From Candidatus Brocadiia bacterium (GTDB lineage: Bacteria > Planctomycetota > Brocadiia > CAIUPP01): a stretch of 64,000 bases of DNA. Below the pieces are notes generated by a model. The model was given only the letters and a program-made list of their open reading frames with translations. It did not search any database and had not been told where the DNA came from. The stretch lies in contig JBEKCB010000012.1 in NCBI GenBank assembly GCA_050015075.1, positions 1 to 64,000 on the forward strand, written 5' to 3'. Positions 1-64,000 of the stretch are shown here, in pieces. Made by a program: the position numbers and the translations under genes. How positions within the stretch are numbered: the first letter of the stretch is position 1; the number at the start of each line of letters is the position of its first letter.

Positions 1-559
1 CTTGATGAAGGCGATTGACCTGGCCTCCGAGGTGAATTGCCCGATCGTCATGTCCGACGAGGGGCCGCTGCCGGCCGAATGGATGCCGCTGGAGCGCGGC
101 TTTGACATCCTTTGCATCAGCCTCGAGGCGGTCATCCGCTACGCCGGGCCGAAGGGAGTCCGCGTCGCCGTCGAGCTGCACAACGCGCTGACCACGCGGC
201 CGGAATATCTCGCGCGGCTCCTGGACCGATTCGGCCCCGGCGACCTGGGAATCAATTTCGACACGGGCAATTTCTTTCTGGCCGGAAACGATCCGGTGGA
301 GGCGCTCAAGCCGATTGCGCATCGCGTCATCCACGTCCACGCCAAGGAGATTCCCGCCTCGCAACTTCACGAGCGCGGCCATGTCACGGGGACGCGCGTC
401 GGCGTGGCCGTGGGCGACGGAGTCGTTGATTTCGCCGGCGTCGTCGCCGTGCTGGCGGCGGCCGGCTTCGACGGGACGCTGGGCGTGGAATGCGATACGC
501 TGGAGCAGGCCGTCCGGAGCCTGCCGAGGCTGCGCGCGCTGATCGGCGCGGTTGCCTGA
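1..559 (+). CDS. Sugar phosphate isomerase/epimerase (xylose isomerase-like TIM barrel), 5'-truncated by the window edge
   Basis: Metal-binding motifs VELHN, NFDTGN, HVHAKE and GVEC; the ORF runs off the window start. Confidence 0.85.
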   Translation, partial: LMKAIDLASEVNCPIVMSDEGPLPAEWMPLERGFDILCISLEAVIRYAGPKGVRVAVELHNALTTRPEYLARLLDRFGPGDLGINFDTGNFFLAGNDPVEALKPIAHRVIHVHAKEIPASQLHERGHVTGTRVGVAVGDGVVDFAGVVAVLAAAGFDGTLGVECDTLEQAVRSLPRLRALIGAVA

Positions 560-583
560 ACCCTGTTTGAGGAGACTGAGACC

Positions 584-1636
584 ATGTGCGCCGACGAAAA
601 CCTGTGGGCGGCGCCTGAGGGCGAGCCGCTCGGCCAGAGGACCAACTCGATTCGCTGGCTCCAGAAACAAATCATCCGGAAAGCCGCGCAGCTTCCGCAT
701 GACTTCGCGTCCCGCGCGGAATGGGAGGCGTTCCGCGCCAAGTTGCGCGCCGAGCTGCCGGGCATCATCGGCGTGCCCGAACTGCCGCCGCTGAGGGAGT
801 CGCTCGTGCGCGGAACGGCGCGCGTCGGAGAGGACGCGGTCTGCGAACGCGTGGACGTCTACATGGACGAGGACTACGCCATTCCGTCTTTCGTCTTCCG
901 GCCGCTCCAGCCGCCCGCCGGCCGCATGCCCGCGCTGGTCTGGAATCCGGGCTGGCCGCAGAGCAAGTGGTCCCGGTCGTATCACCAGTTCGCCTGCCAG
1001 ATGGCCCGGAAGGGATTCGTGGTGCTGATCCCCGACCACGCTCCGTTCGGCGAGGCGGCGCCGTACGAGTTCCAGGCGGTGAACCAGGTCCGGATGACGC
1101 TCGTCATGGGCATGGGCCATCTGCTGGGCATCAGCCAGCTTGCCCTGCGAGCCTGCGAGACGATGCGCGCCGGCGAGTACCTCCGGTCGCGACTGGACGT
1201 CAACCCGGAGCGCGTCGCCGTCGGCGGCTTGTGCCAGGGCGGCCAGGACACGTGGCTCTCCGCCGCGCTGGACGACCGCTTCTGCGCCGCCGCGCCGATC
1301 TGCGCGGAGACGACCTTCGCCGTCCACATGGGCGAAATGGCCAATTACATGGCCAACGGCGATTCCTCGCCCTTCCCGTTCGGCATCCTGAACCTCTGCG
1401 ACGTCGAGCATCTTCACGCGGCCATCGCCCCGCGTCCGCTCCTGGTGCGGTCGAACCTGCTGGACGAGTGGTGGCCGCTCAGCGGGTTCCACCGCGTCGA
1501 GACCTTCACGCGGAAAATCTACAAGCTCTACGGCGCCGAGGACCGCGTGGACTTCCGCTTCGAGGTCCACGAGCACGATCTCACCGGCCCCTTCGTCACC
1601 GCGCTGGAGCGTTTTCTGGTCAAGTATCTTGCCTGA
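584..1636 (+). CDS. Alpha/beta hydrolase (dienelactone hydrolase / acetyl xylan esterase-like)
   Basis: Nucleophile elbow GLCQGG, LAAALDDRF-like segment, IAPRPLL, C-terminal His; GGAG upstream. Confidence 0.8.
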   Translation: MCADENLWAAPEGEPLGQRTNSIRWLQKQIIRKAAQLPHDFASRAEWEAFRAKLRAELPGIIGVPELPPLRESLVRGTARVGEDAVCERVDVYMDEDYAIPSFVFRPLQPPAGRMPALVWNPGWPQSKWSRSYHQFACQMARKGFVVLIPDHAPFGEAAPYEFQAVNQVRMTLVMGMGHLLGISQLALRACETMRAGEYLRSRLDVNPERVAVGGLCQGGQDTWLSAALDDRFCAAAPICAETTFAVHMGEMANYMANGDSSPFPFGILNLCDVEHLHAAIAPRPLLVRSNLLDEWWPLSGFHRVETFTRKIYKLYGAEDRVDFRFEVHEHDLTGPFVTALERFLVKYLA

Positions 1637-1655
1637 CAGGGTCAGAGGTCATAAC

Positions 1656-3914
1656 GTGAAACGGCTCGTAACAGCAGGATTGCTTGTGCTTGTAGCATTT
1701 CTCACAGGCACACCGGCCTTTGCACAGGATAACGAGGAATGGAAGAAGCTTAACGACGAGGCCTCGCTGCTTTTCCAGCAGGGAAAGTATGAACGCGGGG
1801 TCGAAGTCGCAAAGAAGGCGCTTGAAATCGCCGAGAAAACCAAAGGGCCTGACGATCCCGACGTGGCCGCGAGCCTGGGCCGACTCGCGATGCTATACGA
1901 AGCCCAAGGCCAAAACGCACAAGCCGAGCCGCTCTTCGAGCGCCTGCTGGCGCTAGAAGAGAAGGCCCATGGGCCGGATCATCCCGATGTGGCTCTGATT
2001 CTGACCGTGCTCGGAAGGCTGTACTATGGACAAGGCCAGTACGCGAAGGCCGAGCCGGACTTCAAACGATCGCTGGCGATTTATGAGAAGGCGCGCGGCC
2101 CGGAGCATCCCGATGTCGCGACAAGCCTGACCGACCTCGCGCTGCTATACTACGCCCAAGGCCAGTACGCGCAGGCTGAGCCCCTCTTCAAGCGCGCACT
2201 GGCGATCAGGGAGAAGGCCCTCGGCCCGGATCATCCCGGTGTGGCCGCGAGCCTGAACAACCTCGCGGAGGTTTGGCACGCCGAAGGCCAGGACGCGCGG
2301 GCCGAACCGCTCTTGAAGCGCGCGCTGGCGATTTACGAGAAGGCTCTCGGCCCGGAGCACCTCGATGTGGCCGCGAGTCTGATGAACCTAGCCGAGCTTT
2401 GCTATGCCCAAAGCCAGTACGCGCAGGCCGAACCACTCTACAAGCGCGCGCTGGCGATCAGGGAGAAGGCTTTCGGCCCGGATCATCCCGATGTGGCCGC
2501 GAGCCTGAACGACCTCGCAGAGCTGTACCATGCCCAAAGCCAGAACGCGCAGGCCGAACCACTCTACAAGCGCGCGCTGGCGATCAGGGAGAAGGTCTTG
2601 GGCGCGGATCATCCGGGCGTAGCCCAGAGCCTGAACAACCTCGGGGAGCTTTATGACGCCGAAGGCCAGTACGCGCAGGCCGAACCGCTCTTGAAGCGCG
2701 CGCTGGCGATTTATGAGAAGGCCCTTGGCCCCGATCACCCCAATGTGGCTATGAGCCTTCAGAATCTGGCGGCGCTCTATCGAAAAACCGACCGCGTGCA
2801 AGAGGCGGAGGCTCTCGAAAGGCGCGCCACAGGGAACCGCCTCATCTTCAAAGCGAAGATCAACGGACAACCGGTCAAGCTTGTATTGGATACAGGGGCC
2901 GACACGGCAACCTTGACGAATGGTGCGGCGGCACGGCTCGGTTTGAAAGTCATTGCCCCGCCCGCAGATGCGCCGCCTGTCCCGCCTGGCAAGGTTCTCG
3001 CCAGCCTCACTGAGAAGTTCACTCTCGCGCTCGGCCAAATCAAGCCGTATGAGACAACCTTCGCGGTCGTCGCGATTCCTTCCTATGTAAATCCAGATTT
3101 CGACGGCGTGATCCCCTGGTGCCAGTGGAAGAATTCCGTCGTCCAGATTGATTTCGACCACGTCCATTTACAGATAACCGATGCGCTTCCACCTGACCTC
3201 GGCGGGTGGAACAAATGGAATTTGAAGGCTGACTCTGACTTCCTGATCTTCGAGTGCGCCAACGGCGCCGAAGCGGTGACGATAGGCATTGACACCGGAG
3301 ATCAAGACGGCGTCGGGCTCAGCGCGAAACGCTGGAAGGAGTGGCGCGCCGCACACGCCACCCCTGCCGCGACGATGGACGCCAAGCTCACACCAGGTTC
3401 CGGACTTGTGATTTCCGAAGTCTTGAGGGCCAAGACCATCACTCTCGGAGGGATCACCCTGCCGGATGTGCCGGTGACCGTGCTCGCTCAGCAAGCGGAA
3501 CTCGCATTTCACGGATGCGATGCAGTGTTAGGGGTTTTTGCCCTAACACGGTTGCAGCTCATTATTGATGGAAAAAACGGCGTTCTATACACCCGGCCCA
3601 TTGAAAAGTCATCGGCCGAGTACGACTACAACCGGCTGGGTGCCCTGTTTGTCCCGAAGGATCCCGAGAAGAGCGACGAACTCATCGCGCACGTTCCTAT
3701 ATCCAGCCCGGCTTGGGACGCAGGGATCAGGGACGGCGACATATTGCTCAGGGTCGGCGACGTTGACGTCACCAAGTGGCGAACCGATCCGCGTGTCCGT
3801 GCCAGCCAATTCTGGACTCGGCCCGCCGGAACGGAACTCACGCTGACGCTGCTGCGGGGCGACAAGACGTACGAGACCAAAGTGGTCCTGGCGGAACCGG
3901 TTCCTTGTGAATGA
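1656..3914 (+). CDS. Secreted TPR-repeat protein fused to two retropepsin-like aspartyl protease domains and a PDZ domain
   Basis: GTG start after GAGG; signal peptide ending AFA-Q; 42-aa GPDHPDVAxSLxxLA repeats; LDTGA and IDTGD motifs; SPAWDAGIRDGDIL PDZ motif. Confidence 0.85.
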   Translation: MKRLVTAGLLVLVAFLTGTPAFAQDNEEWKKLNDEASLLFQQGKYERGVEVAKKALEIAEKTKGPDDPDVAASLGRLAMLYEAQGQNAQAEPLFERLLALEEKAHGPDHPDVALILTVLGRLYYGQGQYAKAEPDFKRSLAIYEKARGPEHPDVATSLTDLALLYYAQGQYAQAEPLFKRALAIREKALGPDHPGVAASLNNLAEVWHAEGQDARAEPLLKRALAIYEKALGPEHLDVAASLMNLAELCYAQSQYAQAEPLYKRALAIREKAFGPDHPDVAASLNDLAELYHAQSQNAQAEPLYKRALAIREKVLGADHPGVAQSLNNLGELYDAEGQYAQAEPLLKRALAIYEKALGPDHPNVAMSLQNLAALYRKTDRVQEAEALERRATGNRLIFKAKINGQPVKLVLDTGADTATLTNGAAARLGLKVIAPPADAPPVPPGKVLASLTEKFTLALGQIKPYETTFAVVAIPSYVNPDFDGVIPWCQWKNSVVQIDFDHVHLQITDALPPDLGGWNKWNLKADSDFLIFECANGAEAVTIGIDTGDQDGVGLSAKRWKEWRAAHATPAATMDAKLTPGSGLVISEVLRAKTITLGGITLPDVPVTVLAQQAELAFHGCDAVLGVFALTRLQLIIDGKNGVLYTRPIEKSSAEYDYNRLGALFVPKDPEKSDELIAHVPISSPAWDAGIRDGDILLRVGDVDVTKWRTDPRVRASQFWTRPAGTELTLTLLRGDKTYETKVVLAEPVPCE
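1845..2820 (+). repeat. Intragenic 126-bp tandem repeat encoding 42-aa TPR units
   Basis: GPxHPxVA motif recurs at about 1845, 1971, 2097, 2223, 2349, 2475, 2601 and 2727. Confidence 0.9.
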
Positions 3915-3994
3915 ACGACCACGGCTGAGTCGCCGGAATAATCCACGACCGCCTTTCTTCTCTCTGCCTTGCCCGCTCTAACCGCTGATTCGAC

Positions 3995-4022
3995 TTGCGG
4001 AACTGGCCCAATTGTGTAGAAT
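3995..4022 (+). promoter_or_regulatory. Candidate sigma70 promoter for the nagB operon
   Basis: TTGCGG-16 nt-TAGAAT with an extended -10 TG. Confidence 0.5.
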
Positions 4023-4143
4023 GCTGCCCGCCGGGTTCATGATGGACCGGCGCTGAGCATCCGCCATTTCGCTCCGGGATTCGGGCCGGATCGGGTTTTT
4101 GCGTGGTCGGGTTCACTGGATTTTGCATGGAAGGAGCCGCAAG

Positions 4144-4890
4144 ATGCGCGTGATCATCGTGAAGGACACCAAGCAGTTGGGCAAGGTCTCCGCGGGCCTC
4201 ATCGCGGCGGAGATGAAGAAGAAGCCGGCGTTCGTCCTGGGACTGGCCACCGGCACCAGCCCGATCCCGCTCTACCAGGAACTCATCCGCCTGAACAAGA
4301 GCAAGGCGCTGGACTTCTCGACGACGATCACGTTCAACCTGGACGAGTACGTGGGCCTGGCGCCGACGCACGACCAGAGCTACCGCTATTTCATGAACCA
4401 GCAGCTCTTCGACTACGTCAATATCAATAAAAAAAATACGCACGTCCCGGACGGCATGGCGAAAGATGTCGAGGCGTCGTGCGAGAAGTACGAGGACATG
4501 ATGGACGACGTCGGCGGGGTGGACTGCCAGGTGCTGGGCATCGGGTCGAACGGGCACATCGGGTTCAACGAGCCGGGCACGTCGCTGGCGAGCCGGACGC
4601 ACATGACCGGGCTGACCGAGAGCACGATCAACGACAACGCGAGGTTCTTCAACAGGCGACAGGATGTCCCGACGAAGGCCATCACCATGGGCATCGGCAC
4701 GATCCTCGACGCCGACCGCGTCGTGCTGGTGGCCAACGGGCCGAGGAAGGCCGATTGCGTCGCCCGGGCGATTGAAGGCCCCATCACGGCCACGGTCCCG
4801 GCGAGCGCTCTCCAGCTCCATCCCCGCGTGACGTTCGTCGTGACCGCGGACGCCGCGACGAAGCTGACGCTGAACTGGGAGCGGGCATAA
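4144..4890 (+). CDS. nagB: Glucosamine-6-phosphate deaminase
   Basis: LGLATGTSP, TFNLDEYVGL, LGIGSNGHIGFNEPG, AITMGIGTI and PASALQLH motifs; AAGGAG RBS. Confidence 0.95.
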   Translation: MRVIIVKDTKQLGKVSAGLIAAEMKKKPAFVLGLATGTSPIPLYQELIRLNKSKALDFSTTITFNLDEYVGLAPTHDQSYRYFMNQQLFDYVNINKKNTHVPDGMAKDVEASCEKYEDMMDDVGGVDCQVLGIGSNGHIGFNEPGTSLASRTHMTGLTESTINDNARFFNRRQDVPTKAITMGIGTILDADRVVLVANGPRKADCVARAIEGPITATVPASALQLHPRVTFVVTADAATKLTLNWERA

Positions 4891-4909
4891 GAGAATGGAG
4901 GGATAACGA

Positions 4910-6190
4910 ATGAAGTTGGTCATCTTCGAGGACGCATCCTATGAGCAGTTCTACCCGCTGACGTACATGCGGCCGACGTTCGATCTGCGCTGCGGCAGCA
5001 CGCTGCTCCGCGAGAAAATCGAGCGCGCGTTCGGCCGCAAGGCGGATGTCGTGTTCGTGCGCGACTGGCTGCGCGAGGCGTACGCCGTCCGCACGTCGGC
5101 GAAGGTCAACGACCTCGGCGCGCTCGCGGGCGACGACCTCGTCCTCGTCAACGGGCGCGGCCTGTGGATCGGCGACGAGTTCCCGCCCGCCGGCCGCGAC
5201 GCGTGCGCCATGGCCGGCGCGGAGATCGTTTACGCGACGCTGACGAAACACACTGCGGCCAGAATCCAGGCGGCCGATTTCGCCGGCTTCCTCGCCGCTG
5301 CGGCCAAGGCCGTCCCCGCGGCGAAGAGCGGACTGAAACTCCTGGGCTATCCCTGGCACTTGATCGAAGAGAACGGTGCGGCGATCCGCGATGATTTCAA
5401 GAGGATCGGCCGGAGCGGCGTCCACGGCACGCTCGGCCCCAGCGCCGTCATCTGGGGGCCGCAGAACCAGGTCTATATCGCCCCGACCGCGGTCGTCGAA
5501 CCCTGTGCCGTCATTGACACGCAGGAAGGCCCGGTCATCATCGAGGAAGGCGCCCGGGTCAACCCGCACAGCCGCATCCAGGGGCCCGCCGCGATCGGCC
5601 GCGATACCCAGGTCGTCGGCGGAAAAATCCGCGAAGGGACCACCATCGGCCCGGTCTGCCGCGTCGGCGGCGAGGTCGAAGAGAGCATCATCCACGCCTA
5701 CAGCAACAAGTACCACGACGGCTTCCTGGGCCACGCCTACGTCTGCGAGTGGGTCAACCTCGGCGCGCTCACCACCAACAGCGACCTGAAGAACGACTAC
5801 TCCACCGTCGAGATCAAAGTGAAAGGACAGCTCTTCGACAGCGGCAGCACCAAGGTCGGGTGCTTCATCGGCGACCACACGAAGACGAGCATCGGCACGC
5901 TGATCAACAGCGGCACCGTCCTCGGCATGATGTCCAACATCCTCGGCGCCGGATGCCTGCTGCCCAAGAGCGTGCCGAGCTTCGTCATGTTCATGGACAA
6001 CAAGTTCTACAAGGCCGGCCTCAAGCAGCTCACCGGGACGGCGCGCACGGCCATGGGGCGCCGCAAGGTGACGATGACGCCCCAGGAAGAGGCGCTGATC
6101 CAGCGCCTGTTCGACCTGACGAAGGACGACCGCGACGAGTTGATTAAGAAGTCCAGAAAAGAGATGATGATCCAGCGAGGATTGCGCTGA
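4910..6190 (+). CDS. GlmU-like sugar-nucleotidyl/acyltransferase with left-handed beta-helix
   Basis: N-terminal FYPLTYMRPTFDLRCG; hexapeptide repeats; GGEVEES, NKYHDGFLGH and NLGALTTNSDLKN. Confidence 0.85.
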   Translation: MKLVIFEDASYEQFYPLTYMRPTFDLRCGSTLLREKIERAFGRKADVVFVRDWLREAYAVRTSAKVNDLGALAGDDLVLVNGRGLWIGDEFPPAGRDACAMAGAEIVYATLTKHTAARIQAADFAGFLAAAAKAVPAAKSGLKLLGYPWHLIEENGAAIRDDFKRIGRSGVHGTLGPSAVIWGPQNQVYIAPTAVVEPCAVIDTQEGPVIIEEGARVNPHSRIQGPAAIGRDTQVVGGKIREGTTIGPVCRVGGEVEESIIHAYSNKYHDGFLGHAYVCEWVNLGALTTNSDLKNDYSTVEIKVKGQLFDSGSTKVGCFIGDHTKTSIGTLINSGTVLGMMSNILGAGCLLPKSVPSFVMFMDNKFYKAGLKQLTGTARTAMGRRKVTMTPQEEALIQRLFDLTKDDRDELIKKSRKEMMIQRGLR

Positions 6191-6203
6191 GAAAGGAACC
6201 CCC

Positions 6204-6458
6204 ATGGCCGAGAGCATCGCCGAGCGCGTGAAGAATGTGACCGCGGAACTGCTGAAGGTGGACCCGGAGAAAGTGAAGGATTCGGCGCGGTTCGTCCAGG
6301 ACCTGGGCGCCGCCTCGATCCAGAGCATCGAACTCGTCGCGGCGTTCGAGGAGGAGTTCAACATCGAGATGGACCAGGACGAGGCGCTCAACGTCCCGTC
6401 CGTCGGCGAGGCCGTCGCGTACATCACCAAGTGCGTCGCCGAGCAGCACGGCAAGTGA
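6204..6458 (+). CDS. acpP: Acyl carrier protein with atypical attachment motif
   Basis: 84-aa acidic protein; F-x-x-DLGAASIQSIELVAAFEEEFNIE resembles the ACP consensus DLGADSLDxVEL. Confidence 0.8.
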   Translation: MAESIAERVKNVTAELLKVDPEKVKDSARFVQDLGAASIQSIELVAAFEEEFNIEMDQDEALNVPSVGEAVAYITKCVAEQHGK

Positions 6459-6560
6459 AACGCCGCCGAATGACTGCGGCGCCGCACCTGGCATGACACG
6501 CGCGTGAACCGGCCCTCTGCCGCCCTTCGAAGGGCGGCCCTGGGGCAATTTCCGGATGAC

Positions 6561-8543
6561 ATGAATCCAGACCCGCGATCCGCAGACCTCGCCGCGCCGC
6601 GCCGGCGGCTGTGGGCCGCACTGGCCTGCGCGGCGATCGTGGCCGCCGGAATCGCCGTTTACTCCAATAGCTTCAACGGCGCGTTCATCTTTGACGACGT
6701 ATCGGCCATCCAGGAAAATGCGGCGCTTCGGAGTCCCCTGCAGTCGCTGGTCCCTCCCGGAAAAGGTGGAGACAACTGGCCGCGCAGGCCGGTGACGAAT
6801 CTGACCTTCGCGCTCAATTACGCCTTCAGCGGGTTGGACGTGCGCACGTACCACGCAGGGAACCTGCTGATCCACCTGCTGGCCGCACTGACGCTCTTCG
6901 GCCTCATTCGGCGCACGCTGCTGCTGCCGGCGCTGCGCGACCGATTCGCCGGCGTCTCGGTCGCGCTGGCGGCGGCCGTGGCGTTGATCTGGACGGTGCA
7001 TCCGCTGCAGACGGAATCGGTGACGTACATGACCCAGCGGTTCGAGTCGCTGATGGGCCTCTGCTATCTGCTCACGCTCTATTGCCTGGCCCGCGGCGCC
7101 TCGAGCGAAAAGCCCTGGCGATGGTATGGCGCCGCCATCGCCGCCTGCGCCCTCGGTATGGGCGCGAAAGAAGCCATGGTCACCGCGCCGGTCGTGGCGC
7201 TGCTCTATGACCGCGCGTTCCTGTCCGGCTCGTTCGGCGAAGCGTTCCGCCGGCGACGTTTCTTCTACCTGGGCCTGGCGGCGACGTGGCTGGTTCTCGG
7301 CGCGATCCTCCTGCTGTACGAAGCGTCCGGCGGCGCGGGGTTCGGTCTGGGGATCGGGGCGTGGGAATACGCGCGCACGCAGCCGGGGGTCATTCTGCAC
7401 TACCTGCGGCTGAGCTTCTGGCCGAACTCGCTATGCTTCGACTACTCCTGGCCGATCGCGACGAGCGCCTGGCAGATCATCCCGGCGGCGGCCGGCATCG
7501 CGGCGCTGCTGGCCGGGACCTTGTGGGCGCTGTGCCGGAGGCCCGTGCTCGGGTTTTTCGGCGCGTGGTTCTTCCTGATCCTGGCGCCCAGCTCGAGCTT
7601 CCTGCCGATCGTGACGGAAGTCGCCGCTGAGCATCGGATGTATCTGCCGCTGGCGGCCGTTGTTGCGGCGGCTGTGTTCGCGCTGTATTGGATCGGCAAA
7701 CAATTCGTCCGAGGCGTGGCTGAATCTGCCGCGACGCGGAAACTCCTCGGAGGCCTCCTGGCGGCCGCAGCGCTCTTGTCGGCCGCGGCCGCACTGGGCT
7801 ACCAGACGTTCGAGCGGAACACGGATTACCGCGACGCGATCTCCATCTGGCAGGATACGGTTCAGAAGCTGCCCGGGAACGCGCGGGCATTGAACAATCT
7901 CGGCTATGCTTATTCCGAGAGGGGCCGCGCCGACGACGCGTTCCTCTGTTTCAATAAGGCTCTCGACCTGAAGACCGACTACCCCGAAGTCTACAATAAC
8001 CGGGGAGTCGCCTTCGCCAAAATTGGCCGGCCTGCCGATGCGGTCCGGGACCTCGACAAGGCTATCGAATTGAAGCCGGAATACGCCGCGGCCTACAACA
8101 ACCGCGCCGCCGTCCGCCTGAGCGCCGGCCGGTACGACGAAGCTCTGGCCGACTGCGACAAGGCCATCGCGCTGCTGCCCGACTACGCCCAGGCCTACGG
8201 CAACCGGGGCATTGCCCTGATGGGGATCAACCGCCTCGTCGAGGCGGCCCGGGACCTCGATAAGGCCATCGAATTAAGCCCCACATTCGCCGCAGCTTAC
8301 AACTACCGCGCCGTACTCCGCCTGCGCGCCGGCGGGTACATCGAAGCTCTGGCCGATTGGGGCAGGGCCATCGCGCTGCAGCCCGGCTACGCCGATGCCT
8401 ACATTAACCGCGCGTCCGCCTGGTACCTGATGAGAGAGTACGACAAGGCGTTCGCCGACCTGAAGACCTATGAGCAACTGGGCGGCCGCCCGGATCCCAG
8501 ATTTGTCGAGCAGCTTTACCACGACGCCGGACGGACAAAGTGA
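6561..8543 (+). CDS. TMTC-like GT-C membrane glycosyltransferase with C-terminal TPRs
   Basis: FIFDD, RPVTNLT, VHPLQTESVTY, KE and AEHRMYLP motifs; many TM segments; 34-aa AYNNRG TPRs. Confidence 0.85.
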   Translation: MNPDPRSADLAAPRRRLWAALACAAIVAAGIAVYSNSFNGAFIFDDVSAIQENAALRSPLQSLVPPGKGGDNWPRRPVTNLTFALNYAFSGLDVRTYHAGNLLIHLLAALTLFGLIRRTLLLPALRDRFAGVSVALAAAVALIWTVHPLQTESVTYMTQRFESLMGLCYLLTLYCLARGASSEKPWRWYGAAIAACALGMGAKEAMVTAPVVALLYDRAFLSGSFGEAFRRRRFFYLGLAATWLVLGAILLLYEASGGAGFGLGIGAWEYARTQPGVILHYLRLSFWPNSLCFDYSWPIATSAWQIIPAAAGIAALLAGTLWALCRRPVLGFFGAWFFLILAPSSSFLPIVTEVAAEHRMYLPLAAVVAAAVFALYWIGKQFVRGVAESAATRKLLGGLLAAAALLSAAAALGYQTFERNTDYRDAISIWQDTVQKLPGNARALNNLGYAYSERGRADDAFLCFNKALDLKTDYPEVYNNRGVAFAKIGRPADAVRDLDKAIELKPEYAAAYNNRAAVRLSAGRYDEALADCDKAIALLPDYAQAYGNRGIALMGINRLVEAARDLDKAIELSPTFAAAYNYRAVLRLRAGGYIEALADWGRAIALQPGYADAYINRASAWYLMREYDKAFADLKTYEQLGGRPDPRFVEQLYHDAGRTK

Positions 8544-8596
8544 CACGGACTTGGACATGGCCTTCGAAGGCCTGATCGCACCGCGGCGAGCGGGCA

Positions 8597-8625
8597 TTGA
8601 CATCCCCATCCTGCGCCGCCATAAT
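8597..8625 (+). promoter_or_regulatory. Candidate sigma70 promoter
   Basis: TTGACA-17 nt-CATAAT upstream of 8679. Confidence 0.65.
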
Positions 8626-8678
8626 CCATGCGCAGCGGCGCCCCGGAGTTCATTGGACAGCGATGCTCAGGAGGGAAC

Positions 8679-9272
8679 ATGCCGGACAAGTTGAGCGTTG
8701 AGCGCGGCCGAACGGCCGTCTTGATCATGGACTACCAGACCGACATCGTCGGTTACGTGGGGGCGCAGCAGGAGCCGCTCTTGAAGCGCGCAGCCCGCGT
8801 CCTCCAGGAATCGCGCGACGCGAAAATCCCGGTGATCTACGTCGTGGTGGGTTTTCGCGCGGACTATCCCGAAATCAGCCCGCGCAATTCGAGGTTCGGC
8901 GCGATCAAGCAGACCGGGCGTTTCATGGCCAACGCGCCCGGTTCGGAGGTGCACGCCGCCGTCGCCCCTCAAGCCGGAGACATCACGGTCGTCAAGCACC
9001 GTGTGAGCGCGTTTTCCGGCACCGACCTGGAGATGATCCTGCGCGCGAAGGAGATCGAGACGCTGGTCCTGCTCGGAATCGCCACCAGCGGCGTAGTCCT
9101 GTCCACGCTTCGGCACGCCGCCGATGCGGACTATCGCTGCATCGTCCTGAAGGACTGCTGCGCGGACCGCGACGCGGAAGTCCATCGCTGCCTGGTCGAG
9201 AAGGTATTTCCCATGCAGGCGACGGTGGTCGCGTCCGAGGAATTCCTGGCCGCGATTCGAACTCAAGCGTAG
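8679..9272 (+). CDS. Isochorismatase / cysteine hydrolase family protein
   Basis: AVLIMDYQ, KHRVSAF, GIATSGVVLST and DCCAD motifs; GGAGG RBS. Confidence 0.9.
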   Translation: MPDKLSVERGRTAVLIMDYQTDIVGYVGAQQEPLLKRAARVLQESRDAKIPVIYVVVGFRADYPEISPRNSRFGAIKQTGRFMANAPGSEVHAAVAPQAGDITVVKHRVSAFSGTDLEMILRAKEIETLVLLGIATSGVVLSTLRHAADADYRCIVLKDCCADRDAEVHRCLVEKVFPMQATVVASEEFLAAIRTQA

Positions 9273-9295
9273 TCAGCGGTTCGGAATTCGACGCC

Positions 9296-10408
9296 TCAGC
9301 CCCATTCCCCGCGGATGGTCTTGCCGGCCATGCTGGACTTGTACATCGCCTCGATAATGCCGATGCACGCCTTGCCCAGCGCGCCGCTGCAGCCGTACTT
9401 GGGATCCTGGCCGGTGCGGACGCAGTCCACGGCGTAGGCCAGTTCGTCCACGTAGCCGAGGTTGTAGAATTCGTCCACCGCCGGCCGGGTCCAGCCGACC
9501 GTATTATCCGCTTTCTCGACGGCGTACGAATAGCCGGGCCGGCTGTACACCTCGACGTTCGAGCTGAGAGTGAGGTCGGTCTTGATCAGCCCGGCGCTGC
9601 CGTAAATCTCGACCTGGTCCTCCATGCCGCCGAGGGTGATGTAATTCCCCTCGACGAAGGCGCGCTGGCCGTCGGCGAACTTCATGACGCCCAGGCTGAA
9701 ATCCTCGCCGCCGTTCTCCTTGTGGACGTAGTTGTCCTGGAGCCCGCCGTTGACCTGGCCGGTGACCTCGACGACCTTGTTGCGGCCGCCGTCGCCGAGG
9801 AGATGCAGCACCCAGCCGACCGGGTGGACCGCCAGGTGGATCAGGCATCCGCCGCCGCACGTCTCCTTTTTCTTCGCGAACGGGCTGTGCGTCCCGTTGT
9901 GGCATTCCTTCGCCTTCACGTAGAAGATTTTCCCGATGCCGCCTTCGCTGATGACCTGTTCCACCCGCCTCAACGCAGGCGTGAAGACCCAGTCCTCGGC
10001 GTAGAAGAGCTTGACGCCGTTCTGCCGGCAGACCTTGATCATCTCCTCCGCGTCGGCGAGAGAAGTCGCGAACGGCTTTTCGCACACGATGTGCTTGCCC
10101 GCCCGCGCCGCGGCGAGGACGACTCCGTGGTGGAGAAAGTTGGGCACGCAGACCGAGATGAGGTCAAGGTCGTCGCGCTTGAACATCTCCTTGTAGTCCG
10201 CGTAAACATGCGGAATTTTCCACTGCTTGGAGAATTCCGGGAGGTTGTCAATCGCGGCCACGGCGGAAAGTTCCGCGTGTTCGTTCCTGCGGTAGGAATC
10301 CGCGTGGAAGCCGGCGGCGAACTTCGAGCCGACGATGCCGATGCGCACTTTGTGCTTGACGGCGGGGACGGCTGCTTTCTTCTTCATGGCTGCGTTCCTT
10401 TTATTCAT
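9296..10408 (-). CDS. Gfo/Idh/MocA family oxidoreductase
   Basis: IGIVGS, VCVPNFLH, GKHIVCEKP and GGGCLIHLAVH; start overlaps the upstream stop (ATGA). Confidence 0.9.
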   Translation of the reverse strand: MNKRNAAMKKKAAVPAVKHKVRIGIVGSKFAAGFHADSYRRNEHAELSAVAAIDNLPEFSKQWKIPHVYADYKEMFKRDDLDLISVCVPNFLHHGVVLAAARAGKHIVCEKPFATSLADAEEMIKVCRQNGVKLFYAEDWVFTPALRRVEQVISEGGIGKIFYVKAKECHNGTHSPFAKKKETCGGGCLIHLAVHPVGWVLHLLGDGGRNKVVEVTGQVNGGLQDNYVHKENGGEDFSLGVMKFADGQRAFVEGNYITLGGMEDQVEIYGSAGLIKTDLTLSSNVEVYSRPGYSYAVEKADNTVGWTRPAVDEFYNLGYVDELAYAVDCVRTGQDPKYGCSGALGKACIGIIEAMYKSSMAGKTIRGEWG

Positions 10409-13059
10409 GCTTCCACCTTTTCCTCGGCCAGGATTTCGATGTTCCGGTTGGGGCAGAGCTGCGCGCACATGCCGCAGGCATGGCACTTGTCCTTGGCGAT
10501 GTCGTAGCCGTCCTTCTCGAGCGAGATCGCGAACGAGGAGCAGATGCGATGGCAAAGGCCGCACGTGACCGAGCAGCCGCAGCGCAGGCATCGCGCCGCT
10601 TCGGCGATGGCCTCGACCTCGGACATCGGGGCCAGGCATGTCTCGAAATCGCGCTTGCGCTCCTCGGCCGCGCGCAACTGCGGCTTCACGCGGCCCCGGC
10701 GGGCCGTCGTGCGGTTCCGCAGCAGGACAAGGTCCTTGTCCGCCGGCGTCAGTTCGGGGCTGGACTCAAGGAAATGCGCGTCGCCCGAGAGGAACCGGTC
10801 GGCTTCGACCGCCGCCTCGTAGCCGCCGGCCACGGCGCCGATGATGTTGTCCGGGCCGGTCACGGCGTCGCCGGCGGCGAACACGCCCGCGACTGACGTG
10901 GCCGCGCCGGCCGTCGTCGAGATGCGGTCCTTCTTGACCTCCACGCCCAGCGCGCCGGCGTCCTTCCCGATCCCCTGCGACACGGCGCTGATCACCGCAT
11001 CCACCTGCAGTGTGAACTCGGTGCCCTCAACCTCCTCGGGCCGGCGCCTTCCGGAGGCATCCTGCTTCCCGAGCACGTGGTTGACCATGCGCAGCGACTG
11101 GATGCTCCCGTTCGAGCGGATGAGCTCCTTCGGCGATACGAGATACATGACCTTGACGCCTTCCGCCTCTGCCTCGTCCACCTCTTCGGAGGTGGCGGGC
11201 ATCTCGGCGCGCGTGCGGCGGTAGAGGAGATAGACTTCCTTCGCGCCCAGCCGCGCCGCGGTGCGCGCGCTGTCCACGGCGGTGAAGCCGCCGCCGATCA
11301 CCGCCACGCGCCGCCCGGAGGCCGCCTTCCGCCCGGCGTTCAGGTCGGCGAGGAACTCCAGCGCCGTCATGCATCCGCCGCCGTCCTCGCCCGGCACGCC
11401 CAGCGGCAGTCCCGCGCCCGCGCCCACCGCCAGCACGACCGCCTTGTACCCTTCCTTCTTGAGGCTCGCGGCGGTGAAGTCCTTCCCGAGCGCCTTGCCG
11501 AAGACGAACGTCACGCCCAGGTCGCGGATCGCTTTGATCTCCGCGTCGAGTACTTTCTCGGGCAGGCGGAACCGCGGGATGGCGCAGCGCAGCATGCCGC
11601 CGGCCTTCTTCTGCGACTCGAAGACGGTCACCGGATACCCCGCGCGCGCGAGGTGATAAGCGGCGCTCAGGCCCGCCGGACCGGAGCCGACGACGGCGAC
11701 CTTGTCCTTCTTCGCGGGGCCTTTGGAGATCTCCGGCGCCCAGTTCTCGCGGGCGGCTTTTTCGATGACGAAGCGCTTGAGGTCGCGGATGCGGATCGGC
11801 TCATCCAGTTCCCCGCGCGTGCATTCGGTCTCGCACGGATGGTTGCAGACCCAGCCGCAGATGGACTGCAGCGGGTTGCGCTCGGTGATCATTCGGAACG
11901 CTTCGTGGAAGTCGCCCTCGGCCACGAGCGTCACGTAGTCCTGCGCCGGCACCTCGAACGGGCAGGCGGCCTGGCATGGGCCGCGCAGGAGCGGATTCTT
12001 CTTCCGGGCGTACCCTTTCCGCAGCGTCAACTTCGTGGCCGGGGCGATCTCCTCGACGAGCAGGTCGCGCGCGTCGGAAAGCTCCTTGTAACCCATCTTC
12101 GCGATGTAGGTCTTCAGCTCGGCGATGAGCGGCGGCAGCATCTCGAACCCCTTGAGCAGAATGCCGGTGCAGACGCAGAAGAGGTCCGCGCCGCACATGG
12201 TCGCCATGACGGTGTCCTGCAAGGTCATGATGCCGCCGGCGCCGGTGACCTTGACCTCGCGGCCGTTGAGCTTCCGGATCTCGTAGATGTCGCGGAAGGC
12301 CAGCGGGCGGATCCACGGGCCGGAGAGGCAGCTCATGCTCGGCTCTTTCTGGAGCTTGTACATGCCGCCGCGCGGGTTGTAGATGTCGAGCATCGGCACG
12401 CCCAGCCGGTTCGCGGCGCCGCCCACCGCCACTGCGCCGGAGGCATACGCGGCCTGCGCCACCGTCGCGATGCGGCCGCCTTCGGGAGTGAGCTTCACGA
12501 AGACCGGAATCTTGACGCCATGGGTCACTTCGCGGACGATGTGTCCGATCGCCTCCGCGTTCTGGCCGAGGCTGGCGCCGGTTTGATGCGCGGTCTGCAC
12601 CTTGCCGCTCACCGCCACGTTATAGCTCATGTTCGGGCAGCACATGTTCAGCTCGATGATGTGCGCCCCTGCGGCCTCGAATCGCTGCGCCATGTTCACC
12701 CAGCCGGTCACGCCCGGCTTGTCGCCGACGTACGTAATGTTGGCCATGATGAGGAAGTCCTTCGTCCGCCGCCGGCCCTCCTCGACCAGCCGGAGCCCTT
12801 CTTCCACGGTCAGACGCGTCTCGGCGCTGAACGACAGGAAACCCTGGTCGTCGAACCAGCCGTAGCGCGGCTCCAGGCTCACGTAAGGTTCGGGGTCGAA
12901 CGTCAGCTTGATGCTCGCCCCGGCCCAGCCGTTCTCCGCGGCCTTGATGAGGTGGTCAACGGACTTGGTCGTGGGGCCGGAACCCACGTAGAACGGATTG
13001 CGAAACGTGAGCCCGCCGACCTTCACGGGCAGGTACATCTTGTCGAGGTCCACTTTCAT
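10405..13059 (-). CDS. Fusion of a dihydropyrimidine/dihydroorotate dehydrogenase-like FMN domain (PreA-like) with a GltD/DsrL-like FAD-NAD(P)H Fe-S module
   Basis: NPFYVGSGP, ELNMCCPN and VKLTP; PCQAACP...CGWVCNHPCETEC; GSGPAGL, GGGFTAVD and FAAGD; EAARCLRC plus C-terminal CxxCxxCxxxCP. Confidence 0.85.
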   Translation of the reverse strand: MKVDLDKMYLPVKVGGLTFRNPFYVGSGPTTKSVDHLIKAAENGWAGASIKLTFDPEPYVSLEPRYGWFDDQGFLSFSAETRLTVEEGLRLVEEGRRRTKDFLIMANITYVGDKPGVTGWVNMAQRFEAAGAHIIELNMCCPNMSYNVAVSGKVQTAHQTGASLGQNAEAIGHIVREVTHGVKIPVFVKLTPEGGRIATVAQAAYASGAVAVGGAANRLGVPMLDIYNPRGGMYKLQKEPSMSCLSGPWIRPLAFRDIYEIRKLNGREVKVTGAGGIMTLQDTVMATMCGADLFCVCTGILLKGFEMLPPLIAELKTYIAKMGYKELSDARDLLVEEIAPATKLTLRKGYARKKNPLLRGPCQAACPFEVPAQDYVTLVAEGDFHEAFRMITERNPLQSICGWVCNHPCETECTRGELDEPIRIRDLKRFVIEKAARENWAPEISKGPAKKDKVAVVGSGPAGLSAAYHLARAGYPVTVFESQKKAGGMLRCAIPRFRLPEKVLDAEIKAIRDLGVTFVFGKALGKDFTAASLKKEGYKAVVLAVGAGAGLPLGVPGEDGGGCMTALEFLADLNAGRKAASGRRVAVIGGGFTAVDSARTAARLGAKEVYLLYRRTRAEMPATSEEVDEAEAEGVKVMYLVSPKELIRSNGSIQSLRMVNHVLGKQDASGRRRPEEVEGTEFTLQVDAVISAVSQGIGKDAGALGVEVKKDRISTTAGAATSVAGVFAAGDAVTGPDNIIGAVAGGYEAAVEADRFLSGDAHFLESSPELTPADKDLVLLRNRTTARRGRVKPQLRAAEERKRDFETCLAPMSEVEAIAEAARCLRCGCSVTCGLCHRICSSFAISLEKDGYDIAKDKCHACGMCAQLCPNRNIEILAEEKVEA

Positions 13060-13754
13060 CTGGCTATTCCCTCTTTAACTAATCGGCGTCCGTCCATGTT
13101 CCGATGCGGTTTCAGATTCCGTTCCCGAATCCCGTCGAGCAGCAGGCTGACGACATGCCGGATGCGCGTCTCGATGGCCTCCGGCGTCGTCAGGTCGAAA
13201 CCCAGCGCCTGCCCCAGCGTGTACTGGTTGGAAAAATAGAAAAAGCTCAGCGCCAGGCAACTGATGAGCAACTGTTTCTCGTCCACGTCCGCGCGGAAGC
13301 GGCCCTCGCGCTGGCCCCGGTCGAGCGCGATCCGCAGCGCCTCGAGGATCGGTGCCTTGAAGGAGGAGAGGTTCGCCTCCGGCGCCGATTTGCCGCGGCG
13401 CAGGTTCTCCCACGTCAGCAGCCGCACATGCTGCGGGTGCGCGGCGAGGAAGGCGTACTCCGCGCGGATCAGCCGCTCCAGGAGTTCCTCCACCTCCAGC
13501 AGGATATCGGCCAGCGCGACCTCCTGGGAGGACAACTGCTCGTAGATGTGGCGCAGCGCGGCGCGGTAGAGGCCCTCCTTGCTTCCGAAGTAGTGATAGA
13601 GCATCCGCCGGTTGATGCCGGCTTTCGCCGCAATCATCGAGACGGAGCCGCCGTCCAGACCGCGCTCGGAAAAGACTTCGACGCCCGCCTCGAGCAGGCG
13701 CCGCCGGCTGGCTTCAGGATCGCGACCGCGAATTTCAGGGTTTCGCTCGGACAT
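13056..13754 (-). CDS. TetR family transcriptional regulator (RutR/NicS-like)
   Basis: HTH IAAKAGINRRMLYHYFGSKEGLY; C-terminal FFYFSNQYTL; AAGGA RBS before the ATG at 13754. Confidence 0.9.
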   Translation of the reverse strand: MSERNPEIRGRDPEASRRRLLEAGVEVFSERGLDGGSVSMIAAKAGINRRMLYHYFGSKEGLYRAALRHIYEQLSSQEVALADILLEVEELLERLIRAEYAFLAAHPQHVRLLTWENLRRGKSAPEANLSSFKAPILEALRIALDRGQREGRFRADVDEKQLLISCLALSFFYFSNQYTLGQALGFDLTTPEAIETRIRHVVSLLLDGIRERNLKPHRNMDGRRLVKEGIAR

Positions 13755-13774
13755 GAGTAATTCCTTTGACACCT

Positions 13775-13803
13775 ATCATAACCGAGCGGTTATAAAAATG
13801 CAA
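13775..13803 (-). promoter_or_regulatory. sigma70 promoter with an overlapping palindromic operator
   Basis: Minus strand TTGCAT-17 nt-TATGAT; perfect palindrome ATAACCG-AG-CGGTTAT at 13778-13793. Confidence 0.7.
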
Positions 13804-13820
13804 GCGAAAAATACGCGCTC

Positions 13821-13869
13821 ATAGTGGCGCCATAAGACGTTATTTCGTATACCTTTACGGATGCGCTAC
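13821..13869 (+). repeat. Degenerate GTAG-type REP doublet
   Basis: ATAGTGGCGCC...TTCGTATACC...CGCTAC aligns with the copies at 43790, 48932, 52881 and 56034. Confidence 0.7.
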
Positions 13870-13895
13870 GACCGGCATGCCGTGGCTTGTACTCC

Positions 13896-14018
13896 GTCAT
13901 TCCCAGCAGAGCGAGGAATCTCACACGCACCACGCCGGCGACGGTTCAGCGCATGAGATGCTTCGCTGCGCTCGGCATGACGCGGCTTGTATTGATGCGT
14001 GTTATTCATCGGACAGTA
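13896..14018. repeat. REP-like palindrome (GTCATTCC...GGAATCTC / GAGATGCTTCG...ATGAC) plus MITE right end
   Basis: Inverted arms at 13896-13922 and 13955-13981; 3' tail ending GGACAGTAC matches the 32.4-kb copy. Confidence 0.8.
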
Positions 14019-14344
14019 CACCAGCCGCCGGAAATCGGCGAATTCGCGCAAGGCCGTTTCTGGCGCCGGCTAACGGAGGGCTGTCCATTCCGGCCATTGG
14101 CTAAGCCGGTCAGAATTCTTGTCCCCTCAGGCGCGTGAGGCCCGCGCATGGGCGTATCGTGTTCCAGAGCAGCCACAAAACCATTTGAAAGCGGGCGCTA
14201 TAAGCGTAAAATGCTGTCGGCGGGAAGGACAGCCGACGACGGAAACGTCATCGGAAGGCGAAAGGGGAAGGCAATAATTTGGTGACTGCGGGGCTGTTGA
14301 AAAAGGCATCGGAAGAGAGGCCGCTCGCCCCGTGTCTCCGCTAC

Positions 14345-14406
14345 GTCATTCCCGCGCAAATGGGAATCCAGGCTTTCGGCGTATGGATTCCCGCATTCGC
14401 GGGAAT
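14345..14406. repeat. REP-like palindrome split by the IS; its right arm is completed by GAC at 15716-15718
   Basis: GTCATTCCCGCG...GGGAATCCA...TGGATTCCC...CGCGGGAAT|GAC; removing the IS restores a perfect 12-bp outer arm. Confidence 0.85.
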
Positions 14407-14485
14407 GAAAATATGAAAGCGCGACTCCTGCCCGTGAGGTAAACTCACGGGTGTCATCACCTTCTAAGAGGTAAGGAGTCGCGCC

Positions 14486-15565
14486 ATGAAAGAGTATATC
14501 TCTTTCGACTCGCACAAGCACTATACGTTGGCCGAGCGGGAGGACGTGGAGACCGGACGGACGCGGCAGTGCCGAATCGCTCATGCGCGCGGGGCGATCC
14601 GGGAGTATCTGCGCCGATGTGAACCGGGGACGCCGGTGGCGGTGGAGGCGACGGCGAACTGGTACTGGATCGTCGAGGAAATCGAGGAGGCCCGATTGCG
14701 GCCGCTGCTGGTCCATCCTCGAAAGGCGAAGCTGATGATGGGGCTGATCAACAAGACCGACTCTCTCGACTTGCACGGGCTGAACCGGCTCCAGCGCAAC
14801 GGCACGCTGCCGACGGTGTGGATCCCGCCGGCGCAGCTTCGAGACCTGCGGGAGTTGACGCGCGTGCGGATGGTGCTCGCCCGGCATCGCACGCGGATGA
14901 AGAACCGGATTCAGGCGACGCTGAGCAAGTACGGGCTTGTCGTGGAAGGCTTCAGCGACCCGCATGGAAAGCGGGCGCGCGCGGAGATGAACCGGCAGAT
15001 CGCCCAACTGCCTCCGCAGGCGCGGTACGTCACGGAAATACTCTGCGCGCAGCTCGATTTTGTCGAGGGGCAAATTCACGAGCAGGAGAAACGTTTGAGG
15101 GCGCTCGTGCCGATCACCCCGGAAATCCAACTGCTGATGAGCCTGCCGGGGATCGGAGTGATCCTGGGAGCGGTCTGCGCGCTGGAGATCGGAGCGGTCA
15201 GCCGCTTTCCGAGCGCCGAGCACCTGGCCGCCTACGCCGGGACCACCCCGCGCGTGCACTCCAGCGGAGACAAGACGCGCTACGGCGGCCTGCGGCCGGA
15301 CGTGAACCGCTATCTGCGCTGGGCCTTCATCGAAGCGGGCCACTCGACGGCGCTCAACAGCGAGCGCCGCAGCGAACGTCATGTCAGCCGGCTCTACCGC
15401 AGGCTGCGCGCGCGTCGGGGCCATTACAAGGCGGTAGGCGCGGTGGCCCGACACCTCGCGGAGGCGTCTTACTATGTCCTGAGCAAAAAGGAGCCGTATC
15501 GAGACCCGGCCCTCCACACGGAGGGCGGGCAAGCTTTGGCGCCAGGTCGAACCAGGGAGGTGTAA
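14486..15565 (+). CDS. IS110/IS1111 DEDD recombinase (transposase)
   Basis: SFDSHK, VEAT, KTDSLD, PGIG, AYAGTTPRVHSSG and AVARHL motifs; AAGGAG RBS. Confidence 0.96.
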   Translation: MKEYISFDSHKHYTLAEREDVETGRTRQCRIAHARGAIREYLRRCEPGTPVAVEATANWYWIVEEIEEARLRPLLVHPRKAKLMMGLINKTDSLDLHGLNRLQRNGTLPTVWIPPAQLRDLRELTRVRMVLARHRTRMKNRIQATLSKYGLVVEGFSDPHGKRARAEMNRQIAQLPPQARYVTEILCAQLDFVEGQIHEQEKRLRALVPITPEIQLLMSLPGIGVILGAVCALEIGAVSRFPSAEHLAAYAGTTPRVHSSGDKTRYGGLRPDVNRYLRWAFIEAGHSTALNSERRSERHVSRLYRRLRARRGHYKAVGAVARHLAEASYYVLSKKEPYRDPALHTEGGQALAPGRTREV

Positions 15566-15697
15566 GCGCGGTTGTGTCATGAGCCTTCCGGCTCGAGGAA
15601 TGAATGCGACACACCTCTCGGACATTTTCATGCCCCTTTGAGGGCGAAGAGATGACTCGGGTTTGACCCGAACGAAAAACGGTCTCGACCGCTTGAC
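15566..15697 (+). ncRNA. Predicted bridge RNA / seekRNA of the IS1111-type element
   Basis: Two guide-hairpin-guide modules: TGTCAT and GGAATGA match the two target strands; ATTTTCAT and AGAGATGA match the two strands of the circle junction. Boundaries are approximate. Confidence 0.8.
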
Positions 15698-15776
15698 AGT
15701 CGCGCTTTCAGAGATGACAAAAAGACTTCTTCAACAGCGCCACCGTCCCTGATTCTTCGGAAACGGATTGAGTGCC

Positions 15777-16412
15777 ATGTCATCCGGGCCGGCCTCTTGG
15801 CGAACGCGGAAGTGGAGGGAATTCCGCGACCTCTGGATAAACGGTCCGGAGGGGCGCGTCCTGCGTAACGCAGTGAATGTTCCAAAGTGGTTCTATCAGC
15901 AATTGTATCTGGAGAACTTGCGACGCGCGCCCTATATTGCGGGCGTGGCTCGATATCGCTTCGAGCGTAAAGCTGGCAGATTGCTGACATGGTTGCTGAT
16001 CTTTGGGGGATTCTGTGGCTTAGTCTGCTATTTTTGGCATGCCGAGCACTGGAATGGCGGCTATACTCTCGGTGTGATCCTCGGCGGTTTACTTGTTCTC
16101 TGGGTGGTGGTTGCGGGGATCGCGGACGAGCGATACGGCTATGAACTGTCGCTTGATGCGCGCCACCGAACGGTCACAATGTGGCAGCGCGGGCTGTTGG
16201 GCGAAAAAAGGCGAACCTTTGCGGTGCTGCAGGCGGCGGAGCCCACTGCCGAACGTGTTGCGTATACGACGGGCAGCTGGGGCACGCGGCGGGTTTGGGG
16301 TGTATTCCTCTCTTGTACCGAAGGCCCAGTGCTGTTGTGGGCGGCGGATCGCGAGGAAGATGCCCGTGAGGAGGCGCAACGTGTCTCTGCGCTGCTAAGA
16401 GCAGAGGGGTGA
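15777..16412 (+). CDS. Hypothetical membrane protein with two TM helices
   Basis: ORF with two hydrophobic segments and lower GC than its neighbours; start uncertain. Confidence 0.55.
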   Translation: MSSGPASWRTRKWREFRDLWINGPEGRVLRNAVNVPKWFYQQLYLENLRRAPYIAGVARYRFERKAGRLLTWLLIFGGFCGLVCYFWHAEHWNGGYTLGVILGGLLVLWVVVAGIADERYGYELSLDARHRTVTMWQRGLLGEKRRTFAVLQAAEPTAERVAYTTGSWGTRRVWGVFLSCTEGPVLLWAADREEDAREEAQRVSALLRAEG

Positions 16413-16665
16413 ACGGCACACGAAAGGCAGTCTCGATTATATACGGATACACGGTAAGACATACAACCTAGGCGACTAGCCGAACAAACCGCCGCGGCAT
16501 GCTGCTTCGTCCGCGACGAAGCCCTGGGCGAAGAACGGCGAGATGCAGCTCGCGCTGGACTTTTGGATGTGGTTCCAGCCGTAGAAGCTACTCATGGGCG
16601 AGAGATGGTCAGCACTATATCTTTCTCTCTCGTGTAGGCCATCTCGTTGCGGCGTAATCGGGCCT

Positions 16666-17346
16666 CTACTTCTTCCCCTCGCGCGCCTTCTGGACCCAGC
16701 CCATCACTTGCTTCACCTTCGCGCTGATGCCGGCATAGTCCTTCGCCGCGAGAAGTTCCTTGGTGATGAGGTTGCCGCCGATGCCGAGAGCGGCCGCGCC
16801 GGCCTTGATCCAGGTCGTGACGCTTTCCTCGGTCGCATCCACGCCGCCGGTCGGCATGATCCGCGTCCAGGGGCACGGGCCGAGCATGGCCTTCACGAAG
16901 GACGGTCCGCCGACCTCGGCGCCCGGGAAGACTTTCACGATCTCGCAGCCCAGGTCGTGCGCATCCTGAATCTCGGTCGCGCTGCCGCAGCCGGGCGCGT
17001 ACGGGATCTTCCGCCGATTGCAGAGCCGGGCCGTCTCCGCGCAGGTCGTCGGGCCGACGATGAAGTTCGCCCCCTGCGCCATGTAAAGCGCCGCGGTCGG
17101 TGCGTCCACGATGGACCCTGCGCCGAGGATGACCTGCGGCTTCGCCTTGGCGCAATGCTCTTCGAGCGCCCGGAAGACCTGGTAGGCGCGGTCGCCGCGG
17201 TTGGTCATTTCGGCCACGCGGCAGCCGCCGTCCGCGACGGCCTCCACGATCTTGATCGCCACCGCCGGGTCCGGGTGGTAGAAGACCGGGACGAGCCCGC
17301 CGTCCATAATCACGCGCAGCGTATCCATCCGGCTGAACCTTGCCAT
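16666..17346 (-). CDS. eda: KDPG/KHG aldolase
   Basis: EMTNR, GAGSIVD, PGCGSATEI, VKVFPG and MPTGGV motifs; GGAGG RBS. Confidence 0.9.
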   Translation of the reverse strand: MARFSRMDTLRVIMDGGLVPVFYHPDPAVAIKIVEAVADGGCRVAEMTNRGDRAYQVFRALEEHCAKAKPQVILGAGSIVDAPTAALYMAQGANFIVGPTTCAETARLCNRRKIPYAPGCGSATEIQDAHDLGCEIVKVFPGAEVGGPSFVKAMLGPCPWTRIMPTGGVDATEESVTTWIKAGAAALGIGGNLITKELLAAKDYAGISAKVKQVMGWVQKAREGKK

Positions 17347-17371
17347 GATTCTTCCTCCTGTTTCGTGAGTG

Positions 17372-18361
17372 TCAGACCAGCTTGACTTTGGAGAGGACCT
17401 CGGGGTTGACGACCGCGCCCGGCTTCTTCCCACAGCAGACCAGCGCCACGTTGCGGCCGATGCTGGCCTGGAGATCCACGATTGAGTCCTCGGAATACCA
17501 GGCGACGTGCGGCGTCAGGACCGCGTTTTCGAGCTTGAGGAGCGCCTCGCCCGCGGCCGGCGGCTCCTGCGGAAGCACGTCCAGCCCGGCGCCGGCGATC
17601 TTTTTGGTCCGCAGCGCTTCCGTGAGCGCGGGCAGGTCCACGATGCCGCCGCGCGCGGTGTTGATGAGGAACGCGGTGCGCTTCATCTTGCCGAAAGCCT
17701 CGCGGCCGAAAAGCCCCTTCGTCTCCGCGGTGAGCGGGCAATGGATGGAGATGAAGTCCGACCGCCGGAGCAGCGCGTCGAGGTCCACCGGCTCGACGCC
17801 CTCCTTCTTCGCCTGTTCCGGCTTTAGGTACGGATCGTAGGCGATGACCGTCATGCCGAACGCCTTCGCCTTCGGGGCGAGCGTGCGCGGGATTTTCCCG
17901 AACCCGAGCAGGCCGAGCGTCTGCCCGCGCAGGCGCAGGATCGGCCGGCCGACCTTCCAGTCCCACGTCCCGGCCTTGACCGCCGCGGTGTAGAGCGCCG
18001 TGCGCCGCGCGCAGGAGAGCAGCAGCGCCATCGCGTGGTCGCTGACCTCGTCTTCGCAGTACGAGGGGACGTTCGTGACGACGACGTTGTGCTTTGTGGC
18101 AGCGGGGACGTCAATCACGTCGTAACCGATGCCGGTGCGGCCGACCGCTTTCAGCTTCGGGCAGGAGCTGAACACCTGCTCGCCGATCGGCGAGAGGTAC
18201 TGGATGATCCAGCCATCCGCGTCGCCGGCCCAGCCGATGGCCTCGGCGATGTCCTTGCAGCGGCGATGCACGAACGCGCCGCCGAGCTTCTCCACTTCCG
18301 CCTGAATCGGCGCGAGTGAATCGTAATCGTAGTCCACCATCGCGACCTTGAACTTGGCCAT
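17372..18361 (-). CDS. D-2-hydroxyacid dehydrogenase (CtBP/SerA-like)
   Basis: GIGYDVID, GLLGFGKI, SIHCPLT, INTARG, LDV and TPHVAWYS motifs. Confidence 0.9.
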   Translation of the reverse strand: MAKFKVAMVDYDYDSLAPIQAEVEKLGGAFVHRRCKDIAEAIGWAGDADGWIIQYLSPIGEQVFSSCPKLKAVGRTGIGYDVIDVPAATKHNVVVTNVPSYCEDEVSDHAMALLLSCARRTALYTAAVKAGTWDWKVGRPILRLRGQTLGLLGFGKIPRTLAPKAKAFGMTVIAYDPYLKPEQAKKEGVEPVDLDALLRRSDFISIHCPLTAETKGLFGREAFGKMKRTAFLINTARGGIVDLPALTEALRTKKIAGAGLDVLPQEPPAAGEALLKLENAVLTPHVAWYSEDSIVDLQASIGRNVALVCCGKKPGAVVNPEVLSKVKLV

Positions 18362-18446
18362 ATTGCCTCCAGAGTGGTCCTTGGACCCTGCATGGAAAGA
18401 CATCTTTTACCGCAAAACGGCGCGTCGCGCAAGGCATCGCCGGAGG

Positions 18447-19712
18447 TCACGCGAGGGCGCGCTCCAGCGTCAGCAGCACGATCTCGGCCGGGGCGCCGAT
18501 CCGGAGCGGGAACCAGTTCCCGACGCCGTTCGACACCACCAGCGAGGAGCCGTTCCTTCGATAGAGGCCGGACCAATAGCGGAAAAGGACCGGCCCGGCG
18601 CCGATGTGGTCCGTGAGCATGATCTGGCCGCCGTGGCTGTGTCCCGAAAGCGTCAACGGCAGCCCGGCGGCGACGGCGGCGTCGAAGGCGTGGGGGTGAT
18701 GGGCCAGCAGGATCGGGAACTCGTCCGGCCGGCGGAAGCGCGAGAGCGTGCGCCGCAGGCCGGAGCGGAGGTCCGCGTCGCTGCGGTACCAGTTCAGGCC
18801 CAGGAGCTGGACGCCGGTCCCGCGGACGCGCAGGCTCATGGCCCCGTCCACCAGCAGCGGGATGCCCGAGGCCTTGACCTCGCGCACGAAGTGAGTGCCG
18901 TCGCGCATGACGTCATGGTTGCCCACGCACATCGCCAGCCCATCGGGCGCGGCGGGGCGCATTTTCTTCAGCTCGGCCGTCAGAGCCGGCAGGTCGCCGA
19001 ATCCGGAGTCAATCAAGTCGCCGGTGAAGAGGATCAGGTCGGCGCCCAGCGCGTTGGTGTCGGCGATGATCCCGGGCAGGTCGTCCATCTGCAGGAATCG
19101 GCTGATGTGGGTGTCGGTCACGTGGGCGATGCTCAGGCCGTCGAGCGCGGCCGGCAGACCGGGCACGGGAACGCGGATCCGGCGGATGCGGTACCGGTCC
19201 CGCTGCCACATCGCCGCGCCGACGGCCGCGCCCAGGGCCAGCGGCGGCAGCGCGACAGCGGCCGCGGCGAGCAGTTGCCGGCGGGTCAACCTGATCTGCG
19301 GCTGCGCGGGGACAGCCGCCGGCGGTTCCGCCGCAGTCGTACGGAAGCATGCCGCGATCTTCACGCCGGCCCAGCGGATTCCCCGCCAGATGAGCCTGAG
19401 CAGGATGACGATCGTCAGCCCGATCATGAACGGGAGCAGGACGATCAGGTGCCACAGGATTTGCACCATCCGCAACGCCATCGGCATCGCGCCGTCCAGC
19501 CCGTAGCCCCTGCTCGGCCAGCCGATCGGCATGGCTATCGTTGCGATCACCACCACCATGAAGAGCGCCAGCAGCCCGCGCCACCAGCGGGCCGCACGCA
19601 GAGGCCGCAGGCGGCGATCCGCCCAGAGCCACCAGAGGATGTCCAGAAGAACCAGGAAAACAAAGAGGAGGCGAAAAGTGGTGAACGGCAGCATGCGCGG
19701 GGAAGGCGGCAT
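18447..19712 (-). CDS. Membrane-anchored metallophosphoesterase (YkuE-like)
   Basis: DTH, GDLID, GNHD, LAHHP and SGHSHGGQ motifs; N-terminal TMs; internal TRRQLL. Confidence 0.9.
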   Translation of the reverse strand: MPPSPRMLPFTTFRLLFVFLVLLDILWWLWADRRLRPLRAARWWRGLLALFMVVVIATIAMPIGWPSRGYGLDGAMPMALRMVQILWHLIVLLPFMIGLTIVILLRLIWRGIRWAGVKIAACFRTTAAEPPAAVPAQPQIRLTRRQLLAAAAVALPPLALGAAVGAAMWQRDRYRIRRIRVPVPGLPAALDGLSIAHVTDTHISRFLQMDDLPGIIADTNALGADLILFTGDLIDSGFGDLPALTAELKKMRPAAPDGLAMCVGNHDVMRDGTHFVREVKASGIPLLVDGAMSLRVRGTGVQLLGLNWYRSDADLRSGLRRTLSRFRRPDEFPILLAHHPHAFDAAVAAGLPLTLSGHSHGGQIMLTDHIGAGPVLFRYWSGLYRRNGSSLVVSNGVGNWFPLRIGAPAEIVLLTLERALA

Positions 19713-19714
19713 GA

Positions 19715-20740
19715 TTATCCGCTTTCCTTTTCCGCGCAGAAGGACTTGTAGTCCTCGTACATCTTCCGCATCAGCTTCGGCGGGTCGAGCTGGTACGGGC
19801 AGTGCTCGCGGCAGTGGTCGCAGGACTGGCACTGGTCAATGAGCGCCATCTTCTCGCGCCATTCCTTGCTGAGGAACTGCTGCCAGGGCATGCGGCGGAG
19901 CAGGTAGCCCATGCGGGCGGCCATTGGGATCGGGATGTTCGCCGGGCAGGGCAGGCAGTAGCCGCAGGCGCGGCAGAATTCCCCGGCCAGCTCCTGCCGC
20001 AATTTTTCGACCTCCGCCCGCATCGCCGCATCGAGCGCCGGCGGGTGCGCCTCCAGCGCCACGATCTCGTCAAGCTCCCGCTCGCGCTGAATGCCCCAGA
20101 TCGGCACGAGGTTCTCGAACTGCCGCAGCACCGCGAACGAAGGTGCCGGGCTCGTCAGCAGGCCGCCGCAAAGCGGCTTCATGGCGATGACTCCCACGTC
20201 GCGCGCCGCGCATTCCTCCACGAAGCGGAGTTCCGCGGCCGACGAGATGGCGCTGAGCGGATACTGGATCGTGTCGTACAACCCGGACTCGGCGGCCTGC
20301 CGCGCGACGGCGAGGCTGTGGTTGCTGATCCCGACGAAGCGCGCCTTGCCCTGCTTCCGCGCTTCGGCCAGCGCGGCATAGCTCGAATTCGGGTCGGCCG
20401 GGTCCGGCAACTGGCGCGGGGTGTGCAGTTGCAGGATGTCCACGTAGTCGGTCTTCATCTGGCGCAGGCTGGTCTCGAGGTGCTGGAGGACCGTCGCCTT
20501 GTCGCCGGCGCCGCTCTTGGTGGCGATGAAGAGCTTCGAGCGCACGTCGGCGAGGGCGCGTCCGATTTTCTCCTCGCTGTCGGTGTATCCGCGCGCAGTG
20601 TCGAAGAAGTTGATCCCCGCATCGTACGCGCGGCGCAGCAGGCGGGCGCCATCCTCCAGCGACAGGCGTTGCACCGGCAGCGCGCCGAAGCCGACCCGCG
20701 TGACCGAGAATCCCGTCCGTCCCAACCGAGTCGTCTTCAT
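19715..20740 (-). CDS. Aldo/keto reductase with C-terminal 4Fe-4S dicluster
   Basis: FFDTARGY, ATK, LQLH and AMKPL; CRACGYCLPCP and CQSCDHCREHCPY. Confidence 0.92.
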   Translation of the reverse strand: MKTTRLGRTGFSVTRVGFGALPVQRLSLEDGARLLRRAYDAGINFFDTARGYTDSEEKIGRALADVRSKLFIATKSGAGDKATVLQHLETSLRQMKTDYVDILQLHTPRQLPDPADPNSSYAALAEARKQGKARFVGISNHSLAVARQAAESGLYDTIQYPLSAISSAAELRFVEECAARDVGVIAMKPLCGGLLTSPAPSFAVLRQFENLVPIWGIQRERELDEIVALEAHPPALDAAMRAEVEKLRQELAGEFCRACGYCLPCPANIPIPMAARMGYLLRRMPWQQFLSKEWREKMALIDQCQSCDHCREHCPYQLDPPKLMRKMYEDYKSFCAEKESG

Positions 20741-20802
20741 GATCGCAATCCGCCTTCCGGTTTTCCGATGGGGCAACTTGAAACGATGTATCGCAATGAA
20801 CC

Positions 20803-22824
20803 TTAGCCGCTCGCGACCGACATCCTGAAATCCAGGTTCTCCGGCGGCGGGAATTCGCGGCGCACGCGCGCCTTCAGCGCATCATTTATGGGAATATTTT
20901 CTGCGGCGGCTATGCGCTTCTCGTGCAAGCCGAACCACAGATCGGTCAGGACTACTTCTCCCTCGCGCATGTTGGAGACTTCGATGTCGCTGCGCAGGAT
21001 GCGCTCGACGGCGTCCAGCTCTCCCGCCTCCAGCGCCGCCTTGGCGGTGAGGATCTTGACCCGCCCGAGCTCGCGGGCGGATGGAGCGAGTTCCGCCAGA
21101 AGGGCCAGGAGTTCGCGCGGCCGGCCGACATCCAAGAACGAGGCCGAGCTTTCCAGGAGCAGCGGAATGCACTGAGGGAGCATCCGGTAGGCGGTGCGCC
21201 AGAGGTCGGCGGCCTCGGCAAGTTTTTCCTCGTGCCGGGCCATCACCGCCAGGTTCCTCCACGCCCAGGCCGAAGGCGTCAGCGCGATGGATTTCTTCCA
21301 GGCGTCGCGCGCCTTCTCGGCCTGGCCGCTCTCGTAGTACATGACGCCCAGGTGCAGCCAGGCGAGCCAGTGGTCCGAACGACCTGCGCGGACGGACTCC
21401 TCCAGCAGCGAACGCCACTCCGGCTGGATCATCCACGCGCCGGGAGAATCTTCGGGCCGGCCGGAAGGGAACTCCCCTTTTTCCAGGAGCTGCAGCCAGG
21501 GCGACTGATCGTTGCCGAGCGTGACGTCGTCGAACGGCGTCTCGCCGCCGCAGAACGGCGGCTGCCCGGCGCGCGCGCGGCGGCGCATTTCGAGGCTGCC
21601 CCAGCCGGAACCGCGATGGAGGATTTCCGCCGGCGGCAGCAGAGCGGCCTTGTCGCCCTGCCGGAGAGCGGATTCATGCTGCGCCTGCGGAAGGGCCGCC
21701 TCCAGCCGGCCTTCCACGGCGCGGCGCGCAGCCGACCAATCGCTCCCGTGGGCGAGCGACGCGTCGGCTTCCATCAGGCCATACGCCTCGGTCCAGGTCC
21801 ACTCCGCGCCTGCGGGCATGGGCGCGCATTGCTCCTGCGTGCGCGCGATGCCGGCCTGGATCTCGATGTACGGCCAGTTCGGCACGGAAAGGAACTCCGC
21901 CCAGCGCCGCCCGCCGGGACCGGTGCCCCACGCAAAGAGCTTTCTGCCCGGCTGGCGCCGGGTCGAGGTCTGAACCAGGCCGCGCCCTTCCTTGTCCAAC
22001 GCGGTAACCCAGGGCCGGTGCCCGCGCGGAATCTCAAAGAAGATGCTCGCCGCCGAACTCATGTTGGTGGGATACGTCTTGTCCACGCCCTCGTGGACCG
22101 GAATCTCGCCGCGGAGCAGCATGCCCTGGCCGTGAAGGAGCGCATGATCGGCCGGGACGATGACGCGGACATCCGGGCGCTCGGCCACGGCGATGTTGGA
22201 CCACCACCACATGGGAACTTCGACGTCGCTGGGGTTGACGATGCGCATGTGCGCGAACAACCAGGGGGAACCTTCCGGCAGGGAAAAGTCCATCTGATAG
22301 GGAGTTCCGCGGACGCGGTCCCATTCGTATATGCGAAGGATCTGGTTTCCGTTTCCGCCGTCCACGCGCGCGGCGAAGAGCGGAGAACAGGTATAGGGCG
22401 TGTGGCCGTAGATGCCGACGTTCCACTCCACTCCACCGCTGAACCAGGCGTCCCGCACGGCCAGGTTGGCCGGCTGGAAGACGGGGTTCAGATAGAGCAA
22501 TTCGCGCCGGGCGGGTTTGTGATAGAGCGACCAGAGCCGGCCGCCGAGTTCGATGAGGAACGTGGCCCGGAGGATGTCGTTCTCAAGAACGAGGGCCTTG
22601 AACGAGCGGACGCGCCGGCGGCGGTTGTAGCTGTCCTGCAAACGATGCGGGAGCGGGCCGGCATCGCAGCCATAGCCGATGTTTTTCCGGTCCTCCTCGG
22701 GAATATCGTCCGAGAATTTCGGCGGAGGCCCGTGCTTCAGGCGGTTGCGGAGGTTGGGAAGCGGATTCTCCGGTCCGAGCTGGACACCGGGCATTTCGTA
22801 TGCTTCGACACGCAATTCACTCAT
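20803..22824 (-). CDS. DUF5107-type protein with TPRs
   Basis: LENDILRATF-ELGGRLWS, AWFSGGVEWN, WWWSNIAV and YIEIQAG; C-terminal TPR-like helices. Confidence 0.75.
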   Translation of the reverse strand: MSELRVEAYEMPGVQLGPENPLPNLRNRLKHGPPPKFSDDIPEEDRKNIGYGCDAGPLPHRLQDSYNRRRRVRSFKALVLENDILRATFLIELGGRLWSLYHKPARRELLYLNPVFQPANLAVRDAWFSGGVEWNVGIYGHTPYTCSPLFAARVDGGNGNQILRIYEWDRVRGTPYQMDFSLPEGSPWLFAHMRIVNPSDVEVPMWWWSNIAVAERPDVRVIVPADHALLHGQGMLLRGEIPVHEGVDKTYPTNMSSAASIFFEIPRGHRPWVTALDKEGRGLVQTSTRRQPGRKLFAWGTGPGGRRWAEFLSVPNWPYIEIQAGIARTQEQCAPMPAGAEWTWTEAYGLMEADASLAHGSDWSAARRAVEGRLEAALPQAQHESALRQGDKAALLPPAEILHRGSGWGSLEMRRRARAGQPPFCGGETPFDDVTLGNDQSPWLQLLEKGEFPSGRPEDSPGAWMIQPEWRSLLEESVRAGRSDHWLAWLHLGVMYYESGQAEKARDAWKKSIALTPSAWAWRNLAVMARHEEKLAEAADLWRTAYRMLPQCIPLLLESSASFLDVGRPRELLALLAELAPSARELGRVKILTAKAALEAGELDAVERILRSDIEVSNMREGEVVLTDLWFGLHEKRIAAAENIPINDALKARVRREFPPPENLDFRMSVASG

Positions 22825-22987
22825 GATGCTTCTTTCCGTTGCCGCGCAGAAATTCGGGGCAGGGACGGCAGGACCGCGAATAGACGCGCGAAGTACGCTT
22901 GGACGCAATCAAGTCCGAGGCTGTGTTACCCCGGCGCCCCTTGCTGCGCTCGGCGCCGGAACAGAGACGGCCGAGCGCGGCGCACGT

Positions 22988-23695
22988 TTATCGGATTCGG
23001 ATTCCGAACCCGAAGAATCCGGGGAAGCCGCCATAGAATCGGCCGTAGCCGCGCCCCACGCCGATGCCGATCCCGAAATAGGGGCCGGGCCATCCGTAAT
23101 AGTACGGTGAGTAGTAGGACGATGAATAGTAGTACGGCGAGTAGTAGTACGGCGCCGGCCGGACGTATTGGTACTGGTACGGGTACTGATAGACGACCGT
23201 CGGCGGCGCCGCGGCGGCCGGCGGCTGTTGCTGAGTGTAACCCGTTGCCGGCGGCGGAACGCTGGGCTGCGGCTGCACGACGTACGGACTCGCGGCCTGC
23301 GGAGCGGTCTCGCTTGCAACCTGAACCGAGCCTTTGGCGACCTTGATCACATTCGCCAGCGCGATAGTGAGCGGCCCCACTGCCGTCGTGGCCTTCAGGT
23401 CGCTGGAAGCGGGGTTATACCTCATCTTCAACTGCGCGTCGTTCAACTGAATCTCCGCCCACTTCTGTTCCGCGTCAAATTGCGCGGATACCAGGGCGCT
23501 CGACGGTATGTTAATTTTGCCATAGGCTGTGTCGAGGTTGATGACGAGGGAAACCGCGCCCTTCACCATGCTGCCGTCCGAGAGCAGCACGCTGAAATCG
23601 CCGGCGCCCTGCTGGTCGGCAGCCCTCGCCGCGCCCCAGCCCAGGACCAACGGAAGGAAAAATACCGGGAATATCATCAGTGATTTGGAACGCAT
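22988..23695 (-). CDS. Secreted hypothetical protein with Pro/Tyr/Gly-rich C-terminus
   Basis: Signal peptide ending ARA-A; AGGAGG RBS; low-complexity YYSPYY and GFG tail. Confidence 0.7.
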   Translation of the reverse strand: MRSKSLMIFPVFFLPLVLGWGAARAADQQGAGDFSVLLSDGSMVKGAVSLVINLDTAYGKINIPSSALVSAQFDAEQKWAEIQLNDAQLKMRYNPASSDLKATTAVGPLTIALANVIKVAKGSVQVASETAPQAASPYVVQPQPSVPPPATGYTQQQPPAAAAPPTVVYQYPYQYQYVRPAPYYYSPYYYSSSYYSPYYYGWPGPYFGIGIGVGRGYGRFYGGFPGFFGFGIRIR

Positions 23696-23738
23696 GGTCC
23701 GCCCTCCTTCATCTCTCAACTCGTACTTCCTGTAAGAT

Positions 23739-23766
23739 ATTATATCGCGTGGCCCGCACCTGTCAA
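23739..23766 (-). promoter_or_regulatory. Consensus sigma70 promoter for the 23695 gene
   Basis: Minus strand TTGACA-16 nt-TATAAT. Confidence 0.75.
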
Positions 23767-23829
23767 GACGGGCGACTTGCCGCCGGAAATCCCGCGATTA
23801 AATAAAATATAAACCATAGGATAATTTAC

Positions 23830-23858
23830 TTGACACGGATATGAATCGAGGCTAAACT
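23830..23858 (+). promoter_or_regulatory. sigma70 promoter for the metal-uptake operon
   Basis: TTGACA-17 nt-TAAACT; predicted start site falls at about the ATG at 23866. Confidence 0.7.
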
Positions 23859-23865
23859 GTCCGCC

Positions 23866-24603
23866 ATGGTGGTTAAATTACGAGTTAAGCGGGCTAAAGG
23901 ATCGGCCGGCGACCGGTATCTCCACGCCATTCTGCTGCTCACCGACAGCGGTCGGCAGGCGGAGACGACCGATGTGGCGGAGAAGGTCGGCGTGTCGCCG
24001 GCGGCGGCCAGCAAGATGATGCGGCGGCTGGCGAACATGAAGCTGGTCGTGCTCGAGCCGTACCAGGGCGCGCGGCTGACGACCGAGGGCATGCACCGCG
24101 CGCTGCGAGTCGTCCGCCGGCACCGGCTGCTGGAGATCTTCCTGCACAAGGTGCTCGGCTTCGATCTTCACGAATGCCATGCGCGGGCGGCCGCGCTGCA
24201 GATGTCGGTGGACACGACGTTCGAGGACCGGCTCGACGACTTCCTGGGCCGGCCGCAGTTCGACCCGCACGGGAACCCGATTCCCACGCGCGAGGCGGTC
24301 TGGCCGAAGGTGGCCGACAGTCCGCTGCTGAAACTGCCGCCGGGCGCGGCGGGAAAGATTTCGAGAATCACAACCGACGACGCGGAGATGCTCAAGTACT
24401 TGCACGGACTCGGCCTGAAGCAGGGCGCGCCGGTGGTGTTCGAGAGCGTGGCCCCGTTCGACGGGCCGGTGACCCTGCGCGTGGGCAACAAGCAGGCGCA
24501 CGTGGCCCGGCGTGTGGCCGAGGTGCTGTACCTGCAAGGCGGCGAAGCGTCACCCAGCGGTGTCGTCCCGGCGCGGCCGGACAGCGAGAAGATCGTCGGA
24601 TAG
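23866..24603 (+). CDS. DtxR/MntR family regulator with FeoA-like C-terminal domain
   Basis: wHTH VAEKVGVSPAAASKM; RRHRLLEIFL; DPHGNPIP; APFDGP. Confidence 0.9.
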   Translation: MVVKLRVKRAKGSAGDRYLHAILLLTDSGRQAETTDVAEKVGVSPAAASKMMRRLANMKLVVLEPYQGARLTTEGMHRALRVVRRHRLLEIFLHKVLGFDLHECHARAAALQMSVDTTFEDRLDDFLGRPQFDPHGNPIPTREAVWPKVADSPLLKLPPGAAGKISRITTDDAEMLKYLHGLGLKQGAPVVFESVAPFDGPVTLRVGNKQAHVARRVAEVLYLQGGEASPSGVVPARPDSEKIVG

Positions 24604-24926
24604 CATCGCCGGACCGCTTGCGCGGTCAGGGCGATGTGCATTGGAGTCATCGCCATGACTGCCGCAGCAGCAACGCTCGCAAGGGCCGCGGGCCGCGCCT
24701 GGCGCGCGAGCGATGGGCCGCGTTGGACCCGGCCGCAGAACTACCTCTCGTGCAGCGCCGAACTTTCCCCTCCGCGAGCCATTCCCCAGTCGTAATCCGA
24801 TGCGGCGATTCCGCCGCGACAATCAACCTTCGTATCTCACTATCAGTGACCGTCGCTCCGCGCCCGGCGTTCTGCGGGCTGGAGCTTCGACGACAACCGG
24901 ACCAACGTTGAACCAGGAACTCAACT

Positions 24927-26681
24927 ATGAACTTAGTTTCCAAGTCTTTCTACGGCTCGCGCCGGATCGCCAAAGCGCTGCGGCTGTTCTGCATGATCGC
25001 CGGGCCGGGCATCATCGTCATGGTGGCGGACAACGACGCCGGCGGAATCACCACGTACAGCGTCACCGGGGCGCAGTACGGGATGTACCTGCTGTGGTTC
25101 CTGATCCTGCTCGGGCCGGTGGCGTACTACGTGCAGGAGATGACCGTCCGCCTGGGCGCGGTGACCAAGCGCGGGCACGCCGAGGCGATCTTCACGGCCT
25201 TCGGCCGCTTCTGGGGCTGGTTCTCGCTGCTCGACCTGGTGATGACCGACTGGCTGACGATGATCACCGAGTACATCGGCATGACCGCGGCTATGGGCAT
25301 ATTCCACATCCCAGCGCTCGTCACGGTCATCTGCTGCTGGATCATCATGGGCAGCATGATCATGTCGGGGAGATACTGGACTTGGGAGAAGATCACGCTC
25401 GGGCTCTGCGTGCTCAACATGATCTACATCCCCGCCGCGTTCATGGTGCACCCATCGGTCCACGACGTGATCAGGTACAGTTGCATCCCGAACCTGCCGC
25501 CGGGCGGGCTCACGAACGCGCTGTTCTTCATGCTCATGGCCAACATCGGCACGACCATTGCGCCGTGGATGCTGTTCTTCCAGCAGAGTTCGGTGGTGGA
25601 CAAGGGGCTGACGGAAAAGGACATCCGGTGCGGCAAGATTGACACGCTGATCGGGGCCTTCTTCACGGTGCTGGTGGCGGTGGTGCTGATCATCGTCTGC
25701 GGCACGCTGCTGAAAGGCCAGGACATCCAGGACGCAGCGGCGGCGGCCAAGGCGATCATGCCGACGAGCAAGTGGATCGGGACGATCTTTGCCATCGGCC
25801 TGTTCGACGCCGGCCTGCTGGGCGCGGTGTGCATCTCGCTGGCGAGCTCCTGGGCGTTCGGCGAGGTGTTCGGGTGGGCGCATTCGCTGAACAACAAGGT
25901 CAGGGAAGCCCCCTGGTTCTACGCCTACTACTTCTTCGATCTGCTGCTGGCCGGGACCGTGGTGCTGATCCCGAAAGCGCCGCTGGTGCTGATCACCCTC
26001 TTCGTGCAGGTGATCGCCACCACCCTGATGCCCGCGGCGCTGGTGTTCCTGATCCTGCTGCTCAACGACAAGAAGACGATGGGCATTTACTGCAACAGCC
26101 TGTGGGAGAACATCGTCAACATCGCCATCGTGATCCTCGTCATCATCACTTCCACGCTCTACGGCATCAGCGCGGTATTCCCGTCCATCCTCAACGACCC
26201 GAAGGCCGCATGGCAAGGCATCATTGACTTCTTCGTCGGCCCCGAAGGGCTGACCGTCATCTTCGCCTATCTGCGCTGGACGCCGGTGACCATTGCCGCG
26301 GCGGTCATCGCGGCGGCGCTTGCGTTAGAGCTCGTCCTGCTCTGGCGGACCGGCCGATGGCCGCGATGGAGCGCCATCGCCAACGCCGGCAAGGGAGTCG
26401 CGCGGATTCCTGCGGGCGCCGCGATTCGCGCCGCCATCGCCGCGGCGGGCCGAAGCTGGCTCGGCGCCCTGGGGCGCGGCACGGCGGCCTGGTTTGGCCG
26501 GCGCTGGCTGGGCCGTTTCCTGCACCTCACCCGGGAGCAGTTCCGCGGCGTGCATCGCAAGTACGTCAAGCCGGAAATCGAGACCACACGGTTCGCCAAG
26601 TTCTGCCTGCTGAGCTTGCGAATCTACCTGTTCGTCCTGATCGGGCTGATGATATTCAAGTTCATTGTCGCGGCGGTTTAG
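24927..26681 (+). CDS. NRAMP-related divalent cation transporter (NRMT/Mg2+-like clade) with C-terminal extension
   Basis: GPGIIVMVADNDAGGITTY, QEMTVRLG and NIGTTIAPWMLFFQQS; more than 11 TM segments. Confidence 0.88.
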   Translation: MNLVSKSFYGSRRIAKALRLFCMIAGPGIIVMVADNDAGGITTYSVTGAQYGMYLLWFLILLGPVAYYVQEMTVRLGAVTKRGHAEAIFTAFGRFWGWFSLLDLVMTDWLTMITEYIGMTAAMGIFHIPALVTVICCWIIMGSMIMSGRYWTWEKITLGLCVLNMIYIPAAFMVHPSVHDVIRYSCIPNLPPGGLTNALFFMLMANIGTTIAPWMLFFQQSSVVDKGLTEKDIRCGKIDTLIGAFFTVLVAVVLIIVCGTLLKGQDIQDAAAAAKAIMPTSKWIGTIFAIGLFDAGLLGAVCISLASSWAFGEVFGWAHSLNNKVREAPWFYAYYFFDLLLAGTVVLIPKAPLVLITLFVQVIATTLMPAALVFLILLLNDKKTMGIYCNSLWENIVNIAIVILVIITSTLYGISAVFPSILNDPKAAWQGIIDFFVGPEGLTVIFAYLRWTPVTIAAAVIAAALALELVLLWRTGRWPRWSAIANAGKGVARIPAGAAIRAAIAAAGRSWLGALGRGTAAWFGRRWLGRFLHLTREQFRGVHRKYVKPEIETTRFAKFCLLSLRIYLFVLIGLMIFKFIVAAV

Positions 26682-26699
26682 AGAGAATACGGAGGAGCC

Positions 26700-27977
26700 A
26701 TGCCTGCGATTTCCTCTCGCGACGCCTTCGGCGCCGAGAAACTCTATCAACTGAGCGACCTGCGAAAGCGGCCTGTGTACCACAATGACCAGAAGATTGG
26801 CTGGCTGGCCGACCTGGTGATCGAGGACAAGGACATCGTTGCGGAGGTCACGCACGTGTGCGTCGGCCGGCCCTTCGGAAATCCGCCGTACTACGTTCCG
26901 TGGGTGAACGTGAAGTCGTTCTCGCCCGAAGGCGTGATCCTCGACGCGGCGGCGGACCTCCGGTCGTTCAGCGCCGCCCCTGCAGGCGCCGTGCTGCTGA
27001 ACGATTACATCGTGGACAAGAAGGTGCTGGACGTCGAGGGGCGTGAAGTGGAGGTCGTCTACGACGTCACGCTGGCGATCATTCGCATCCACCTCTACGT
27101 GATCGCCGTGGACTTCAGCCGGTACAGCCTGCTCCGCCGTCTCGGCTTCGGATGGCTGGCCAGGTCCATGCGCGGCGTACAGCAACAGGCGGGTTCGCAG
27201 ACCGTCGCGTGGAACCTGGTCGAACCGCTGCCGCACCAGCTCGGCAGCTTCGTCGGGGACATCAAGCTCAAGCTCCTCAAGGAAGAGCTGGCCAAGATGC
27301 CGCCGGTGGATATGGCGCGGGTGCTGGAGGAGCTGAGCCACGATCAGCGGCTGGCCATCCTCGAGGGACTCGAACCCGACAGCGCCTCGGAGGCCCTGGA
27401 GGAGCTCGATCCGAAGACCCAGCGGGAGTTGATCCCCTTCATGCCCAAGGGCAAAGCCGCGCGGCTGATTGACGCCATGACGCCCGGCCAGGCGGCGGAC
27501 GTGCTGGCGGCGCTTCCGGCCTCGGCAGCCCGCGCGATCCTGGAGTTGATGGAGCCGCACAAGTCCGGCCGTGTCCAGGCCATCCTCGATGAACACGAGG
27601 CGCTGATCTCCGACTACCTCGTGCCGGAGTTCGTGAAGCTGACGCCCGAAATCTCCGTGCTGGAGACGCGCAGGCGCTGCCAGCAAACCCGCACGCGCGA
27701 CGCCGCCCAGTGCATCTTCGTCGTGGATGCCGAGGACCGGGTGATCGGCGTCGCCGACGCCATTGACCTCCTGCGCGCCGCCGATGAAACCCTGCTGAAA
27801 GACATCATGAAGAAAAACGTGGTGACTCTCGACCGCGACGGCACGCTGCGGGACGCCTCCGAAGCCTTCGCGCGCTACGGCTTTCACATCCTTCCGGTCA
27901 CCGACCCGCAACGCAAACTCCTCGGCATCGTGCCTTACCGCGACGTCATGAACCTGAAGCATCGCTACCTCGCGTAG
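26700..27977 (+). CDS. Soluble MgtE N-terminal/CBS-domain protein with PRC-barrel-like N-terminus
   Basis: KVLDVEGREV; MPPVDMARVLEEL and AADVL repeats; CBS pair; no TM domain. Confidence 0.85.
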   Translation: MPAISSRDAFGAEKLYQLSDLRKRPVYHNDQKIGWLADLVIEDKDIVAEVTHVCVGRPFGNPPYYVPWVNVKSFSPEGVILDAAADLRSFSAAPAGAVLLNDYIVDKKVLDVEGREVEVVYDVTLAIIRIHLYVIAVDFSRYSLLRRLGFGWLARSMRGVQQQAGSQTVAWNLVEPLPHQLGSFVGDIKLKLLKEELAKMPPVDMARVLEELSHDQRLAILEGLEPDSASEALEELDPKTQRELIPFMPKGKAARLIDAMTPGQAADVLAALPASAARAILELMEPHKSGRVQAILDEHEALISDYLVPEFVKLTPEISVLETRRRCQQTRTRDAAQCIFVVDAEDRVIGVADAIDLLRAADETLLKDIMKKNVVTLDRDGTLRDASEAFARYGFHILPVTDPQRKLLGIVPYRDVMNLKHRYLA

Positions 27978-28036
27978 CGCGGAGAGCGGTCGCAACCGCC
28001 GCTGATTATACGGTCCACATTCTAAAGGCATCCGCG

Positions 28037-29737
28037 ATGAATAACCGCAACTTCTTCCCCATGCTCGTGGCCGCGACCTTCCTTGCGGCGTTCGCTTCAC
28101 ATCAGGCGCTCGCCGACGAAGCGACCGTCCAGGTGGTGGCCAGCGGAATCGGCGTGGACGCCAACAAGGCGCTGAAGAGCGCCTTCTCGAACGCCATCCA
28201 GCAGGCGGTCGGACTGGTCGCAGACGCGGACACGATCGTGAAAAACGACCAGGTCATCCGGGACCAAGTCCTGGCCCGCAGCGACGCGTACATCGAGAAG
28301 TACGACATCGTCAGCCAGGAAAAGAATCCGGACGGCCTCGTGGAGGTAAAAATCAAGGCGACGGTCAGGCGCCGGCAACTGGCCGAGAAGCTCGTCGAGG
28401 CAAAAGTCCTGGCGAAGCTGGAGCCTTCCGCACCTGTCGCACCCTCCGCGCCTGTCGCGCCCGCAGAAACAGCGGCTGCGCCGCCGCCGAACAATCCGGC
28501 GACCGAGAACTACACGGTCCACGCCCAAGGCACCTACATTGCGCAGAAACACGACCACTTTACTTCGCCCTATTCCGGCCCGAACAGCCTGAAACGCGAC
28601 GAGCCGGAGGCCGATTCGGTGACCGCAACGCTCTTTACCGGAGTCCGCATGCCGTGGGAAGGCGGCGCAATCTATTTCGATCCGGAGATGTCCGGCGGCC
28701 AAGGCCTCAGCGGCGTGTCGGGGCTTGGTGATCCCTCCAACGGCGAGATCGAGCGGGTCAGCACACCGACGCCCGAGGCCTATATCGCCCGGCTCTATTA
28801 CCAGCAGGTTTTCGGCTTGGGCGGCGACAGAGAACAGGTCACGTCCGATCAAAACCAATTGGCCGGTTCGCGCGACGTCTCGAGGATCACGCTGTCTGCG
28901 GGCATATTTTCCGCCACCGACTTCTTCGACAACAATACGTACGCGCACGATCCGCGCAACCAGTTCATGAACTGGGGGCTGATCACCAACACCGCGTGGG
29001 ACTATCCCGCCGATACCCGCGGGTATACGAATGGCGTGGTGATAGAGCTGAACCAGCCGGCATGGGCGCTCCGCTACGGCGTTTTCACCGAGCCCGATGC
29101 CTCCAACGGGCCGCACTTCGACTGGCATCTGCCCGAGGCGGTCGGCCAGGCCCTGGAGCTGGAAGAGCGCTGGAGTATCGAGAACCGTCCGGGCGTCGTC
29201 CGCCTGCTCAGCTACCTCAACAGCGCGGACATGGGAGTCTACCAGAAGGCCACGGAGCATCCCGGCCCCAACGGGCCCGACGTGACGGCCACGCGCGGCT
29301 ATCACATCAAGTATGGTTTCGGCCTCAACGGGGAGCAGGCTCTGACGGACGATCTCGGCGCTTTCTGCCGCCTCGGCTGGAACGACGGCCACACGGAGAC
29401 GTGGGCGTACACGGAGGTTGACGAGACGGCCAGCGTGGGCCTGAGCCTCAAAGGCAACCGCTGGGGAAGGCCGAACGACGTGGTCGGCGTCGCGGGCGTG
29501 ATCAGCGGACTTTCCAGCCAGCACCGGGAATACCTGGAGGCGGGCGGCCTGGGATTCGAGCTCGGGGACGGCAGGATATCCTACTCGCCGGAGGAGGTGG
29601 TCGAGGTCTACTACGACTGGAAGGTGGTGGACCACGTGTCCGTGACGCCTGACTTCCAATTCGTGAATAATCCTGCGTATAATGCCGACCGCGGACCGGT
29701 CTCGATCTTTGGACTCCGGGTGCATGTCGAGTTCTAA
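28037..29737 (+). CDS. OprB-family outer-membrane porin (MnoP-like) with an extra N-terminal FlgT_N/LPP20-like domain
   Basis: FTSPYSGPNSL, DFFDNNTYAHDPRNQFMNW, AWDYPADTRGY and NPAYNADRGP; terminal Phe; signal peptide. Confidence 0.85.
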   Translation: MNNRNFFPMLVAATFLAAFASHQALADEATVQVVASGIGVDANKALKSAFSNAIQQAVGLVADADTIVKNDQVIRDQVLARSDAYIEKYDIVSQEKNPDGLVEVKIKATVRRRQLAEKLVEAKVLAKLEPSAPVAPSAPVAPAETAAAPPPNNPATENYTVHAQGTYIAQKHDHFTSPYSGPNSLKRDEPEADSVTATLFTGVRMPWEGGAIYFDPEMSGGQGLSGVSGLGDPSNGEIERVSTPTPEAYIARLYYQQVFGLGGDREQVTSDQNQLAGSRDVSRITLSAGIFSATDFFDNNTYAHDPRNQFMNWGLITNTAWDYPADTRGYTNGVVIELNQPAWALRYGVFTEPDASNGPHFDWHLPEAVGQALELEERWSIENRPGVVRLLSYLNSADMGVYQKATEHPGPNGPDVTATRGYHIKYGFGLNGEQALTDDLGAFCRLGWNDGHTETWAYTEVDETASVGLSLKGNRWGRPNDVVGVAGVISGLSSQHREYLEAGGLGFELGDGRISYSPEEVVEVYYDWKVVDHVSVTPDFQFVNNPAYNADRGPVSIFGLRVHVEF

Positions 29738-29751
29738 AAGAAAGCGGCGCG

Positions 29752-30625
29752 ATGCGCAGTCTGCTTCTGGTTGCCTTGATCGTTCCCCTGTGGATCGTGC
29801 CCGCATACTCGGCGGAGGACACAACCGCGCTGATAGGCGGAGCGGAACAGGAAGCGGCGTGTTGCCCCGAGCATAAAAAGCTCAACACCCCGGATGCCGA
29901 TCCTGTGGAAGTGGGCTACTTTGAGATTGAATCTTCCTACATATTCACAGACATCCGGCGTTTCTGGGACAGCTCTGGGCACGAACACACTCAGCCGATG
30001 GCGCGCGACAGCGCCGCAGCGTTGTCGGTGGGCGCCGGCATTGTGCAAGATCTCGACTTCCACTTGACCAGCTCTTATCAGTGGGTCAGGGACGAGGCGA
30101 CCCGTTTCGATGACGAGGGCCCGACGACCTGAATGTCAACCTGCGATATCGCTTCGTAAACGACGCGGAAAGCCATTTGTCCATCGCGTACATCGGGGGT
30201 GTGACCGCGCCCATGGGCAGTCCCGCCCTCGAAAAGGAATACGAGCTGATCTCGACGAGCCAGGAGTATTGGAGCGTGAACAACACGCTGGTCCTCAACA
30301 AGGACTGGGGACACTGGACAACGGGCGCGGACATCGGCTACTCTCAGGCGCTCGGGGGCGACGCGAGCACGTGATCGGCGTGCTGAACGGCGACGCGGCC
30401 CTGGGATATCACGTCCTTCCGTGGCTGCAGCCGGAAGTCGAACTGAATTACGCGCACGAATTCACCGAGCACATTTCGGACCAGGACCTGATCTCCGCAA
30501 CGGTCGGCGTGGTGATGCCCCTCAAGGATTGCGTTCAACTCATGGTCGGCGTGCAAGAGGGGCTGTGGGGGCGGAACACGGTTGAAGCGACGACCTATCG
30601 CGTACAACTCGAATGGACGTTCTAG
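29752..30625 (+). pseudogene. Frameshifted outer-membrane beta-barrel protein (MetA-pathway/transporter-like)
   Basis: Coding sense passes through three frames, with breaks near 30122 and 30365; signal peptide at the start and ...QLEWTF beta-signal at the end. Confidence 0.7.
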
Positions 30626-30767
30626 TGTTTAGTTGCGTAAATTGGCGTACCAATTTACGCAACTAAACACGGCCCAACGGAACTCATAACTCGGTATAAC
30701 GACGCGGTTTATTGCGGTCATGCTTCCTTGCGGAAATAGGACGCCTATTTCCGCAAGGAAGCACTAG
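30622..30767. repeat. Twin perfect hairpin element bounded by CTAGTG/CACTAG
   Basis: 21-bp stem at 30625-30670 and 20-bp stem at 30721-30763, between convergent genes. Confidence 0.85.
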
Positions 30768-30778
30768 CCTGAGCCTGC

Positions 30779-32248
30779 TCAGTCCGTAACCACGACGCTG
30801 TCAATGCCGAGGACCTCGGCGATTTTGCTCAGTTCCCGCGCGCGCCGCTCCACGCCCAGCGCAAAGTGGTGCGTCGGGCCCTCGGCAACCCACCGGCGCA
30901 GGAACGTTCGCACGTCCGGCTCGAAGCGCCCATGCGTGTTCGTGTTCCCCGTCGGCGGGATCGGGCCGGCCACCGACTCGCCTTCCGCGATGACGAACTT
31001 GAAGTGGCCGTCGGCTTTCACCCCGATGCTCAGCAGCGTGATCGGCCCGGTCCGTATGCTGAACTCCACGCTCGCGCCGGAGCCGGGTTTGCCGTGGTAC
31101 TTCTTAAGGCTCCGCAGCACCGGCTTGCGGTCGGCGATGTTCATGTGATGCGGGCCGTCGTGCCCGACGAGAACGGTGCCGCGCTCGAAGTCTATGGGAT
31201 GGAACTCGGCGAAACTGCCGCCCATCTCCAGCCGGTCCATGATCAGCATGGCGATGCAGGTCTTGATGTCGTACTCGCCGCACATCGGGAAGCCCGCCGA
31301 GGTGAGCAGCGAATTGCCGACGATCAGGTTGCTCACCAGAGTCCGCATCGCCGAACCTTCCTCCGCCTCGTAGTAGTAAGCCAACCCGTCGAGATGTTTC
31401 TCCGCGATCATCCGTTCAAGCGCCACGGACGCGCGCGCCGCATGGTCGAGGTCCGCCTCGGTCAGCCGGCTCGTAATCGGGTCGGAAACCGGGTCGGGCG
31501 TATCGAAGAAATCGAGGATTTCGCGTTTCCTGGACCGGACGTCGGCATCGTCGCCGCCCAGGGTCTTGAAATGCTTCATCACGTCATCCGGCTCGATCTG
31601 CGCGACGTGGCATCCGAACGCGGCGGTCAGGGCCGTCGGGTCGGTGTGCATGTCGAGCATCGCTTCGAGGACGTGTCCCATGTGGCCAATGCGCGCCCGC
31701 TTCAAGTCATGAAGCGCCCGGGCGATGCGGCACCATTGCGCGATCTCTGCCTCCGCCGCCGGGTCGTCCTCCATGTGCCCGACGATCACGTCGGGCGCGC
31801 GCTTTCCCATTCGCAGCGCCACGCCGATGAACTCCGGCACGGAGCAGAAGTCGTCATTGCATAGTTGCATGAAGGTCGTGGCCTTCGCGTAGTCCATTGC
31901 GCTCAGCGGCTGCAGGGCCACCAGCACGATCGGCACGTCCAGCGAACGGACCACCGCGCCGAACGTGGAGGAGGTCGCATACGTCACCATGTCTACGAAA
32001 AGCAGGTCCAGGTCTGCCGCCTTGATCCTGGGGACGACCTCGTAGGCCCCTTCGGCGCAGTCCACCAGGCCGAACTCCGTGACGCTGAGGCTCTGCGCCT
32101 GCAACTTCTTCACCAGGTGGGCCAGCTTGCGCCGCATCTCATCGAGCAGCCCGTCGAACTGCTTCCAGTAAGCGTAATGTCCCACGCCGAGCACGCCGAC
32201 GTTGGCGGTCAAGGGCTTGATGCGCGCGGCGGTTTTTCGGGTGTTCAT
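30779..32248 (-). CDS. L-arabinose/L-fucose isomerase family protein
   Basis: YWKQFDGL, CSVPE, CGEYD, GGSFAEF, GHDGP, YHGKPG and GPTHHFALG motifs. Confidence 0.88.
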   Translation of the reverse strand: MNTRKTAARIKPLTANVGVLGVGHYAYWKQFDGLLDEMRRKLAHLVKKLQAQSLSVTEFGLVDCAEGAYEVVPRIKAADLDLLFVDMVTYATSSTFGAVVRSLDVPIVLVALQPLSAMDYAKATTFMQLCNDDFCSVPEFIGVALRMGKRAPDVIVGHMEDDPAAEAEIAQWCRIARALHDLKRARIGHMGHVLEAMLDMHTDPTALTAAFGCHVAQIEPDDVMKHFKTLGGDDADVRSRKREILDFFDTPDPVSDPITSRLTEADLDHAARASVALERMIAEKHLDGLAYYYEAEEGSAMRTLVSNLIVGNSLLTSAGFPMCGEYDIKTCIAMLIMDRLEMGGSFAEFHPIDFERGTVLVGHDGPHHMNIADRKPVLRSLKKYHGKPGSGASVEFSIRTGPITLLSIGVKADGHFKFVIAEGESVAGPIPPTGNTNTHGRFEPDVRTFLRRWVAEGPTHHFALGVERRARELSKIAEVLGIDSVVVTD

Positions 32249-32262
32249 AAAGACATCCTATT

Positions 32263-32419
32263 GTGGTGTCCCAGTAAAAAATTGCATAATGCGCGGTCAT
32301 TCTGAGCGAAGCGAAGAATCTCATACGCCGCGCTTCGGCAATGGTTTAAGGTGTGAGATGCTTCGCTGCGCTCAGCATGACACGGGCTGGACTCATGCAT
32401 TTTATTTCCGGGACAGCAC
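32263..32419. mobile_element. 157-bp MITE carrying a REP-like palindrome
   Basis: 25-bp terminal IRs (20/25 match); internal GTCATTCTGAGCGAAGCGAAGAATCTC / GAGATGCTTCGCTGCGCTCAGCATGAC at 32296-32381. Confidence 0.75.
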
Positions 32420-32420
32420 G

Positions 32421-33218
32421 CTATTGCGATCGTTCGACGGGCTTGAGGCCGCCGAACAGGGCCAGCTCCAAGGCTTTGAAGAAACAATCCACGTCGGCAA
32501 ATCCCGCTTCTCTCAGCCACGCGCACTGGACATCAACGCCCGTCAGGATATTCGCCTGCTTGTCGGCCCGACGGACCCACTCGGCGGCTACGGCTTCTCT
32601 GGACATTCCCTTGCCCAGACGATGCTGATGAGCGTAAAGCGAGTCGATCATGAGTTCCTCGGACAGGCCGTGAGCCCATTCCGAGGCAGAGGCCACGTGC
32701 TCCAGGTTAAGGAACAACCCGCCGGGCTTGAGCAGCTCGAAGACCTGTCTGTAGATGCGCCGCTTCTGCCGGTCCGGCTGATGATGGATGCAGAACCCGG
32801 ACAGCACCAGGTCGAACGGACGCGAAGCTTTCACCGCCTTCGTCCAGGCGGCGTCGCCGAGGTCCGCCAGCAGCAACTGCGACCGCTGCTCCTGGCCATC
32901 CTTGGCTATCGCCTTCCTGGCTAGGTCAAGCATCGGCTGCGAGAAGTCCAGGAACGCGCATCGCGCTTGCGGATACTCCGTCAGCAGCATTCTTCCCAGC
33001 ACGCCGTCGCCGCAGCCGAGATCGAGAACGGTTTGGACCTTCGGCACGAGGCGCCGAACGATGCGGAGGATCAGGTCCAATTGCTCCTGGGCCAGCGGAA
33101 TGCCGCCGCGAACAAAACTCGTGAAGAGTTCGGCCAGTTCGGCTTGCTGCCAGGCGGTGTCGGGCCGCTTCATGGTGAATGCGTTTGCCTCACCCGGAGA
33201 TGCTTCTTCGCGCGCCAC
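32421..33218 (-). CDS. Class I SAM-dependent methyltransferase (CmoA-like)
   Basis: VLDLGCGDG, DFSQPML, FDLVLSGFCIHH and LKPGG; alternative start at 33173. Confidence 0.88.
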   Translation of the reverse strand: MAREEASPGEANAFTMKRPDTAWQQAELAELFTSFVRGGIPLAQEQLDLILRIVRRLVPKVQTVLDLGCGDGVLGRMLLTEYPQARCAFLDFSQPMLDLARKAIAKDGQEQRSQLLLADLGDAAWTKAVKASRPFDLVLSGFCIHHQPDRQKRRIYRQVFELLKPGGLFLNLEHVASASEWAHGLSEELMIDSLYAHQHRLGKGMSREAVAAEWVRRADKQANILTGVDVQCAWLREAGFADVDCFFKALELALFGGLKPVERSQ

Positions 33219-33785
33219 TCATCCTTTCGGCTTGGCCAGTTGCTGCGCGAGCCAGTCGCCGGTGACGCGCAGGACGCCGAGCTTCATCTCCAGGTTCTGG
33301 CGCCGGACCGGGACCACGTCGAGCGGGTCCATGGTGGCCTGGCTCAGCACCTTGTCGAGGCTCACCGCGCACGAAGGCGCGCCGCCGCCCCCGCCGCCCG
33401 CCACGCAGATGCCGATCGCCGCTTTCCCCTCGATGCCCTTCTTCCCATCCGCGTGCCGGGCGATGCGCCGGAGCCGGTCGAGGAAGGCCCTGATGCTCTC
33501 GCTGAGGTCGCCGAAGTAAACCGGCGTGGCGAAGATCGCCGCGTCGGCCGACCGGATCTGCGCGACGAGCGCGGCGAAATCGTCCTCGATGATGCAGCGC
33601 CCTTCCGATCGGCAGAGGCCCCAGCCCGCCTCGTCGCATTGCCGGCACCGCTCGATCTTCATCGCCGGCAGGTACACCCGCTTCACCTCGACGCCCCGCC
33701 CGGCCAGCGCCTTGAGCAGCGAGTCGGCCGCGCGCGCGGTCTGGCCTTCCGGGTTCCTGCTCCCAAGGATTCCAACGACCTTCAT
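33219..33785 (-). CDS. Iron-sulfur flavoprotein / NADPH-dependent FMN reductase family
   Basis: GSRNPEGQT, CRQC...C...C, DDF and ATPVYFG; GGAGG RBS. Confidence 0.88.
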   Translation of the reverse strand: MKVVGILGSRNPEGQTARAADSLLKALAGRGVEVKRVYLPAMKIERCRQCDEAGWGLCRSEGRCIIEDDFAALVAQIRSADAAIFATPVYFGDLSESIRAFLDRLRRIARHADGKKGIEGKAAIGICVAGGGGGGAPSCAVSLDKVLSQATMDPLDVVPVRRQNLEMKLGVLRVTGDWLAQQLAKPKG

Positions 33786-33852
33786 GGCTTCCACCTCCTG
33801 TTATGTGCGGTACGGCCCGGCCTCCACGCGACGGCCGGACATCAAGTCTCAT

Positions 33853-33881
33853 ATTCTGACGAGAGCGGTTGCCTCCGTCAA
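33853..33881 (-). promoter_or_regulatory. Candidate sigma70 promoter
   Basis: Minus strand TTGACG-17 nt-CAGAAT. Confidence 0.5.
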
Positions 33882-33995
33882 GCAATTTTCGACGGTCCGC
33901 CGGTCTCTTGACGCCCCGCATTGTAGCGGCGTATATAGTAGTCGGCTGCAAGTAGATCGCGGACGCATTTACGCTCATTACCGGAGAAGACATCC

Positions 33996-35054
33996 ATGAC
34001 CTCGAAAGAGCGCGTGCTGGCGGGCGTGAACCATCGCGCCACGGACCGCATTCCCATTACGTTCGACGCGGAGAAGGAAGTGTATGCCGCGCTGCACAAT
34101 CGGCTGGGCACGCGCTCCAAGGAGGAACTGTTCGACCGGCTGAACGTGGACACATGGATGATCGGGCCCCGCTCTCCGGAACCCAGGCCGGAAGCCAAGG
34201 CCGATAATGGCGTCTCGATGTGGGGATACCGGACGAAGGACACGGCGTACTCGGGCGGGACGTACAACGAACTGGTCTACAGCCCGCTGGCCGGAAAGAA
34301 CGAACTGAGCGACATCCGGAATCATCCCTGGCCCGGCCCCGACGCGCTGACGTTTACGCATTGCCCGGCGCAGGCCGCCGCCCATGCCGACCGCGCCATC
34401 ATCGGCACATTCACCTGGGGAGCGTATTTCATCGCCACGTTCGTCCGCGGCATAGAAGACCTGATGATGGACTTCGCCATGCGGCGGGAGTACGCCGACT
34501 ACCTGATTCGGACCATTTCCGAGAGGACGCTGATGTACGTGGACAACCTGTTGAAGACCGCCGGCGACGGGGTTGACATCGTGTACATGGCCGACGACTA
34601 CTGCTCCCAACTGGCGCCGATGTTCAGCCCCGCCCTCTTCAAGGAACTGGTCGTCCCGTACCTGCGCGCCACCGCCGACCGCGTCCACGCCAGCGACAAA
34701 AAGCTCCTCCTCCACGTCTGCGGCGCGGTGCGGCCGCTGCTGCCGATGATCCTCGACGCGGGCGTGGACATGCTCGAGCCGATCCAGATTCGCGCGGCGG
34801 GCATGGACCCGGCGGGCTTGAAGAGAGACTTCGGGCGGCGCCTCTGTTTTTACGGCGGCGTTGACCTGCAGCAGATCCTCGTTCACGGGACGCCGCAGGC
34901 GGTCGCGGACGAAGTGAAGCGCCTGATTGACATCCTGGGCGAAGACGGCGGCTACATCCTCGGGCCGGGCCACACGTACATCCAGGTGGACTCGCCGCTG
35001 GAGAATATCCTGGCGATGTACGAGACGGCCGCCGGCTATCGGCGGCGCGGGTAA
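33996..35054 (+). CDS. Uroporphyrinogen decarboxylase (URO-D/MtaA) family protein
   Basis: MTSKERV, DRIP, ADDY, LHVCG, EPIQ, FYGGVD and GGYIL motifs. Confidence 0.9.
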   Translation: MTSKERVLAGVNHRATDRIPITFDAEKEVYAALHNRLGTRSKEELFDRLNVDTWMIGPRSPEPRPEAKADNGVSMWGYRTKDTAYSGGTYNELVYSPLAGKNELSDIRNHPWPGPDALTFTHCPAQAAAHADRAIIGTFTWGAYFIATFVRGIEDLMMDFAMRREYADYLIRTISERTLMYVDNLLKTAGDGVDIVYMADDYCSQLAPMFSPALFKELVVPYLRATADRVHASDKKLLLHVCGAVRPLLPMILDAGVDMLEPIQIRAAGMDPAGLKRDFGRRLCFYGGVDLQQILVHGTPQAVADEVKRLIDILGEDGGYILGPGHTYIQVDSPLENILAMYETAAGYRRRG

Positions 35055-35145
35055 GGGAATTTTGCATCTGGACTTGGCGGCGCGCGAGGGTTATATTGAA
35101 CCGTGACGGTGCGCTCGCCGGAAAAGTTTCAGTGGAGGCGTCTCC

Positions 35146-35637
35146 ATGGACGCGACGATCAACTTCACGGTGAACGGCCGGCAGCGGACCGTCACCGTGG
35201 ATCCCCAGCGGCCGCTGCTGGACGTGCTGCGCGAAGAGCTGCAATTGACCGGGACCAAGTATGGCTGCGGCGAGGGGCGCTGCGGCGCCTGCACCGTCCT
35301 GGTTGACGGCAAGCGCGTCCGGTCCTGCATCACGCCGGCGGCGAGCGTCGCGGGCAAGGAAGTCCTCACCATCGAGGGCCTCGCGCCTTCCAAGCCGCCG
35401 TCGGCGACTGAAGGCGCCGCTCTCCATCCCGTCCAGGCGGCGTTCCTGGCCGAGCGCGCCTTCCAGTGCGGCTACTGCACTCCCGGCATGATCATGACCA
35501 CCGTGGCCCTGCTCCAGGAGACTCCTCACCCGACCGACGAGCAGATTCTGACCGCCGTCAACGGGAACCTCTGCCGCTGCTGCGACTATCCCAGGATCCT
35601 CAAGGCGGTGCACCGCGCCGCCGAAGCAGGAGGGTGA
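35146..35637 (+). CDS. (2Fe-2S) small subunit of a molybdo-oxidoreductase (IorA/CoxS-like)
   Basis: GCGEGRCGACTV, FQCGYCTPG and GNLCRC motifs. Confidence 0.95.
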   Translation: MDATINFTVNGRQRTVTVDPQRPLLDVLREELQLTGTKYGCGEGRCGACTVLVDGKRVRSCITPAASVAGKEVLTIEGLAPSKPPSATEGAALHPVQAAFLAERAFQCGYCTPGMIMTTVALLQETPHPTDEQILTAVNGNLCRCCDYPRILKAVHRAAEAGG

Positions 35638-35642
35638 ACCTC

Positions 35643-37856
35643 ATGACCAACGGAAAACCGGGGGCATTTGACAAGCTTCAGGCCGCGCTGAGCGACGCTG
35701 AACAACGCGACCCCGAATCCGAGGCAATTTACGCGCCGGCCGAACAGGGCATGACGCGCCGCACGTTCCTGAAGTACGTCGGCGCCGGCCTGCTCATCAC
35801 CGTGATGCCGCTGGAGGTCCTCGGGCAGACGTTCCGCCGGGGCCGCGGCGAGAAAGGCCCGGGCGTCAGCGTCGCCGCGCGGATCCACATCGGCAAAGAC
35901 GGCACGATCACCGTCATGACCGGCAAAGTCGAGGGCGGCCAGGGCGCGCGCACGGAGCTCACGCAGGCCGCCGCAGAGGAACTCGGCCTGCCGCCCGACC
36001 GCGTTCAACTCGTCATGGCCGACACCGATCTCGTCCCCGACGACGGCATCACCGCCGGCAGCGGGAGCACGCCGCGCACCGTGCCCGCCGTCCGCCACGG
36101 CGCCGCCGCGGCGCGCGCACTCCTCATCGCGTTCGCCGCCAAGCAATGGGCCGTGGACGCCGGCGCGGTGGAAGTCCGCGACGGCAAGGCCGTCCACGCC
36201 GCCACCCGGCGCGAGCTGACCTACGCCGACCTCGCCGCCGACGCCGACCAAGCCAAGGCGCTCCAGCAGCCCGCGCCCGAAGGCGTCGTCCTGACGCCCG
36301 TCAAGGAGTGGAAGGCGCTCGGCCAGTCGGTCGCCCGGCCGAACGCGCGCGACATCGTCACCGGCGCCCACCGTTACCCTTCGGACATGACGGCGCCCGG
36401 TATGCTCTACGGCAGGATGCTCCGCGCGCCCTCCTACGGCGCGAAGCTGACGAACCTCGATCCCGCCGCCGTCCAGGCGATTCCGGGCGCGGTGCTCGTC
36501 CGGGAAGACTCGTTCGTCGGCGTCGTCGCCCCGACGACCTTCGCCGCCGAGCGCGCCGTGGCCGCGCTGGCCCCGACCGCCGCCTGGGAGACCGCGGACC
36601 AGCCCGGCAGCAAGACGATCTTCGACTATCTGCGCCAGCATACGCACGAGGCTGTCCAGCCGAACCCCTACGCCGCCGACGTCGGCGCGGCCGCCAAGTC
36701 CCTCAAGCAGACCTACACCGTCGCCTACGTCCAGCATGCGCCGCTGGAACCCCGCTCCGCGCTCGCGGCCTGGGACGGCGGCAAGGTCACCGTCTGGCTC
36801 ACGACGCAGAACCCGTTCGGGTGCCGGAACGAGATCTCGCGCGCCCTCGGCTTGAACGCCACGGACGTGCGCGTCATCGTTCCCGATTTCGGCGGCGGCT
36901 TCGGCGGCCGGCACACCGGCGAAGAGGGCGTCGAGGCCGCGCGCCTCGCCCGCGCCGCCGGCAAGCCCGTCCTCGTCCGCTGGACGCGCCGCGAGGAATT
37001 CACCTGGGCCTGCTTCCGCCCCGCCGGCGTCATTGACATCGAGGCCGGACTCGATGCCGCGGGGACGATCACCTCGTGGTACCACGTCAACATCAGCGGC
37101 GGCAACTTCGGCGGCTCCGCCGTCGGCACGCCGTACCGCGTGGGCAAGGCCAAGTCGCAGGCCGTGCAGGCCGATTCCCCGCTGCGGACCAGCTCGTACC
37201 GCGCGCTGGCCGCAACGGCCAATAATTTCGCGCGCGAAGCCTTCATGGACGAACTCGCCGCCGCCGCCGGGCGCGACCCGCTCGAGTTCCGCCTGGCCCA
37301 CCTGGACAAGGCGGACGATGCGCGCCTCCGCGCCGTCCTGGAAACCGCCGCGAAGCGCTTCGACTGGGCCGGCCGCCGCGGGAAGAGAGAGCCCGGCGTC
37401 GGCGTGGGACTCGCCTGTGGCACCGAGAAGGGATCCTGCGTCGCCGCGTGCGCCGAGGTTGCCGTCGAGCAGGGCGAGATCGTGGTCCGCCGCGCGTGCG
37501 AGGTCTTCGAGTGCGGCGCCGTCCTCAACCCCGGCAACCTCACCGCGCAGGTCCACGGCTGCCTGCTTATGGGAATCGGGCCGGCGCTGCGCGAGGAAAT
37601 GCAGTTCGAGAAGGGCGCCGTCCTCAACGCGTCGTTCTCGAAATACCTCGTGCCGCGGTTCCGGGACGTCCCCGAGTTGGACATTCACCTGCTCGACCGG
37701 CCCGATCTTCCGTCGGCCGGCGCCGGCGAGACTCCGATCATCGTCATCGCGCCGGCCATCGCCAACGCCGTCTTCCATGCGACGGGCCGGCCGATCCACC
37801 AGATGCCCATGCGCCTGGCCAAAGACGAGAAGACCGCCGAGGCAGGGCATTCATGA
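35643..37856 (+). CDS. Molybdopterin-binding large subunit (IorB-like, xanthine oxidase family) with Tat-like motif
   Basis: MTRRTFLK, KVEGGQG, HAPLEP, GGGFGGR, SYRA and GAGE...APAIANA motifs. Confidence 0.9.
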   Translation: MTNGKPGAFDKLQAALSDAEQRDPESEAIYAPAEQGMTRRTFLKYVGAGLLITVMPLEVLGQTFRRGRGEKGPGVSVAARIHIGKDGTITVMTGKVEGGQGARTELTQAAAEELGLPPDRVQLVMADTDLVPDDGITAGSGSTPRTVPAVRHGAAAARALLIAFAAKQWAVDAGAVEVRDGKAVHAATRRELTYADLAADADQAKALQQPAPEGVVLTPVKEWKALGQSVARPNARDIVTGAHRYPSDMTAPGMLYGRMLRAPSYGAKLTNLDPAAVQAIPGAVLVREDSFVGVVAPTTFAAERAVAALAPTAAWETADQPGSKTIFDYLRQHTHEAVQPNPYAADVGAAAKSLKQTYTVAYVQHAPLEPRSALAAWDGGKVTVWLTTQNPFGCRNEISRALGLNATDVRVIVPDFGGGFGGRHTGEEGVEAARLARAAGKPVLVRWTRREEFTWACFRPAGVIDIEAGLDAAGTITSWYHVNISGGNFGGSAVGTPYRVGKAKSQAVQADSPLRTSSYRALAATANNFAREAFMDELAAAAGRDPLEFRLAHLDKADDARLRAVLETAAKRFDWAGRRGKREPGVGVGLACGTEKGSCVAACAEVAVEQGEIVVRRACEVFECGAVLNPGNLTAQVHGCLLMGIGPALREEMQFEKGAVLNASFSKYLVPRFRDVPELDIHLLDRPDLPSAGAGETPIIVIAPAIANAVFHATGRPIHQMPMRLAKDEKTAEAGHS

Positions 37857-38974
37857 TTCGGCCGTCTTCCGCAGGGGAAATCCACCGGGCCATCGTGGCT
37901 TTTGCGGACAGCGGCAGAGCCTTTGCCGCGGCGATCGTGCTGAGGGACGAAGGCTCTACGCCGCGCAAGGCCGCCACGAAGGCGCTGATCGAGCCCAATG
38001 GTTCGATCCGCGGCACCATCGGCGGCGGAAAGGTCGAGGCCGAGACCCAGCGCCTCGCGATTGAAGCCATCCGCACCGGGCGCCCCGTGGCGTTTGACTT
38101 CGTACTGGAGGGCGGCAGCGCGGAGGACGACCAGCCGATCTGCGGCGGCTCGATGCGCATCCTCATTGATCCCACCGCTGCCGCCCATGCCGCCGCCTAT
38201 GCCAAGGCTGCCGAGGCCGAGCGCCTGCGCCGACGCGGTGTCCTGCTCACCTCAGTCCGCACCAGCGCCCTGCAGCCCTCCGGCACGCACGTTGGCCCCG
38301 CGCCGAAAGTCGCCGTGCTGTGGATCGCAGAGGGTGCCGTACCCGCCGACATGGGTTTCCCCGGGAGCGACGCCGTCCGCGCGGCGCTCGCGCGGCAGAC
38401 GCCGGAATTCCTTGTCCAGGATGAGCCGCAGGCAGGCGCGCAACTCCAGGTCCTCGTCGAGCCGCTCATCCCGCCGCCGCTCCTGGTCATCGCCGGCGGC
38501 GGGCACATCGGCCAGGCGCTGGCCCTCCAGGCCGGTCTCGTCGGGTTCGCAGTCACGGTCCTGGACGACCGGCCCGAGTTCACCGATCCCGCGCTCTATC
38601 CTGCGGGTGTGGTCACGCGACGCTGCGACATCGCCGGCGAACTGGCCGGCTTCCCCATCGCCGCGGACACGTTCATCGCCATCGTCACGCGCGGCCATCA
38701 GCACGACCGGGCCGCCCTCGCGGCCTGCATACGCAAGCCGGCCGCCTACATCGGCATGATCGGCAGCCGCCGCAAAGTCGCCCTGATCCGCAAGGACCTC
38801 GTCGAATCCGGCGACGCGACCGAGGAAGAGTTCAACCGAGTCTACGCCCCGATCGGCCTGGACATCGGCGCCGAGACCGTCCCGGAGATTGCCGCGAGCA
38901 TTGTCGCCCAGTTGATCGCCGTCTGCAGGAAGGGCGTGGCGCCGCGGTTCCCGGCCGCGCAGGTTCACGCCTGA
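37853..38974 (+). CDS. xdhC: XdhC/CoxI molybdenum cofactor chaperone
   Basis: GSTPR, GTIGGG, ICGG, GGGHI, YIGMIGSRRK and PIGLDIGAET motifs. Confidence 0.92.
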   Translation: MIRPSSAGEIHRAIVAFADSGRAFAAAIVLRDEGSTPRKAATKALIEPNGSIRGTIGGGKVEAETQRLAIEAIRTGRPVAFDFVLEGGSAEDDQPICGGSMRILIDPTAAAHAAAYAKAAEAERLRRRGVLLTSVRTSALQPSGTHVGPAPKVAVLWIAEGAVPADMGFPGSDAVRAALARQTPEFLVQDEPQAGAQLQVLVEPLIPPPLLVIAGGGHIGQALALQAGLVGFAVTVLDDRPEFTDPALYPAGVVTRRCDIAGELAGFPIAADTFIAIVTRGHQHDRAALAACIRKPAAYIGMIGSRRKVALIRKDLVESGDATEEEFNRVYAPIGLDIGAETVPEIAASIVAQLIAVCRKGVAPRFPAAQVHA

Positions 38975-39621
38975 TGGCCGCTGATAGAAACCCGACGATC
39001 TGCGCCGTCATCCTCGCCGCGGGCCAATCCAGGCGCATGGGCGCGCAGAAGCTGCTGCTGCCCTTCGACGGCGGGACGGTGATCGGCCGCATCGCCGGAG
39101 AAATCCTGCGCAGCCCCGTCGCGCGGACGTTCGTCGTCGTGGGAGCGGACGGCGCTCGCGTCGCCGCGGCCCTCGAGACCGAACGCGTTTCACGCAAAGA
39201 GGCCTTTTCCTTCATCACGAATCCTGCCCCCGAAGGTGACATGCTCAGCTCCGTCCGGTGCGGGCTTCGGGCGCTGCCGCCTGAGTGCGAGGCGATCCTG
39301 GTCGCGCTCGGCGACCAGCCCTCCATCACCGCCGAACTGGTCACGCGGATCGTCCACGCCTTTGGCGCCTCCGGCCACGGCATCGTCGTCCCGGTCTACG
39401 CCGGGAAGCGTGGGCATCCGATCCTCTTCTCCGCGCGCTACTCCGAGGAAGTCCTGATCCGCCATGACGACCTCGGCCTCCGCGGGCTCCTTCGCGCGCA
39501 TCCGGAGGACGTGCTGGAACTCCCGGCCGACAGCGCCTCCGTGCTCTCGGACATGGATTATCCGCAGGATTATCTAAGGGAACTCGGCAGGCTTGCTGGC
39601 AAAGGTCCCAAGCCGCAGTGA
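38974..39621 (+). CDS. mocA: Molybdenum cofactor cytidylyltransferase
   Basis: ILAAGQSRRMG, KLLLP, LGDQP, GHP and DMD motifs; operon context. Confidence 0.85.
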   Translation: MAADRNPTICAVILAAGQSRRMGAQKLLLPFDGGTVIGRIAGEILRSPVARTFVVVGADGARVAAALETERVSRKEAFSFITNPAPEGDMLSSVRCGLRALPPECEAILVALGDQPSITAELVTRIVHAFGASGHGIVVPVYAGKRGHPILFSARYSEEVLIRHDDLGLRGLLRAHPEDVLELPADSASVLSDMDYPQDYLRELGRLAGKGPKPQ

Positions 39622-39638
39622 TGACAGCCGGCCGCGAG

Positions 39639-40598
39639 TTACGCCGCGGAGTAGTTCCCTTCCTTGCGCCAGACATCGAGCATCAGCTCGTAGCGCGCCA
39701 GCTTCATCCCGGTATAGATGCAATTGCTCGTGGAGAAGACGTAGCCGCCGCCGGGCATGCCGTGCCGCAGGCAATAGCGCGCCGATTCGATGATTTCCTC
39801 GTCGGCGCCGGTGTCCAGCGCCGAGCACTTCACGTTGCCGATGAGGCAGACCTTGTCGCCGTAGCGGCGCTTGATCTCCGCGATGTCCACGGCGCCCTGC
39901 GGGTCGAGAGAATGCAGCGCGTGGGGATGCGCCTGAACGAGCTGGTCCAGGATCGGCATGATGTTGCCGTCCGTGTGCTTGACGGTGTAGAACCCCATGT
40001 CGCGGTAGCCCTGAATGAGCCGCGCCAGGTACGGCGTGACGAACTCGCCGAACTGCCGCGGGCTCAGGAACGGCCCGGTGTTGAAACAGTAATCGGAGCA
40101 CATGGCGAACCCGTCCAGGCTGCTGCGCTTCTTCAACTGCTCCGCGCGCGCGAGGGCGCGATCAACGCGTTGCGCGGCCTCGGCATGCAGCGCCTGCGGC
40201 TCCTCGGCCAGCCGGGCGGCGAAGTCGCTCATGTTCTGCCCCGAGGGGATGCTGAACGTCGCGTCGCCTTCGAGCATGAGGAAGTACTTGTCGCCGCTCT
40301 TCTCGCGGACGAGGTCCACCAGCCGGATGCATTCGTCGCGGCTTGACGGGTTCGGATGCAGGAAGATGGCGCTGTGCTCGAAGCGCTCCGCCGTGGCGAC
40401 GAAAACATCGGCCATTTCGTTGCGGTGGAGCTGGCGTTCCTTCGGTTCCATCTGGTCCCACTGCCCGTACGCGCGGTGGCTCGGATGGACCTTGCCGAAG
40501 GCCTCCATCGTCAGGAAAAACACCAGCTCGAAATGGGGAACGCGGCCGGCCATCGGCTGGCGGTTCAGTGCGGCGATGAATCGTTCGCGTGGCGTCAT
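39639..40598 (-). CDS. URO-D family protein
   Basis: MTPRER, SDY, KHTDGN, IGNV and GGGYVFSTSN motifs. Confidence 0.88.
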   Translation of the reverse strand: MTPRERFIAALNRQPMAGRVPHFELVFFLTMEAFGKVHPSHRAYGQWDQMEPKERQLHRNEMADVFVATAERFEHSAIFLHPNPSSRDECIRLVDLVREKSGDKYFLMLEGDATFSIPSGQNMSDFAARLAEEPQALHAEAAQRVDRALARAEQLKKRSSLDGFAMCSDYCFNTGPFLSPRQFGEFVTPYLARLIQGYRDMGFYTVKHTDGNIMPILDQLVQAHPHALHSLDPQGAVDIAEIKRRYGDKVCLIGNVKCSALDTGADEEIIESARYCLRHGMPGGGYVFSTSNCIYTGMKLARYELMLDVWRKEGNYSAA

Positions 40599-40621
40599 GT
40601 CTTTTCGGCCATTCCCATCGC

Positions 40622-41788
40622 TTACTTGATCCGATAGAGATGCACGTCCCACTGGCCGAAATGGTCCTGGAACTTGCCGCCCGCCGGCTGAATCTTCCGG
40701 TTTTCGCCGAGGACTTCGACCTGCGCGCCGACAGGGAGACCTTCGAGGGTGAAGGCGACTTCCGTGTCGCCGGGCTTGGCGGCGACGGCGAAGACGTACG
40801 TCGCGCCGCCGTGCTTCTTCACCATGGTCTCCACGGGCACGTCCTTGTTCGACGATTCCACCTTCAGCGCGTCCTGAATCGTGGGACTGTTCAGCACGGG
40901 CGCGAGTTCATGGACCTGCTTGTTGTTCGCCGTCACGGCGGCGAGCATCTGCGGATCGTCCAGCAGCGCGTGGTCGGCGAACTTGGGCTTCCATTCATGG
41001 CAGAAATAGAGGACTCCGCGGCTGCCGTTCACCAGGCTGATCCAGAATTCCGCCTTGACCTGCTTGGGCGTGGCCTTGAAATTCGTCTCGATCCGCGTGC
41101 ATTCGATGGTGTTCCAGACGGGCTTACGCCCTTCGGTCCACTTGACCAGCCGCGCGACGCCGAGGCCGACCATGTCCAGCTTGTCCTTGACCTGCGCGTT
41201 ATCGTGCGCCACCGGGTAGATGTCGAACGCGACGATGTCGGCTCCCTTGGCGTACTCGGCATAATCCTCGGGATGATTCGTGCGCGTGCCGCGGCCATAC
41301 CAGGCGTCCCACGCCACGCCCTGGCCAAGGCCAAGGTACACGGGCCGGGTGGGGTCCGCCTTGTGGAACGCTTCGTATCTCTCGACGATCTTCGCCGGCA
41401 AAATGGGCGGCCCATAGCCGGCGCCGCCCGGGAGCGCCTGGGCGTTGTCGGGTTCGTCGTCCTGCAGCCAGCCGACGATGGTCCGATCGTCCTTATGGGC
41501 CAGGGCCACGCGATTCTGATCGCAGATGAGCTGCATTCCGCTTTTCTTAAGCTCGGCGAGCTGGGCTTCGCTCGGCCCGTTCCACAAGCCGATGAAGACA
41601 TTGATGCCCGCCTTCTTGTACTCGGGCGCAAGCACCGGGTTCTGCAGCCAGACGCCGATGGGGAAGTAGGTGTCATCCTTCGGCGGCCCGTTCTTCCATT
41701 GCGCATAGGGACTGGCTTCGTCGGCGCCGGCGGCAACGGTTACAGCCAATAGGAGAGCTGCTGCCGTCAGAAATCCCTGGCCGATCAT
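40622..41788 (-). CDS. Secreted glycoside-hydrolase-like TIM-barrel protein
   Basis: Signal peptide; FPIGVWLQ, DDEPDN, DIVAFDIYP and IEC motifs; family not assigned. Confidence 0.6.
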   Translation of the reverse strand: MIGQGFLTAAALLLAVTVAAGADEASPYAQWKNGPPKDDTYFPIGVWLQNPVLAPEYKKAGINVFIGLWNGPSEAQLAELKKSGMQLICDQNRVALAHKDDRTIVGWLQDDEPDNAQALPGGAGYGPPILPAKIVERYEAFHKADPTRPVYLGLGQGVAWDAWYGRGTRTNHPEDYAEYAKGADIVAFDIYPVAHDNAQVKDKLDMVGLGVARLVKWTEGRKPVWNTIECTRIETNFKATPKQVKAEFWISLVNGSRGVLYFCHEWKPKFADHALLDDPQMLAAVTANNKQVHELAPVLNSPTIQDALKVESSNKDVPVETMVKKHGGATYVFAVAAKPGDTEVAFTLEGLPVGAQVEVLGENRKIQPAGGKFQDHFGQWDVHLYRIK

Positions 41789-41971
41789 CTTCGTTTCTCC
41801 CCTCAAAGTGATAGCCCGCGAAAGGACATAGAGGGCTTAAACTACGCCCTCGCAGCGCTAATGTCAATGGCCGCCGGCGGTCCGCCTTTGCTCTTGGGTC
41901 AGCGGAAGGTATGATACTGCGAAGCAGGTTCACGATGGCTGTGATCGTCAGTCATATCGGAGGTCTCGGCT

Positions 41972-43222
41972 ATGGCCAGGATGAAGAAAATCAGGCTTGG
42001 CGTGGTCGGCGTCGGACGCGGTGCAACCTTCGCCAGGGGCGCCGGCCCGCACCTGGGCGTCGAGCTGGTGGCGCTGTGCGACGCATGGAAAGAGCGGTTG
42101 AAGAACCTCGGCAAACAGCTCAAGGTCGCCACTTACACCGACTACGACAAGTTCCTCGAGCACGACATGGACGCCGTCGTTCTGGCGAACTTCTTCCACG
42201 AACACGCGCCCTTCGCCATCAAGGCGCTCAACGCCGGCATGCACGTCATGAGCGAGACCGCCTGCAACGCCACACTCGCCGAGGGCGTGGAGCTTTGCCG
42301 CACTGTGGAGAGGACCCGCCGCATCTACATGCTCGCCGAGAACTATCCCTACACCGCCTTCAACATGGAGATGCGCCACCTCTACCGCTCCGGCGAAATC
42401 GGGCAGGTCACCTACGCCGAGGGCGAGTACAACCATCCCATGTCGCCGCGCGACCGGAACGCCATCGCGTGCGGCGTGAACCATTGGCGCAACTGGCTGC
42501 CCAGCACGTATTATTGCACCCATGCGCTGGCGCCGCTCGTCTTCATTACCGAGACGATGCCCGTCAAGCTGAACGCGCTGTCCATCGCCTGCCGCGAAGT
42601 GGACGACCTGACGACCCACCGCGGCGATCCCGGATCGGTCATCCTCTGCCGCATGGACAACGGATCGGTGTTCCGCATTCTCGGCGTGTTCCTGCCGGGA
42701 CACAGCAACTGGTACCGCGTGCACGGCACGCGCGGCGCCATGGAGATCGCGCGCGGGCCCGGTTACTTCGGTCCCGAGCAGGTGCGCGTATGGCATGAGG
42801 AGTGGAACCGCCGTCCGGGCGACCCGCTGGACCGAACCTATGCGCCGGAGTGGCGTGAACACGCCGACCTCGCCCGCAAGGCCGGGCACGGCGGCGGTGA
42901 TTTCTGGACGACCTTCCATTTCGCCGAAGCCATCCGGACGGGCAAGCAGCCGTTCCTGAATGTGTACCGCGGAGTCGCCATGTCCTCCGTCGGCATCCTT
43001 GCCTGGAAAAGCGCTCTGCAGGACGGGCAGCCGTTCGACGTGCCCGATTTCAGAAGCGAGAACCTGCGAAAGCGTTACGAGAGCGACCACTGGTCGCCCT
43101 GGCCGGGCCACGCCGCGCCCGGGCAGCCGCCGGCGAGCATTCTGGGCGACCTCAAGCCCGCGAAGAAGGATATGGCCTTTGCGCGAAAGGTCTGGAAGAG
43201 TGTCGGCTACACCGGAGAGTAA
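41972..43222 (+). CDS. Gfo/Idh/MocA family oxidoreductase
   Basis: GVVGVGRG, HVMSE, YMLAENY, EGEYNH, YCTHAL and GHGGGD motifs. Confidence 0.9.
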   Translation: MARMKKIRLGVVGVGRGATFARGAGPHLGVELVALCDAWKERLKNLGKQLKVATYTDYDKFLEHDMDAVVLANFFHEHAPFAIKALNAGMHVMSETACNATLAEGVELCRTVERTRRIYMLAENYPYTAFNMEMRHLYRSGEIGQVTYAEGEYNHPMSPRDRNAIACGVNHWRNWLPSTYYCTHALAPLVFITETMPVKLNALSIACREVDDLTTHRGDPGSVILCRMDNGSVFRILGVFLPGHSNWYRVHGTRGAMEIARGPGYFGPEQVRVWHEEWNRRPGDPLDRTYAPEWREHADLARKAGHGGGDFWTTFHFAEAIRTGKQPFLNVYRGVAMSSVGILAWKSALQDGQPFDVPDFRSENLRKRYESDHWSPWPGHAAPGQPPASILGDLKPAKKDMAFARKVWKSVGYTGE

Positions 43223-43793
43223 ACCGCCGCCTCAGCAGCTCCACATGGTCTGGCCGCAGGAGCGACTCGGCAGCCCGCCGGCCTGCTCGCTGCCGGAGGG
43301 CTACACGCTCCGCACGTTCCGCCCCGGCGACGCCGCCGATCACGTCCGGCTCATGCACGCTGCGGGGTTCGCTAACTGGAGCCAGGAGCAGCTCGCCGCG
43401 GCCATGGATAAGTGCCTGCCCGATGGGTTCTATGTCATCGAACACAACGCGAGCGGCCGGCTCGCAGCGACCGCCATGGCACACCACCAACCTTTGGCAT
43501 ATCTTCCCTGTGGCGGCGAGTTGAGTTGGGTGGCCGGCGACCCTGAACACAAGGGCAAGGGCCTGGGATACGCCGTCTGCGCCGCGGCGACCCGGCGCTT
43601 GCTTGAAATCGGCTACCGCAACATCTACCTGCGCACGGATGATTTCCGGCTGGCGGCGATCAAGGTCTACTTGAAGCTCGGATACGTCCCGTTCCTCTTT
43701 GCGCCGGACATGGAGGGACGCTGGCGGGACGTCTGCGCAAGACTGGGCGCGGATTTCGAAAAGACGCGCAGCGTGCGCGTGCTTTCCCCGTAG
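43200..43793 (+). CDS. GNAT family acetyltransferase
   Basis: VAGDPEHKGKGLG and AIKVYLKLGY motifs; start uncertain (GTG 43200 or ATG 43245). Confidence 0.85.
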   Translation: MSATPESKPPPQQLHMVWPQERLGSPPACSLPEGYTLRTFRPGDAADHVRLMHAAGFANWSQEQLAAAMDKCLPDGFYVIEHNASGRLAATAMAHHQPLAYLPCGGELSWVAGDPEHKGKGLGYAVCAAATRRLLEIGYRNIYLRTDDFRLAAIKVYLKLGYVPFLFAPDMEGRWRDVCARLGADFEKTRSVRVLSP

Positions 43794-43838
43794 CGGCGCT
43801 GCCAGGCGCTGCTTCGTATGCCCTGATGGGCACGCTAC
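43790..43838. repeat. GTAG-type REP doublet
   Basis: GTAGCGGCGC-TGCCA-GGCGCTGC, TTC, GTATGCCC-TGAT-GGGCACGCTAC. Confidence 0.85.
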
Positions 43839-45373
43839 GAGCGATACGCCCGGTTCGCGCAGGAAGCTCGGACGATGTCGGCAAGGTTTTCGAGCGAGGA
43901 TTCCTTGACGAGGCAAGTCGAGGCGCCTGCCGCCCTGATTGCGTCATTCTGGGTTGCGTCGCCATAGGCGGAGAGACCTATCACGCGGATATCAGGCATT
44001 TCGGCCAGGATGCGCCGCGTCGCCTCGACGCCGTCCATGACGGGCATGCTGACATCCATGAGGATGACGTCCGGATGCGTGCCCTGCGCCAGCCTTACGG
44101 CTTCTTCTCCGTTCGCAGCCTGGCCGACGATTTCAATGTCTGCCTCGTGCTGCAACTGAGTGACGAGCAGCAGCCGCAGGTTTTCGTAATCATCCGCGAT
44201 CAGAGTGCGTATCTTATGCGCGGCTTCCGCTGCACGGGGTCCTCCGAGTTCCCTTGCCGATGACTCGGCTGTTCCGGCGCGCCTTGCGGTCGCGCGCAAT
44301 GGGGCAACCAGGGTCACGCGCGTTCCGCGTCCCGGCACACTCTGTATGTCGAGCTTTCCGCCGATCAGTTCGATTCGGCCGCGAGCGTTGGCCAGGCCGA
44401 AACCCAGGTGCCTTCCAAGCGTCGCCGAATCGAACCCGGCCCCCTGGTCTTCTACGACGATCTCGGCCGGACCCGCACCGGACCGCGTGACGCACACCCG
44501 CGCCGATTTTACGCCGGCATGTTTGACGATGTTGAACAGCACCTCGCGGACCCCTTGATACAGCAGAATGCACACTCCTTCGTTGTCGGGCGGGATCTCC
44601 AAGTCGGCAGCCACCTCGACGGCCAGATCGTGCGCTTCCTGCATCTGCTGCCCAAGCTGTCGCAGGGCGGCGACCAGGCCGCGGTTATGAAGCTCGGGCG
44701 GGCTCAGTTCGACGGCTAAAGATCGGGCGGTGCGGACCGACTGATCCAGCAGGTCATGGACGCCCTCGATCGCGCTTTGCCGCTTTTCGGCGGTCGTCTC
44801 CTTGCCTGCAAGAATCAGCTTCAGCTTGGCCGCCGCGAGCGTCTGTTGAAGGTGATCGTGAAGCAGCTGCGCTACCCGCTGGCGCTCGCGCTGTTCGGCC
44901 TGCGTCAACTCCAGGGCCAGCCCGTAAAGCTGCGTGGAGCGGTGATCCAGGTCCTTCAGCGTGACCTTGAGCGCCTCCTCGGCCCGTTTGCGCTCGGCGA
45001 CTTCCTGGCTCAGGCTGGTCGCCTTGCGCTCCAGGGCCTGGTGGCTACGTCGCACGGCGCTCACCACGACCGCAGCCAGGACAAACAGCGCGAGTCGCTC
45101 GCCGCCGTTCCAATAGCGGATAAACGGCGTTGCATACGAGACCTGCCAAAGGGTTTCCACGCCTTCCCTGACCACGATGCTGACTACGGCCATAAAGATC
45201 CCGGCCCACACGCATTCCACCCAAGCGGCAAGGCCGACCGGCAGCAAGTAAAAAAAGGACCAGGCGACCTGCGGACCCGTCGCGTAGTCCGCCCAACCGA
45301 CCAGAATTACCAGGAGTGCCGATCCCGTGAGCGCGAGAATTCGCTTGTGGGTCGGAAGAGAGAGCATACTCAT
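43835..45373 (-). CDS. Membrane hybrid sensor kinase (HisKA_3, HATPase, REC)
   Basis: N-terminal TMs; ERQRVAQLLHDHLQQ, FNIVKHAG, DQGAGF and GFGL; REC ILMDVSMP; start approximate. Confidence 0.9.
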   Translation of the reverse strand: MSMLSLPTHKRILALTGSALLVILVGWADYATGPQVAWSFFYLLPVGLAAWVECVWAGIFMAVVSIVVREGVETLWQVSYATPFIRYWNGGERLALFVLAAVVVSAVRRSHQALERKATSLSQEVAERKRAEEALKVTLKDLDHRSTQLYGLALELTQAEQRERQRVAQLLHDHLQQTLAAAKLKLILAGKETTAEKRQSAIEGVHDLLDQSVRTARSLAVELSPPELHNRGLVAALRQLGQQMQEAHDLAVEVAADLEIPPDNEGVCILLYQGVREVLFNIVKHAGVKSARVCVTRSGAGPAEIVVEDQGAGFDSATLGRHLGFGLANARGRIELIGGKLDIQSVPGRGTRVTLVAPLRATARRAGTAESSARELGGPRAAEAAHKIRTLIADDYENLRLLLVTQLQHEADIEIVGQAANGEEAVRLAQGTHPDVILMDVSMPVMDGVEATRRILAEMPDIRVIGLSAYGDATQNDAIRAAGASTCLVKESSLENLADIVRASCANRAYRS

Positions 45374-45555
45374 TCCAGAATCCGTTCTCACGTCCCGATC
45401 CACCCTCGCGCTTGGGATGGCGGGCTTGCGACCTTGCTGAAAGACCCACCCGAGGCAAATGCACTGCAGGGGATGCCCAAGTCCCATCCGCAATGCAATC
45501 CGGAATCTCAGAAGATGGCCGCCACACCTCACGACAGTCAGCCATCGAATATCCG

Positions 45556-45584
45556 ATTCTGACCACCAGAATTCTACTTGTCAA
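45556..45584 (-). promoter_or_regulatory. Candidate sigma70 promoter of the kinase gene
   Basis: Minus strand TTGACA-17 nt-CAGAAT. Confidence 0.55.
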
Positions 45585-45663
45585 GGAAAATTCGCGCGGC
45601 GAAAGAGGACCTCTGCTCCGGCTGGCTGAGCAGCGCTGACGAAGGCGCGGGCAGAAAACTCGG

Positions 45664-45691
45664 TTGCAATTTCATCCCGGGAAGGTACAAT
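45664..45691 (+). promoter_or_regulatory. Candidate sigma70 promoter of the beta-galactosidase gene
   Basis: TTGCAA-16 nt-TACAAT. Confidence 0.55.
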
Positions 45692-45749
45692 CCGGGCACG
45701 CGGCTTCACGATGGGTATGACCCGCCCGTCATCCGGAAATACAGGCTGA

Positions 45750-48980
<3,231 letters not shown>

Positions 48981-49087
48981 GAGCGGACGACGCCACCACA
49001 ACCGCAGCGCTTGCACAGGCGATACTGGCACAGAAAACGGCGATCACGATTACGAGGTTTTGAAACAACCTGACAGAAAGGAATCTC

Positions 49088-50854
49088 ATGAAAACCACGA
49101 CCGGATCCAGCGGCGGCAGGCCGATGATCATGTCCGCGCGCGGAGTGGTGAGCTCCGGCCATTACCTGGCGACGGAGATCGGGCTGGACGTCCTGCGCGA
49201 CGGCGGCAACGCGTTCGACGCGGCGGCGGCCACCGGCTTCGCGCTGACGGTGCTCATGCCGCACCAGAACGGCATCGGCGGCGAGGTTCCGATGGTCGTC
49301 TATTCCGCCGCGGCCAAGAAGGTCTGGGCGGTGAGCGGACACGGCATTGCGCCGCGTGCCGCCACGATCGAGCGCTACCTGGAAATGGGGATTCGAGTCA
49401 TCCCCGGAGACGGCTTCCTGCCCGCGCTGGTCCCGCCCGCGTTCGGCAGTTGGATTCTGCTGCTGCGGAAATTCGGGAGCCTGCGCCTGTCGCGGCTGCT
49501 GGCCCCGGTGATCGAGCTGACGCGCATCGGTTTCCCCATGTACGACTCCCTGCACGCGAGCATCGCCGGATCCGCGAACCGATTCCGCGACGAGTGGCCG
49601 TCATCGGCGGAAGTCTTCCTCGTCAATGGCGAGCCGCCGAAGCCGGGCACGATCTGGCGGCAGCCGCACTGGGCGGCGACGTTCGACCGGCTTCGGGTGC
49701 TGGACGAGAAGCACGGCCAGCGCGACGACGGTCTGCGCGCGGCTTACGACGCCTTCTATCGCGGCGAGATCGCGGAGCGCATCGTCGCTTTCGCGCAAGC
49801 CTCGCACATCCGCGACGCCTCCGGCCAGGCGCACAACGGCCTCCTGACGCTTGAGGACTTCAGCGATTTCAACCCGCGACTCGAGGAGCCGGCGCGCACC
49901 GACTATCACGGCATCGCGGTCCACAAGTGCGGCCCGTGGACGCAAGGCCCGGTGCTTTTGCAGACGCTGAACCTGCTCGAGGGATACAAGCTGAAGGCAC
50001 TGCGGCACAATTCGGCGGAGTACATTCACACGGTCATCGAGTGCATGAAGCTGGCCTACGCGGACCGCGAGTTCTACTACGGCGACCAGGAGTTCGCGGA
50101 CGTGCCGATGGACCGGCTGCTCTCGAAGGAATACGCGGCGGAGCGGCGGCGCCTGGTGGACGCGGAGCGCGCATCGCTGGAACTGCGGCCCGGAGATCAT
50201 GCCCCGGTGCGGGCGGAGAACGTCACCGATGTTGACGCCGCGCTGGCGCAGGGCTCCGGCGGCGCGAACGGCGACACGACGAAGCTGGAAGTGATTGACG
50301 CGGCGGGGAACATGGTCTCCGCCACTCCGAGCGGCGGCTGGCTGCCCTCATCGCCGGTCATTCCCGGACTCGGATTCCCGCTGGGCACGCGCGGGCAGAT
50401 GTTCTCGCTGACGAAGACGCACCCGAACTGCCTGGCGCCCGGCAAGCGCCCACGGACGACGCTGACACCATCGCTGGCCATGCGCGACGGCGCGCCGTTC
50501 ATGGTCTTCGGCAGCCCCGGCGGCGACGCGCAGGACCAGTGGGCGCTTCAGTTCCTGATGAACGTGCTGGAGTTCGGCATGTCGCTGCAGGAAGCGGTGG
50601 AGGCGCCGACGTTCTGGACGAGCCATTTTCCGTCGTCCTTCTACCCGCGCGCCGCCGAGCCGGGATCGCTGTACATCGAGAAGCGGATCGGCAAGCGCGT
50701 GCGCGACAACCTGGCCGCGCGCGGGCACCTGGTGAAGGTCATGGGCGCGTGGGCCGGCGGCAACACGCTCGCGGCAGCCATTGACGGAACGACCGGCGTG
50801 CGCCGCGCCGCCGCCTCGCCGCGGCAGGAGCCGGCATACGCGGCGGGCTGGTAG
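49088..50854 (+). CDS. ggt: Gamma-glutamyltransferase family Ntn hydrolase
   Basis: GGNAFDAA, NGIGGE, KLAYADR, GDTT nucleophile, PGKRPRTTLTP and GSPGGDAQ motifs. Confidence 0.92.
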   Translation: MKTTTGSSGGRPMIMSARGVVSSGHYLATEIGLDVLRDGGNAFDAAAATGFALTVLMPHQNGIGGEVPMVVYSAAAKKVWAVSGHGIAPRAATIERYLEMGIRVIPGDGFLPALVPPAFGSWILLLRKFGSLRLSRLLAPVIELTRIGFPMYDSLHASIAGSANRFRDEWPSSAEVFLVNGEPPKPGTIWRQPHWAATFDRLRVLDEKHGQRDDGLRAAYDAFYRGEIAERIVAFAQASHIRDASGQAHNGLLTLEDFSDFNPRLEEPARTDYHGIAVHKCGPWTQGPVLLQTLNLLEGYKLKALRHNSAEYIHTVIECMKLAYADREFYYGDQEFADVPMDRLLSKEYAAERRRLVDAERASLELRPGDHAPVRAENVTDVDAALAQGSGGANGDTTKLEVIDAAGNMVSATPSGGWLPSSPVIPGLGFPLGTRGQMFSLTKTHPNCLAPGKRPRTTLTPSLAMRDGAPFMVFGSPGGDAQDQWALQFLMNVLEFGMSLQEAVEAPTFWTSHFPSSFYPRAAEPGSLYIEKRIGKRVRDNLAARGHLVKVMGAWAGGNTLAAAIDGTTGVRRAAASPRQEPAYAAGW

Positions 50855-50931
50855 AACAGGCTTCAGAATCCAATAATCGCAATTGCAGTTTTCTGCAAGC
50901 GGCATCGCCTCACCGCGGCCTGCGCCGCTGC

Positions 50932-52788
50932 TCATTCTTTCGGCCGGGTCAGGTCAACGTAGCCGATGTCGGCATGGGCCTCGAAGAACTTCGCGACGCT
51001 TTCCAGCGATACCTCCTTGCCGGTCTCGACGGAGATGGCCTCGGCGATCTCGGCGAGCGACCGCTTCCCGTCGGCCCAGAACAAGGCCCACGGCGCGCGT
51101 ACGCCGGAATCCTGTATGCGCTTCCTCGCGTCGGGCCACAGGTTCTCATGCGTGGGGACGAGCAGCGCCTTGCGGCGCGGGACCAGGCTCGCGACGGCGG
51201 CCATGGACCGGCTGACCGGTTTCCGGGGCTTGCGGCGCTGGGGAAGGTTTTTCGCAGCCGCGCCGACCTGGCGCTCGCAGTCCTTGAAATGCGCCAGGGC
51301 CGAATCGCGATCGGGTCCCGAGAGCCAGCGCCTGAGCCGTTCCAGAGAAACGGCATGCTGCTGCCGGATATACTCGATCTGCTCGCGCGTCGGCTTCTTC
51401 TCAGGCGCGCGCAGACGCAGGATCGCCTTCTGCGTCTGCCAGGTCGCGATCTGCGCCGCTTCCGGCGTCCCGGCCGCGGCAAGGAAGTAGAGATAGCCGG
51501 CCATGGCCGCGGCGCAGGCGGCCATTCCTTTGGGATCGAGCACGTCCGGGGTGTCGGCGGAACTGTGATAGGTCGTGTAAGGACTGTTCGATATCCACGG
51601 ACAAGGAAATCCATATTGCGGGTCGCCCAGCAGGGTGTCGAGCGTCGAGACGAAGGGGCCTAACGCGAAACGATAGCCCGGGTTGCCCAGGCTCAGCGCC
51701 GAGCGCACCATGGCGGCGCCGACGTCGTTCACGAATCCGGCGGACATGGGAATCGTTTCGTGCCAGGTCAATGCCTGCCCGCACAGGGCCGGCTTGACGC
51801 CGACGCCATCCATGCACACGCCCGCCAACGGCGTTCGGGGGAGCATGCGGTGCTCCACGTAGTTGAAGAACCCGTAGCACTCGTAGCTGGCCAGCAGGCG
51901 GATGGTCCGCCGCGCGGGCGGCAACCGCTTTGCCGCCACGAGCCTGCAGATGGCGCGGGCGATCTCCATGGAGACGGCGACGCCGGATGCGTTGTCCACC
52001 GCGCCGGGTTCGGCGCTGTGGGCGATGGACCAGACCTCGTCCTGCGGATCGCCTTCGCCCGCGATTAGTCCGCTGACGACATCGTGCGATCCCACATAAC
52101 GCCGGACGTTCACGCGCACGCGCAGAAGGACCGGCCCGCGCTCCTGGATCATGCGGCGCAGTTCGTCGCCCTCGCGCGCGGAGATGGAGAGGCCGACCAG
52201 GCGCCCGGAAGCTTCGTCAATCTTGATGCTGCCCCACGAGAACTTGGCCCAGGCCGTCGCCTCGGGCCGGTCGCGGACCGGCAGATCGTAGATGAGGCCG
52301 GCAGCGCCTTTCTTGAAGAACTCAAATCCGGCCTCGCGGCCGAGCCGCGTCAGGACCATCTTCCCGAGCAGTCCGCGCGGCGGGACGCGGTCGTACGCCT
52401 CCTTCGAGTCGAGGGCCACCAACTCGCAGGTCATTCCTTCCGCAGGCGTGCTGGTGCTCCACTGGACCACCTGCCAGGGGTTCTTATGATAGTCAACCAG
52501 CCGCCGCCGGATGGGTTTGACGATGTCGGCGGTCGCCCCGAGCACGTCCGCGGCTTCGTGGATCGTCCACCGCCCCGAACCCGGCACGCCGCCGGTCTGG
52601 ATGCTGTATACCTCCGTTGCCGCGCCGGCCCGCTCGAATCCCCAGCAGATCGTGCGGGTCGTATCGTGGAACCGGTCGAAGGAGTTCCACCGGTCCGTCT
52701 CGACAATCGCCTTGACGGAGTTGAGAATCCGCCCGCCCGCGATGGCGCCGTGCAGCAGCGGGATGGTCTCTCGACAGAACTTGCTCAT
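50932..52788 (-). CDS. M28/DUF4910-like aminopeptidase-domain protein
   Basis: AHSAEPGAVDNASG, ECYG, CMDG and YHSSADT motifs; C-terminal wHTH-like DGKRSLAEIA. Confidence 0.75.
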   Translation of the reverse strand: MSKFCRETIPLLHGAIAGGRILNSVKAIVETDRWNSFDRFHDTTRTICWGFERAGAATEVYSIQTGGVPGSGRWTIHEAADVLGATADIVKPIRRRLVDYHKNPWQVVQWSTSTPAEGMTCELVALDSKEAYDRVPPRGLLGKMVLTRLGREAGFEFFKKGAAGLIYDLPVRDRPEATAWAKFSWGSIKIDEASGRLVGLSISAREGDELRRMIQERGPVLLRVRVNVRRYVGSHDVVSGLIAGEGDPQDEVWSIAHSAEPGAVDNASGVAVSMEIARAICRLVAAKRLPPARRTIRLLASYECYGFFNYVEHRMLPRTPLAGVCMDGVGVKPALCGQALTWHETIPMSAGFVNDVGAAMVRSALSLGNPGYRFALGPFVSTLDTLLGDPQYGFPCPWISNSPYTTYHSSADTPDVLDPKGMAACAAAMAGYLYFLAAAGTPEAAQIATWQTQKAILRLRAPEKKPTREQIEYIRQQHAVSLERLRRWLSGPDRDSALAHFKDCERQVGAAAKNLPQRRKPRKPVSRSMAAVASLVPRRKALLVPTHENLWPDARKRIQDSGVRAPWALFWADGKRSLAEIAEAISVETGKEVSLESVAKFFEAHADIGYVDLTRPKE

Positions 52789-52840
52789 GCATCCGGGCAA
52801 ACGAGGCTCTCGCATGGGAGCGCTCCATGAAACGTCAGTC

Positions 52841-53002
52841 GAAAATCACATGCATAAACTCAGCACGCGTCATGCCGCTCGTAGTGTGCCCGTCAGGGCA
52901 TACGAAGTAGCGCCTGAGGCGCCACTACAAGCGGCGTATGAGATTCCTCGCTGCGCTCGGAATGACGACCGCGCATTATACAAGTTATTCCGATGCCAGC
53001 GC
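52841..53002 (-). mobile_element. Mosaic MITE copy with a GTAG doublet (52881-52928) replacing the palindrome loop and second arm
   Basis: Reverse complement shares TGYATAATGCGCGGTC...GAATCTCATACGCCGC and GCATGAC...ATGCAT with the 32263-32419 element. Confidence 0.7.
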
Positions 53003-53015
53003 ACAAGATGAGCCG

Positions 53016-55790
53016 CTACCGCGCGGAAGCGGCGCGTTTCCTGTAGGCGCTGCAGAACAAACAAGTTTCGGCGTCGCAAAGCAGCAGGTTCGGGTCCTCG
53101 CGCAGCGCTCGCATCCCCAATTCGTACATCGGGCGCGCCTCGATGACCTTTATCGCTCCCAGGCCGAGCGTGGCTTTCCGGATCTCCAGCCCCATGGCGA
53201 GGAGCCGCTTGTACATTTTCGAATCTTCCCCGCGGTAGAAGTCGCGATGGCCCGGAAGATGCTTCGGGACGAACACCGTGCGGACGCGGCCGCCCTCCTT
53301 GACGCAACACAGGGCGCTTCTGAGCCAGGGCGCGTCCAGTTCGGTTTCGAGGAAGTGGAAGAAGGTCGTGGAGTACAGGCCGGCGCCGAACCAGGCCATT
53401 TTCCCGCCATGATCGAGGAGTTTGCCGAAGGGGCTCCGACGGCACGCCGGCGGATCGTCCTCCCGATGCTCGGACAGGCATTGCGCCGCCAGCGGTCCGA
53501 TGCCGACCACGGAGTGGCTGCAATGCCTGCTGCGGATCACGCCGGCCCTCTTCATCAAATGTTGTGCCAGGCGGCCCGTGACCACCGAGTCGGTCCGGTC
53601 CGCCTCATGCGGCCGATAGCGGCGGTTCTTGCTCCCGAATCCCTCGTAAAAGATGGAAGGCCGATCGAAGGCGGGGAGCAGAAGAGTCCCCTTCTCGCCC
53701 AGGACTTCCAGGAACGCGTCGAGGACCGTGTCGGCGCCTCCGCGGATCCGGCCGAAGTGCGAGATGCCCGTGTGCGCCAGGACCAGGTCGCCGCTTTTCA
53801 GCCCGGCCTGCCGCAAGGCTTGGACGATCTGCTCGCGCGTGATTTCTGAGGCATAGCGCACACCGAGATAGCCCCAATCGCCGAGATAGCCGACGATGTT
53901 GATGTACCGTTTGACTTGATAAGGATTGAAACGGCTCTTCGTCTCCCACTCCGTCTCGATCAGCAGATCCTTCAGCGTCTTCTTCCCGTCCATGTTCGCA
54001 AGGATGCGCGAGAGCGGCCCATAGATGCACTCGTCCGGGAGCGGCCGCCGGTCGGCTTTCGGCACTCGCTGCAAATCGTGAGGAAGGCCGACCGTCGCGC
54101 GCGAGGGCACGATCGTGGCGGCGTATTCGAGCCAGGGATTTTCAGGCGCGGGACTCTGGGAAGGATTCTGCGATTTCCACCACTCCTTCAGTTGTTTCTC
54201 GAGGGCCAGAAAGACCTGCTCCTTTTCTTTTCGAAGCAGAGAAAGCGTCTCCTCGATCTCCGGGCAGTCGCCGACCCGCTTGAAGTCGGAGAATTGCCTG
54301 GACTCATGGGCCAGCCGGAACTCCATCCGCCGGCGGGCGCGCTCCATCAACTCGCTTTCGGAGCCAGGCGGCTGCGCAGCCGCTTCCTCCAGGACCTGGC
54401 GGGCCTCGCGTTGCAGATGGCCCTGGGCGGTTGAACCGGCCGCGGCGATCTCCATGCGGGCCGCGGCCGGATCGAGGAGGAGCAACTTGGCCAGCCAGGC
54501 GCCGATCAACGCGGTGGAGCGCTTGATCACGTTCTTGTCAATGAGCGACATGTCCTGCACGCTGTTGTGCCAGAACTTATACCCGTCCGTAACGTAGGCC
54601 GTTGGAACGCCGACGGTCGGATCCGAAAGGCACGTATCGTCGCCATACGTGCCGAACTCGCCGAAGCTGCCGAGCACCGGCGATGCCTGGCCCCGGTACT
54701 GTTCATACAACCGCTCGAGGAGATAGTTGCCGAAGAACCCCAGCGCGGGCGGCGCGGCGTTCACGCGGGCCGGACGGGCATCCTTCGCGACCGGCACGGC
54801 GTCGAGGTTGACCGCGCCGATGACCTGGTCGCGCAAGCGCCCGCCGCGACGGTCCGCGTACGCGGAGAAGCCGTACATCTCCTGGCCGCAGACCAGCCTG
54901 AGCGTGAACCGCGGCGGAGCGATGGTCCCCGCCTGGATCATCTTCTGAAGCGCGCGCGCGATCTCTATGCCGGCGACGACCCCGACGGAATTATCGTTGC
55001 TCATCGGCTCGTAGAGGTGGGCGAGCGTCCACACCTCTCGCGTCTCGCGGCCCGGCAGAATCGCGGTGACCAGGTCCACTTCATCTTCGTACAGGCGGCC
55101 GTCGGACTCGACGCGCACCAGGAGTTCGCCCGCGCGCGCCGCGGCGCGCAGCGCGTCGCCTGTGCGCGGGCTGACGCTGAATCCGACGATGGGCCGGTCG
55201 TCGGCCAGGACATGCCACTGCGGGCCGTCCCCGAAGCCGTTGACCCACATGATGGAGTCGGGCGTCTCGTATCGCCCTTGCAGCCAGTCGTTCACGATTC
55301 CCAGCCCGCCCAGGTCGCAGACCCTGGCATAGAGATCGCCTCTGGGGCGCGTTTCCGGGTTGGAGATCAGCATGGCGTTGGCCGTCTCGCAACCGCCGGA
55401 AAACTGTTCTTCGGTGAGCAACCGGGTCACGACGCCTCCGGCCGGCGTGCTGACGGAGCCGCGGACGAGGTGGAACGGGTGGCGATGGAAGTCCGCGACC
55501 ACGGGGTTCTCGAACGGCATGGGAGAGTGGAGCACCGTCAGCCGGCCCATCGTGGCGTCCCAGGCGAGCGGAGTCGTCTTGTCCTGGTAGCACGTTCGGC
55601 CGTCGGCCGGGAAGCGGATGCGCTCCACCTGCTTCAGGCCCGATTCGCTCATCAGGCGTTCGGTGAACTTGGCGGCTTCGCGGTTATGCCGATGGCACTG
55701 GCCAAGCTCGATTTTCCAGAGCTTCTCGGTGTTCTCCAGAAGCCATTCTGCGTCAATCACCTTCAGCAGTTCGTTGAACAGCGTCATCAT
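53016..55790 (-). CDS. M28/DUF4910-like peptidase fused to an AAC(3)-family N-acetyltransferase domain
   Basis: AHLYEPMSNDNSVG, EMYG, NLD and WHNSVQD; then LAHTGI, TLLLPAF, RSRHCSHS, SPFGKL and TFFHFLE. Confidence 0.82.
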   Translation of the reverse strand: MMTLFNELLKVIDAEWLLENTEKLWKIELGQCHRHNREAAKFTERLMSESGLKQVERIRFPADGRTCYQDKTTPLAWDATMGRLTVLHSPMPFENPVVADFHRHPFHLVRGSVSTPAGGVVTRLLTEEQFSGGCETANAMLISNPETRPRGDLYARVCDLGGLGIVNDWLQGRYETPDSIMWVNGFGDGPQWHVLADDRPIVGFSVSPRTGDALRAAARAGELLVRVESDGRLYEDEVDLVTAILPGRETREVWTLAHLYEPMSNDNSVGVVAGIEIARALQKMIQAGTIAPPRFTLRLVCGQEMYGFSAYADRRGGRLRDQVIGAVNLDAVPVAKDARPARVNAAPPALGFFGNYLLERLYEQYRGQASPVLGSFGEFGTYGDDTCLSDPTVGVPTAYVTDGYKFWHNSVQDMSLIDKNVIKRSTALIGAWLAKLLLLDPAAARMEIAAAGSTAQGHLQREARQVLEEAAAQPPGSESELMERARRRMEFRLAHESRQFSDFKRVGDCPEIEETLSLLRKEKEQVFLALEKQLKEWWKSQNPSQSPAPENPWLEYAATIVPSRATVGLPHDLQRVPKADRRPLPDECIYGPLSRILANMDGKKTLKDLLIETEWETKSRFNPYQVKRYINIVGYLGDWGYLGVRYASEITREQIVQALRQAGLKSGDLVLAHTGISHFGRIRGGADTVLDAFLEVLGEKGTLLLPAFDRPSIFYEGFGSKNRRYRPHEADRTDSVVTGRLAQHLMKRAGVIRSRHCSHSVVGIGPLAAQCLSEHREDDPPACRRSPFGKLLDHGGKMAWFGAGLYSTTFFHFLETELDAPWLRSALCCVKEGGRVRTVFVPKHLPGHRDFYRGEDSKMYKRLLAMGLEIRKATLGLGAIKVIEARPMYELGMRALREDPNLLLCDAETCLFCSAYRKRAASAR

Positions 55791-56033
55791 GAAATTCTTG
55801 CCTTGTGGATATGCACGGGATTGAACCGGCCCCGGTTTGAGGGGCTTTGCAGAGCCACATGCGGAGCGCGCGATCGCTTACCGGCCGGCCTCGGACATTC
55901 GGCCGAAGCGGGCGATTCATTTATGCATGCTGCTCAGCCCGCCTCCGCTGGCCGGCTGATGGTTGGCTTCGATAATCTTCCGCAGCGACGGCTCAGATTA
56001 CAACACGGTTACGCGATAGTCAAGCTGTCGCTC

Positions 56034-56082
56034 GCACTGTGCCCGCCAGGGCATACGGAGCAGCGCCTGACGGCGCCACCAC
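56034..56082. repeat. Degenerate GTAG-type REP doublet
   Basis: TGTGCCC-GCCA-GGGCATAC and AGCGCC-TGAC-GGCGCCA; both GTAG ends are mutated. Confidence 0.75.
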
Positions 56083-56086
56083 AAGC

Positions 56087-59000
56087 TCACGACTCCGTCG
56101 TCCGCGACCCGCTGCATGCGCGGATGGCGGCAACCAGGTCCTCGGACGGACCGCCCTTGGTCAGGTAGGCCACCGCGCCGGCCTGGCGCATGGCCTCGGC
56201 GGTGTCTCTCTCCTGGTGCATCGAGAGGGCAATGACCTTGACCTCGGGCAGTTCCTTGCTCAGAATGCGCGTGGCTTCGATGCCATTCATCACCGGCATG
56301 TTCACGTCCATGATAATCACGTCGGGCACGTACTGGTGGGCGAGTTCCACGGCCTGCCGGCCGTTTTCGGCCTCGGCCACCACCTCGATGTCCTCCTCGA
56401 ATTCCAGAAGGCTGGTGAGGCCCTGGCGCATGATCCTGTGGTCGTCCACCAGCAGCACGCTTATTCTGCGTCCCTTCGTGTGGACGGGGGCCATCGCCGC
56501 CGGCGGCGCCGTCGGAGCGGCGGAGGCGGCTTCCTTCGCTGCGGCCTGTCCGATGGGGATCATCAGGACGAACCGCGCCCCGCGCCCGGGCGCGCTGTCC
56601 ACTTCCATGCGTCCGCCCAGATAAGCCAGGCGCTGCTGGATGCTGAAGAGTCCGAAGCCTCCGCCGCGGTGGGCGGCGATCGCGGACGGATCGAAGCCCT
56701 TGCCCTTGTCCTCGACGATGATCTGCGTCCAGTTCTCCTTTGAGCGGCGCATGATCAACTGCGCCTCGCGCACGCCGGAGTGCTTGACGGCGTTCAGGAG
56801 CAGTTCCTGCACCGAGCTGAAGAGTAGCGCGCGCACGTCCGGATCGGCCGGTTCGGCATCGCTGTTGGCCCGGACATGGACCTTGAAAAGGTGCGTTTCC
56901 TCCTCGCGGGCGGCCAGCCACGTCAGGGCCGCCGTCAGGCCCGACTGGTGGAGGATGGGCGGGCTGAGCTCCACCGTGAGCGAGCGCGATGCGGTAATGG
57001 CCTCGGCGATGATGGAGTTGATGCCTTGCGCGGTGGACCGAACGGTGGTGGGGTCCGCGCGTTCGATCAGGCTCAACTGCAACTGCGCCGCCACGAGCAA
57101 CTGCTGGATGTGGTCGTGCAGAATGCCCGCCAGGCGCTTGCGCTCGCGCTGCTCGGCCTGGGAGAGATCCACGGCCAGCGCGCGGAGCTGGTCGGCCTGC
57201 TGCTGCACCTCCGCCGTGCGCTCGGTCACGCGCCGTTCGAGCGACAGGTTCAGCTCGCGCAACGCCTCCTCGGCCCGCTTGCGCTCGCTGATATCGAAGA
57301 ACACCACGGCGAAACGGCCCGGTTCGGTCTGATAAGAACTGACCTCAAACCACCGCCCGAGAGGGCCGAAGGCGGATTCGAAATGCGCCGGTTCCCCGGT
57401 CAGGGCCACTTTCCCGTACCGCTCGAACCATTCGGGCTCGGCCTGTGGGAACAATTCGAGGCAGGTCCGGCCGGCAATATCCGCCGCTTTCAGGCCGGTG
57501 TGACGTTCGAAAGCCGGATTGACCGCCAGGTAGCGCAGGTCGCAGGGCTTTCCCCTGTCGTCGCAGATGATCTCGTTGATGGAGAAGCCCTCGCTCATGG
57601 TGTCGAAGAGCGTTCGGAACCGCGCCTCGCTCTGCCGCAGTGCCTCTTCGGCCTGCCTGCGCGCGGTGATGTCCACCATAATCGTAAGGATAACCTTCTC
57701 GGCTCCCAGGGTCAGGAGCTGCGCGGAGAACTCCGCGACGAAAACCTCGCCGGACTTTTTATGGAACTGCTGCTCCCAACCGCGCACGGCGCCTTTCTCG
57801 CGCAACGTTTGAACGAAATGAGCCGCGGCATCGTCCGTCGGCCAGATGTGCATTTTCCTGGCGAAATGTCCAATGGCCTCTTCCCGGCTGTAGCCGTTCA
57901 TCGCCGCCCATGCATCGTTCACGTCCAGGAACAGGCCGTCGTCGAGGCGCGTCAGCGCAACGCCGGCCGGATTGCCGGCGAAGGCTTTGGCAAATTTCTC
58001 CTCGGACAGTTGCAGCGCCTCCTCGCCCCGTTTGCGCTCGGTGATGTCATGAGAGATGGACCCAACGCCGTATGTGTGGCCATCCGCATTCACCAACGGG
58101 AACTTGTTCGCCAGGAAGATGTGGTGACCGTCCGGGAGATCAGCCACTTCCTCAATCTGGATGGCCTTGCCAGTCGCCATCACCTGTTTGTCGTGTGTCC
58201 GCCAGTAGTCGGCGACTTCCTTGGGGGCAATGTCATAGTCCGTCTTGCCTTTCAGTTTGTCCCGAGATATTCCAAGCATTCTCTCCAACGACGCGTTGAT
58301 GGTGATGAACTTCCCGTCAAGGTCCTTGAGGAAGATGGGGGACGTGCTGCCATCTATCACGTTCTGCAAGAGCTGCTCTCTTTGCCGCAGCGCCTCCTCG
58401 GCCCGCTTGCGCTCGACGATTTCCCAGGAGAAGTCGCCAAGGTGCGAAACCGTATCCGCGTCGGTGGGGTCATAGTTGGTCGGCTTGTTGCCCACGCCGA
58501 TAATCGCCACGATACGGCCGCCGCGCATGATCGGAACGACCATTTCCCGGATGACCGGCGCATGCCCGGCGGGCAGTCCTTTGCGGTCCGGCAATGAGGC
58601 GTAGTCATTGTGAATGACCGTGCGCCGCCGGCGGACGCACTCCACCCAGACGCCCGCGTCGGAGACCGGGTAATGCCGCCCCTTGCCCTCGGCCATGCAC
58701 ATGTTCCGCAGGGTGTTCGTGGACCAGGTCTGGAGCGAGAGCGTTTCCTGATCGGGTTCCATGTAGTGGTAGAAGCCGATGACGCTGCCGGTCCGGGCTT
58801 CGATCTCGTCGAGCAGCATCCGAAGCGTCTCGTCGAGGGAGAGCGCCGGGTCGTTGGATGCAACCATCATCCGCAGCCGCGCCTCCGTGAGGCCTTCGGC
58901 CCGCTTGCGCTCAGTGATATCAGCGAGGAAGGAATAGTAGTAGAGCGGCTTGCCCTCCGCATCCTTCACCAGGTGGACGAGCAGCTCGATGGGTACCCGC

Positions 59001-61285
59001 GTGCCGTCCTTCCGGACGTACTCCTTCTCATAATTGATCGGCCGGCCGGTGCGGATTTGGTCCTCCAGCTTCGGCAGTTCGATCTCCAGCCATTCCGGCG
59101 GAGTCAGCGTCCTGGCCCAGTCAACGGATTGCAGTTCCTCGCGGCTATAGCCGGTGAGCTGCGCGAAGGCGTCGTTGGCGAGTCCCAACCGCCCGTCCGG
59201 GTATCCCACGACGAAAGGCTGAGACGATCGTTCGAGAATGCCCGCCAGGAACTCATTCTGCCGCTGGCCCTCCCGGACTTCCGCCTGAAGCCGCAGCGCG
59301 TCCAATGCGTGCGAGCATTGCGCGGCGAGCCACTCGATCAGGTGGAACTGTTCCGTGGTCCACTCCTGCGTTGTGTTGCTGTAAATGGTGACGGCGCCGA
59401 CGGGCATGTCCTTCAACTGCAGCGGCGAGGCCAGCACGGCGCCGAATGGCGGGTGGCCGGCGACCGGCAGCATTTTCAAGTCCGGCCTGAGCGCAATATC
59501 TTCCAGGGATGCGGTGCGGTCGTGCTGGAGCACCAGCTCGGTGAACGATGCCTTCATCGGCCAGGAACGAGGAACCTCCGCGCCGTCGAATCCCGCGTGA
59601 GCGAGGATATGCAGTTCCTCGCCTCGCCGTTCACAGATGACAGCGCCGTCGGCGCCGAGACCGAACATCTCCAGGGCCGCCTGGCAGATTTTTTCCAGCG
59701 CGTCCTGCTCGCCCAGCGGCAAGCGGGCGGAAGCCAGCAGCGCCTGGAGCATGTTCTCGCGGTGGCCCAGTTCCGTATTCAGCGCCTGGATTTCCCCCGA
59801 CTGGGTCGCCAGTTCCTCGTTCTGCTGCGTTAACTCCTCGGACTGCTGCGCCAGCTCTTCCGTTTGCCGCGTCAGCTCCTCGTTCTGCTGGGCCAGTTCC
59901 TCCGTCTGCTGCCGGAGCGATTCCTCGGCGGTCTTCTGCCGGGTGATGTCGGTGCTGACCTCCAGGATGGCCAGGGGCTTGCCGCGCTCGTCGCGGCGCA
60001 GCGCCCAGAGGAGCGCCAGGGACATTTGAGTTCCGTCCTTGCTGCGCCGGGTCGCTTCACCTTCCCATTGCCCGTTTCCCAGCAGCTCGCCGTGAATCTG
60101 CTCCAGGGGCCGGTCGAAATGCGTCTGGAGCAATTCGTAGGTGAGTTTGCCCTGGGCCTCATCGGCGTCGAAGCCATAGAGCCGGCGGTTGCCTTCGCTC
60201 CAGCGGACGATGCGGTGGTCCAGGTCCAGGGACATGAGATTGCCCATGTTCAGCAGGGCCAGTTCCTGCTCCTGCGCGGCGCTGACGGCCTCGGCCCCGC
60301 GGGCGCGGCGCAGACGCTCGGCCAGAATGCTCAGGAAGATGCTCGAGCCGGAGTAAATGCCTAACGCCATGGCGTCATTCGCATTCGCGATGCCGAACTG
60401 CCCTGTCGGCTCGATGAACCAGTAATCGGCCGCCAGCGCCGAAAGGACCGTAGCCGCTATTCCCGGCCCGCCGCCGGCGACGCTCGCCACGAGGAGAACC
60501 GCCGGATAGAACGTGACGAAGATGGGCATCGGCCCGACATTCCGCTCCAACCAGGATTTCAGCCACGTGGCCAGCGCAACGACCGCCACCGCGAACGCGT
60601 ATCGGACAGCGATTCCGGGCCATTTCCTGCCGGCGCCTCCGAGACGCATGCTGCGCCCCGCCAGCCGCATTGTGCGGATGACGATGACCGCGGAAATCCC
60701 CAGAATCGCCAGCGACAGCAGCACGCCGAAACCCAGCATCAGCGTGCTTTGCCGGGCGACTTCGCCGGCGGCGCGATTCCGCGTTTCCAACAAGTCGCCC
60801 TCGCGCTGCTCCATCCGGGCCACGAGTGTCCGAAAATCGTCCATGATGGCCTTGCCGCGGTCGGTGCGAATGACCGGCAACGCCGCCTCCATGCCGCCTT
60901 CCCTGCGAAGCTTGATGGTCTCCCGCAACTCGTCGAGCTTGTCGCTGGAGAGCTTCTGAAGTTGATCGAGGCGCTCCTGTTGTTCAGGATTATCCTGGGT
61001 CAGGGACCTCACCGAGGCGATGTCCTTCTGTATCTCTCCGGTAGCCGCGTTGAACGGCTCCAGGTAGCGCTCGTCGCCGGTCAGGACGAAGCCCCGCTGG
61101 CCCGTTTCGGCATCCTTGAGCGCCGATTGGACGCGCTCGAGGTTCTCCAGCACTTCGTGGGTTTGGACCACCCAGAGGTTCGTCTCGGTCAGCCGTTGGA
61201 TGGCCCGGTAGGATTGGATTCCCACGGCGCCGATGATCAGCAGCCCCAGGACGAACGCGACGGTGAGCTTCGCTCCGAGTTTCAT
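56087..61285 (-). CDS. Large hybrid sensor kinase: CHASE3, DUF4118-like TM, about 5 PAS, 2 GAF, HisKA_3, HATPase, REC
   Basis: DAETGQRGFVLTG; repeated DITERK; ILHDHIQQ and NAVKHSG; IIMDVNMP; GGAGG RBS before 61285. Confidence 0.92.
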   Translation of the reverse strand: MKLGAKLTVAFVLGLLIIGAVGIQSYRAIQRLTETNLWVVQTHEVLENLERVQSALKDAETGQRGFVLTGDERYLEPFNAATGEIQKDIASVRSLTQDNPEQQERLDQLQKLSSDKLDELRETIKLRREGGMEAALPVIRTDRGKAIMDDFRTLVARMEQREGDLLETRNRAAGEVARQSTLMLGFGVLLSLAILGISAVIVIRTMRLAGRSMRLGGAGRKWPGIAVRYAFAVAVVALATWLKSWLERNVGPMPIFVTFYPAVLLVASVAGGGPGIAATVLSALAADYWFIEPTGQFGIANANDAMALGIYSGSSIFLSILAERLRRARGAEAVSAAQEQELALLNMGNLMSLDLDHRIVRWSEGNRRLYGFDADEAQGKLTYELLQTHFDRPLEQIHGELLGNGQWEGEATRRSKDGTQMSLALLWALRRDERGKPLAILEVSTDITRQKTAEESLRQQTEELAQQNEELTRQTEELAQQSEELTQQNEELATQSGEIQALNTELGHRENMLQALLASARLPLGEQDALEKICQAALEMFGLGADGAVICERRGEELHILAHAGFDGAEVPRSWPMKASFTELVLQHDRTASLEDIALRPDLKMLPVAGHPPFGAVLASPLQLKDMPVGAVTIYSNTTQEWTTEQFHLIEWLAAQCSHALDALRLQAEVREGQRQNEFLAGILERSSQPFVVGYPDGRLGLANDAFAQLTGYSREELQSVDWARTLTPPEWLEIELPKLEDQIRTGRPINYEKEYVRKDGTRVPIELLVHLVKDAEGKPLYYYSFLADITERKRAEGLTEARLRMMVASNDPALSLDETLRMLLDEIEARTGSVIGFYHYMEPDQETLSLQTWSTNTLRNMCMAEGKGRHYPVSDAGVWVECVRRRRTVIHNDYASLPDRKGLPAGHAPVIREMVVPIMRGGRIVAIIGVGNKPTNYDPTDADTVSHLGDFSWEIVERKRAEEALRQREQLLQNVIDGSTSPIFLKDLDGKFITINASLERMLGISRDKLKGKTDYDIAPKEVADYWRTHDKQVMATGKAIQIEEVADLPDGHHIFLANKFPLVNADGHTYGVGSISHDITERKRGEEALQLSEEKFAKAFAGNPAGVALTRLDDGLFLDVNDAWAAMNGYSREEAIGHFARKMHIWPTDDAAAHFVQTLREKGAVRGWEQQFHKKSGEVFVAEFSAQLLTLGAEKVILTIMVDITARRQAEEALRQSEARFRTLFDTMSEGFSINEIICDDRGKPCDLRYLAVNPAFERHTGLKAADIAGRTCLELFPQAEPEWFERYGKVALTGEPAHFESAFGPLGRWFEVSSYQTEPGRFAVVFFDISERKRAEEALRELNLSLERRVTERTAEVQQQADQLRALAVDLSQAEQRERKRLAGILHDHIQQLLVAAQLQLSLIERADPTTVRSTAQGINSIIAEAITASRSLTVELSPPILHQSGLTAALTWLAAREEETHLFKVHVRANSDAEPADPDVRALLFSSVQELLLNAVKHSGVREAQLIMRRSKENWTQIIVEDKGKGFDPSAIAAHRGGGFGLFSIQQRLAYLGGRMEVDSAPGRGARFVLMIPIGQAAAKEAASAAPTAPPAAMAPVHTKGRRISVLLVDDHRIMRQGLTSLLEFEEDIEVVAEAENGRQAVELAHQYVPDVIIMDVNMPVMNGIEATRILSKELPEVKVIALSMHQERDTAEAMRQAGAVAYLTKGGPSEDLVAAIRACSGSRTTES

Positions 61286-62262
61286 TTCGAGTCCTCCAGG
61301 ACCATCAGGCTCCTCCGGTTGGCCGGCCGCGATCGAGGACCGGAGGTGCGGCCGCCGTGGCAGGGGCAAGCGCGGTAAATGCACCTTCCGACATAGGTCA
61401 AAGGCAATTCCGCCGGCGGCCGCTCGGCTCTTCCCGCCACCAGCACGCCTCCGGGCGCGAGGACCGAAATCAGCCCCTGCCACACCGCCGCGGCCGCGTC
61501 GGCTTTCAGGTAGATGCCCATGTTTCTCCACAGGATCACGTCCCAAGGGCCTTGCTCGATGCGCCGGCCCAGGTCCGCGACTTTCCAGTGGGCGCGACGG
61601 CGGAGCGGCTCGACCGGCCGCCATGCGCCGCCGGCCGCCTCAAAGTATTTGCGGCGGACCGGCGCGGCGACCTTCCCCAGGTCGTGGGAATTGTATAGAG
61701 CCGCCGCTGCCTCTTCAATCGCATCGTGGCGGCAGTCGCTGCCCAGGAGGAAACTGCCCTCCAGCAGGCCGGCCTCCGCCAGCAGAATCGCAAGGCTGTA
61801 CAGCTCCGCGCCGCTGGAACAGGCCGCGCTCCAGACCCGTAACGGCCGGCTGCGGCGCGCCAGCTTCGGCAGCGCTTCGGTCCGCAACGTTTCGTACACC
61901 GGGGCATCGCGAAAGAATTCCGTTGTGCCGATCAGCAGCGCGCTGACGGCGACGGGCAGCAACTCGGGCCGCTCTTCCAGAATCCGCCGGGCTTGCGCCT
62001 CGGTATGGGCGTGCAACGCCCGCAGGCAGGCGGAGAGCCGTCGCCGCAGGGGTTCGCCGCGATACCCCTCGACGGCCAGGCCGGCGCGCTCGAAAACCCA
62101 CGAGGCGAATGCGCCGGGCGGTTCAGAAGAGTTCGCAGCAACAGGGAGGGCCTGCGGCAAAGGGGCATTGGACCGCTCGGCGTGCCGGGGAGCCGTGGCA
62201 GCCGGCCGGCCGGCGAACCTCACGTATCGCAATGTGTCTGCCCCTGAAGCCAGCTTGTTCAC
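61282..62262 (-). CDS. cheR: CheR-type glutamate O-methyltransferase
   Basis: IGTTEFFRD, VWSAACSSGAELYSLA, WDVILWRNMGIY and LAPGGVL motifs; stop overlaps the kinase start. Confidence 0.88.
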   Translation of the reverse strand: MNKLASGADTLRYVRFAGRPAATAPRHAERSNAPLPQALPVAANSSEPPGAFASWVFERAGLAVEGYRGEPLRRRLSACLRALHAHTEAQARRILEERPELLPVAVSALLIGTTEFFRDAPVYETLRTEALPKLARRSRPLRVWSAACSSGAELYSLAILLAEAGLLEGSFLLGSDCRHDAIEEAAAALYNSHDLGKVAAPVRRKYFEAAGGAWRPVEPLRRRAHWKVADLGRRIEQGPWDVILWRNMGIYLKADAAAAVWQGLISVLAPGGVLVAGRAERPPAELPLTYVGRCIYRACPCHGGRTSGPRSRPANRRSLMVLEDSK

Positions 62263-62519
62263 GTGCCGTAACCAACCTCGCTCGATGCCTGCATGCGCTT
62301 GGAGTGACGATCAAGGTTTGTGCGGTCGTTGATACCGTACGCAGTTGCTCAGTCCCCAATGTTCCCGGATGGGCGCCTCACTTTCCCAATAGGAATTCGT
62401 GCGATATTACCAGAAAAGTGAATGCAAGTATAGAGGCAAGCGACGATGCGGGATAAGTGGCGGGAGTTTTTAAGGGAAGGGCCGACAAGGCTCAGAAACC
62501 TTGCCGGTCCTTTGTGAAG

Positions 62520-63131
62520 TTACTGCGGATTAGCCGGAGGATTAGCCGGAGGCGGTCCGCCGGGGAAACCCATGGGGCCATGCCCCATCATGCGTCCGCC
62601 CCATGCATGCTGCATCATGTGTCCGCGCCACGGGTGATGATGCTCGAGGTGTTTCTGCAGCTCGGACATCTTCGTCTGCTGCTCCGGCGTGAGGGCGTTC
62701 TTGATCCCGATGAGCATCCCCAGAGTCGAGAGCTTGAGATCGTTCTCGATCTTCAGCACCTTCTCTGTTTGCGCGAGGATGGCTTTCTCGTCGGGCTTGG
62801 CCTCCTTCAGGAGATCCGCAAGCATGCCCTTCTGAATGCTCTGGTCCCACCGCAGTTCCGTCTTGTGCTCTGCGAACTTCACCATCTCCGACTTGATGGT
62901 TTTCTGCTGGTCGGGCGTCAGGCCGAGATCCTTCTGATAGCGCATCACCAGTTCGGGGCAGAAAAAGTTTGCGCCCATCATATCGCCGCGGCAGCTTCCC
63001 GCCTCACATTTGCCCTCCATTGCGGGCTTCTGGCCGGGGTCCAATGCGACCGGCGGCGATGTCATCGGTTGAGCCCATGCGGTTGCGGCGACGATCAGTG
63101 CTACGGCTATGGTACGAAATTGAGTAATCAT
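62520..63131 (-). CDS. Spy/CpxP/ZraP-like periplasmic protein
   Basis: Signal peptide; LGLTPDQQ and LTPEQQ motifs; His/Met-rich tail. Confidence 0.8.
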   Translation of the reverse strand: MITQFRTIAVALIVAATAWAQPMTSPPVALDPGQKPAMEGKCEAGSCRGDMMGANFFCPELVMRYQKDLGLTPDQQKTIKSEMVKFAEHKTELRWDQSIQKGMLADLLKEAKPDEKAILAQTEKVLKIENDLKLSTLGMLIGIKNALTPEQQTKMSELQKHLEHHHPWRGHMMQHAWGGRMMGHGPMGFPGGPPPANPPANPQ

Positions 63132-63259
63132 GGGGGTTCTCCTTTCAGAAAACCCGCGTCAATCCTGAGTTTCTCATTTCCCTGTCCTCCCACGGACAGT
63201 TGCCTTTCTAATAAAAGAGTATGCCACGGGAGCGCCGGTGTCAAAGAATTTTCGGCGGG

Positions 63260-63655
63260 TCATTTGCCGTAGACGTGCACAGTCGCGGACTTGTAGATTC
63301 CGAGGATTTCGAGCAGCTCATAGTCGGCGTAGTAGACCGTCTCGATGCCGGCGTCGCGCGCGGCGCTGTCGAGGGCCGCATCGCCCCAGCCGGCGCTCAG
63401 GATGTGGAAGGTGTCCACTATCGGCAGGATGAAGGCATGCACCGTTGTCTCGCCATGCTTCACGTCCGGTCCGCAAGGCACGCCGCCGGGCGCTTCCTCC
63501 AGACGGCAAGTCATCGGCGCGCGGTAGTGCGTGAAGATGAAACCTTTAGCCGGCGTCACCCCGATATGTTCGGTGGCGGCGCATCCGCCAAGGAACGATC
63601 CCGCTGTCCCGAGCGCCAGGAGCAGCAGACATCGAATCGTTACGGACATCTCCAT
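63260..63655 (-). CDS. TRL-like family lipoprotein
   Basis: Lipobox LGGC; WGDAALDSAARDAGI...YADY...VYG. Confidence 0.75.
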   Translation of the reverse strand: MEMSVTIRCLLLLALGTAGSFLGGCAATEHIGVTPAKGFIFTHYRAPMTCRLEEAPGGVPCGPDVKHGETTVHAFILPIVDTFHILSAGWGDAALDSAARDAGIETVYYADYELLEILGIYKSATVHVYGK

Positions 63656-63671
63656 TCTCCGATCCGCGCGA

Positions 63672-63989
63672 TCAGTCGCCGCGCACGATGGTGGTGTATC
63701 GCTGATAGAGGCCGAGGATGCTGAACATCTGGTAGTTCAACTGCTTGACTTCGCTGATGCCGGCATCGCGGGCGGCGGCGGTGACGGAGGAGTCGCCCCA
63801 ACCGACCAGGAAGAGCAGCGTGTAGGTGGAGGCGCGCCCTTCCTTGCTGCCGATCTCTTTCCCGCCGAAGAGCGGCGCCTTCTGGTCGTTATAAAGAATG
63901 CCGCGCGGCGGCACGACCGGCGCCATCGCGCAGCCGGAAAGCATTACGCCGATCAACAGCGCCGCTGCGAGGAAGGTGTTTCGCCGCAT
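63672..63989 (-). CDS. TRL-like family lipoprotein
   Basis: Lipobox LSGC; SKEGRAS, GWGDSSVTAAARDAGI and TIVRGD. Confidence 0.8.
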   Translation of the reverse strand: MRRNTFLAAALLIGVMLSGCAMAPVVPPRGILYNDQKAPLFGGKEIGSKEGRASTYTLLFLVGWGDSSVTAAARDAGISEVKQLNYQMFSILGLYQRYTTIVRGD

Positions 63990-64000
63990 GATATGCCTTT

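Follow-up and report, generated by a model that had tools for sequence, protein, structure and literature searches.

We conclude with high confidence that the window, the 64,000-nucleotide stretch of DNA analysed here, carries an IS110-family insertion sequence of the IS1111 type that encodes its own bridge (seek) RNA in its 3′ non-coding end. Its insertion point is the tip of a REP-like palindrome in the genome of a peat bacterium. Sequence analysis here covered its anatomy, its protein family, the covariation of the RNA helices and the covariation of the guides with the flanking DNA.

The limits of the element and its AT core were confirmed by reading the window base by base, with the junctions and the guide modules located exactly where the first-pass annotation had placed them. 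The insertion sequence proper occupies 14407-15713 on the forward strand (1307 bp, or 1309 bp with one core). Its left junction reads CGCGGGA (14398-14404), AT (14405-14406) and GAAAAT (14407-14412), and its right junction reads CAGAG (15709-15713), AT (15714-15715) and the right target flank GACA (15716-15719); both core copies were supported by homologous loci as well. There are no terminal inverted repeats and the short core is found once per junction, which fits the IS110 family. A 13-bp subterminal inverted repeat is perfect (13/13), with its left arm TGAAAGCGCGACT at 14414-14426, 7 nt in from the left end, and its right arm AGTCGCGCTTTCA at 15698-15710, which stops 3 nt short of the right end. 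The longest exact inverted repeat in the 62 homologs tabulated was 7-13 bp. The non-coding ends measure 148 nt downstream of the transposase gene versus 79 nt upstream of it. These repeats, the unequal ends and the location of the RNA 3′ of the ORF bear out the IS1111-type layout.

Homologs conserve a start of the form GA(A/T)..ATATGAAAG and the end TTTCAGAG, and their lengths ranged from 1264 to 1546 bp at 57 loci. The left-end hexamer was GAAAAT at 43, GAATAT at 14 and different at 11 of 68 loci. Of 68 homologous loci, 57 had AT, 9 GT and 2 CT as the core at the left junction, in agreement with the target-loop 3′ guide in 67 of the 68, and the core at the right junction was AT in all 68. Where the left junction had GT or CT, the target-loop 3′ guide agreed in 10 of 11 loci and the other three guides stayed AT.

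The transposase gene (14486-15565, forward strand) encodes a 359-residue DEDD recombinase. Its assignment to the IS110 family was upheld by three models, all above their cut-offs: PF02371 (Transposase_20; E 3.1e-22, 79.2 bits versus 21.3), PF01548 (DEDD_Tnp_IS110; E 1.2e-10, 41.8 bits versus 29) and NCBIfam NF033542 ("IS110 family RNA-guided transposase"; 210 bits versus 140). Residues D8, E54, D92 and D95, and G252, P255, S260 and G261 of the G..P....SG motif, were invariant in an alignment of 10 sequences. The four acidic residues and S260-G261 correspond to the motifs IEAT, NKTDxxD and ESG in the IS621 chain; the roles of the catalytic residues are as given in the available text of PMC11208158. 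Among relatives of solved structure, the IS621 transposase matches best (E 3.1e-12), with a good alignment in the C-terminal domain only. Against the transposases of IS5075 and IS4321 the protein has 22.5% identity across 86% of the query, and it is about 32% identical at most to any plasmid-borne relative. Its description as compact at 359 residues did not hold, as relatives have about 351 residues and IS1111-family transposases 330-350 (PMC11187229, in its available text). Upstream of the gene, RNAalifold applied to 50 left ends predicted a long-range helix of seven pairs in the 5′-UTR (14419-14483, forward strand) between GCGCGACTCC (14419-14428) and GGAGTCGCGC (14474-14483), overlapping the Shine-Dalgarno sequence AAGGAG (14472-14477). 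Pair 19/103 of this helix was AU in 18, GC in 10, CG in 8, GU in 2, UG in 1 and AC in 11 sequences.

The structure of the predicted guide RNA was examined by comparing homologous regions. Of 105 sources scanned, 81 contained the RNA-region pattern; the other 24 included distant relatives, cut contigs and elements that have modules or ends yet miss the pattern (for example L006 and L019). Removal of exact duplicates (L032, L049, L066, L090) and of L082, which was excluded because its 5′ part did not fit, left 76 distinct sequences. The conserved structure spans 15557-15670 on the forward strand. Its target-binding domain (15557-15617) is closed by the basal helix P1 (15557-15563 with 15611-15617), which covers the stop codon at 15563-15565, followed by helix P1b (15567-15570 with 15605-15608) and the hairpin P2, GAGCC/TTCC/GGCTC (15581-15594, with 15581-15585 paired to 15590-15594). 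The donor loop contains the hairpin P3, GCCC/CTTTGA/GGGC (15632-15645), and on its 3′ side lies the hairpin P4, CGGG/TTTGA/CCCG (15658-15670).

Double changes occurred in 6 of 7 pairs of P1 (94.9% of cells paired), in 5 of 5 pairs of P2 (94.7%) and in 3 of 4 pairs of P3 (99.7%). P4 was paired in 92.1% of cells with little variation and double changes in one pair. Over all 23 pairs, 96.2% of cells were paired; shuffling gave 86.5%, and sliding of the 3′ partners 27-49%. Double changes were present in 15 pairs, and none of 500 shuffles matched any of these measures, with sequence relatedness left in. The window RNA scored 126.5 bits against the family model, and Rfam had no family in 13800-16300 at E up to 1, nor any curated model that fits the guide RNA. 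The two-loop guide RNA is thus supported by covariation in 76 homologous regions and by 65-68 flanks per guide class. In the folding check that had been suggested for it, the helices covary and the fold of the single sequence is unexceptional (z = −1.53; 14 of 200 shuffles fold as well). By analogy with experimentally studied relatives, the conserved structure would act as an RNA and would bind to the transposase.

A closing helix for the donor module was sought by pairing the sequence that precedes the donor 5′ guide with that lying between P4 and the right repeat arm. It was rejected as a family feature, with only 7 of 51 elements exceeding 95% of shuffles, and the 4-bp helix in the window was equalled by 87% of shuffles. 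Some clades may have such a helix (CTCCGG with CCGGAG; GCGAAT with ATTCGC).

Four guides that span the AT core can be read on the forward strand of this scaffold. The target loop has the 5′ guide TGTCAT (15575-15580), which would pair with the top strand of the core and the right target flank (ATGACA), and the 3′ guide GGAAT, which corresponds to the core together with the left target flank and runs on into the putative handshake triplet GAA (15602-15604; together 15597-15604). The donor loop has the 5′ guide ATTTTCAT (15624-15631), which would pair with the top strand of the core and the left end, and the 3′ guide AGAGAT, corresponding to the right end plus core, followed by the triplet GAC (15654-15656; together 15648-15656). 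A GA dinucleotide follows P2 at 15595-15596 and P3 at 15646-15647. Within 15566-15697, the longest core-spanning matches were 7 nt for target top, 6 for target bottom, 8 for donor top and 8 for donor bottom. Each guide by itself was equalled in 659, 1880, 133 and 124 of 20000 mononucleotide shuffles, respectively; all four matches at once were seen in 0 of 20000. The claim of four guides across the AT core stands. With its triplet, the donor-loop 3′ guide makes a 9-nt match to the right junction.

The guides were compared with the flanks at loci where end patterns located an end (68 left, 65-68 right). The target 5′ guide agreed with the flank of its own element over its last 6 nt in 60 of 66 loci, over 7 in 34 and over 8 in 17. 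In total, 490 of 650 positions were identical, compared with 415.0 after shuffling (0 of 5000 shuffles, with relatedness left in). For the target 3′ guide, 247 of 336 positions were identical, compared with a shuffled mean of 175.6 and a maximum of 201 (0 of 5000, relatedness again left in). Its 5-mer equalled the left junction of its own element in 50 of 68 loci and occurred in 16 distinct forms; taken as 6 nt, this guide had one mismatch to the natural insertion in 32 of 68 loci and two or more in 1 of 68. In ten non-overlapping sister pairs, with scaffolds at least 85% alike and different guides, 10 of the 14 positions that differed had both flanks tracking the guide of their own element, and 4 did not.

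In the window element, 8 of 8 positions of the donor 5′ guide agree with the left end. Across 29 unique pairs it matched at 190 of 232 positions, against a shuffled mean of 178.9 and a maximum of 189 (0 of 5000, likewise with relatedness left in). It covaries with the left end, as in GAAAAT with ATTTTCAT versus GATTAT with ATAATCAT. In other clades its match is weak at positions 2, 3 and 5, and in several clades only its last 3-5 nt match the left end. The donor 3′ guide and the right end are nearly invariant and hence little informative. Relatives lie in sequences that match their own guides, and changes in guide and flank coincide; both outcomes speak for the first-pass annotation, which had named their opposites as refuting it.

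The target itself is a paired REP-like palindrome at 14345-14406, with a left hairpin at 14345-14369 and a right hairpin at 14385-14406 that is completed by GAC (15716-15718) when the element is removed. The restored 12-mer is real genomic sequence, in keeping with the claim that the guides match a repeat palindrome: the 4.64-Mb genome has 42 copies of CGCGGGAATGAC and 19 of CGCGGGAATGACA, those of CGCGGGAATGAC mostly as inverted pairs about 58-78 nt apart. From a reading of the listed copies that tolerates single-base stem variants, 40 of 42 stand at the end of a hairpin of the GGATTCCCGC....GCGGGAATGAC type within a paired palindromic repeat, and in the remaining 2 (C31, C46) the GGATTCCC arm is missing immediately upstream. 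The word that effectively serves as target is GGAAT+GACA, to which the target-top guide adds just 3 nt past the core. Neither the same-genus genome G001 nor G002-G004 yielded an exact empty site for the locus. G001 matches both outer flanks at 95% identity and lacks the whole stretch 13812-16656, with 177 bp in its place; G002-G004 match the neighbouring genes only. Restoration of the target rests on paralogous copies of the repeat. Mapping of copies and empty sites, as had been suggested, yielded the uninterrupted repeats, a single copy of the element and no exact empty site in the genomes compared. For the host genome, the element explains one interrupted REP-like repeat.

The first-pass annotation had called the element probably active, and the intact state of all its parts, in a single genomic copy, would allow this; present mobility of the window copy is otherwise extrapolated from experimentally studied relatives. 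If the copy were a resident fossil, intact-looking and with the anatomy described here yet immobile in its host, that wording would be wrong. We consider this possible, though unlikely. The element and the RNA model are each found a single time in the 93.6%-complete genome, which offers 41 GGAATGACA sites, and a consensus scan identified no sigma-70-like promoter inside the integrated element. However, the ORF is full-length with every catalytic residue present, the inverted repeats are perfect, the RNA scores highly against the family model and the four guides are free of mismatches to the element's own flanks and ends over the lengths given. In addition, a contig in run X18 contains a closely similar right end, differing by 3 letters and 2 gaps over 15632-15721, and continues into a different REP-like flank, and relatives lie mainly on contigs of 1.2-2.5 kb, as is the case for multi-copy elements.

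A candidate promoter would form upon circularization. The -35-like hexamer TTGACA (15693-15698, forward strand) would be placed 17 bp from GAAAAT, the left end and right donor half-site, which would serve as the -10-like hexamer across the junction. TTGACA was found at this 17-bp spacing in 34 of 69 loci, and a hexamer with at most one mismatch from it at 15-20 bp in 64 of 69. No contig joining 14404 to 15716 or the right end to the left end was found among all contigs of four runs, a result that is uninformative since rare forms are dropped. A joint of 14425 to 14777 in run X19 was set aside as the sequence of another organism (21-letter side, 90% likeness). The RNA-library run X22 had one 215-nt contig (14300-14514), and such a contig is no sign of transcription.

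What comes after the core in each 3′ guide is better read as a 3-nt handshake guide (GAA in the target loop, GAC in the donor loop). The first-pass annotation had extended these guides to GGAATGA and AGAGATGA (15648-15655), and its letters and positions are correct. It would then follow that GGAATGA pairs with the target and AGAGATGA with the donor as ordinary substrate guides, and in the window the target (GACA) and the donor (GAAAAT) alike have GA 3′ of the core, so that the first two bases of each triplet fit both readings. The third base, which fits the partner DNA, is decisive and makes pairing of these bases with the substrate improbable. In 68 of 68 loci the target-loop triplet is identical to the left end of the element (GAA 64, GAT 4), and at no locus does its third base agree with that of the right target flank. 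For the donor-loop triplet, identity is with the right target flank, in 65 of 68 loci (GAC 59, GAG 6), and its third base never agrees with that of the left end. The change from GAA to GAT tracks that from GAAAAT to GAT-type left ends (4 loci), and the change from GAC to GAG tracks the flank (6 loci). The triplets match the recombinant junctions rather than the substrates, suggesting that handshake pairing extends to the IS1111 type. That the internal matches are instead DNA-level features, such as end copies bound by the transposase, or arise by chance, with the protein alone picking the target, is highly improbable: single matches of 6-7 nt are not rare in shuffles and an 8-nt donor-top match also occurs in one segment of the coding region, but the internal segments track host DNA outside the element, occupy fixed loops between helices kept through double changes, and belong to a family whose relatives require RNA to transpose (PMC11187229; PMC11208160, available text of both).

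We propose the following mechanism, with the order of its steps modelled on experimentally studied relatives. The element would excise as a circle joining CAGAG-AT-GAAAAT, and the TTGACA-17-GAAAAT promoter formed at the circle junction would drive the transposase gene and then the RNA downstream, which would begin with the helix across the stop codon. The first internal loop would hold the target, with TGTCAT on the top strand of AT-GACA and GGAAT on the bottom strand of GGA-AT, and the second module would hold the circle junction through ATTTTCAT and AGAGAT. The DEDD/Ser recombinase would exchange strands at the AT core. The triplets GAA and GAC, which match the partner DNA, may pair only after strand exchange, as the handshake guides of IS621 do. 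The preferred target would be the tip of the REP-like palindrome, GGAAT|GACA.

That IS110/IS1111 elements carry out RNA-guided recombination was established in 2024, and the reaction is being developed for genome editing. The window element adds no new principle. That it is a further member of this known kind, from a large environmental clade without a name, is well supported. Matches at E up to 1e-30 were found in 5 of 40 related genomes, with only G008 in the clade (58% identity), and the best 120 of 3934 matches carry only the source annotation "transposase". A tentative joint reading, which we hold slightly less probable than its opposite, is that there is a very large environmental IS1111-type subfamily with a bridge RNA of ~115 nt, an AT core, handshakes that mirror those of IS621 relative to the transposase gene, and a single guide that alone sets the first core base on the target side. 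If so, its rules for core and handshake positions are not yet described for the IS1111 type. The element is a clean natural example in which coordinates can be assigned to every functional segment, and it comes with a comparative set of 76 RNA sequences and 65-68 flanks per guide class. This set shows how much of the guides is in use in natural elements: one side has about 5 nt with the 3-nt handshake added, and the other has 6-8 nt. Should the window copy be active, the element would provide a ready-parsed, naturally diversified scaffold for programmable recombination.

Among known systems, the ISPpu9/ISPpu10-type elements of Pseudomonas putida resemble the window element in their insertion into REP sequences and in having a small RNA gene 3′ of the transposase (PMC12288879; PMC11208160, available text), a likeness drawn from their descriptions. 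ISPpu9 has extra orphan copies of its RNA according to the available text of PMC12288879, whereas the RNA model finds one copy here.

The IS621 bridge RNA, as described in the available text of Durrant et al. 2024 (PMC11208160) and Hiraizumi et al. 2024 (PMC11208158), likewise has two modules of 5′ guide, hairpin and 3′ guide, one for the target and one for the circle junction, with a 2-nt core in all guides and handshake guides that cross over from the target loop to the donor and from the donor loop to the target. IS621 targets REP sequences, judging by the title of a reference, and the window element also has a REP-like target. However, the RNA lies in the left end of IS621 and in the right end here, downstream of the transposase gene; the core is CT in IS621 and AT here; and the donor module here has no conserved closing helix. 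In the orientation of the transposase gene, the handshake triplets of the window element come after the guides that pair with the bottom strand, a layout that would equal that of IS621 only with the DNA read in the opposite orientation.

Further close counterparts are the IS1111-type seekRNA elements ISEc11, ISPa11, ISKpn4 and ISPst6 (Siddiquee et al. 2024, PMC11187229), although the sequences are far apart, as the 22.5% identity to IS5075/IS4321 indicates, and the window RNA is known from sequence alone. For the seekRNAs, the available text of PMC11187229 describes matches to the target; the window element has a separate donor module and handshake triplets identified by covariation. Common to both, from the same text, are the DEDD transposase, the subterminal inverted repeats, the long non-coding region 3′ of the transposase gene and an RNA with opposite-strand complements that overlap at the insertion point. 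The 13-bp repeats are within the 7-17 bp given for the IS1111 group (PMC11208160, available text), and the 148-nt non-coding region is within the 148-172 nt given for the long RNA forms of IS1111-type elements (PMC13604230, available text). The order of the guides is also the same, with the top-strand complement 5′ of the bottom-strand complement in the window element as in the IS1111-type seekRNAs of PMC11187229.

The element, an IS1111-type insertion sequence, occupies 14407-15713 on the forward strand, and reading of 14200-15900 bore out all of the coordinates proposed for it in the first-pass annotation. At the left junction, CGCGGGA (14398-14404) is followed by an AT core (14405-14406) and GAAAAT (14407-14412); at the right junction, CAGAG (15709-15713) is followed by AT (15714-15715) and GACA (15716-15719). 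Both were read directly from the sequence. A 13-bp subterminal inverted repeat (14414-14426 and 15698-15710) begins 7 nt and 3 nt inward of the element ends. The transposase ORF (14486-15565, forward strand, 359 aa) is the sole long ORF between the junctions, with AAGGAG 8 nt before its ATG, 79 nt of non-coding DNA upstream and 148 nt downstream. Every part of the element is present and undamaged. Within the left repeat arm, the inner stretch GCGCGACTCC (14419-14428) complements GGAGTCGCGC (14474-14483) in the region of the Shine-Dalgarno sequence. This pairing is kept in relatives, where one pair appears as AU, GC or CG, but as A-C in 11 of 50. It may damp translation, or the copy on the Shine-Dalgarno side may be a third transposase-binding site.

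The ORF contains both Pfam domains of IS110-family transposases and scored 210 bits against the NCBIfam model 'IS110 family RNA-guided transposase' (cut-off 140). Alignment with nine relatives showed that D8, E54, D92, D95 and a G252..P255....S260-G261 motif are invariant. The best PDB match was the IS621 transposase (E 3.1e-12), and the conserved residues align with its corresponding motifs, whose roles in IS621 are described in PMC11208158. The protein had been called compact; since it carries an 8-residue insertion near its C-terminus relative to the nine aligned proteins, six of which are 351 aa, its length is not a distinguishing feature.

The predicted RNA region consists of a target loop followed by a donor loop, each with a 5′ guide, a hairpin and a 3′ guide. 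The longest core-spanning matches in 15566-15697 were 7 nt for the target top strand, 6 nt for the target bottom strand and 8 nt for either donor strand. Such matches are not very rare singly; all four occurred jointly in none of 20000 shuffles. The two 3′ segments fit the integrated junctions better, with 8 nt matching left flank-core-left end and 9 nt matching right end-core-right flank.

The guides were compared with flanks across homologous loci, with guides taken from alignment columns and flanks from the end patterns found at each locus. The target 3′ guide was identical to its flank at 247 of 336 positions in 42 unique pairs (shuffled mean 175.6, maximum 201), and each of its last six positions matched in 30-42 of these pairs. 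It comprised 16 distinct 5-mers, equal to the own junction at 50 of 68 loci; over six positions, 35 loci matched exactly, 32 had one mismatch and one had more. The last 6, 7 and 8 nt of the target 5′ guide equalled the own right flank at 60, 34 and 17 of 66 loci, respectively, and positions past 8 were at chance level. The donor 5′ guide tracks the left end, GAAAAT occurring with ATTTTCAT and GATTAT with ATAATCAT. Its total was 190 of 232 identical positions against a shuffled maximum of 189, and in several clades only the last few bases match. In one such clade (L004, L071, L073, L075, L079, L084-L086 and L100) the donor 5′ guide is AACTCCAT and the left end GAAAAT, with the last three bases alone matching; left-end-side donor recognition must therefore be looser or different there. 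The donor 3′ guide and the right end are near-invariant.

The shuffle tests leave sequence relatedness in. A phylogeny-aware check used ten pairs, none overlapping, whose scaffolds were 85% or more alike but whose target 5-mers differed. Among the 14 positions that differed, both flanks agreed with their respective guides at 10. The argument rests on an internal segment being identical to host DNA outside the element, over many different words. The core is AT at the right junction of all 68 loci. At the left junction it is AT (57), GT (9) or CT (2), and it agrees with the core carried by the target 3′ guide at 67 of 68; AT is almost always kept in the other three guides. GT or CT left junctions are seen at L030, L035, L040, L045, L047, L048, L053, L063, L068 and L095. 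At such loci the target 3′ guide has the same first core base in 10 of 11, and the right junction and other guides have AT.

The RNA-region pattern was present in 81 of 105 sources, and removal of four duplicates and one misfit left 76 distinct sequences in 151 alignment columns. The specified structure has a basal helix P1 (15557-15563 with 15611-15617) that spans the stop codon, an unvarying helix P1b (15567-15570 with 15605-15608), and hairpins P2 within the first loop, P3 within the second module and P4 after it. RNAalifold and a pair count on this structure were in agreement. Standard pairs made up 96.2% of 1747 cells, both sides changed in 15 of 23 pairs (158 cells), and none of 500 shuffles matched any of the pairing measures. 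Pairing fell to 27-49% when the 3′ partners were shifted by 1-3 columns. Most of the covariation signal came from P1 and P2; P1b is constant save for its last pair, where G-U becomes A-U once, P4 is near-constant, and both say little because they hardly vary. The single-sequence fold by itself is unremarkable (z -1.53). In its minimum-energy form the target 5′ guide TGTCA (15575-15579) pairs with the complementary -35-like TGACA (15694-15698), which is probably a by-product of the GACA target. The first-pass observation stands, and its interpretation is supported subject to the refinements described here.

Once restored, the target forms the tip of a REP-like palindrome. CGCGGGAATGAC has 42 copies in the 4.64-Mb, 64.7% G+C genome, 19 with the following A. 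As read by eye with single-base stem variants allowed, it ends a GGATTCCCGC....GCGGGAATGAC-type hairpin in 40 of the 42 copies listed, and these hairpins are usually members of inverted pairs. The DNA left of the element (14345-14406) is one of these units, broken off after GGGAAT. Within the family, two inverted GTCATTCCCGCG....CGCGGGAATGAC hairpins lie about 58-78 nt apart (e.g. 154013/154071 on contig C1 and 133045/133104 on C6), and a conserved ...GAGCATTTTTCAACAGCCCC tail follows some copies. An exact empty site was not found: in G001, a genome of the same genus, the two outer flanks are present at 95% identity, and only 177 bp, bearing an inverted CGTAATC-rich repeat, replace 13812-16656. 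Besides the element and the REP unit, that interval contains two other multi-copy repeats and an ORF of 214 aa (15768-16412). Two dispersed repeats, 13896-14006 and 14117-14305, match about 30 and about 5 places in G001, respectively, at 71-87% identity; the former starts with GTCATTCC, as does the REP unit.

No sigma-70-like site was found within the integrated element. Across a circle junction, TTGACA (15693-15698) would stand 17 bp from GAAAAT (14407-14412). This arrangement occurs in 34 of 69 relatives, and a TTGACA hexamer with at most one mismatch lies at 15-20 bp in 64 of 69; junction promoters are known for the IS110 family, according to a review (PMC13604230). The genome has one copy of the element and one match to the RNA model (126.5 bits). 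The locus is present in peat-metagenome runs: seven entries were flagged as possible sources, and nine more runs from nine studies contain half or more of the words sampled. In run X18, one contig has a right end closely resembling this one that continues into a different REP-like flank, and in run X19 a loose end shows a related left end preceded by another flank. Neither an empty-site nor a circle joint was seen among all contigs of four runs; contigs drop rare forms, so this absence weighs neither way. On this evidence, the present copy is plausibly mobile.

Species-representative genomes yielded 16 loci from 90 candidate stretches when scanned; 11 of these were elements of 48-66% identity in Acidobacteriota, Nitrospirota, Chloroflexota and other MAGs. 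Metagenome contigs, scanned with the protein alignment, gave at least 497 relatives among at least 599 stretches, of which 80 (63-86% identity) were kept. One locus has another left end of this element type (L064:1618-1646), which starts about 200 nt beyond the right end of the first copy and is preceded by another CTCGGAAT target; the two insertions are close neighbours. A protein search that scored 8000 candidates found at least 3934 proteins with E values no higher than 1e-40, the best 120 of which carry only the source name 'transposase'. The closest plasmid-borne relative is about 32% identical, and IS5075 and IS4321 are 22.5% identical. The clade is large, mostly environmental and without a name.

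The class of system is already known from PMC11187229, PMC11208160 and PMC11208158, and the element itself is a new member in this large unnamed clade. As described in PMC11208160 and PMC11187229, the IS1111 group is set apart by a long right end that contains the RNA, together with 7-17 bp subterminal repeats, and the element shares both traits. It also resembles IS621, in which handshake guides in the target loop match the donor and those in the donor loop match the target (Hiraizumi et al., PMC11208158). The post-core triplet of the target loop (GAA at 64 loci, GAT at 4) equals the first three left-end bases in 68 of 68, and at the third base it always differs from the right target flank. 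Conversely, the donor-loop triplet (GAC 59, GAG 6) agrees with the right target flank at 65 of 68 loci (departing at L043, L063 and L102), and at the third base it differs from the left end in every case. In transposase orientation, the handshake bases adjoin bottom-strand-pairing guides in the element, whereas in IS621, as described there, they adjoin top-strand-pairing guides. The element's RNA layout would be that of IS621 if the DNA were read in the opposite orientation, which fits the reversed guide order between the two groups reported in PMC11187229.
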